Part shown: one piece after another, positions 1 through 64,000 of the stretch
How the letters are laid out: the number at the start of each line of letters is the position of its first letter
Numbering within the stretch: position 1 is the first letter of the stretch
Source: Candidatus Heimdallarchaeota archaeon
GTDB lineage: Archaea; Asgardarchaeota; Heimdallarchaeia; Heimdallarchaeales; Heimdallarchaeaceae
DNA: 64,000 nucleotides
NCBI GenBank assembly: GCA_019057815.1
Contig: JAHLWR010000015.1
Location: forward strand, 1-64,000
Direction: 5' to 3'
Position numbers and translations under genes: made by a program
Notes under the pieces: generated by a model
Told to the model about the DNA's origin: nothing
Seen by the model: the letters and a program-made list of their open reading frames with translations, nothing else
The model's database searches: none

Positions 1-35
1 ACCTCTATTTTCTCTTTGTATTACCGACAAAAAAG

Positions 36-1277
36 ATGTTCAAGTACTGGTACAATCTTACAGACACTACAATTTCCGGTGACCAATACGGTCAGATATT
101 CCTAGTAAATTCCATGAATACTGAAGTTGAAGGTTATTCTTTTGATGAAGTAAACGTTGGGATACAAGTACAAAACAGTACTAACATATCAATTAACAAT
201 GTAAACGTTACAGGTCGTTCAGGTATAGAAATTGATAACGTTGATGGTATTTCAATAGAAAATTCCCATTTTTATGGTTATAACTATGGAATAAAAACTG
301 ATGAGGTAAGTGGTAATCTTATTATACAAAATAGCTACTTTGAAGGTTTCAGTTATGCTATTGAATGCGTCGAAACAGGTTATGTCAAGATCAAAAACAA
401 CACAATAATTGATGTACAAGAGACTGGAATGTACATGGATTACGGGTCAGATGCAGAAATTATGTTTAATATTGTAACATGTGACACAGAATCCGCTGAA
501 AGTGAAATACTGATCTATATCGATGGTTATGAAACTGCGAGGATATACTATAACGTATTCATTGGTCTAGGAAATCAAGCAACATCTCTTGCAGAAGAAT
601 GGTCAGTAACAAGCGCAGTTTGGTATAATGAGAGTTTGGAGATAGGTAACTTCTGGTCTAATTGGAATGGTTCAGGTGCTTATGCGATAGAAGGAGATGG
701 AAACCTTGATCTCTATCCATTCATTGACGTAGATGAAGATACGCTAAATGAAAGTATGGAAGTACTAGTATATCATACTAATCCATTTTCAAGCGATAGC
801 GATTCTGACGGTTTAACAGATAGCGAAGAACTTCTTGAATATGGAACAGATCCTAATGATGAGGACAGTGATTCTGATGGTTTAACCGACGGAGAAGAAG
901 TTTTTGAATATTACACCTCACCTACAAATAACGACACCGATTCCGATGGATTAAGTGATGGTGACGAAATCATACAGTATGACAGTGATCCTTTCAACAA
1001 TGACACCGATTCCGATGGTTTAACTGACGGAGAAGAAGTTTTTGAATATTACACCTCACCTACAAATAATGACACCGATTCTGATGGCTATTCTGATTTT
1101 GAAGAAGTACAAGCTGGTACAGATCCATTAGATAACACTAGTTTTCCATTCATACCTGCAGACAAATCCTATCTAGGACTTATCTTAGGTATAACAGCTG
1201 GTTTTCTAGCAGTAGTTGGTGTCACTGTTTATATTCTAAGAAGGAAACGTGTCCTTAAACATCCTAAAAAATCTTAA
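36..1277 (+). CDS. Surface protein: right-handed beta-helix (NosD/pectin-lyase-like) + Ca-binding TSP3-like DxDxDG repeats + C-terminal TM anchor; probably 5'-truncated by the window
   Basis: GNFWSNWNG motif, repeated DTDSDGLTDGEE units, terminal hydrophobic helix followed by RRKR; frame is open back to the window start and no signal peptide is seen. Confidence 0.8.
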   Translation: MFKYWYNLTDTTISGDQYGQIFLVNSMNTEVEGYSFDEVNVGIQVQNSTNISINNVNVTGRSGIEIDNVDGISIENSHFYGYNYGIKTDEVSGNLIIQNSYFEGFSYAIECVETGYVKIKNNTIIDVQETGMYMDYGSDAEIMFNIVTCDTESAESEILIYIDGYETARIYYNVFIGLGNQATSLAEEWSVTSAVWYNESLEIGNFWSNWNGSGAYAIEGDGNLDLYPFIDVDEDTLNESMEVLVYHTNPFSSDSDSDGLTDSEELLEYGTDPNDEDSDSDGLTDGEEVFEYYTSPTNNDTDSDGLSDGDEIIQYDSDPFNNDTDSDGLTDGEEVFEYYTSPTNNDTDSDGYSDFEEVQAGTDPLDNTSFPFIPADKSYLGLILGITAGFLAVVGVTVYILRRKRVLKHPKKS

Positions 1278-1478
1278 AGAAAGAGTAATTTCTCACTCTT
1301 TATCTTTTCTTTTTATTTCATTCTAGAACCCTCTGACACATTGTTCTTATTCACTCTATGAACTCTCTTAATTCAAGCGTCATTATCTGGGTTCTAGGTG
1401 AGCAAGGCGAACATCTGACAATTGACCCATTAATAAATTAAAAATTTATAACATAATTTGTGTGGAAAAGGAAAAGGA
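1063..1478 (+). repeat. Direct repeat copy A (~416 bp; 3' end of ORF 36-1277 plus downstream region)
   Basis: Near-identical to 2041-2456, both ending ...TTTGTGTGGAAAAGGAAAAGGA. Confidence 0.95.
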
Positions 1479-1507
1479 TTATTAAGCTAAAAACTACTTT
1501 TTTATCA

Positions 1508-1693
1508 ATGACAATAGAATCGGAGTTAGAAGAAATAAAGAAACAAATGCATGAAATGTCTAAGAAATTAGATGATTTGCTTTCAGATAGAGATGTAATA
1601 GCTATGTTAAAGCTATCAGAACTTTCTCTACAGGAATTTTTTGATAATGAACCGAATCTATATTCTCTTGAAGATCTAAAGGTTAGATATTAA
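1508..1693 (+). CDS. Antitoxin of MazF/PemK pair
   Basis: Small acidic protein ending EPNLYSLEDLKVRY, stop overlaps toxin start; ATG at 1508 preferred over GTG 1460 because TATA-like TTATTAAG lies at 1479-1486. Confidence 0.7.
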   Translation: MTIESELEEIKKQMHEMSKKLDDLLSDRDVIAMLKLSELSLQEFFDNEPNLYSLEDLKVRY

Positions 1694-2022
1694 TGAAAGG
1701 AAAAATAGTTCTTTTACCTTTTCCGTTTACAGATTTAACAAAAGCTAAGTTACGTCCAGCTCTTATTATTTTTGAAAGTACAAAAGATGTAATTGTTATT
1801 TTTATCTCTTCAAAAATACCTGATAAAATATTAGAAACAGATATCTTACTAGTTGCTGATCATAAGGATTTTTTGCTTTCAGGTTTGAAGGTAGATTCAG
1901 TAATTAAACTTGATAAAATTGCAACTATTTTGAAAGATTTGATAATTGGAGAGATTGGTGAAGTAGGGAGCATTCTAAAAAAAGAAATCAATTCTAAGAT
2001 ATGCAAAATCATTCAGATCTAG
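1693..2022 (+). CDS. mazF: PemK/MazF family toxin (endoribonuclease)
   Basis: GKIVLLPFPFTDLTKAKLRPALII ... GLKVDSVIKLDKI signature. Confidence 0.9.
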   Translation: MKGKIVLLPFPFTDLTKAKLRPALIIFESTKDVIVIFISSKIPDKILETDILLVADHKDFLLSGLKVDSVIKLDKIATILKDLIIGEIGEVGSILKKEINSKICKIIQI

Positions 2023-2040
2023 CAGAAATGCGGAAGTATC

Positions 2041-2456
2041 CAAATAACGACGCTGATTCCACTGGTTTCTCTGATTCTGAAGAAGTACAAGCCGGTACAG
2101 ATCCATTAGATAACACTAGTTTTCCATTCATACCTAATGACAAATCCTATCTAGGACTTATATTAGGTCTAACAGCTGGTTTTCTTGCCGTAGTTGGTGT
2201 TATTGTTTATGTTCTAAGAAGGAAACGTGTCCTTAAACTTCCTAAAAAATCTTAAAGAAAGAGTAATTTCTCACTCTTTTTCTTTTCTTTTTCTTTCATT
2301 CTAGAAACCTCTGACACATTGTTCTGATTCACTCTACAAAATATCTTTATTTTAAGTGTCGTTATCTGGGTTCTAGGTGAGCAAGGCGAACATCTGACAA
2401 TTGACCCATAATAAATTAAAAATTTATAACATAATTTGTGTGGAAAAGGAAAAGGA
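2041..2456 (+). repeat. Direct repeat copy B (contains non-functional duplicate of the C-terminus of ORF 36-1277; ORF-track 2001-2255)
   Basis: Near-identical to 1063-1478. Confidence 0.95.
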
Positions 2457-2649
2457 AATTTTGTTCTTTCCCTCTTATTTTGTAAATCCTTCTTTCAATC
2501 TAAATAACACGCTCTTGAGAATATCGAGTTCACCATAACTGTATGGATTCTTGAATCCTTGGTATTAATGATCCTATCCATTTCTAGTAATTCCTTTTAA
2601 ATTGTAAAATTGTTGATTCTATGCTATATTTCTTTTAATTCTTAAATTG

Positions 2650-2685
2650 GTCAGAATTGATTACCAGTAATCATCTGAGTTAGCA
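2650..2685. repeat. 36-bp imperfect palindrome, copy 1
   Basis: GTCAGAATTGATTACCAGTAATCATCTGAGTTAGCA; 32/36 identical to 3895-3930. Confidence 0.85.
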
Positions 2686-2852
2686 AGCTTATTACAGAAG
2701 CTTATCGAACTTTTTCTCATCCTGGAATAGGTTATATACCTGAACCAGAAGCTAAACCCAGACCCAAACCTAAATCTAGAAAAAAGAAAAAAAGCAAGAA
2801 GAGACCATTAAGTAGATTTTTGAAACTATTTAGAAGAGAAAAAGGGAAGTAA
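2679..2852 (+). pseudogene. 5'-truncated gene fragment, C-terminal end of a DnaJ J-domain followed by Lys/Pro-rich tail
   Basis: Reads KLITEAYRTFSHPG...PKPKSRKKKKSKKR...* (compare J-domain consensus FKEINEAYEVLSDP); no start codon; begins at the palindrome. Confidence 0.5.
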
Positions 2853-3002
2853 TTCTCATCACAATTTCTTATATATCTTATTATTAAACTGAATATAAAA
2901 AGTCTAAACATATCTTAGATTGCGAGCTATTTATGAACTACTAGAGTATCACATCAGTTAATAAGGAATATCTTTAAATTTGATTATTTAGAGCTGATTT
3001 GA

Positions 3003-3743
3003 ATGGATACTCCATACCAAACTTTATCATTATTCAAAAAATCATTTGAAGAACAGAGAACTAATCTAGCTAACATTCAATTGCTGAGAAGTTTTATTGA
3101 TCCTTTTTAGAGTCTTTTAGTTGATTTGAGTAGACAAAAAATTGAAGAACACTGGCAACTTCCAAATGATTTCACAAAGCAAACATCTACAAAGATTAAG
3201 GGACGTTTGAATATAGGCAGTACTGAACCCACTGGAATTTGGATTGACAATTTCATCTCGAAATATGTAGAATTAGAAGTTTACTTATCACAGTGTTATA
3301 TTCTAGATCCCTCTGGTAGTATTAAAGTCAGAAAACCATCAAAATTTATCTCATCTGCTCTTGAAGCTCAAAAATTTGATACAATGATTAATAGAGTTAT
3401 AGTAGGATTAACGAAAATTCTGGCTTTTGGTAATAGAATTGTATTAAGAAGTGATTATGAAAATGAAAAGAAACATAGAGATCGTTTGAAAAGAATAGCA
3501 AAATCTAAGAGAACAGAAATGAAAGTGACAGAAAAAAAGAAAATTGTTAAGGATAAAATTATTAGATTTAGAACGACATTTCTCTTTCTCTTTCTAGAAC
3601 TTGTAATAATTGTTCTATCCTTTTTCTTTAATGATATAATTTGGGTAAGAATCCTGCTTTACACTCTGATTCCAGTTTTTCTAATATTGGTTGTAATTGG
3701 TTTCTTCCTAGAAAAAAAAAGAAGGACAAATGATAAAGAGTAA
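3003..3743 (+). pseudogene. Membrane protein (2 C-terminal TM helices) interrupted by an in-frame TAG at 3108-3110
   Basis: ATG 3003 lies ~23 nt after TATA TTTAAATT (2973-2980) and is in frame with ORF 3126-3743; single TAG between them. Confidence 0.65.
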
Positions 3744-3894
3744 GATGATCAGAAGAGAGGGTTTCTTATAGAGTGAAATTGTCTTTCGAAGTAGCTTTTT
3801 AAGCGCTAAGATATAACTGACTACTATCCTTGAAAGAAGCGTTTTCAATAACTTAAACAGCTGTTTAGAGTGATTTGAGGTTTGGATAAAATAA

Positions 3895-3930
3895 GTCAGA
3901 ATTGATGACCAGTAATCAACTGAGGAAGCA
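3895..3930. repeat. 36-bp imperfect palindrome, copy 2
   Basis: GTCAGAATTGATGACCAGTAATCAACTGAGGAAGCA. Confidence 0.85.
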
Positions 3931-4334
3931 TATATCTGTAAAGGTCTAAAGCTCGGTAGAAACTCTCAATAACAAACATAGTGAAGAAGAAAATTAAAGA
4001 GGGGGAGGTTAATACAACCCGCGAAAAAGTGAAGAAAAATCTTACCACGTGAATTAATATTTGTGTGGCAAGATATTTTGATTTCTCTGTGCGCTTTTGA
4101 GAAAAAAGTCTAATTCTTCATCCTTGAGAGTTAAAAAGTAAGTTTAACTGTTGAAATGAAGGGTTGGTTTTCAGCTTATAATCTGTCTTTGATATTACCT
4201 TCACTTTCAAAAGATTGCTGAAATCACTCGAAACACTGACAAAAATAGCTATATAGAGAATCAATACTTTCACTTTCAATGAACTCCCTCTTTCGGCTTA
4301 TAAAGATGTTTGCAGATAAATAGTTTAGACAAAA

Positions 4335-5288
4335 ATGTCAACTCAAACATCTTTCGAACAAATAGAAGAAGAAGAATCTTTATTGTATTGCACAGATTGC
4401 AATAGTACAGATATTGTAGAAACACTTTCTGATTATTGTTGTAGAAATTGTGGTGCAGTCGTAGGGAGAAGAATGGAATCTACTCATTTTCTGAGTAGAT
4501 CCTCAAATGGTGAACGTTCTGGTTCTCCTGAGAGTATACGTTCGTCCAAATCGACAAGTTTTCGAGTCTTAGATGCCAGAGCAGGAGAAAAAAGAGAAAA
4601 ATGGAGGAGGCTATGGAAGATCTCAAATAGCCAATATTGTGCAATAACCGAAAATAAGAGCAGAATCTTGAACATTTTAACTAACCTTGGATTATCAGAG
4701 ACTTCAACAAATGAAATTATGTTCGAATTAAAGAAGACCTATACAGCTGAAAGAAGAAAGGGCAACAAAGTCACAAACATTTTCTTGATAGCTGCTGCTA
4801 TTACACTCAAACAATTAAAAAATAAAAAGCGTGCAACAAGCATAAACACAATTGTCCAAACTTTCAAGAACTTTGGATGCAAGCTCTCTAGCAAAAGTGT
4901 TCGCGACTATATCATTGATAATAATATCGCCTTGAGGTCAACATCCCCTGCTATTTTTGTTAATCAACATATGGCTAAGTTAAGAAACAGCGATTCTATT
5001 AGAAAAAAGTTTACTGTCTTAACGAATGGTAATGACCTCGAACTGGATATGCTCTATACAACCATAGAAAGAATGGCCACTAAGCTTAGCATCATTAAAA
5101 CTAATGGTAGAAAGCCTTCAGTTCTCTCCGCTTCTTGTATTTATTTAGCTTCTGAACTTTTAGGTCACAAAATTATTGGTGAAAGTATTCTAACCAAAGA
5201 CGAAATGAGCCGTATTTGTAAGATTCCAACAACGACAATGAGAGCACACGTGAAATATCTCAAAGCTCAAATCAACATCAAAATCTAG
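4335..5288 (+). CDS. tfb: Divergent transcription initiation factor IIB (TFB) paralog
   Basis: Zn ribbon CTDC...CRNCG, linker WRRLWK, two cyclin repeats (IAAAITL; GRKPSVLSASCIYLA), C-terminal HTH. Confidence 0.85.
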   Translation: MSTQTSFEQIEEEESLLYCTDCNSTDIVETLSDYCCRNCGAVVGRRMESTHFLSRSSNGERSGSPESIRSSKSTSFRVLDARAGEKREKWRRLWKISNSQYCAITENKSRILNILTNLGLSETSTNEIMFELKKTYTAERRKGNKVTNIFLIAAAITLKQLKNKKRATSINTIVQTFKNFGCKLSSKSVRDYIIDNNIALRSTSPAIFVNQHMAKLRNSDSIRKKFTVLTNGNDLELDMLYTTIERMATKLSIIKTNGRKPSVLSASCIYLASELLGHKIIGESILTKDEMSRICKIPTTTMRAHVKYLKAQINIKI

Positions 5289-5453
5289 TCATGCCTCAAA
5301 GAAACATGGCTTTCTAATCTTTCTTTTTATTTTTATTCTCGTCATCTTTCTTATATTTACTTGTGCAAATACTCTCGTTAGGATTATTAACAGAAGAATT
5401 CATTGCACAAGATATATATTAGATTAAGAGTATAGTTTGATTAATGTGATTTA

Positions 5454-7148
5454 ATGAAAAAGAGAACAACATTTATTCTATTTCTACTTATATTGTCAAT
5501 CTATACATTGAATATCAATGTACAAAGTGCTGTTGAAGAGAATGATAGTAGACCTACTTCGTTAGAGTTGACTCCTCATGATCCTATTGAAATAACAAGT
5601 GATAGCGATTTCGAAGTTTTTCCAGGATCAGGAACACAGGGAGATCCTTATGTTATTGAGGGATATGATATCACAACAACAGATAATAGAGGTATTTATA
5701 TTGATGACACAACGAAATATTTCATTGTTCGAAACTGCTATGTTGACGCAGAAGAGTATGGGATTTATATTGATGATGTAGCTGATGGAACAACTACTGT
5801 CATCAACAACACGTGCAACTACAACAAATACGGTGGAATCGTTCTTTCCTCTTCTGTTAGTTCTACTGTCATCAACAACACGTGCAACAACAATAGCTTT
5901 AAAGGCATCTATCTTTACCATTCTGGCAGTTCGAATGTCATTAATAACACGTGTAACAACAATTACGATGGAATCATTCTTTGCTATTCTAGTAGTTCAA
6001 CGATTGCAAATAACACTTTCAGCAATAACAACCATGGCATCTATCTTTACTCTTCTAGTAGTTCAACGATTGCAAATAACACTTTCAGCAATAACAACGA
6101 GGGTATCTCTCTCTCTTCTTCTGATAGTTCAACGGTTGCCAACAACACTTTTACTAATTGTGGTTTGTATATATATGAAGGTACAGGTGACGCATACATT
6201 TCATATACTGTTGAAAATAATTTGGTGAATGGTAAAATCCTAGGTTTTTACACTAACATTTACTCTATGATAATTACTGAACCAGTTTATGGGCAATTAA
6301 TATTAATCAATTGCGCTAATGTGATAGTAAGTGACCAGATTTTAAATAACGCTTCATATGGTCTATTTCTCTACTCCTGTAGACATTCAAGTATTATCAA
6401 CAACACTTGCAGCAATAACAACAGAGGTATCAATCTTCAGTCTTCTGGTAGTTCTACTGTTGCAAATAACACTTGCAGCAATAACTACAACAACCCTGGC
6501 ATCTCTCTTTCCTCTTCTGGTAGTTCTACTGTTGTCAACAATACGTGCAATAGTAACTACAGTGGCATCAGCTTTTCCTCTTCTGGTAGTTCTACTGTTG
6601 CTAACAACACGTGCAACAATAACCAGTACAGCATCTTTCTTTCCTCTTCTAGTAGTTCAACTGTTGCCAATAACACCTGCAGAAATAATAACAAAGGCAT
6701 ATCGCTTTTGTATTCTGATTTATGTGTTTTTACTTACAATCTTTTACAAGAAAATGAAGGATATGGAGTATACTTATACAACTCTGATGATAATCTTATT
6801 CATCATAATACCTTTGTAGATAACAATGTAGGAGGTTTTAATGGTGGTTTTTCTCAAGCTTTCGATGATGGACAAACTAATACTTGGTACGACCCTGAGA
6901 CAAAAGAGGGCAACTTCTGGTCTGATTGGTCAGGAACTGGTTCTTATTCTATTGATGGTTCTGCAAGTTCAGAAGATCTATATCCTCTTGAAGATGGTGA
7001 ACATACTATAACTGCATCTACTACAACTGAAGACACTACAATTGTATCTACTACAGATGAAAATCCATTAAACTTCACGTTTACTCTTCTAATATTAGTA
7101 GTTCCCTTAATGCTTACAAGGATAATCTCAAAGAAGGTAAAGAAATAA
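5454..7148 (+). CDS. Secreted/anchored parallel beta-helix (NosD-like) repeat protein
   Basis: Signal peptide, GSGTQGDPYVIEG, many 22-23 aa repeats STVANNTCxNN..GI.L, EGNFWSDW, C-terminal TM. Confidence 0.85.
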   Translation: MKKRTTFILFLLILSIYTLNINVQSAVEENDSRPTSLELTPHDPIEITSDSDFEVFPGSGTQGDPYVIEGYDITTTDNRGIYIDDTTKYFIVRNCYVDAEEYGIYIDDVADGTTTVINNTCNYNKYGGIVLSSSVSSTVINNTCNNNSFKGIYLYHSGSSNVINNTCNNNYDGIILCYSSSSTIANNTFSNNNHGIYLYSSSSSTIANNTFSNNNEGISLSSSDSSTVANNTFTNCGLYIYEGTGDAYISYTVENNLVNGKILGFYTNIYSMIITEPVYGQLILINCANVIVSDQILNNASYGLFLYSCRHSSIINNTCSNNNRGINLQSSGSSTVANNTCSNNYNNPGISLSSSGSSTVVNNTCNSNYSGISFSSSGSSTVANNTCNNNQYSIFLSSSSSSTVANNTCRNNNKGISLLYSDLCVFTYNLLQENEGYGVYLYNSDDNLIHHNTFVDNNVGGFNGGFSQAFDDGQTNTWYDPETKEGNFWSDWSGTGSYSIDGSASSEDLYPLEDGEHTITASTTTEDTTIVSTTDENPLNFTFTLLILVVPLMLTRIISKKVKK

Positions 7149-7353
7149 TGGAACAGCTGTCAGAAACTGCATAAAAAAGAAGTAATAACAAAACCAAACC
7201 TTCAACCCTTCCTTTTTTTGATTTTTTCAAGATAGGACGATATTAGAACGGAAGGTTTTACCTATTATTCTCAAATTAGTATAATATCTCTTTATTTTTC
7301 TCGACTTACTTCCCTTTACTGAGATTACATTTTTTATCTTGATTTGTACTACT

Positions 7354-7776
7354 CTACTTTAATAACTTTAATGCTTCTCTAGGTGCTAAAACTTCTATTT
7401 CAGGTATTTTTCTAAAGTGTTTGTCCAATGTGACAATTTTCTTTATATCTAATTCTTGCATACATGAGAGCATCAAAGCATCATCAAAGTCTAATTCGAA
7501 TTTCTTTTGATTATTGAATGTTTTTAACATTGTTAAATAATCAGGTTTGTGAATCTTTATCCCTTCATATGATGCTAAAGATTGGATGAATTCTGAAGCT
7601 ATGTCGATACTCTTTGTTTTAAATTGAATGACTAAAACAATAGAATATATTCCAAAATCATTGATAAATGTTGTATATGGTGATTTCTCAAGTTTTTCTA
7701 GCATTTTCTTACAATCTGTAAAATGTTTTTGTTTAAGCATAACTTCAAGAAATATGTTTGAATCTATGAAAAACAA
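7354..7776 (-). CDS. vapC: VapC/PIN domain toxin
   Basis: FIDSNIFLE ... LDFDDAL ... IVTLDKHF PIN acidic motifs. Confidence 0.9.
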   Translation of the reverse strand: MFFIDSNIFLEVMLKQKHFTDCKKMLEKLEKSPYTTFINDFGIYSIVLVIQFKTKSIDIASEFIQSLASYEGIKIHKPDYLTMLKTFNNQKKFELDFDDALMLSCMQELDIKKIVTLDKHFRKIPEIEVLAPREALKLLK

Positions 7777-7779
7777 ATT

Positions 7780-8037
7780 TCATTCACTTTCCTTTAAAAA
7801 CAGTTTGGTAGCTAGGTGTTGTAATTCTACACTTCTTTCCTTTACTTGTTCCAACATACCACTTATTCGTTCAGTTGGGTTATTGATTTTAGAGATATTA
7901 TTTTGTGTTCTTAACCAAATGTCTACAGCTTCTTCTAAAGCTGCAGATAAAGAACCTTTTTTATAACCAAATTTCTGAAATGCTTTCTGTCGAAATATTC
8001 TCTCTTTCTCTTCATCAATTTGAACCTTTAATCCCAT
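7780..8037 (-). CDS. Antitoxin (ribbon-helix-helix-like) of VapBC pair
   Basis: 85 aa, FRQKAFQKFGYKKGSLSAALEEAVDIW; directly upstream of PIN toxin. Confidence 0.8.
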   Translation of the reverse strand: MGLKVQIDEEKERIFRQKAFQKFGYKKGSLSAALEEAVDIWLRTQNNISKINNPTERISGMLEQVKERSVELQHLATKLFLKESE

Positions 8038-8143
8038 ATTATCACTTAGGTACTTATGTCCTTATGGTTATAAAAAATCTTTCTAATACTACTAGATGTG
8101 GGAAGAATCTACCCATGTATCTTTTTATAGGTATTTTGAGAAA
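8015..8143. repeat. Direct repeat copy A (antitoxin start + promoter)
   Basis: Similar to 11168-11292. Confidence 0.9.
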
Positions 8144-8211
8144 ATTTAATCGAATTTCTTATAGAATCTCGAAAAACTCAATTACCTAAATAATCGCATA
8201 GAGTTGAGTAT

Positions 8212-8712
8212 TTATTCAACTGATTCTTCAGCTATGAAGGAATAAAATCTAAATTGCCTTTTTAATGCCCAATACTCCCTGAAACATAAAATGGATCCTA
8301 CAACTAAACATCCAGCTCCGCAGAAAGCTGCTATGGGCGGAAAAAACCATACCACTACAAAAGTGAATATCGCTGAAGTTACTAAAAAGCTGAACAAGAA
8401 AAGTATTCTAGGTATCATTATTCCTTTTATTAAATGAGCAGGAACATAAACTGGTACTAAAATATCGTGTCTCTTTTCACCTTTCTCTGTTAAAACATAC
8501 ATGTTTGAAGGAAGTTTTTTTACAATATCTGCATCTTCTAATTTGTCTAAATGCCAACTAATTGTGCTTGGACTCTTTAGCTCTAAGGCTCTTTGTGTTT
8601 CTCGTATTCCTACTTCATGAGGAAATCTTGTTTTTAGATAAAGGTAGATTTTTAGTGTTGTTGGATGATCTAAAACATTACTTGATTTTCTAATATTCAT
8701 AATTCTAGACAT
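8212..8712 (-). CDS. Membrane-tethered winged-HTH transcriptional regulator
   Basis: LKIYLYL...GIRETQRALELKSPSTISWHLDKL wHTH followed by two hydrophobic helices. Confidence 0.8.
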   Translation of the reverse strand: MSRIMNIRKSSNVLDHPTTLKIYLYLKTRFPHEVGIRETQRALELKSPSTISWHLDKLEDADIVKKLPSNMYVLTEKGEKRHDILVPVYVPAHLIKGIMIPRILFLFSFLVTSAIFTFVVVWFFPPIAAFCGAGCLVVGSILCFREYWALKRQFRFYSFIAEESVE

Positions 8713-8794
8713 TGGTTCTAACTCTCAATACTTTTCTTACTAATCTAAACATTCACTTTCAGATTGGAATAGTTTACATTATTCTTCCAATTTT

Positions 8795-11077
8795 TTAAAT
8801 ATTTTTGCGTAACTTGAAAAAAATATCTAGATTAAAAATTCGAACTTTTTTTCTTTTTTCTTTATAAGATTCGCATGTAAAGAGAAGCATCACTGTACTC
8901 GATGAAACGATTGGAAGTGAATTTTCAATCCAATATGGTAAAGCTGGAGGATTATTACTTAGCATTTCATGCCATTCTTCATCGGTTAAACGGTTAGATA
9001 TCGGTTGAATAAATTCATAAAAAGAATAAGTTCCACCTTTAGTAACTCTAAGATTTCCTTCATCATCTTGAACTATAACATATATCGCAAAAGGATTTCC
9101 TGTTCCTACTTCTAGCACTTGATTTGTATTGGTATCAGTATGAACATCAGCTATTATTGCCATTCTCTTATCAGTATCACCTAGCCAAATCTCATAACTA
9201 GAATTGGTGAATGTTGTAATTTCTTCAAGCTCTTTACCTACTTTGTAAATAAAACTAATATCTTCTAGAGTAAAAGGTTGATTTTCTAATTCTTTAATGC
9301 TTAAATCGACCAAATTATTGAAAATCTCTATAGTACTATTAAGTCGATTCTTGAGATCATTAGATAACAGACCATAGTCATCAAATCCATATAACATTAA
9401 ACTAACAAGACTACTAAGACGACTGTATAGTTCAGGATAAGGTTCAACATATCCTGTACTTGATCCTCCACCTCTACCTGTATAGGATTGTTTACCATAA
9501 AGAAGTGAGTCATGTCTTAATTCAGCCCATGAACCTAAAGTTGTCATCAAAGCTTTATCTGTCCAAGTATCATTTAACATATAACCTGGATAACCTACAT
9601 CTGCAGGCTCAAGCAAAGGAAAGAGAGTATACAACCATAACCAGTAAAGATTCTGTGTCCAATCTAAAACTGTAAAATTTCCAAATTCTTTTTGCAATTT
9701 GAGGATTTGAGAACTGTAATCGGAAAATGTTTCATTTTCACCTTGGAGGTAATGACCAGCTCTAGCACTACCAAACACATAGAAGATATCAAATGCTTTT
9801 GGTATCAATCTACCTCGAACTTTAGAATGAACCAATTGTTGAAAAATGTAGGAATCAGGAATAAAACGTTGTCCCATCAATCTCATTCCTCTTGTATAAT
9901 CAGCTACATCTTGGGAATCACCAGTTATCATTGAAATGATACGAGGAGAAGGATATGTTTTTAGATTCTCAATAATATTTTTAATTAGGTTATCATCAGC
10001 TAGATTATTTCCCTCAGGTTTTCCGTAATGGACCCATAGTTTATAATATTCTACTACTGTTAAATCGTCACTTACACCAACAAAGAAAGAAGTAGGACGA
10101 TAGATACTCTCCCAATAATCCCATACCGTGTTGGTGTCTATAGTGCTATTAAAAGACGATATCAATAGCATAGCCATTCTTGTTTGTTCAATATTTTCTT
10201 CTTCTGTTAGAGTTTCACCTTGAATTAAGAATCCCATTCTTCCAACGTACATCATTGCTTTAAAATAACTGCCTAAAATCTCATTTCTAGTATAGTGTCC
10301 CCTGATTTTATATTGAGAAAAATCTTCTAAGTAACCAAAAATAGCTGAATATGCTTCAAAACCATTTTCAATATTTGTAAGTTCATCTTGTGTCATTTTT
10401 TTAACTTCAACTGGAATTGAATTAGAGTCATTTAGTAGTTTAAGTATAGTAGAAAGATAAGCTATATTTTTGTTCAAAGCAGTTCTTATATTCTCTTTTA
10501 GAAAAGGGGTTTTTTTGGCTTTTTGGTCGTCTCTTAGGGCTTCTATCATTTTTTCTAAGTTTTGATAAAAACTTTCCCCTTCCATTATTCGTAAATTCAT
10601 ATCATATAGAATATGATAAGTATGCAAACAGAGATCAGTTGTAATGTAATTTCCTCCACTTCCTGCTTCAGAAGCATCATAAAAAGCAAAAATGTCATCT
10701 TCACCTTCATCTCTTAAAACAAAACCATATTCTGCAAGGAGTTGCTTCGTTTCACTATCCAAATTATACGGAACTTCTGCTACATTAGACAAATCTGGTT
10801 CTATTTCTGTTGGGATAATAGATGGGGTAAAACTAATTGAATTAGGGGAATATAAGCCAAAAGGGGTCGCAATATCATTTTTTATCCTGAATGTACAAGC
10901 TGAACCATTCACTGATTCCGTTGCTACCCAACTTGTTTCCCAATCATAAGGATTATATTCTGGCCATTTGGATTCGAAATAAATTGGAACAGTGATTGCA
11001 GTTAAGATTATTGTTGATATAATCAAAGACAATGAAACACCTGCTAAGATGCTTTTTTGAGCTCTGTTTATTTTCAT
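8795..11077 (-). CDS. DUF3160 family membrane-anchored protein
   Basis: EDFSQYKIRGHYT, GQRFIPDS, LGSWAELRHD, GYVEPYPE, IIADVHT, RLTDEEW motifs; N-terminal TM. Confidence 0.85.
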   Translation of the reverse strand: MKINRAQKSILAGVSLSLIISTIILTAITVPIYFESKWPEYNPYDWETSWVATESVNGSACTFRIKNDIATPFGLYSPNSISFTPSIIPTEIEPDLSNVAEVPYNLDSETKQLLAEYGFVLRDEGEDDIFAFYDASEAGSGGNYITTDLCLHTYHILYDMNLRIMEGESFYQNLEKMIEALRDDQKAKKTPFLKENIRTALNKNIAYLSTILKLLNDSNSIPVEVKKMTQDELTNIENGFEAYSAIFGYLEDFSQYKIRGHYTRNEILGSYFKAMMYVGRMGFLIQGETLTEEENIEQTRMAMLLISSFNSTIDTNTVWDYWESIYRPTSFFVGVSDDLTVVEYYKLWVHYGKPEGNNLADDNLIKNIIENLKTYPSPRIISMITGDSQDVADYTRGMRLMGQRFIPDSYIFQQLVHSKVRGRLIPKAFDIFYVFGSARAGHYLQGENETFSDYSSQILKLQKEFGNFTVLDWTQNLYWLWLYTLFPLLEPADVGYPGYMLNDTWTDKALMTTLGSWAELRHDSLLYGKQSYTGRGGGSSTGYVEPYPELYSRLSSLVSLMLYGFDDYGLLSNDLKNRLNSTIEIFNNLVDLSIKELENQPFTLEDISFIYKVGKELEEITTFTNSSYEIWLGDTDKRMAIIADVHTDTNTNQVLEVGTGNPFAIYVIVQDDEGNLRVTKGGTYSFYEFIQPISNRLTDEEWHEMLSNNPPALPYWIENSLPIVSSSTVMLLFTCESYKEKRKKVRIFNLDIFFKLRKNI

Positions 11078-11116
11078 ATTATCAAAATAAGGTATACAAT
11101 AAAGAATTATAAAAAC

Positions 11117-11152
11117 CTAGAACAAGAACAATTAACTTCTTTCTTGTTCTAG
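11117..11152. promoter_or_regulatory. Perfect 12-bp inverted repeat (putative operator) next to the DUF3160 TATA box
   Basis: CTAGAACAAGAA-N12-TTCTTGTTCTAG abutting TTTTTATAA (minus strand). Confidence 0.6.
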
Positions 11153-11167
11153 TTCTAGAACGAATAT

Positions 11168-11292
11168 TCAATTTGAACCTTTAATCCCATATTTATCACT
11201 TAGGTACTTATGTCTTAAGGCTATATACTTCTTTCTAACACTACTAGATGTGGGATGAATCTACTCTGTATTTTTATATGTATTCTGAGAAA
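11168..11292. repeat. Direct repeat copy B (truncated antitoxin start MGLKVQIEYSF* + promoter)
   Basis: Similar to 8015-8143. Confidence 0.9.
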
Positions 11293-11356
11293 TCCTCAAC
11301 ATAAACTTTTTTAAAACTAGTTTTTTCTAGTTGTTAAAATTTAGTGGTAAAGAACA

Positions 11357-12049
11357 ATGAACCAAATACCCATATTCTTTGATTTAGGCGGAACTATAAT
11401 AGATAATATTGAAATTGGAAGAAAAGCTTTCAATAAGGTATTTAACAAAAATTTCACTACAGCAGAAATTAAAACTATGTTTAATGATATGTCGAAGAAA
11501 ATAACTGTGAGATCTCTTTTCAAGATTCCAATTAATCCTATTAAAATGATTACTAAACGAAAAGAATTTTCTCGATTACAGAATCAATATATTCTTTCAG
11601 AAGGGAAGTTGTTTCAAGGTACAAAGGAATTTTTACTTAAACTCAAATCAAAAAAAGAAATAGTATTAGTAATAGTTACTCAAAATCCACAATTTAAAGA
11701 TCAGGAATTTGTTGATAAACTGTTTAATAGATTATTTGAAGGAAACCACCCTTTTGATTATGTCTTATCAAATAGAAACAAAATGGGTATTATTAAGGAA
11801 TATTTTGAATCAGATGACATCTCTAAAGCTCTATTTATAGGAGATTTACCTAATGATATGAACATTGCTAAGGAACTTCAAATCCCTGGTGTTGGAGTTG
11901 CTTGGGGATATGCTGCTGGGAAACTGGATACTCCGTTCATTGTTGAAAGTTTCGACGAGTTGTACGATCTAATAGAAGAACATCTTCATTCTCTAAAGGC
12001 TAAGGGTGTTGGTTTATTACAAAGAAATGTAAAAAAAGTAAGAAGCTGA
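11357..12049 (+). CDS. HAD-superfamily hydrolase
   Basis: FFDLGGTIID motif I, FIGDLPND motif IV, GVAWGY. Confidence 0.85.
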   Translation: MNQIPIFFDLGGTIIDNIEIGRKAFNKVFNKNFTTAEIKTMFNDMSKKITVRSLFKIPINPIKMITKRKEFSRLQNQYILSEGKLFQGTKEFLLKLKSKKEIVLVIVTQNPQFKDQEFVDKLFNRLFEGNHPFDYVLSNRNKMGIIKEYFESDDISKALFIGDLPNDMNIAKELQIPGVGVAWGYAAGKLDTPFIVESFDELYDLIEEHLHSLKAKGVGLLQRNVKKVRS

Positions 12050-12098
12050 CATTTTAATGATAGAAAATTATTATAAAGCATTATGTAAGGATTAGTCA

Positions 12099-13091
12099 AT
12101 GATTATTTCTACTGTAGGTAGCCACTCAGCTCTACAAATTCTACACGGAGCTAAGGAAGAAGGTTTCAAAACGCGTGTTTATGTAATTAAAGGCCGAGAA
12201 GATTTGTATAAACGCTATCCTGTTGCTGATGAGATACATACCCTTGAGAATTATGATGAAATGTTAGAAATTAATGATGAAAACACTATTCTTATACCTC
12301 ATGGAACTCTTATTTCTACTTTAGGTGAAAGAGTCGTCGATATTCCTTTGAAAATCTTTGGTAATCGTCAAGGGATGATTTGGGAGATGAAACGTGAACT
12401 CAACCTAGACTTACTGGAAAAGGCAGGTATACGAACCCCTAGAACATTTTCTCCAGCTGATATTGACACTTTGTGTATAGTTAAATTTCCTGGTGCTAAA
12501 GGGGGAGCTGGATACTTTCTATGCTCAACTCCTAAAGAATATCAACAGAAGTTACAGGATTTGATTGCCCAAGGAAAAGTCTCTGCAAATGATGTTGAAA
12601 ACGCTCAAATCCAAGAATACATTGTAGGCGTAACTATGTACCCTCATTATTTTTACTCCCCTTTACAGGATAAAGTCGAAATGTTGGGGATAGACCGAAG
12701 ATACGAAACTAACGTCGATGCTTTAGGCAGGTTATCGATGGAAGATGCGTCAATTGATCCAACTTACACTGTTGTTGGAAATCAACCTCTAGTAGTTAGA
12801 GAGTCACTCCTTCCAAAGATTCTGGAATATGGAGATAATCTCAGAGAGATGTCAGAAAAACTCTTTTCTCCCGGTTTATTGGGTCCTTATTGCCTTGAAC
12901 TAGCCCTAACACCTGACGAAATTATAGCTTTTGAATTCACCAGCCGAATCGTTGCAGGAACAACTTTGTATGTCCAAGGATCTCCCTATTCTAAAATGCT
13001 TTATGGAGAAGATATGAGTATGGCTAAAAGAATAGCTAGAGAAATTAAGTTTGCAATAGATACGAATCGTCTTGAAGAAGTTTTAAGCTAA
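12099..13091 (+). CDS. purP: FAICAR synthetase PurP (ATP-grasp)
   Basis: GSHSALQILHGAKEEGF, VKFPGAKGG, GIDRRYE, VVGNQPLVVRESLL, RIVAGT. Confidence 0.92.
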   Translation: MIISTVGSHSALQILHGAKEEGFKTRVYVIKGREDLYKRYPVADEIHTLENYDEMLEINDENTILIPHGTLISTLGERVVDIPLKIFGNRQGMIWEMKRELNLDLLEKAGIRTPRTFSPADIDTLCIVKFPGAKGGAGYFLCSTPKEYQQKLQDLIAQGKVSANDVENAQIQEYIVGVTMYPHYFYSPLQDKVEMLGIDRRYETNVDALGRLSMEDASIDPTYTVVGNQPLVVRESLLPKILEYGDNLREMSEKLFSPGLLGPYCLELALTPDEIIAFEFTSRIVAGTTLYVQGSPYSKMLYGEDMSMAKRIAREIKFAIDTNRLEEVLS

Positions 13092-13200
13092 GGAATTCAA
13101 CCGACTAAAACCGTTTTGTATTTAAAAGCCTTGAAACACACAAATACTACCGACAAAAACATAACAGAAAGAAATAAAAAGAGTAAAAATAAAGAAGGTT

Positions 13201-13253
13201 TACGAAAGACTCAGGCTTATGTTCTTAGAGGTTTTCAGCTCGAGCCTTTCGTA
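13201..13253 (-). terminator. 17-bp stem-loop between convergent purP and histone genes (3' UTR hairpin / bidirectional terminator)
   Basis: Minus-strand UACGAAAGGCUCGAGCU...AGCCUGAGUCUUUCGUA pairs at 16/17 positions using two G-U wobbles; U-rich tracts on both sides. Confidence 0.6.
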
Positions 13254-13280
13254 TTTTTTTCCATTTTTTTCGTGAAACTC

Positions 13281-13475
13281 TTAAACATCCTTAGAGGATA
13301 ATGTCTTGCGGTTGTTCATTTTTGTTCGTTTAGCCGCGTCTTTGATAAGACCAACAACTTCTACATTCAATCTCTCGATGAAATCAGAAGAGACATTGTA
13401 TTCTCCTAGTCCTTTAATATATTCACGAACTTTGGATTTGACCAATAATATATCTACAGATTTACCTTTTGCCAT
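13281..13475 (-). CDS. Histone-fold protein with short alpha3 (face-to-face / HTkC-like class)
   Basis: LLVKSKVREYIK...NVSSDF...AAKRTKMNNRKTLSSKDV; RKT...D motif; GAGGT RBS and TTTAAATA TATA upstream. Confidence 0.85.
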   Translation of the reverse strand: MAKGKSVDILLVKSKVREYIKGLGEYNVSSDFIERLNVEVVGLIKDAAKRTKMNNRKTLSSKDV

Positions 13476-14333
13476 AATTTATTACCTCTTTGTTGTAAGG
13501 TACTTAAAATGTACTTAAAGTCATATTTAAAGTTTAGTGGTAAATCTGCTCTCTTCTTGATTCTTTCTCGTTTTAGAAATCACAACACTCGATAATCTTC
13601 GAGAAATGGTGCCTAAAGCCTTTTTCCGACAAAAAACATTTGAGTTATTAAGACTTTATTTGTTATTTTAACGAAAACAATAGTTTAAAGCGTTTTTGAT
13701 TTTCTGGTTCTCCTCAAATATGCTCTTTTCTTCAATCTTAAAGCGTTTTATAGATCTCTAAAAATTTTCTTTTATTCTGTTACTCAAAATTGGGTTTCAG
13801 AATTGTGTGTAAGGCATACAGACCATGCATTACTATTTTGTTAAATTCCTATGAAATATGCTACGTAGAATGATGAAAAAAACTAGCCTAAGTAGTATTA
13901 GGTTAACAGATAGTTTTGTAAGGGATTCTTCTTGTTGAAAAGAAAACTTCGACATAGGGTCAAAAGATAGTTTTATGGGGGTTGTATCTATGACATGAAT
14001 TTTGTACAAATCCTTTAGAAGTGCTTAGGGCACATCATGGGGACGCCACATATCCTCCTACACTGCCCACATCTTCTCATGAAAATGCTTACGGTTTCGC
14101 TTTTGGGTTTTTGTTGGATGTAGACCCGAGGATCACCATGCAGTTGGTGCATATCTACAATCCTTCAAAGGATAATCGATACAATCCTATATCAACACCA
14201 AAAAATGTACAAAAAACTGCTTATGGAAACGCCAAAACTGATTCAATAAAATAATTTGAAGAATTTAAAAAATATTAGAAACTCTGATTTCGTTTTAGGT
14301 TAAATTTAAAAACTAAAACAGACAATCTAAGAT

Positions 14334-16028
14334 ATGTCACGAACTGGTGGAAAATTGATTATTCTTCTGCTCTTGTCTACATATACAATTAATAATTATC
14401 AATTAGAGGCAAAAATTGAAGGTTTTTTCTACTCGTCTCTAGTGAATAATGCCCTTGAAGACCATGCAGCAATCGATATAAATAGCGATGGAGATTTTGT
14501 TTCTCTTGGTTTACCTGGAACTGGAACAAAGGAAGATCCATACAGAATTGAAAATTACAATATAACAGAAGAACAAAGTTTTAGTGGGATTTCTGTTTCA
14601 GGAACTACAAAGCATTTTATCATTCAAAACTGCTATATTAGCTCAACATTGTCAGGAATAAGCCTTTTTTCAGTAGAAAAAGGAACATGTAAAATAATTA
14701 ATAATACAAGCATAAATAATCATTATTCTGGTATAAATATTCTTTATAGTGCATCTGGTATAGAATTAATCAATAATACTTGTATAAGCAACAATTTTTA
14801 CGGAATTGAAATTGCTTCATCGGATTCAGTTTTACTCAACAATACTTGCATTCAAAATAAAAAAGAAGGAATTGTTTTATCTAGCTCTATTGGAACTATT
14901 CTTACCAATAATCTCTGCGATGATAATGACTATAACGGCATACTGATCTCTGAATGTTACAGAATTACTCTCAAAAATAACAGTTGTATCAACTCCTATT
15001 ATAATGGTATAAAATTGGATAATTCAGATTCTAGTACGCTCACCGGTAACACCTGCTCTAATAACGTTGGAGATGGAATATATCTATTTGAATGCTCAGG
15101 AGTTAGTATCATAGATAATCTCTGTTATAGAAATAACTATGGTGTTAGAATATGTTCTTCATCGAGTTCTAATATTTCACAAAATACTTGTTCTGATAAT
15201 GATCGTGATGGAATCTGCTTATGGGATTCTTCTCAGTCTTTTTGCTCATATAATTTATGCTCAAATAATCTTTATTCTGGTATCTCTCTGTATATAGGAA
15301 CATATTCTTGTACTCTAAATCTTAATTATCTTAAAGACAATGCAGATTACGGTGTTTATTTAGGAACGAATACAGAAGGCAATTCTATTTATCACAATAT
15401 ATTCCAATCAAATATAGGAGATAATTCTCAAAGCTATGATAATGGCGTTAATAACAATTGGTATACTGGATATTCCAAAGAAGGCAATTACTGGTCAGAT
15501 TGGATAGGTTATAGGTATTATGATATTGACGGAAATGCTAATAGAACAGATCCCTATCCAATGGTGCTAAATTCTACGTTAGATATTGATGGTGATGGTA
15601 TGGCTGATAACTGGGAAACTAGAGTTGGACTTAATCCTTCGATTAATGATTCTTTATCTGACGCTGATGAAGATGGATTAACAAATATTGAAGAATATAC
15701 ATTGAGAACTCACCCTAAAAGAGAAGATACAGACGAAGATGGCATGCCTGATGGTTGGGAAGTACAATACACTCTTAACCCTTGTATCGATGATAGTGAA
15801 GATGATGCTGATGAAGATGGATTAACAAATGAGGAAGAATACAACTTAGGGACAAACCCAAGAAACCAAGATACAGATGGTGATGGTTGGACTGACAAAG
15901 AAGAAGCTGATAAGGAAAACGACCCACTCGATCCAGAAGATTATCCTGTTCCTTATTATTATCTAACAGGGATTCTAGTATTATTGGGATTAGCTTTTCT
16001 CAGAAGAAGGAAATCAAGAACTCCTTGA
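14334..16028 (+). CDS. Surface protein: NosD-like beta-helix + TSP3-like repeats + TM anchor
   Basis: GTGTKEDPYRIE, NNTC repeats, EGNYWSDW, DxDEDGLTN repeats, terminal TM + RRRK. Confidence 0.85.
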   Translation: MSRTGGKLIILLLLSTYTINNYQLEAKIEGFFYSSLVNNALEDHAAIDINSDGDFVSLGLPGTGTKEDPYRIENYNITEEQSFSGISVSGTTKHFIIQNCYISSTLSGISLFSVEKGTCKIINNTSINNHYSGINILYSASGIELINNTCISNNFYGIEIASSDSVLLNNTCIQNKKEGIVLSSSIGTILTNNLCDDNDYNGILISECYRITLKNNSCINSYYNGIKLDNSDSSTLTGNTCSNNVGDGIYLFECSGVSIIDNLCYRNNYGVRICSSSSSNISQNTCSDNDRDGICLWDSSQSFCSYNLCSNNLYSGISLYIGTYSCTLNLNYLKDNADYGVYLGTNTEGNSIYHNIFQSNIGDNSQSYDNGVNNNWYTGYSKEGNYWSDWIGYRYYDIDGNANRTDPYPMVLNSTLDIDGDGMADNWETRVGLNPSINDSLSDADEDGLTNIEEYTLRTHPKREDTDEDGMPDGWEVQYTLNPCIDDSEDDADEDGLTNEEEYNLGTNPRNQDTDGDGWTDKEEADKENDPLDPEDYPVPYYYLTGILVLLGLAFLRRRKSRTP

Positions 16029-16045
16029 TAGTATAAGGTAATATT

Positions 16046-16945
16046 TCACTCATCAAAATGGTTTGCTTGTTCTAGACTTTTGTAAATATTCCAACGTCTT
16101 TTTATGTGCTTTGCAATTACTTCTATTTCTTCATCTTTAATATGTATAAATCTCCCCTGTTTTAACAAAAATTCTTTTAATCCTGTAAACTCTGGTGTTT
16201 TATTTAGAGTTAATTTTCCTTTCTCGCATTCCATTAATATCCAATAGCCTGTTTTTACAGCTTCTTTGACTAGTTTTGGACCTATTTGCGAAGGTATTTT
16301 CCATCCTGAAGTACATACTGACAGCGCTTCTATATATCTGAAACCTTTCATATTTTTAGCTTTCTCAATTTTGCTAATGAAATCTTGGATATAAGCTGTT
16401 GACACTGTAGCAACATATGTAGCATCATGAGCCATTAAGATTCTGGGAATATCTTTTGGGAAATTAGGATTACCAATATGCCCGTTAATTATTGGCGTTG
16501 TATTAGACCACGAAGCGTATGGAGTTTGCCCTGAAGCTTGTATTCCAGTGTTTTCATAAGCTTGATTGTTATAACAAATGTAGAGTATATTTTCATCTCT
16601 TTGAGCTGCAGCTGATAAATCTTGCAATCCTATGTCCCCTGTTCCACCGTCTCCTGCCAACCCCATAACTACTATGTCATCTTTTCCTTGAACTTTTAGA
16701 GCTCTACTTATTCCTGTTAGAGTTGAAGCTGTATTCGAGAATTGCATATGGAAATACGGAATATCCCAGTTTAATTTTGGAAAAATGCTCCCAAACACGC
16801 TCATACAACTAGGGGGAACACTTCCTATTGTATTCTTCCCTAATATTCGCATGATGTTAATAGCTATGTTTGCTGCCATACATCCTGCGCAGGCTGAATC
16901 TCCACTTACATACAATCCTCTATCTTCTAAATCTTTCAGTCTCAT
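16046..16945 (-). CDS. porB: 2-oxoacid (pyruvate-type):ferredoxin oxidoreductase beta subunit
   Basis: ACAGC, GDGGTGDIG TPP motif, NQAYENTGIQ. Confidence 0.9.
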   Translation of the reverse strand: MRLKDLEDRGLYVSGDSACAGCMAANIAINIMRILGKNTIGSVPPSCMSVFGSIFPKLNWDIPYFHMQFSNTASTLTGISRALKVQGKDDIVVMGLAGDGGTGDIGLQDLSAAAQRDENILYICYNNQAYENTGIQASGQTPYASWSNTTPIINGHIGNPNFPKDIPRILMAHDATYVATVSTAYIQDFISKIEKAKNMKGFRYIEALSVCTSGWKIPSQIGPKLVKEAVKTGYWILMECEKGKLTLNKTPEFTGLKEFLLKQGRFIHIKDEEIEVIAKHIKRRWNIYKSLEQANHFDE

Positions 16946-18135
16946 TCTAGGATTCCTCTTGTATTGATGAATACTATTGGATCTTCAGGTTGCTTGTTGT
17001 TCATCTCGCTTATTTTTCTGAACATCGTCTTTATGTCCTTTTCCCTTATATCTCTTCCTCCTAGCCCAGCTATGAAATTAAGAATAGGTATAGTTTCACC
17101 ATAAAGAGCGTTTCTTACTTCTCCGAAAATTTGACCTGTTGATCCATAAGATAGGCTACGATCAAAAACTCCTATTGCTTTAATATTTACTAACATTTCT
17201 TTAATTTCATCCACAGGAAATGGTCTAAAGAATCTTAATTTTACCAATCCTACTTTTTCTCCCTTCTCTCTTAATGTGTCTACAACAATTCTGGTGGTTG
17301 AGACTGTCGTACCTACAACAACCAATGCATAGTCAGCATCTTCCATTCTGTATGAGTCAATTAAACCCCCATAATCTCTATCAAATTTCTCTGCAAACTC
17401 ATCATTTACTTCTTTAATAACCTTTTTCGCGTTCCTCATAGCTTGATGAAGTTGATATTTTGCTTCCATGTGATACTCAGGTGGAACTATTATTCCTTGA
17501 GCTAATGGTTTTTCTACATCCAGAAAAGCGTGTTTTGGTTCGTATGGAGGGAGAAAATCGTCTACATCTCTTTGACTCAAGATTTCAACTGTGTCTGCTG
17601 TATGTGTTAAAATAAATCCATCTCCACATACCATTATAGGTAGCAAGACCTTCTGATTCTCTGCAATTTTGTAAGCTTGAATTATCATGTCAAATACTTC
17701 TTGATTATCTTCAACAAAAACTTGTAACCAACAAGTATCCCTCTCAGGCATAACATCGGAATATTCAGGCCAGATTCCCCCTGGGCTCATCAACGTTCTA
17801 TTGGCAACGAACATCACGACAGGCAACCTCATACCGCCAGTTGCTGCGACGACTTCATGCATGTAAGCCAAGCCTTGACTGGCTGTTGAGGTGAAAGTAC
17901 GTACTCCTGTCCCTTCAGCTGCTGCTACAACTGTCATCGCTGAATGTTCACTTTCCACTCTTACGTACTCTGCGTCTAAATCTCCTGAAGCGCAATATTG
18001 AGCTAAAAATCCGACTATTGGAGTCTGAGGTGAGATCGGGTATACAGCTATTACTTTAGGTTTTGCCCTTACAGCTGCAATCGCTACAGCTTGATTTGCC
18101 GTTATCAAATCATCATAAGACTCTTTAGGAAGCAT
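16942..18135 (-). CDS. porA: 2-oxoacid (pyruvate-type):ferredoxin oxidoreductase alpha subunit
   Basis: YPISPQT, VESEHSA, TASQGLAYMHE, FRPFP, GLGGRD. Confidence 0.9.
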   Translation of the reverse strand: MLPKESYDDLITANQAVAIAAVRAKPKVIAVYPISPQTPIVGFLAQYCASGDLDAEYVRVESEHSAMTVVAAAEGTGVRTFTSTASQGLAYMHEVVAATGGMRLPVVMFVANRTLMSPGGIWPEYSDVMPERDTCWLQVFVEDNQEVFDMIIQAYKIAENQKVLLPIMVCGDGFILTHTADTVEILSQRDVDDFLPPYEPKHAFLDVEKPLAQGIIVPPEYHMEAKYQLHQAMRNAKKVIKEVNDEFAEKFDRDYGGLIDSYRMEDADYALVVVGTTVSTTRIVVDTLREKGEKVGLVKLRFFRPFPVDEIKEMLVNIKAIGVFDRSLSYGSTGQIFGEVRNALYGETIPILNFIAGLGGRDIREKDIKTMFRKISEMNNKQPEDPIVFINTRGILE

Positions 18136-18329
18136 TTGATATATCTCCGAAGTATCTGCTTACTTAAATATCACCATTCAATATTCATTTACACAGTTAT
18201 CTACTGATTATTATGTTTGGTTTTTTAAGTTTTGACCTCATTTTTACGATAAGATAATGAGGTTAAAATAGATTTTATAAATTCTATAGTTGTGAGATGT
18301 AAAAAACGGAAAGTTTAGTCTCTCTTTCC

Positions 18330-18482
18330 TCAGTCTTTTTTCTCTTCTTTGGGCTTTGTTGGAATTTTTCCTTCTAGTTTTGCTGCTACTTCATCAACAT
18401 CAGAACTACTCTCACCTGTTTTTTCGAAAAGCTCCTTTTTTAAGTCTTCGGGAATTTTTTTCTTCTCCTTTTCTTCACTCAT
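18330..18482 (-). CDS. Small charged 50-aa protein (not in ORF track)
   Basis: MSEEKEKKKIPEDLKKELFEKTGESSSDVDEVAAKLEGKIPTKPKEEKKD*; AGGTGA RBS and TTTTATTA box upstream. Confidence 0.6.
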   Translation of the reverse strand: MSEEKEKKKIPEDLKKELFEKTGESSSDVDEVAAKLEGKIPTKPKEEKKD

Positions 18483-18559
18483 AATTTTCACCTAAATTTA
18501 TCTAATTAGAATTTATTCTCTCTTAATAAAAGTCTTGTGTTAGCTTTTTTTCGAGTTTC

Positions 18560-28845: not shown

Positions 28846-29934
28846 ATGGAAATCTCCTTTCTTCCTTCTAAATACTTAATTAATTGCATTAGAAAATTAG
28901 AAGACATCAACAGATTAGAATCGAATTTCTTTCTAAGAGCGGTAAGAATCAAAAATAATTCTGAAAAAACTATTCGACTAATTCAATATAGGTTTGATAT
29001 TAAAAGAAACAATAAATGTGTAAAAACAATCATATACAATGAAGGGACGATTAAAGAGAAATCTGAGGATGTAGAACAAATTCTTGAAAGATTAGATAAC
29101 CCAGATGTAGCAAAAATATTCATGGGAGTAGAGGAGTTCTGGAAAAAAGAACTATATTCTTCAAATATTCTTGAACCCAATTATGAGACTGGATTCAGAT
29201 TAGAACATTTTACACATATGGATATGGATCCCGTAAATCAGCTGGTTTTGACAGTAACATATGTTGAAGAGGAAGAGGAAAAAAAGGAAGTCTGTACTAT
29301 CCCTCTAGTTCAATATAAAAATGAAAATCAATACACATTTCCACTCAAAGGTGCGTGGATTGCTATTAATACATTTGATAATCTATACGAGCATAGAAGA
29401 ATGCATTCACAAGAGTTTGGCTTTGATCTAGGACAATTAGATGAGAACATGGTTTTCATTCCTCCAAAAGGAAACAAAAATGAATTCTTCTGTTTCCATA
29501 GGAAAGAAGTCATAGCTATAGCTGATGGAGAAGTTGTAGAAACTTTCAATGAAATACCTGAAAATCCTTCAGCAAGTGAACTATTACCTAAAGAAAAGAT
29601 GGGAGAAATAATCAATAAGTATGGATACATACCTCTAGCTGCTGGGAATTTTGTTGTTGTGAGACACTCAGGAAATGAATGCTCCTTTTATGCTCACTTA
29701 ATACCAAATAGCATAAAAGTGAAAAAAGGAGAAAAAATCAGACAAGGACAGGTTCTAGGTCTTTTAGGAAACTCAGGGAGTTCTTCAGCACCCCATCTTC
29801 ATTTCCAACTAATGCAAGGTTATGACTTCTTGACGGCTAGAGGATTACCATGTTACTTCACAAATATAACTGATATCGAAGGAAATAAAATAGAAATAAT
29901 AGACAAGAATTTTTCAGTAATTTATGCAGATTAA
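28846..29934 (+). CDS. M23 family metallopeptidase
   Basis: H...FGFD, ADGEVV, GNFVVV, YAHL, GNSGSSSAPHLHFQ. Confidence 0.9.
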   Translation: MEISFLPSKYLINCIRKLEDINRLESNFFLRAVRIKNNSEKTIRLIQYRFDIKRNNKCVKTIIYNEGTIKEKSEDVEQILERLDNPDVAKIFMGVEEFWKKELYSSNILEPNYETGFRLEHFTHMDMDPVNQLVLTVTYVEEEEEKKEVCTIPLVQYKNENQYTFPLKGAWIAINTFDNLYEHRRMHSQEFGFDLGQLDENMVFIPPKGNKNEFFCFHRKEVIAIADGEVVETFNEIPENPSASELLPKEKMGEIINKYGYIPLAAGNFVVVRHSGNECSFYAHLIPNSIKVKKGEKIRQGQVLGLLGNSGSSSAPHLHFQLMQGYDFLTARGLPCYFTNITDIEGNKIEIIDKNFSVIYAD

Positions 29935-30104
29935 ATTCCTCTTAGTCTTCTCTCTTTTAGTAGTGTAATCATTTCTGATGCAATTTTCTCAAACATTGGA
30001 AGATTCTATAATTCTTGGTGGAAGCAGCTGTTTTATTGTTCCCTAGAAATATTCCGAAATATTTACATACCAATAGAATACTTTCATGATGAATATCAAC
30101 AAAA

Positions 30105-31973
30105 TTGGTGAAAAGTCTGAAAAAGGATTTTTTCTCAAAATTATGGAAGAAGGGTCAAATCTCTTATTTAACAGATGAGGAATTAAATGAATTAATCCAA
30201 TTATTAGAAACAGGTAATTTTGATAAAGGGCTCTCTTTAATTCGGCAAATAGATCGAAGGAGATACCTAGATATTGATGGTAGAGCAATTACTTATGCAT
30301 TTAAACTTTTTATATTATTCTTTAGGGGGGAACTCGAAGAAGACGATATGTTACTTGTTGCTGATGAATTAAAGGAACTAGAAAAACAAGTAAAAACCTT
30401 ACGAGGAAAAATCTTTGGGAAGCTTATGTATACAAGGGTTTTGGTGTATGCTAAACGTGAGGAAAAACATATTAAAACCTTAAATGAACAGTTGGAAAAA
30501 ATAGAGAAAAGCCAAACTGTTATAGATTCATATTTTCGAGATTGGGTTTTAATGAGTATAATTGTTACTCTAGGCATGATTTATGTGAATGATGGAGAGT
30601 ACGATTCTGCTCTTAATTGTGTTTCAGAATCTACTGCTCTAAATGATAAACATAATTGGAAAACTAGGCAAGTAGATGTTTTAGAAACTACAGGCATCTG
30701 CTACTACTTACAAGATGAATTGGAACTAGCAATTGTGAAATATCAAGAAGCAATCAATCTTGCAAAAGAAATAGGATATACTCTAGGAATGTTTACTAAT
30801 GAAAATAACTTGATAGCGTGTTTTTGCGAAAAAGGTGATTTTCAAAGAGCGTTGAAGTTAGCTAAAATTTTATATAACAAAGCTCAAGAAACAAGATTTA
30901 CCCATATAATTGGGTTTTCGTTGTTCAGTATTGTTCAATCACTATTAGAACTTGCCTTAGATGATCAAATAAAACCGTATTTAGATGAATTAGAGGAGTT
31001 AGCAACAACCTTTCCTCAAAATAATATTGTAAATTACTCTGCGCAATATTCAAAAGCCTTGGTTCTAAAATCAAGTAAACATTTCGCAGATCGAATCAAA
31101 GCTGAAACATTATTCACACAATTATTAATTGATACTCCTGGTGCTGTGATTTACCCAAAAATAGTTTTTCATTTAGCTGAACTCACTCTTAAGGAATTAC
31201 AAACTACAAATAACGAAGAATTATTAGTGGAGTTCGAACAGAAAGTGGATTTATTGAAAGAAAAAGCTTCGCAATTTAGATCTCATTCTATGATCGCAGA
31301 GACTTATCTTCTAGAATCTAAGCTAGCTTTAATTAAAACTAACCTTAAAGAATCGCAGCAAAAGCTTGATCAAGCATTAAAATTAGCAAGAGAGAAGAAT
31401 TTACATAGAATGGTATTTAAGGTCTCTAAAGCCTATGATAAGTTTTTAGATGAAAAAAATATTTGGGAAAAATTGATAACTAAAAAAGCTCCCCTTAAAG
31501 AGAGACTAGACAATGCTCAATTAGATAAACTGATTGATCAAGCGATTCATCGAAGGTTAGCAAAAATCGAAGAAGTTCCTCTAGAAGAATCAGTCTACCT
31601 TTTTATTCTAAGTGATGGAGGTTTGACAGTTTATTCTTACGATTTCCAAGAAGAAAAAGTTATAGACGAGCAACTTGTAGGCGGGTTCCTTTCCGCTATT
31701 AACACTTTTTGTCAAGAAATGTTCTCAACTAAAGGTTATCTTGAAAGAGTGAAATACCAAGACTATACCATCCTTCTTGAACCTATTGAAGAATCTTTCA
31801 TCTGCAGTTATGTTATAAAAGGCGATTCTTATCTTGCTAGCAAACGCTTGATTAAGCTTATTGATGAAATTACAGAATCTCCTCTTTATGCAGATTTTGA
31901 AGAGATAAAGACGACAGGATTGGTAAAGCTCGACTATGATAAAATGAAAGATATGATTATAGAGATCTTTTAA
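30105..31973 (+). CDS. TPR-repeat protein with C-terminal longin/roadblock-like domain
   Basis: Helical TPR repeats; C-terminal FILSDGGLTVYSYDF...DEQLVGGFLSAINTFCQEMF. Confidence 0.75.
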   Translation: MVKSLKKDFFSKLWKKGQISYLTDEELNELIQLLETGNFDKGLSLIRQIDRRRYLDIDGRAITYAFKLFILFFRGELEEDDMLLVADELKELEKQVKTLRGKIFGKLMYTRVLVYAKREEKHIKTLNEQLEKIEKSQTVIDSYFRDWVLMSIIVTLGMIYVNDGEYDSALNCVSESTALNDKHNWKTRQVDVLETTGICYYLQDELELAIVKYQEAINLAKEIGYTLGMFTNENNLIACFCEKGDFQRALKLAKILYNKAQETRFTHIIGFSLFSIVQSLLELALDDQIKPYLDELEELATTFPQNNIVNYSAQYSKALVLKSSKHFADRIKAETLFTQLLIDTPGAVIYPKIVFHLAELTLKELQTTNNEELLVEFEQKVDLLKEKASQFRSHSMIAETYLLESKLALIKTNLKESQQKLDQALKLAREKNLHRMVFKVSKAYDKFLDEKNIWEKLITKKAPLKERLDNAQLDKLIDQAIHRRLAKIEEVPLEESVYLFILSDGGLTVYSYDFQEEKVIDEQLVGGFLSAINTFCQEMFSTKGYLERVKYQDYTILLEPIEESFICSYVIKGDSYLASKRLIKLIDEITESPLYADFEEIKTTGLVKLDYDKMKDMIIEIF

Positions 31974-32096
31974 CTTTTTAATTTCTTAATCTAGTCAATT
32001 TTCCTTAATAACTGATTAAGTTAATATATGAGCTAACCTGTTTTGTCTTGTTTTGTTACAAATTCTTCTATTGAGGCTAGAGAGAAATTTTCTTTA

Positions 32097-32687
32097 TTAT
32101 TCCATTTTCTCTTCTTTTTTTGAAACTTCCCTTTTCATAAAATCTTCTATTTCTATTATGAAACTATCGAGTTGTTTTGAAATATTCATCTTTTTTGATT
32201 TTTCTTTTAAGAATTCTATATCCATTCTTTCTTTATTACGAATGAAAACCGCTAAAGCATCTTCATAATCTTGCTCTGAACCAAATTTAAGTTTAAAAAG
32301 CACGATATTTACCGGATTATCAATTTTCAGTTTTATATCATTATAGATTCCTTCAATGGCCATATCAATACTTTCTTGTTCTAGATTTGAATAGACTCCT
32401 TTAATATCTATTCTAAACATTCCTTCTCTGTAAAAGAACGTACAATGTGATTTTTCATCCAAGCCTTCTAGATCATTTAATGAAGCATCGAAATTATTTT
32501 TTCCGAGAAAATTTACAAAATCTTCTCTATCAAGTTTAGTATGGTCTAAGATAATATCAATATCCATAGTAAAGCGTGCTCTCCCCAAAACTAATACAGA
32601 AACTCCTCCAACAATAACGTAGGGTATCTGTTTAGAATTAAAGTATTTCACTAGTCTTTTCAAACTCTCTGAAATTGGATCGTTCAT
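32097..32687 (-). CDS. Nucleotidyltransferase (DUF6036/Nuc-transf-like)
   Basis: YVIVGG...RFTMDIDII ... KLKFGSEQDYED. Confidence 0.8.
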   Translation of the reverse strand: MNDPISESLKRLVKYFNSKQIPYVIVGGVSVLVLGRARFTMDIDIILDHTKLDREDFVNFLGKNNFDASLNDLEGLDEKSHCTFFYREGMFRIDIKGVYSNLEQESIDMAIEGIYNDIKLKIDNPVNIVLFKLKFGSEQDYEDALAVFIRNKERMDIEFLKEKSKKMNISKQLDSFIIEIEDFMKREVSKKEEKME

Positions 32688-32929
32688 TTCTCGTCCTCTT
32701 TAGTATCGATGATTTTAGTCTTTTGTAAAGACAAAGCAAATTTTATGAAATTTGATGCTTCTTTGGAAAGCTCTTGTTCAGTAAAACTTCTAGCCCTAAA
32801 AGCAGCTCTCATTACGTCTCTTCTCCGCTCTTTAATTCTTTCCAAATTTGGTTCAAGCAAAGGCATTCTATCTATATAATTTGAATTTGGTTTAAAAAGT
32901 ATATTCCTTTTCTCAATAAACCAACTCAT
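32684..32929 (-). CDS. Small hypothetical partner of nucleotidyltransferase (possible antitoxin)
   Basis: ATGA overlap with NTase start; true start uncertain. Confidence 0.55.
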   Translation of the reverse strand: MSWFIEKRNILFKPNSNYIDRMPLLEPNLERIKERRRDVMRAAFRARSFTEQELSKEASNFIKFALSLQKTKIIDTKEDEK

Positions 32930-32995
32930 GTTTTCAATTCAATCATAGAAAACAAATAAATATTAGATAGTTTTAATGATTTGTTAAAATCATAG

Positions 32996-34300
32996 ATGAT
33001 TATAATGAATGAAATACTGATAGGTTTTCTCACTGGATTTGCTCCTGGTCTAATCCCGATAGTATTTTGGTTTTACAAACTAATTGCTAAATTTATCAAA
33101 TTTAGACCTTATCGTGATATATGGAAGGATTTTGATTCTAAAAATACAGTTATTTTACTTACAAGTCATGAACAAGGTCATTCACTAAAAATAAGTTTCA
33201 ATGAATATGAAGCTGCACAGCAAATACAAAAGTTACTAAATGTTCCTCTAGAATCTATTCCTTCTATGATTCATACTGATCAAGATCTTATTGATTATTC
33301 AGATAAGAATATAATTGTTTTAGGTTCTGAACATGTAAATGAATTAACGAGATTGTGTATGGAAACTATCTCAGGAATAATGAATTATTCATACACTGTT
33401 GATAACGATTTGATTGTAAACAATCGAGTCTACGAAAGCGAATATAAAAACGATATTCTAGTCAAAGACTATGCCCTTGTAATCAAAATGGATAGTCCCT
33501 TAAACCCAAAACGAAAAATGTTTGTTTTCGCTGGAAATCATGGATTAGGTACGCAAGCAGCTGTCTTAGCTTTAATCAACAAGATTAAAGTTGAAGAAGT
33601 TATTAAGGAAGTTGGAAATTCTAATTTCTATCTAATAGTCGAAAGTTCATTTGCACAACGTTTTTCAAAAAAACCCCTGGAAACTAGAATAGACCACTGC
33701 GTTCTTCTAGGAAGATTAGAAAAAAGTGCTTCAAAATCTATTACAGTTAAAAGAAGTGAAAGAGTTAAGGATTTCTTGTTACATCTGGGTGCTAAAAAAC
33801 AGCTTATTGATCATTTAGAGCTTACTTCAAAAATTGCTCTTTCAATAGGAAGAATTGTTGAAAAACGGGGGAAGAATCTGGATTTAAATGCTATATATTT
33901 TGGTGCAATGTTTCACGATGTTGGAAGAGTAAGAACACAAGAAATAGATCATGGTATTGAGGGGGCTAATTTGATAGAAGAAAATAGAGATGAACTTGTC
34001 CGTCAATACAACTTGATGCCTCATACTTTTATAAAGATAATTGAAGCTATTGAATGTCATATTGTTGGTGGTATTCCAAGTCGATGGATAACGGAAAGTT
34101 CATTAAATCTCCCTGAAAGAGATTTCATACCAAAGTCTATTGAAGCAAAAATTGTATCCATTAGTGATCAATTAACACATAAAAGAGATGTAACACAGAT
34201 GGTTTTCAGGGAGGATCCAACAAGAGACAAAGAAGTTTTTGCAAATCTCTATAACCTTTGTAGAGATATACTACAGCTTCCTTTTGCTTCAACTATCTAG
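32996..34300 (+). CDS. TM-anchored alpha/beta domain fused to HD phosphohydrolase (archaeal HDIG-like)
   Basis: N-terminal TM; IIVLGSEHVN...FAGNHGLGT; H...FHDVGR...HG...H...D. Confidence 0.75.
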   Translation: MIIMNEILIGFLTGFAPGLIPIVFWFYKLIAKFIKFRPYRDIWKDFDSKNTVILLTSHEQGHSLKISFNEYEAAQQIQKLLNVPLESIPSMIHTDQDLIDYSDKNIIVLGSEHVNELTRLCMETISGIMNYSYTVDNDLIVNNRVYESEYKNDILVKDYALVIKMDSPLNPKRKMFVFAGNHGLGTQAAVLALINKIKVEEVIKEVGNSNFYLIVESSFAQRFSKKPLETRIDHCVLLGRLEKSASKSITVKRSERVKDFLLHLGAKKQLIDHLELTSKIALSIGRIVEKRGKNLDLNAIYFGAMFHDVGRVRTQEIDHGIEGANLIEENRDELVRQYNLMPHTFIKIIEAIECHIVGGIPSRWITESSLNLPERDFIPKSIEAKIVSISDQLTHKRDVTQMVFREDPTRDKEVFANLYNLCRDILQLPFASTI

Positions 34301-36459
34301 TTAGAGTCAGTTTTAGCTAATGATTCTAATCCTTGACTTTGCGAGAGCCATTTTTCTATTTCATCCCCCTTTTGTCTCTTTCCTAGGAAATAGTTTATGA
34401 ATTGTATTAGTTTCAACATTCGGTAAATTTTTTCTCTAAAATCTTCGATAAAGCTGTCACTTAAATTGTATTTTTTACACAAATCTCTAATATGTTTTCC
34501 TTTAGATACTTCTTGAGCCAATCTGATTGTTTTCAGCGTATTAAGCTCATTTGATTTGATACTCTGTCTAATACTATGATCTTTTCTGACAAAAAGCCGT
34601 AAATATGTGGATATTGTTCGATTTTGAGCCGTGCTACAGAATTCCAGGTAGTCTAAGAAATTGTAGGGGTGGACAAAAAATGATGCAGCTAATTTTCCTA
34701 TTGTTGTAGGGTTCAGTCTTCCTCCCGATGATCGTACCACAAATCCTTCCTTTATCAAGAAGTCGATAATTCCGTAATTATTTAGCCATCTTTCTTGAGT
34801 TGATGGATATTCTTTTAGCAGAAATCTTTGATGTTTACATAGAAAATTTGAATGCTTATTTTGACACGTGCAACTTCTTCTAGACGGGGATAAATACAGT
34901 TGGAAGAGTTTGGATTGTTCTCTTATATTTGCCACAATTATACCTTTATCTATTCCTTCAATTGAAGTAATTGTCATTTTTTTCTCTTTTTCATTCCTTG
35001 CTTTGTCATATCTTTTGTAAAAATCCATAATTTCTTTGGTTTCCAATATCGATTCAGCTGAAGAGAAAAACGCATTAAATATCTCGTAATCAGCTGAATG
35101 ACGCATTAGAAGAGATTTATTTTTGTAAAACCAGAAGGAATCTTCTATGTTTTCCACTAAATGTTCTATTTTGCTTGAATAAGGATCTTTTGAATAGACT
35201 ATATTTTCAAGATATAACTTAACTAAATAATCATAATTTCCTAATTGGCTGTTTAAAGAGTTATAAATAGGTTTATTCTTACCTTTTTTATCTATCTTGA
35301 AGAGTTTTTTTTCTGTTCTATCCTTGAAATTTTTTCCTGAAACTAGCACAACTCCTTGACCTTTATCCGAATAACCGAGTCTACCTGCTCTACCGAGAGT
35401 TTGGAAAACTAAGTTATTTTCAATTTTCATTCTGTTATTTTGAACAATAAAGATAGCTGTTTCAGCAGGTAAATTCACTCCAGCCGCAAGAGTAGAAGTT
35501 GATACAAGGATGTCTAACTCACCACTTTTGTACATTTCTTCTACAAGTAATCTAACTATGTCGCTTAGTCCTGCGTGATGATAACCTACACGTTTCTTTA
35601 CTATTTCTTTCAATTTATCTGGGAAGTATGTGTTCCTTACAAGTTCTTTCAGCTTTTTATCATCATTAGCTGAAAATAATTCCTTAAAGGTCTCTGTTAT
35701 ATCTATGTTAGCATTTTTTTCTCTGGGATTAGCTATTTTTAAGGCAAGTTCTTCAGTTTTTGATCTTGAATTACAAAAAACAATTAGAGGTTTAGATTTC
35801 TTTTGATTTTCTTGTATATAATCAATGAAGTTTCTTGATGATTCTATAGCATATTCTAATGGAACTGGTCTGTTTTTTTCTAGTATTGGATAAACATTTA
35901 ACCAATCTGCGATTTCTATTGGGTTAGCTATTGATGAAGAAAGCAAGATTAATTGAGTCTTATTATCGTGTCTTTTAATTTCTAGCAATATTTCTTCAAT
36001 TACTCCTCCTCTTTGTGTGCCAAGGAAGTGAAATTCGTCTATAACGAGTATTTTAAGGTATTTCAGTAGAATTGAATATTTTTTTATCAAAGTCAGAATT
36101 TTTTCGTATGTTCCTACTATTATGTTACTCTCTGCTATCTCTTCTTCTTTGATTTTCACTCCTCCAACAGCTAAGAGAATCTTAATTCCTGTTTGGTTCA
36201 TTAGATCTGAAAAACGACTATATTCTTCTACTGCTATTGATTTATAAGGTAATGCCACACATATTTTGATTCTTCTGGGAGCTCTTAGGAATTTGCCGTA
36301 ATTTGACTGAAAATATTCATAGATATATTTCTCTGTTATGAAAGTTTTTCCTGAAGAACTTGGTGCTATTAGAATACTATCATAACCATCACTAAATATG
36401 TCAAAACACTTCTTCTGGAAATCTGTTATTTGCATTGTTTGATGGTGCTTAACGCCCAT
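34297..36459 (-). CDS. Ski2-like/Hel308-type SF2 helicase with SWIM zinc finger
   Basis: APSSSGKT, DEFH, RPVPL, HHAGL, TLAAGVNLPA, GRAGR; SWIM CTC...CKH. Confidence 0.88.
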   Translation of the reverse strand: MGVKHHQTMQITDFQKKCFDIFSDGYDSILIAPSSSGKTFITEKYIYEYFQSNYGKFLRAPRRIKICVALPYKSIAVEEYSRFSDLMNQTGIKILLAVGGVKIKEEEIAESNIIVGTYEKILTLIKKYSILLKYLKILVIDEFHFLGTQRGGVIEEILLEIKRHDNKTQLILLSSSIANPIEIADWLNVYPILEKNRPVPLEYAIESSRNFIDYIQENQKKSKPLIVFCNSRSKTEELALKIANPREKNANIDITETFKELFSANDDKKLKELVRNTYFPDKLKEIVKKRVGYHHAGLSDIVRLLVEEMYKSGELDILVSTSTLAAGVNLPAETAIFIVQNNRMKIENNLVFQTLGRAGRLGYSDKGQGVVLVSGKNFKDRTEKKLFKIDKKGKNKPIYNSLNSQLGNYDYLVKLYLENIVYSKDPYSSKIEHLVENIEDSFWFYKNKSLLMRHSADYEIFNAFFSSAESILETKEIMDFYKRYDKARNEKEKKMTITSIEGIDKGIIVANIREQSKLFQLYLSPSRRSCTCQNKHSNFLCKHQRFLLKEYPSTQERWLNNYGIIDFLIKEGFVVRSSGGRLNPTTIGKLAASFFVHPYNFLDYLEFCSTAQNRTISTYLRLFVRKDHSIRQSIKSNELNTLKTIRLAQEVSKGKHIRDLCKKYNLSDSFIEDFREKIYRMLKLIQFINYFLGKRQKGDEIEKWLSQSQGLESLAKTDSN

Positions 36460-36460
36460 T

Positions 36461-39400
36461 TTACATCTTTTCCCTAATGCTGGTAATAAGTTGTTTTACA
36501 AAGCTGTTTCGCTCACCTTCTTCTAAGTCAAAGTCAAAGGATTTATTCTCTTGTTGAATACTTTCGATTATTCTTCTCCGTGCTTCGATCAACTTCTTAG
36601 ATGATAATGATTCGTTCTTAGTTAAGATTGAATATTCCCATAACAGCTGAAATGTCTTTTCAAAAGGTTCAGGAACTGTTGCTTGTTGAAAGAAAGAGTT
36701 TACATTTTCTAGATAATCTTCAGCTTCCATATTGGGATAAAATTTCGTTTTAATTTGTAGAAGTGAAGCTATACCTTGTTTAATAATAGCTATAAACTCT
36801 TCTTTAGGGAGATTTTGGGATTTCTCTAAAGCATGTATAACTTCATCGGGATATTCTGATTTAATCATTTTCAATACTTTTGAGCTTTCTTTTCCTAAAG
36901 ACGAAAGCTCTGGAATCTCGTGCATGAAAACTTCTTTATCAAATTCTTGCCATTTTTCAGTTTTTAATTCATTATCTATCATACGTTCTATGAACTCTTC
37001 ATCTTCAGTTCTATTGTTATCACCAAAAGTCACTCGAAGTTGAATAGCATCGATTTGAGAGAGAGATTTCTGGAAAATTCTTTCTAGAACCTTTTTTGGG
37101 ATGTTTTCTAGCGCTTTTTCGTCATCCAAAATGTCTTTAAGCGATATCAAGAATTTTTCTAGTGTATGACTCTCTTCTACGAATTCAACATCTAACATAC
37201 TGGGTATTTTTGTTAGTAAAGAGTAAAGAACATCAAGTTTTGATTTTGCCTCATCAGTTGAATCTCTAACCTCTCTAACAAGTTTTCTGATTTTTTGTAA
37301 TTCAGCAATTATGTTTTTATCATCTGTTTTTTCTTCATCTTGAATAATGATGCTTGGTGATTCTATAAATTCTTCTAGTTCTTTCTTCTCTTCTAGTTCT
37401 TTCTTCTCTTCTAGTTCTGTCTCCTGTTGCTGTATTTCGCTCTTTTCTTCTAGACTACTTTGCTTTTCCTTCTCTATTATCCCTTTTACTTTCAGTTTTT
37501 CTAAGAATTTCTTACCTCTTGGAGTGATCTTCGTCCAATATTCTCCTCGTTTACCCTTCTTATCCACTGTCTCTTGGAAGATGTAACCAAAAGTTTCTAG
37601 AAGAGTTATAGTTTCTTTGACATTTTCTTCTGACCACTTGGAGAAGAGTTTTGGAAGAGATTCTGTGTTAATGCCTCTATGTGCTTTCGAAGAAAGTTTG
37701 ATTAAGATTACTTCCATTATCGGGTGAAAACTTGTGAAATCTTCAATATCAACGGAAATTTTCTCTTTTTGTTTAACTGTTTCTACATCCCTTTCTGCTG
37801 ATTTTCTAGCTATGGGTTCCATTTCATGTCTTTGAATTTCTTCGGGGAAGAATCTGAGTAAAATGGGTTTCTCCAATAGCTCTTCCCTTACAATTAGAAA
37901 TGAGTTCCTCGGTAAGCGACGGATATATTCCGTTTGATTTTTTTTCAGCCCATGAGTCTCAGAAACTAATCTTAGACACTTTGCTGATTTCAAATTACCT
38001 ATTACTCTATTTTGGTTCAGATCATAGATACTGTTAGCCAAATGAGATGGATAAGCTGTTGAAAATATCAGTTTAAAGGGACTATTTTCAAGTTTTTTCA
38101 GTATATGTGCAATAATGGTTCTTTCTACGTCTCTGCTGAAAAATAATTCTGCATCATCAATGTAGATAATTACATCTTCTTCTATATCCGCAATTTGAGC
38201 AAAAGTTGTTAGTTGCAGAAGAAAAGAATAAAGAAATGCTTTCTGTATTTTAAATCCCTGTTGACTAAAGTCTATTATTTTATTAGTGGTAAATAACTCC
38301 TGAAATTCCCTTTTACCATCAATTTCTGTTAAGCTACTTATCGAATGATCTCTTATCTCATTAACTAACGATCTTACAGCTGACAGCTGGTAATCAGTTA
38401 TTACCAAACCACCAGGTTCTATAGTCAACATAGTATAAAGATCGTCTAAAGTTACAACAGATTCTGCTTGAGGATAGAGTATATCCTCTCTTTCTTCTTT
38501 GTATTCTTTAAGATAGAAGTCTACTAAATCCCTCAATAGCACTACAGTATCACTTCTAGCATCTGCAACAACTCTCAGTATATCTAGAAAATTACTTAGA
38601 TATTGAGAAGCTAGCTGATCAGAAACGAATTGTTTCTCGAAATCAGGATATAAGATGTTTAATCCAAAGTTTTTTCCAAGGGTTAAATTAGTAAAATCTG
38701 CTTTAATCCTTTGGTTAAACTCTAGATTTGACCTAGGATCGAGTATGATAAACTTCTTATCTTGTTCTAACAAACGGCAAGTGATGATTTCTCTTGTTTT
38801 TTTATCTCCTGCAAGCAATAGAGGATATGAGAAATTAGCTGAAAATCCTAAATTCTTATCATTTTCAGTTAACCCTAGAATTATTCCATTGTCCGATTCA
38901 ATTCCACTAGGAAACGTGAAAATGCCTTCAGGACGTATATCTACTGCTGAACCCGGCATAAACGTTTGATTGAATTCTTCACTTTTCTCTATTAAAGCAT
39001 AATCTTTTGTTATGCTACTTATCCCCTTATTTCCTTCTAGTGTAGAAGAATCTTGATTGATTGTTCCATATGAGATAAACTCTTCCAGTGTGTCATCTAA
39101 CAATCTTCCTATTTTACCTGTGTTCTCAAGTTTTGATTTGAGTTCATTTCGTAAAAGCAAATTAAAATCTTCAACTATCTCATTTGTAGTTAAAAATATC
39201 TGAGACAAATCGTATTCCTTCCATGCTTTAATTATGTAGAACGAAAGAGTAACATCAATAGCTTGATTCTTCTCATTGACTACTTCATCAATTAAGGAGT
39301 TAGAATCCTTCTTTACTGGATTCTTTGAACCCTCTTTCTTTTTCACTCTTGCAGGTATAAACATCCGATGAAGAGTAACTTTCAGATTAGAAACCTCATT

Positions 39401-47889: not shown

Positions 47890-50358
47890 ATGCAATCTAA
47901 AACTAAGTGTTTATTTTTCCTTTTTATTTTGATGTTAGCATTTGCTTTGAACAATCAGACTGTTTCTTATGCTAAAACCGATGTTATTATCTTTTCTGAA
48001 TCTTTAAATGCTGAAGAAAGCGCTTTTGACCATAAATATGGTCCACCTGGTTACTATGGATTAGCAATAGATGAAGAAGAAAATTTGATTTTTTCTAATG
48101 CCCCTGAAGGTGTAGCTTTTATTCAAAGAGACAATCTATCGGATCAAGTAGTCTACAGAGATGAAATTGGCTTACAAGATGTTTCTGTAATGAATTTAGA
48201 AGTTGATAAAGACCTCAAATTGCTTTATGTTGGTTCCATTCAAGGTGTTGACGTTATTAATTATACTCTCTTTCCTATTCAAGCTACACCTATTCTACAG
48301 GAAGTAGCAACAAATTTTATTTTAGGTGATTTCATAGATATCGATCCTAACACTCATTTTGTCTGGATAACTACACAGTCTCATGGTTTGTTTATTTATG
48401 ACCCAATAAATCAAAGAGAAGTAGATACAACAGGCTACGATTTACCTGATCCCAGTGTGAAAATGCATACAATTGAAGTGAATCCAACAATAAACAGAGC
48501 TTTTATCGGGACTGATCAAGGTATTTACGTAATTGACACTTTAACTAACTCTTCACACCAATGGCTAACTACCAATGATGGTCTACCTTTCAATATCACT
48601 AAAGTGATTAAAGCTTACCCTGAAATAGAAAAAGTATTTATCACAACTAATGAAATTGTTACTACTATAAGCGGAGGATTAACAGTTCTTTTTTTGAACA
48701 ATGATTCTCTCAAAACATTTACCTACATTTCTGATCCTTATAATCCAAGAACAATTTATGACATTGTTTGTGACACTCAAAGAAATCTGGGTTACTTTGT
48801 TTCAGGACCAGGTTTCGAAGCTGAGAGTGGTCTTATGGTTTTTAACTTAACTGATATGACTGGAGTGATTAAGTCAATGTGGGGAAGTTTTGGTGATTTT
48901 GGTGTTACACGTGTTTGGGGTTCTCCTTATTTGATTGAAGCTATGATCGCAGGGATAGAATTAGATGAAATCACTCATGAGGTCATTTTAGGTTCAATAC
49001 AACTGATTCAAAAAGCCTATCTCGAGTTACCTGCAACTGTTACAACAGAGAATGAATGGGTAGACTGGGAGCATAGTTTATCACATAATATTGCTTCTGA
49101 TGTTAATTATGATCCTGTTGATGATATGATGTATATTTCAACACTCTTAGGTCTAGATAGAATAGATCCTACAAATAACGAAAATGTTGAACACCTTGTA
49201 CCCGTTCCAGGAGCGGGTGGTTCAACAGCTGCTGAAATATTGTCTTCTGCTAGAATGATCTATCATCATCATTATGAATATGATATAATCGCGGATTCCT
49301 ACATAGACATGGAAACGATGATTCCAGCTTTAGATGAGTATGATTACATCAAAGATATTTCATCATCACCTAATGAAACACTGATTTATTATTCTATAGG
49401 CGCTGAGAATGGTGGTCTAGGAAGCAATGGTTCAATTGTAATTTACAACAGAGCTAACTATCAGTATTATGTCGAAGATTTCGGTTTTGACAAGACTCAA
49501 CTGATAGTTAATTGTATTCTACAAGACCCCAATCGGGAAATGCTATATGTTGGAACAAATACTGGACTAATTTTGTATAATTTGACCTCAATGTCTATCT
49601 ATTCCATTCACGGTGAAACAGAAAATTGGGAGATAACAACACTAGAATGGATTAACGAGCAACTCTGGTTTGGTCTAGAAACTGAGCCACATCTATACAC
49701 TTATGTCAGAATCTATGATCCTATTTTAGAAACAATAACTGATTTTGAACACTCATCAATGATGTATCCTGTTGTTAATGATATCTTATTCAATCAAGCA
49801 ACTAACGAACTGTTCTTTACAACTAATTATGGTTTCCATGCTTACAATATATCCAACGAAGAACTCAAATTCTTTGGTGAAGAAGATGGTCTTTCTACTT
49901 ATATTCTCGCAAGAATGGATTATTCTACTATATCCAATGAAATTTACATAGGTTCAACTTTAGGTGGAGTTAACATATTCGACCCATTATACGATGATAT
50001 CCCACCTCAACTCTTTATTAGCGGAATTTCTACAAATGATATTGTTACAGGTCAAATATCTATACAGATAACATCTCAAGACTATAGTGGAATCAATTGG
50101 GTAAGTGCAACACTTAACAGCAGCGATAATTGGAATTCAAATATTCGTTATCTGAACTTCGATTTCAATTCAAGTGAATATTCAGATGGTTATTATGAAT
50201 TCACGATAGTAGCCACAGATTTCAATGGATTGACTACTGATATTGTAATATCTTTTACAATCTCCAATGTCATAATAAATGAGTTCTCAAAAATGCTCTT
50301 AGTTGTTGTTTTATCGACAGTTTCTATTATTATATTGTTTAGAAAAAGAAGAAACTAA
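47890..50358 (+). CDS. Secreted beta-propeller protein + Ig-like domain + TM anchor
   Basis: Signal peptide; blades such as FIGTDQGIYVID...TTNDGLP and GEEDGLS; C-terminal TM + RKRR. Confidence 0.8.
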   Translation: MQSKTKCLFFLFILMLAFALNNQTVSYAKTDVIIFSESLNAEESAFDHKYGPPGYYGLAIDEEENLIFSNAPEGVAFIQRDNLSDQVVYRDEIGLQDVSVMNLEVDKDLKLLYVGSIQGVDVINYTLFPIQATPILQEVATNFILGDFIDIDPNTHFVWITTQSHGLFIYDPINQREVDTTGYDLPDPSVKMHTIEVNPTINRAFIGTDQGIYVIDTLTNSSHQWLTTNDGLPFNITKVIKAYPEIEKVFITTNEIVTTISGGLTVLFLNNDSLKTFTYISDPYNPRTIYDIVCDTQRNLGYFVSGPGFEAESGLMVFNLTDMTGVIKSMWGSFGDFGVTRVWGSPYLIEAMIAGIELDEITHEVILGSIQLIQKAYLELPATVTTENEWVDWEHSLSHNIASDVNYDPVDDMMYISTLLGLDRIDPTNNENVEHLVPVPGAGGSTAAEILSSARMIYHHHYEYDIIADSYIDMETMIPALDEYDYIKDISSSPNETLIYYSIGAENGGLGSNGSIVIYNRANYQYYVEDFGFDKTQLIVNCILQDPNREMLYVGTNTGLILYNLTSMSIYSIHGETENWEITTLEWINEQLWFGLETEPHLYTYVRIYDPILETITDFEHSSMMYPVVNDILFNQATNELFFTTNYGFHAYNISNEELKFFGEEDGLSTYILARMDYSTISNEIYIGSTLGGVNIFDPLYDDIPPQLFISGISTNDIVTGQISIQITSQDYSGINWVSATLNSSDNWNSNIRYLNFDFNSSEYSDGYYEFTIVATDFNGLTTDIVISFTISNVIINEFSKMLLVVVLSTVSIIILFRKRRN

Positions 50359-50456
50359 TTCTTCCTTTACCTTTTTTATTCTATTTTATGATGAAGCTAT
50401 TTTTCACCTTCAAGTCAAACAAGGAGAAAAGAAAAGATGGTAGTTTTTTTTAGAGA

Positions 50457-51305
50457 TTAACTCTGATATTTCATTGCAGCTGATACACCTGATGCTGCAG
50501 TAGCCAATAGTTGAAATATTTTATAAGCTTCAGTCATTGTTTCTGCAGTATATTCAATTGTCATCCCATCCACCCTTTTTACAAAGGGTAATAAATCAGC
50601 TACATACGCAAAAGCTGTTCCTCTGAAGGTAAGTTCAACTTTCACTGGATTTTCAGTTACTAGTGTTTTAACTTTTCCTTCCTTAAAATTAGTCACTGCT
50701 CTGAAAACCGATTCTTTCAAGCTTTTCACTATTTTTTTCATGCTTGGACTCCTAGCAGCAAAACGGCTGTAAGATTGTTTTAAAGGTACAACCTCAGCCC
50801 AAGGAATATGTTTTTTGACATCATCTTCTAATAATTGATTATCTCCCGCGACCAGTATCACGGGAACATTATATTCTCCGGCTGTAAAAGCGTTGAGTAA
50901 ACACTCACTTAACTCTATGTCATTGATTACAAGTTTATGAATACTAGTTCCACTGTAAGTGTGATCAAAAGTAGACTTAGCAGTACCATGTTTAGCATGA
51001 TAACCTAAGAAGAGCGCAACATCACAGCCTTCTACTCCCTCAACCATCGAAATGGGACGAAAACCTCCTCTAATGATTTCAACATATTCAGGTAAATCAT
51101 CGATAAGCAAATTTACACAAGGACCATGACTATCAGCAATGATTATTTGCTCAAAACCGTTATGATATAATTCTTCTGCAACAACGAGAGTAATTTTTGT
51201 AGCAATTTCTCTAGCTTCCTGATACAAAGAACCTTTCAAGTCTAATTGTCCTAGAATAACAACAAATGGTAATCCTTCCAAATCAACTGAAATAAACGCT
51301 TTCAT
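50457..51305 (-). CDS. dppA: M55 family D-aminopeptidase
   Basis: ISVDLEG, ADSHG, GYHAK, DHTY, E..LNA, LVAGD. Confidence 0.9.
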   Translation of the reverse strand: MKAFISVDLEGLPFVVILGQLDLKGSLYQEAREIATKITLVVAEELYHNGFEQIIIADSHGPCVNLLIDDLPEYVEIIRGGFRPISMVEGVEGCDVALFLGYHAKHGTAKSTFDHTYSGTSIHKLVINDIELSECLLNAFTAGEYNVPVILVAGDNQLLEDDVKKHIPWAEVVPLKQSYSRFAARSPSMKKIVKSLKESVFRAVTNFKEGKVKTLVTENPVKVELTFRGTAFAYVADLLPFVKRVDGMTIEYTAETMTEAYKIFQLLATAASGVSAAMKYQS

Positions 51306-51500
51306 TTTTTTTCGCTCATTTATGAATTGTAAGAGTGATATTAAAAGATTTTTAGTAATAAATGTGTTATTTATCTTTTACTGGGATTTCATTCTAATAA
51401 TCTCTTATTTCTTGGATTCTTACCCCCTTCTTTTGCTTTCCTTTCTTCTTCTTCAAGAAACTTCAAAATCCTCCTAAAACTTTTTATTTTTTGAATTAGA

Positions 51501-53039
51501 GTGATAACTATGAAAAAATCTCTCTCTTTTCTTCCTGTATTAATTATATTGATGTGTCCTTTTATTGCCCCTGTAATTCATCAAGCTGATGCTAGTCCCC
51601 AATTTGTTGACTATATCTTCTGTAATGGAAATATTATCACCATTGATGAAACTAATCCTTTGGTTCAAGCTATTGCCATTAATGATGACCTTATTGTAGG
51701 TTTAGGAAGTACTGAAGAAATTCTAGAAAACTTTGCAACAGAAAATGAAACTACTTATGATTTAGATGGTCGAACAATCATGCCAGGAATAATAGATGGT
51801 CATACACACTATATGGCATCATTATTTTGGATTGGAGAAACTGAAACAATCTATGAATCTCAAATTATAGCTTTAGCTAATGGCTATACAACCTTAAACG
51901 AAAAAAGTATAGACATGGGTGAATTTCAATGGTTAAAAGAAGCTGAACAAAATAATACGCTTCGTCTTCGAGTAAACGCTTTTCTTATTTATAATTATGC
52001 TTGGCTTGAAAATAATGAAACTGTATTAGTTGGACACTGGAATCCAGATCTAGAACCTCTACTAGATCATGACCGAAAATTACGCGTTCCTGGTATTAAA
52101 ATCTATTTAGATGGTGCATATGGAAATAGAGGTTTTCCAGCAATGAGTGATCCCTATACTCAAGAAATGATGGATTTATGGGGAATTATCAATCCTTATG
52201 GAGATCTTTATTTTAATCAATCAGAATTAAATTCAATAGTTGATTCTATTCATGATAGAGGTTTTAGTGTAGCTGTTCACGCGATGGGTGATAGAGCAAC
52301 TGAAACTATCCTAAATGCAATAGAATATGCGTTAAACGGGACAGATAATGATAATGCAAGACATCAAATTGAGCATAACAGCTTCATCAGAGAAGATCAA
52401 ATCGCTAAAGCTTTATCACTTAATACTATTCATTCTGTTAGAGGGTACTTCCCAACTTATTGGCAGCAAGAATATGCAGACCTTTACAGTTCTATATGGA
52501 TGGAAAGGACGGTAAACAGATACTCCCTACCTGGCGAAGGTCTTCACTCTTATCTAGAAACTGATTTTGGTTTTCTTCATGGTTATGATGAAGATAATTG
52601 GAGTAAATCAGCTAATATTAGACCTTTCCTACATCTTTGGGGTTTGGTTACTAGAAAAGCTATTGATGTAAATGGTACCATCCATACACCTGATCCTTGG
52701 GTAGCTGAGCATGAAATTACAGTTGAAATGGCTCTAAGAATGATGACTATTGAAGGAGCTTACGCGGTAAAACAAGAGGACTATATCGGTTCTTTAGAAA
52801 TTGGTAAGTATGCAGATCTCATTGTCTTAACAGGTGATCCTCTAACTATGGAGGTTGATAATCTTAAGGATATCGAAGTTATGCTTACTATGGTAGATGG
52901 TAACATTGAATACCAAATAGCTAGTCATACCTTCCCAACACCATTTACAAGTCAAACCTCACAAACAGCTTCTGCAATATGGATTACTCTTCTAGCATTA
53001 TCAAGTTTAATAGTTGTTAGGTCTGAAAGAAGAAAATAA
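51501..53039 (+). CDS. Amidohydrolase (YtcJ-like) with signal peptide and C-terminal TM
   Basis: MPGIIDGHTH, KIYLDG, HAMGDRA, IEH, GSLEIGKYADLIVL. Confidence 0.88.
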   Translation: MITMKKSLSFLPVLIILMCPFIAPVIHQADASPQFVDYIFCNGNIITIDETNPLVQAIAINDDLIVGLGSTEEILENFATENETTYDLDGRTIMPGIIDGHTHYMASLFWIGETETIYESQIIALANGYTTLNEKSIDMGEFQWLKEAEQNNTLRLRVNAFLIYNYAWLENNETVLVGHWNPDLEPLLDHDRKLRVPGIKIYLDGAYGNRGFPAMSDPYTQEMMDLWGIINPYGDLYFNQSELNSIVDSIHDRGFSVAVHAMGDRATETILNAIEYALNGTDNDNARHQIEHNSFIREDQIAKALSLNTIHSVRGYFPTYWQQEYADLYSSIWMERTVNRYSLPGEGLHSYLETDFGFLHGYDEDNWSKSANIRPFLHLWGLVTRKAIDVNGTIHTPDPWVAEHEITVEMALRMMTIEGAYAVKQEDYIGSLEIGKYADLIVLTGDPLTMEVDNLKDIEVMLTMVDGNIEYQIASHTFPTPFTSQTSQTASAIWITLLALSSLIVVRSERRK

Positions 53040-53102
53040 TTCTTCTCTCTTTTTTTCTCTTTTTAGAACAATTCTTATAAGCAATATAACTAAGAACATT
53101 AT

Positions 53103-53666
53103 ATGTCTAAAGTGCTAATTCTAAATGGTAGTCCTCGGAAAAAAGGGAATACTATCTTTCTAATTCAAGAATTATCGCGAATGATAATTCAATGTGGACA
53201 TGATGTAGAAATTCTAAATCTGAATGATTATGATATAAAACCTTGCCAAGGTTGTTTGTGGTGTTATAAAGATTTTCCGCTTAGATGTGTTCAGAATGAT
53301 GTTATGAACGGACTATATCCATTAGTTTTAGACTCTGATGTTATTGTCTTTGCGTCTCCAATATACTGGTTTAACTATTCTGCACAATTGAAGCTGTTTA
53401 TTGATAGATTAGTGGCTTTGCATGTTAAAGGAGGGCATTCTCTGAACGGTTATAGATTTGCTAGCATTTTTGTATATGGAGATACAAATGCACAGGGATC
53501 TGGTGTCCATAACACAATAGAATCGATTGATCATATGATTCGCTATTTTAGAGGAGAAAATTTAGGAGTTGTTCATGGGACAGGAGGAGAAAGTTTAACA
53601 GTTCAAAATGATGCGGAAATTATGAAAGACTTAAGAGAGCTTGCAGAAAAAATATGCTCAATTTAG
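53103..53666 (+). CDS. Iron-sulfur flavoprotein / flavodoxin family
   Basis: GSPRKKGNT, CQGCLWC...C, ASPIYW, LKLFIDR. Confidence 0.9.
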   Translation: MSKVLILNGSPRKKGNTIFLIQELSRMIIQCGHDVEILNLNDYDIKPCQGCLWCYKDFPLRCVQNDVMNGLYPLVLDSDVIVFASPIYWFNYSAQLKLFIDRLVALHVKGGHSLNGYRFASIFVYGDTNAQGSGVHNTIESIDHMIRYFRGENLGVVHGTGGESLTVQNDAEIMKDLRELAEKICSI

Positions 53667-53677
53667 TTTCATTCTTT

Positions 53678-54505
53678 TTAATATACAAATTGTAATTTAA
53701 CCATAAATCCCTTATGATCAGAAGATTGCTCATTTTTATACAATTCAGCTGATCCTTTTACAACAGTGCAATAATCATTTACGAAAATATAATCTACTCG
53801 TAAAATCGGAAACGAGACATGCCAAGTTTTTCCAGCAAAAGGTGGTTTTCCAGAAGATATCCATGCATCGTGAAAAGTTGTGAATAATCTCCAATAAGTT
53901 AAGTCAAAAATAGAATTTGGAGTATTAAAATCACCGAGGACTATTGTGGGGACACTGAAATTTACTGCATTAATTATTTGGTTAGCTTGTTTAATTCTGT
54001 TGAAATAAAATGCTGGCCAACTAAGATGTGTAGTAATAACTGTGATTACAGTTATATTGATTTTTATTTGTGCAGTAATAAAACCTCTAGGGAGAGAATT
54101 CTTGGCATCAGGTAATTTAGTGAAGGTTGAATTAATTATTTCATATTTAGAAAGAATAGTTAGACCATATGTTATTTGATTATATTCTTCAAGAGAAACA
54201 AAATATTCATAGGAGAGTAAAGAAGCTAATTGACTAATATTAACTTCTGATCCTTGGTAAAACATCCTATATGCTTCTTGTAATGCCACAATATCTGCAT
54301 CAACTTCAGAGAGTAAATCAATAACTCCATCATCTAACCCTTTTCCTACATTATAAGTAAAAACTTTAACAGAATTAGAGTCTTGGCTTGTTACATTTGC
54401 TGAAAAAGAGACAAAAAAGGGGATAAGAATCTGTAAAAGACAAATCATCATTATTATTGCTAATAGCCAAATAATTTTGTTCTTATGTTTTTTAAAGAAT
54501 TTCAA
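53678..54505 (-). CDS. Endonuclease/exonuclease/phosphatase family protein, N-terminal TM
   Basis: TYNV, LQE, THL, GDFN, RVDYIF, SDH. Confidence 0.9.
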   Translation of the reverse strand: MKFFKKHKNKIIWLLAIIMMICLLQILIPFFVSFSANVTSQDSNSVKVFTYNVGKGLDDGVIDLLSEVDADIVALQEAYRMFYQGSEVNISQLASLLSYEYFVSLEEYNQITYGLTILSKYEIINSTFTKLPDAKNSLPRGFITAQIKINITVITVITTHLSWPAFYFNRIKQANQIINAVNFSVPTIVLGDFNTPNSIFDLTYWRLFTTFHDAWISSGKPPFAGKTWHVSFPILRVDYIFVNDYCTVVKGSAELYKNEQSSDHKGFMVKLQFVY

Positions 54506-54579
54506 TATAATTTAAATCTAAGTCCAATATTATTAAAACACTTGCAAATAAAGAAGAAATATAATCATTAACATCCTAA

Positions 54580-54723
54580 GTCGTTTCTAACTAACGACTA
54601 GGTACCTTAGTAGTCGTCTCTAACATACGACAACAGTACCAAAAGTTATTTTTACACTCTCTAATTACTTAATAATTTTTTCTTCTTGATGATTCAACAA
54701 TTTAGTCGAAGTTTTCTTTCGAC
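54580..54723. promoter_or_regulatory. Three palindromic sites GTCGW-N9-WCGAC (54580-54598, 54613-54631, 54705-54723)
   Basis: GTCGTttctaactaACGAC, GTCGTctctaacatACGAC, GTCGAagttttcttTCGAC. Confidence 0.65.
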
Positions 54724-54977
54724 AAAAAGATTCCCTTATAAAACTATCTGTTGACCTTCTTATTTTTCCTTAATTACAAAGTTTCAAATCAAATATTACA
54801 AGACATAGAAGTAGTAAAAACCAAACCTTTGGGAATGATTAATCTAGGAGAAAAAGTAAGTTTGTGGAAGAGATTATTTAGACGATATAAACACAAATAA
54901 TTACTCCCTTATGATGGAAACTGGATAACGATAAAATACCCAAAAAGTTTAAATAAAAAAAAAGAATTAACGAGTCT

Positions 54978-57900
54978 ATGACCTCGAAAAGAAAAATAAT
55001 TTCAATTGTAATGTTATTGTGTTTTAGTCTCAATTTATTAGTTTTCACAATAGATAGAACTGCAGCAAAACTAGACGAAAAACAGCCGTTAGATCCTAAA
55101 GCAGAGCTCGATTCTCTCACAATAGCTGATTTAGATTGGCAGGCTTGTGATATTGACCGCGATATTACTCTACCGTTTACTCCCCGTTCAAGTGGAGGAT
55201 ACTCATATGATAAAACAGACACTTCTTTACATATGGAGGAAACGACTGGAACTTACCTTCTTAGGGCTGGATGGTATAGTAGTTTTGATATTACCAATGA
55301 AGTTTTTTCATTAGAGTTTGAAGGAAAAGCAAAAGCAGGACATATAGATGCAATTAATCTTGCTATGTATGTCTTTGATAATAAAACTAAAAAAAACCTG
55401 TATATGGTAGGTTGTTATCTTGGAACAGGTTTGGAAACTGATTATATATCTTTTAATTCAACTTTTATAACTCCGGATATTACTGAAATTCTCATATTTT
55501 TCCTTTACAGCGATGGTTTTTCAGCAAATTGGGGAATAGAATTTTGGATTCAGAATCTGGTCATTAAGACAGATATTGAAAAGTCTTCATTAATTGATGA
55601 AGAAGTATCGGAGATTTTCACTAGCAACCACTCTAAAACAATGGGGCTTTTTTGGAAAGATAACTATCTATTGAATACAGGATTAAATGCAACAAGTGGT
55701 ACGAAAAGTGTTGCTAAAATTAACCCTTTATCAGGTGAAGTTGTGGAGGTATACGAAGTTAATATGTTCTATGATTTAACTTTCGATGGTACGAATTTTT
55801 GGATAGTTTTTGCAGATAGAGATTATTATCTAGTCTACAAATATGATTCCTCCTTTAATAATGTAGGCTCAATTACTTTGCCTTTTGATCTTATTGGAGG
55901 TATAACAACGGATGGTACGGATTTATTTGTTGTAGATTATGAAGCTGATTTAATTCATAAGATAAACCGAAATACTGGGGCGATAATTTCATCTATTCCT
56001 GCACCTGGAACAAGAGTTAGAGGTTTGGAATATAGAGAAGGTTTTCTCTGGGCAACTGACTCAGATTCTCATCAGTTTTTCAAGATTTCTCTAACAGATG
56101 GCACTATACTTGAAACTTATAATTCTGCGTTTGAGAATCCTTTTGGAATAACTATTGATGATGAAGGTTTCATTTGGTTAACTTCAGTGTCATGCAAATT
56201 AATATACAAAACTAATGTCAATGTTATTTCAGACGCTGTCCCTCCTGTCATTACTCATCCTTCTGATATAACTTATCCTGAGGGTACATCTGGTCACTCT
56301 ATCATTTGGACTGGCACTGACGACAATCCTTCCATTTACTCAGTTTATCGTGATGACATTCTAGTTTCTTCTAGTTCTTGGTCTTCTGGTATAGGTATTA
56401 CTTACAATGTTGATGGCTTATCTGAAGGTACATACAACTTTACTATTGTCCTTACTGATGCTGATGACTTGTCTGTTAGTGACATTGTCTGGGTTACTGT
56501 TACTCATGCTTTCATTACTCCCATTATAAATCAACCTGATGACATAACATATACTGAGGGTACAACTGGTTATTCTATCGCCTGGACTGGCACTGACGAC
56601 AATCCTTCTACATATTCAATTTATCGTGATGATGTTCAAGTCTCTTATAGTTCTTGGTCTTCTGGTGTAGTGATTTTGTATAATGTTGATGGCTTATCTG
56701 AAGGTACCTACAACTTCACTATAGTCCTTATAGATGTAGATGGTTTATCTGTTAGTGATACTGTCTGGGTTACTGTTACTGTTATTCCTACTCCTCCAGT
56801 TGTTACTCACCCTGATGATATTACTTATATCACGGGTATAACTGGTTATTTCATCATTTGGACAGGTACTGACGACCTTCCTTCCACTTATTCAATCTAT
56901 CGTGATGGTGTTCTAGTCTCTTCTGGTTCTTGGTCTTCTGGTGTAGGAATATCGTATAATGTTGATGGCTTATCTGAAGGGATATACATCTTCACTATTG
57001 TCCTTATGTCTACTGATGGTTTTTCAGTTAGTGACACTGTTTGGGTCACTGTTACTCCTACTCCAATTCCACCTATTATTGATCAACCTGATGATATAAC
57101 TTATACTGAGGGTACAACTGGTTATTCCATCATTTGGACAGGTACTGATGACAACCCTGATTATTACTGGATTTATCGTGATGGTGCTCTAGTCTCTTCT
57201 GGTTCTTGGTCTTCCGGCGTAGGAATTGCATATAATGTTGATGGACTTATTAATGGTGTGTATAACTTCACTATCCTCATTACAGATTTTGACGGATTAT
57301 CTGTTAGCGACACTGTTTGGGTCACTGTTACTTCTGCTCCAATTCCACCTATTATTGATCAACCAGATGATATAACTTATACTGAGGGTACAACTAGCTA
57401 TTCTATCGTCTGGACAGGTACTGATGACAATCCTTCAGCATATTCTATTTACCGTGATGATGTTCTAGTCTCTTCTGGTTCTTGGTCTTCCGGCGTAGGA
57501 ATTGCATATAATGTTGATGGCTTATCTGAAGGTACCTACAACTTCACTATCCTTCTTGTGGATGACGATAGTTTTTCAGTTAGTGACACTGTTTGGGTCA
57601 CCGTTACTCCTGCTCATACTCCAACTCCTCCTTCTATTAATCATCCTGCTGACATAACTTATATTGAGGGTACAACTGGTTATTCTATCGTCTGGACAGG
57701 TACTGATGATAATCCTTCCACTTATTCAATTTATCGTGATGGTACTCTATTCTCTTCTGGTTCTTGGTCTTCTGGTGTAGGTATTGCTTATGATATTGAT
57801 GGCTTATCTGAAGGTACCTACAACTTCACTATTGCCCTTATGGATGTGGATGGTTTTTCAGTTAGTGACACTGTTTGGGTCACCGTTACTCCTGCTCATA

Positions 57901-58289
57901 CTCCAACTCCTCCTTCTATTAATCATCCTGCTGACATAACTTATATTGAGGGTACAACTGGTTATTCTATCGTCTGGACAGGTACTGATGATAATCCTTC
58001 CACTTATTCAATTTATCGTGATGGTACTCTATTCTCTTCTGGTTCTTGGTCTTCTGGTGTAGGTATTGCTTATGATATTGATGGCTTATCTGAAGGTACT
58101 TACAACTTCACTATTGTCCTTTTCGATACTGATGGTTTGTCTGTTAGTGATACTGTATTAGTTACAATACTAGAATCTGAAACAAGCAGTACAGTGAATG
58201 TAGGGTATAGTTCCTTAGCTATGGTTGTTTTAGTATCCCTAGTATCCCTAGTATTATACCGAAAGAAATATCTTAAGAAAAATAATTAG
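54978..58289 (+). CDS. Surface protein: beta-sandwich + beta-propeller + 7 Ig-like stalk repeats + TM anchor
   Basis: Signal peptide; GITTDGTDLFV and GLEYREGFLW blades; 7 x PP.I..P.DITY.EGTTG..I.WTGTDDNP repeats. Confidence 0.88.
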   Translation: MTSKRKIISIVMLLCFSLNLLVFTIDRTAAKLDEKQPLDPKAELDSLTIADLDWQACDIDRDITLPFTPRSSGGYSYDKTDTSLHMEETTGTYLLRAGWYSSFDITNEVFSLEFEGKAKAGHIDAINLAMYVFDNKTKKNLYMVGCYLGTGLETDYISFNSTFITPDITEILIFFLYSDGFSANWGIEFWIQNLVIKTDIEKSSLIDEEVSEIFTSNHSKTMGLFWKDNYLLNTGLNATSGTKSVAKINPLSGEVVEVYEVNMFYDLTFDGTNFWIVFADRDYYLVYKYDSSFNNVGSITLPFDLIGGITTDGTDLFVVDYEADLIHKINRNTGAIISSIPAPGTRVRGLEYREGFLWATDSDSHQFFKISLTDGTILETYNSAFENPFGITIDDEGFIWLTSVSCKLIYKTNVNVISDAVPPVITHPSDITYPEGTSGHSIIWTGTDDNPSIYSVYRDDILVSSSSWSSGIGITYNVDGLSEGTYNFTIVLTDADDLSVSDIVWVTVTHAFITPIINQPDDITYTEGTTGYSIAWTGTDDNPSTYSIYRDDVQVSYSSWSSGVVILYNVDGLSEGTYNFTIVLIDVDGLSVSDTVWVTVTVIPTPPVVTHPDDITYITGITGYFIIWTGTDDLPSTYSIYRDGVLVSSGSWSSGVGISYNVDGLSEGIYIFTIVLMSTDGFSVSDTVWVTVTPTPIPPIIDQPDDITYTEGTTGYSIIWTGTDDNPDYYWIYRDGALVSSGSWSSGVGIAYNVDGLINGVYNFTILITDFDGLSVSDTVWVTVTSAPIPPIIDQPDDITYTEGTTSYSIVWTGTDDNPSAYSIYRDDVLVSSGSWSSGVGIAYNVDGLSEGTYNFTILLVDDDSFSVSDTVWVTVTPAHTPTPPSINHPADITYIEGTTGYSIVWTGTDDNPSTYSIYRDGTLFSSGSWSSGVGIAYDIDGLSEGTYNFTIALMDVDGFSVSDTVWVTVTPAHTPTPPSINHPADITYIEGTTGYSIVWTGTDDNPSTYSIYRDGTLFSSGSWSSGVGIAYDIDGLSEGTYNFTIVLFDTDGLSVSDTVLVTILESETSSTVNVGYSSLAMVVLVSLVSLVLYRKKYLKKNN
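56241..58170 (+). repeat. Seven intragenic ~276-282 bp tandem repeats; last two nearly identical
   Basis: Sequence from 57572 recurs at 57854 (period 282). Confidence 0.95.
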
Positions 58290-58371
58290 AAGAGAACATC
58301 CCTAACTTTTTCTTCTTTCTCCTTTTTATGTCAATAAACTTCTATTCTTAATTCTTTGATAAAAGAGTAGT

Positions 58372-58483
58372 GGAGAGGGATCTCGTCCGTAAAAACGAAG
58401 AGTGAGTTCTGATTTTACAAGGGGGTTTGGGAGGATGTTTCCATCCCCCTCGGAAGATAGGGTTTGTGACGGAGCCCTTCTCC
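58372..58483 (-). ncRNA. Candidate novel structured ncRNA (~112 nt)
   Basis: GC-rich island; 5' GGAGAAGGGCUCCGU pairs with 3' ACGGACGAGAUCCCUCUCC; internal GGGGGAUG-GAAA-CAUCCUCC hairpin; TATA TTTAAATA at 58506-58513; U-rich tail. Confidence 0.65.
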
Positions 58484-58584
58484 AATAAATCAATAGAGAA
58501 AATGGTATTTAAAGCTTGAAAGACACCCCCATAATTGAAAGTAATAAAAACCCTAGAAAAATTCACTAAAAACGACACTCTATT

Positions 58585-64000: not shown

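Follow-up and report, generated by a model that had tools for sequence, protein, structure and literature searches.

A predicted small RNA gene beside XPD in a Heimdallarchaeota archaeon and its lineage-restricted RNA family

Stand-alone, trans-acting sRNAs of archaea, such as sRNA41, sRNA154 and sRNA162 of Methanosarcina mazei, are among the nearest described systems to the RNA considered here. In bacteria, sRNAs of the RsaE/RoxS type use recurring C-rich motifs to base-pair with G-rich ribosome-binding sites. Y RNAs are recognized by a terminal stem that is conserved and contains a bulged helix for Ro binding, together with a Ro60/TROVE protein in the genome, and vault RNAs associate with the major vault protein and possess Pol III boxes A and B. 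In addition, 6S RNA is about 180 nt long and largely double-stranded with a central bubble resembling an open promoter, and binds the bacterial sigma-70 holoenzyme, sigma-70 being absent from archaea to our knowledge. As far as we know, almost nothing has been established about regulatory RNAs in Asgard archaea, and a literature search found no paper describing the present RNA.

The window analyzed here, i.e., the whole 64,000-nt stretch of DNA, derives from a genome of 3.7 Mb in 48 contigs (95% complete; G000), which was compared with that of the other species of the same genus (G001; genus g1). An earlier note on this DNA had proposed a novel non-coding RNA downstream of the DNA-repair gene XPD, possibly as part of a recombination regulon. 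The first part of the proposal stood, as the locus looks like an unannotated, structured and promoter-driven RNA gene, lacks an Rfam match and has homologues, whereas regulon membership did not. The locus very probably represents a genuine gene for a small non-coding RNA, with a predicted length of about 120 bases and its own promoter, and it can be assigned with high confidence to a conserved, predicted small RNA family of the Heimdallarchaeaceae. Judging from the sequence comparison, this family has no Rfam entry and is restricted to two genera, with one member in G000.

Promoter, predicted transcript and fold

The features of the locus are as follows, all on the minus strand of the window:
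58506..58513, minus strand: TATA box TTTAAATA of the RNA gene (from sequence)
58484..58505, minus strand: promoter spacer of 22 nt with the semi-conserved ATTTTC element at 58503-58498 (identical in G000 and G001)
58372..58483, minus strand: RNA body, positions 1-112 (from sequence, folding and comparison with G001)
58468..58483, minus strand: 5' strand of the terminal stem, genus-specific, its positions 1-9 also being the 5' strand of hairpin P1 (from pair probabilities)
58452..58466, minus strand: motif A, CAAACCCUAUCUUCC, comprising the first CAAACCC and the pyrimidine strand CU(A/C)UCUUCC, the family-wide 3' strand of P1 (from alignment)
58430..58449, minus strand: hairpin P2, a G-run/C-run stem of 8 bp with a GAAA loop (homologous hairpins in 17/17 loci)
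58421..58431, minus strand: motif B, single-stranded CCCAAACC(CCC), containing the second CAAACCC (follows P2 in 17/17 loci)
58388..58397, minus strand: small hairpin CGUUUUUACG with a T5 tract at 58395-58391, a possible early terminator (from sequence and folding)
58372..58387, minus strand: 3' strand of the terminal stem, within a 3' extension found only in genus g1 (no counterpart in the 15 other loci)
58361..58364, minus strand: U run, the probable transcription end (from sequence)

The TATA box, the stem, the GAAA hairpin, the pair of CAAACCC motifs and the U-rich tail that had been read from the letters alone were all confirmed, down to their coordinates. The predicted RNA starts with the G at 58483, 22 nt after TTTAAATA, and its initial GGAG is conserved across the family (alignment A5). 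As the same 22-nt spacing after TTTAAATA sets the ATG of three leaderless-type genes in the window (start codons at 45218, 46599 and 54948), the predicted start is independently supported. The transcript probably extends to the U run, giving a predicted length of about 120-123 nt. The GC content is 51.8% in the 112-nt body compared with 31-34% in the flanks and 32.8% genome-wide. Folding energy does not favor the sense strand, the antisense strand folding about as well, and the strand assignment thus rests on the promoter and the U run. The next gene after the RNA in G000 is convergent, with none downstream on the RNA's own strand.

The promoter had also been taken for a regulon-type element. 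Results revealed that TTTAAATA occurs 10 times in the window compared with 16 expected by chance and precedes unrelated leaderless genes as well. The data thus give no support to a recombination regulon or to a promoter class of its own, TTTAAATA being the strong TATA box that this genome uses generically. The combination of this box with A(A/T)TT(T/C)C is found at 16 sites in the genome, of which one other (C29:6388) closely resembles the RNA promoter.

Ensemble folding pairs RNA positions 1-16 (58483-58468) with positions 97-112 (58387-58372) in a terminal stem of 14 bp, with pair probabilities of ~1.0 and irregularities confined to a bulged A6, a bulged A101 and a C10/U104 mismatch. With its tail included, the 122-nt RNA has a minimum free energy (MFE) of -37.7 kcal/mol (z = -3.2), a value matched by 0 of 200 shuffled sequences, and the 112-nt body alone gives z = -2.65. 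Within the closed stem, P2 pairs G35-G42 with C47-C54 around the GAAA loop. The single-sequence MFE gives the G run another partner (CCCCC at RNA positions 59-63), a pairing that is not conserved; the identification of the GAAA hairpin of the earlier note with the conserved P2 is supported by homology rather than by the single-sequence MFE. The two CAAACCC copies occupy RNA positions 18-24 (58466-58460) and 55-61 (58429-58423). In the full-length fold, the terminal stem leaves CAAACCCUAUCUUCC and CCCAAACC unpaired on either side of P2, and motif A is single-stranded in the predicted folds whenever this stem forms.

The terminal stem and P1 compete for one 5' strand. In G000, P1 can form over nine positions, interrupted by an A/A mismatch and by a U bulge, but the full-length fold favors the terminal stem, which beats the best P1 fold by 6 kcal/mol in G000 and by 3 kcal/mol in G001. 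The first 70 nt of the G000 RNA, which are transcribed first, fold like the other family members, into P1 and a hairpin built on the G run of P2. Moreover, the change of A6 to U in G001 lies in the terminal-stem bulge, yet converts the A/A mismatch of P1 into a U-A pair, suggesting that both folds may matter. A further feature, missed in the first reading, is the T5 tract at RNA positions 89-93 (58395-58391), which could stop some of the transcripts short of the 3' strand of the terminal stem. The 25 nt following this tract are identical in G001 (chance ~0.008 at the XPD synonymous rate), which argues that the read-through form is functional.

Sequence constraint, family distribution and architecture

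The same element is located downstream of XPD in G001. Its promoter is identical to that of G000 from the TATA box to the start, and the 112-nt body differs by only two substitutions (A6 to U and U64 to C) and two insertions (+3 and +1 nt). In comparison, the XPD protein is 94% identical between the two species, with 82.5% identity at the third positions of identical codons, and ~20 differences would be expected in 112 nt at the XPD synonymous rate. Similarity between the two species falls off abruptly at both ends, directly before the promoter and directly after the U run. On this comparison, the predicted RNA is under strong purifying selection. The overlapping open reading frames of 55 and 76 aa at the locus are not conserved as frames, since the G001 indels are +3 and +1 nt.

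A first covariance model from the G000 and G001 sequences returned weak matches sharing the promoter, the GGAG start, CU.UCUUCC, the G-run hairpin and CCCAAACC. A motif scan of 400 Asgard genomes (TCTTCY, 1-3 nt, GGGG, 6-26 nt, CCMAACC) gave hairpin-type matches confined to the Heimdallarchaeaceae, the window's own family, with matches elsewhere at the level of the reversed-pattern control. A covariance model built from 11 members (R2) and run over the 83 genomes of the class detected 17 loci in 16 genomes, all in the Heimdallarchaeaceae, with E-values of 1e-14 to 2e-4 per genome and of 1.4e-16 to 3.5e-6 on re-scoring of the retrieved loci. The present locus scores 65.6 bits (E about 2e-12), with an exact match to the motif pattern at 58457-58424. 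By genus, the matches were distributed as follows:
Genus g1: 2/2 genomes with a match, two loci in G001
Genus g3: 14/25 genomes with a match
Genera g2, g4 (two complete genomes) and g5: 0 matches, even with lax filters

No member was thus found in three sister genera, nor in about 370 other Asgard genomes; a weak match in G009 was judged not to be a family member. In a scan of metagenomes, the matches listed were at chance level, and model R2 recognized none among them as members.

The element is single-copy in G000 and present in at most two copies per genome in its relatives. The two G001 copies share ~30 near-identical nt around the pyrimidine strand, suggesting that the XPD-adjacent copy is probably a duplication within genus g1. 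At the syntenic place of the other copy in G000 (C40, about 79150), the RNA is missing and the downstream flank is 97% identical; G000 has evidently lost its other RNA copy.

Across the family, a TATA box is present in 17/17 loci (15 TTTAWATA and two variants), 21-24 nt before the RNA start and at 22-23 nt in 15 loci, and the semi-conserved A(A/T)TT(T/C)C element occupies the same place in most promoter spacers. The first hairpin, P1, has a 5' strand starting with GGAG and a near-invariant 3' strand, CU(C/A)UCUUCC, usually with a bulged U; in the 11 aligned members, C24, T25, T27, C28, T29, T30 and C31 of this pyrimidine strand are invariant, and C32 is nearly so. The upper part of P1 differs wholly in sequence among subgroups with its pairing kept (e.g., GGGUUAG/CUAACC, AGAGU..CUUU/AAAG..ACUCU, GAUAG/CUAUC, and GAGGU/ACCUC). 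A linker of 2-4 nt leads to P2, whose homologues in 17/17 loci are G5-6/C5-6 hairpins with A-rich loops, followed in all 17 by single-stranded (A)CCCAAACC or a close variant (CCCAACCC, CCCUACCC, or GCCAACCC). The predicted RNA ends in at least three U in 16/17 loci, G041 having only a CUUCUUCUUC tail.

Length varies with the number of modules. Eight loci are short forms of 58-72 nt with the U run right after the core, and seven are long forms of 103-117 nt, in which a second module repeats the pyrimidine motif, adds a third G/C hairpin and has a U-rich end, with CAAACC also repeated in four of them. In G000 and the XPD-adjacent G001 copy, ~50 nt stand in place of the third G/C hairpin, the last 16 of which complement the 5' end; the alignment of this 3' extension with the second module of the long g3 forms is ambiguous. 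The closed stem, which the earlier note had treated as the defining architecture, turned out to be genus-specific, with 13 of the other 15 loci folding into two or three hairpins in a row and no closing stem. When folded individually (z-scores of -0.8 to -4.1), 13/17 members adopt P1 and P2, with or without the third hairpin (P3), as their MFE structure, and one further member folds as P1 with two nested G/C hairpins.

In alignment A5, 87% of the cells are paired compared with 83% in shuffles, and changes on both sides were detected in 7/15 pairs, a count reached by 1/500 shuffles and by none of the slid registers, all of which were lower. Four of the six modeled P2 pairs changed on both sides, and the hairpin changes preserve pairing, G-U pairs included. 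Covariation support for P1 and P2 is therefore moderate and below R-scape grade, coming from 17 related sequences in an alignment fitted to the model.

These data also bear on the possibility that the locus is non-functional as RNA, being a GC-rich relic or a DNA element such as a protein site or a terminator or insulator between convergent genes. The equally good antisense fold is consistent with this explanation, and the G/C hairpins could form in DNA too. However, a TATA box lies 21-24 nt upstream and a same-strand U run follows in 16/17 loci, the conservation spans the promoter plus 112 nt and stops at both ends, changes in both hairpins preserve pairing, and family members are found in several different gene contexts, making a DNA element or relic very unlikely. 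A small RNA gene is the preferred interpretation of the locus.

Known RNA classes and genomic contexts

The Rfam 15 search of the whole window returned 0 matches at the gathering score. Within 58200-58700, only chance-level matches were obtained (E 0.15-4.5), the best being CRISPR-DR18 with 18 of 50 bits (E = 1.5), and all 17 family loci gave 0 matches at E<=0.5, in agreement with the expectation that no known Rfam family is present. ARAGORN detected no tRNA or tmRNA in the window, and no GTTCRANYC-type T-loop is found in the sequence. Direct reading of the 112 nt revealed neither UGAUGA nor CUGA as required of a C/D guide, so that the absence of tRNA and C/D box signatures noted earlier was borne out. 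An H/ACA guide was rejected, there being no ACA near the 3' end, which reads CCACUACU, and no Rfam snoRNA-type match above chance. A bulge-helix-bulge RNA was likewise rejected, the terminal stem having two 1-nt bulges and one mismatch but no 3-4-3 motif, in which two 3-nt bulges would flank a 4-bp helix at its base. For a solitary CRISPR repeat, blastn-short against the whole genome found no segment of more than 14 nt repeated elsewhere, the repeat-like 34-mer included. A multi-copy MITE, which would have spoken against an RNA gene, is inconsistent with the one copy in G000. The reading of TTCC..GGGGG as an ORB-like replication-origin element was also dismissed, since the element is single-copy and promoter-driven and has neither inverted ORB repeats nor orc1/cdc6 as a neighbor.

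That the locus belongs to a known class but is too divergent for the scans (as a permuted or intron-containing tRNA, a guide RNA of the C/D or H/ACA type, a solitary CRISPR repeat, or a bulge-helix-bulge circular RNA) would be in line with the weak CRISPR-DR18 similarity, but the missing Rfam and ARAGORN matches, together with the lack of a T-loop, RUGAUGA/CUGA boxes, a 3' ACA or a 3-4-3 motif and the uniqueness of the 34-mer, render it extremely improbable. The loose resemblance to Y, vault or 6S RNAs suggested by the earlier note was not supported, and no defining feature of Y or 6S RNAs was found. PF05731 (TROVE) was not found in this genome, while control genomes gave matches, i.e., no Ro/TROVE gene was detected. 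The search for PF01505 gave 0 matches in this genome and 0 in the control genomes as well, and there was no Rfam vault match. For 6S RNA, no Rfam match was obtained, and the family differs in length (~60-125 nt vs about 180 nt) and in its architecture of successive hairpins.

With regard to the neighborhood, the RNA adjoins XPD only in the two g1 genomes, the other 15 loci lying elsewhere; membership in a recombination regulon was not borne out, and nothing ties the RNA to the neighboring DNA-repair gene. In genus g3, the same ~200-aa gene follows on the same strand in 13/14 loci, its start codon ~100-190 nt after the RNA's U run. The encoded protein has a signal peptide, a ~130-aa ectodomain, one membrane helix and a basic or zinc-ribbon tail, and matches no Pfam family above threshold. 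An MFS transporter gene lies upstream of the RNA in five g3 loci and in the second G001 locus. At the latter, the gene after the RNA encodes a protein whose signal peptide, single membrane helix and basic tail match the architecture of the g3 protein, to which it is unrelated in sequence, whereas the XPD-adjacent G001 copy is followed by an unrelated nuclease-family gene. The g3 genomes contain both the RNA and the membrane protein in 13 cases and lack both in 10, a co-occurrence that may only mark a subclade, the genomes being related.

These contexts raise the possibility that the RNA acts in cis, as a leader or attenuator controlling the type I membrane-protein gene that follows it both in g3 and at the second G001 locus, with the XPD-adjacent copy as a displaced orphan that kept a promoter. 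The position of the same gene in 13/14 g3 loci, the similar protein at the second G001 locus and the terminal U run, as in attenuators, would all be expected of such a leader, and the g3 co-occurrence fits a cis role at least as well as a trans role. However, the G000 copy has a convergent next gene and the G001 copy an unrelated one, and both are strongly constrained; most g3 loci have TATA-like boxes ahead of the downstream gene, after the RNA, suggesting that this gene probably has its own promoter. In addition, no terminator/antiterminator alternative is visible in the short forms, and a distant G000 homologue of the g3 membrane protein (C33:68706) has no RNA upstream. A cis leader is accordingly regarded as a reasonable but unlikely explanation.

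Target searches, possible function and comparison with known systems

Complements of motifs A and B near start codons in G000 showed no convincing enrichment, the count being confounded by the TTG within the motif. The occurrence of GGGUUUGGG in the anticodon arm of the intron-containing tRNA-Pro(UGG) (C21:30283) was attributed to chance, as the family's motif variants do not track the tRNA, and the best complement of 12-13 nt (13 bp; C38:199258) was set aside because it sits inside an open reading frame. Duplex prediction with the start region of the neighboring gene was no better than shuffles in most genomes and gave no consistent site. Scanning the genome for AACCCTATCTT-type words and for the full motif yielded random coding matches only, apart from the locus itself.

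These results may be read in favor of an RNA that binds protein, whether as decoy, sponge or scaffold, as Y RNA, 6S RNA and CsrB do; the module (CAAACC, UAUCUUCC and G/C hairpin) would then be the binding site. Besides the failure of the target searches to find an RNA target, short forms carry the module once and long forms two to three times, and the pyrimidine strand is near-invariant though mostly paired, suggesting that its recognition involves the sequence itself as well as the helix. On the other hand, no candidate partner protein emerged, with neither a Ro/TROVE gene in the genome nor a conserved neighboring gene for an RNA-binding protein seen at the family loci, and the single module of the short forms would make a poor sponge. 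A role as protein-binding RNA is, like the cis leader, a serious alternative but considered unlikely.

Of the explanations considered, that of a stand-alone sRNA gene of a lineage-restricted family, whose product may act in trans as a riboregulator, is preferred, at about even confidence. It is favored because the gene stands alone and is conserved without a downstream gene, and because the RNA combines stable hairpins with two conserved single-stranded segments. In genus g1, a duplicated copy probably landed downstream of XPD and gained the 3' extension, whose last 16 nt pair with the 5' end in the predicted full-length fold, where the terminal stem out-competes P1. The C/A-rich and pyrimidine-rich motifs exposed in this fold might pair in trans with purine-rich or G-rich RNA targets or bind a protein, and the alternation between P1 and the terminal stem could provide a built-in masking and unmasking of motif A.

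A more specific version is that of a strand-exchange riboregulator confined to the archaea most closely related to eukaryotes, in which the GGAG strand would pair either with the first pyrimidine copy (P1) or with the second copy or 3' extension, switching the exposure of the C-rich motif and thereby controlling the adjacent type I membrane-protein family together with some protein. This version is quite doubtful; if true, it would represent a new class of regulatory RNA in archaea, one whose switching mechanism is defined.

Whatever the mode of action, the trans-acting role preferred above included, the present study describes a clearly bounded RNA family that Rfam does not contain. It comprises 17 loci and is characterized by its promoter, by two hairpins with support and by two single-stranded motifs that are conserved, and the family model is usable in annotation pipelines. 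Moreover, the co-occurrence with a membrane protein in one genus and the genus-specific competing terminal stem offer two testable handles. On present evidence, the RNA is an orphan lineage-specific sRNA, of the kind that most prokaryotes have many of, and is neither a eukaryote-like RNA nor part of a DNA-repair module.

Compared with known systems, the family resembles the Y RNA/Ro60 system (bacterial Yrl/Rsr) in genus g1 only, where a long bulged end stem encloses an open pyrimidine-rich or C-rich interior in an RNA of ~110-120 nt; in contrast to Y RNAs, the terminal stem is not conserved in the family, no Ro/TROVE gene was found and no Rfam Y RNA match was obtained. Similar to the CsrB/RsmZ sponges, a short motif is repeated beside hairpins and the number of modules varies among relatives, but there are only 1-3 modules and the motif is not GGA; moreover, we know of no CsrA-like partner in archaea. 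With RsaE/RoxS, the family shares at least two unpaired C-rich motifs flanking stable hairpins and a 3' end composed of a hairpin and a U run, and it differs in belonging to another domain of life, in its unrelated sequence, in its motif (CCCAAACC / CUAUCUUCC rather than UCCC) and in the lack of start-site enrichment. A likeness to the M. mazei sRNAs is also seen: although there is no sequence or Rfam relationship with them and the competition between 5' hairpin and terminal stem is peculiar to genus g1, the members of both are small and intergenic, have their own promoters, combine hairpins with exposed C-rich or pyrimidine-rich strands, occur in a narrow lineage and sometimes contain duplicated modules with the same seed.

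Promoter spacing in the window and look-alike promoters

Inspection of the window sequence revealed three genes whose ATG lies exactly 22 nt past TTTAAATA, suggesting that their mRNAs are probably leaderless:

45218-45250, plus strand, gene start with ATG exactly 22 nt past TTTAAATA
46599-46631, plus strand, gene start with the same spacing from TTTAAATA
54948-54980, plus strand, gene start with the same spacing from TTTAAATA

These genes provide an internal calibration of the TATA-to-start distance for this genome (G000). The promoters at 45218 and 46599 were near-identical, and both belong to tandem paralogues.

Outside the window, a near-copy of the RNA promoter, TTTAAATACCATTTTCTC, was detected on G000 contig C29 (~6388 to 6300, minus strand), where it precedes a partly GC-rich sequence other than the RNA, beginning GGUGGGGUAGAUGAUUA. 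The same promoter was also found in another genome, G011 (L003:1496-1650), upstream of another GC-rich stretch of ~130 nt. Both promoter-led stretches may represent further unannotated small RNA genes.

Rearrangement and a second locus in the other species of the genus

Between the genomes of G000 and G001, the other species of the genus, a rearrangement coincides precisely with the RNA gene's 3' end (window 58290-58371 vs L002:1586-1660). Beyond this end, G000 harbored a convergent gene for a 1103-aa Ig/PKD-repeat surface protein, whereas G001 harbored a co-oriented gene of the endonuclease/exonuclease/phosphatase family. In addition, G001 had a second RNA copy after an MFS transporter gene (L010:1440-1640). 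In the G000 counterpart (C40, ~79080-79240, minus strand), the downstream flank was 97% identical, but the upstream gene differed and no RNA was present, which points to recent loss or replacement at this locus.

tRNA complementarity and the neighboring membrane proteins

An apparent gene for tRNA-Pro(UGG), interrupted by an intron that follows the anticodon loop, was identified outside the window, on G000 contig C21 (~30243-30345, plus strand). The segment CCCAAACCC in the RNA is exactly complementary to the anticodon arm of this tRNA, GGGUUUGGG, a match that was judged to be due to chance.

Members of a family of type I membrane proteins of ~200-250 aa were encoded at L007:1763-2371, L006:1016-1702, and 11 other loci of g3, the second genus with the RNA, as well as at C33:68706-69440 in G000; no Pfam family was above threshold for these proteins. 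In g3, their gene was always directly 3' of the RNA, and the two co-occurred. Each member combines a signal peptide with a single membrane helix; the motif EEGYYFLV.DNTG is found in the ectodomain, and the tail is basic, in some members with a CxxC...CxxC zinc ribbon.
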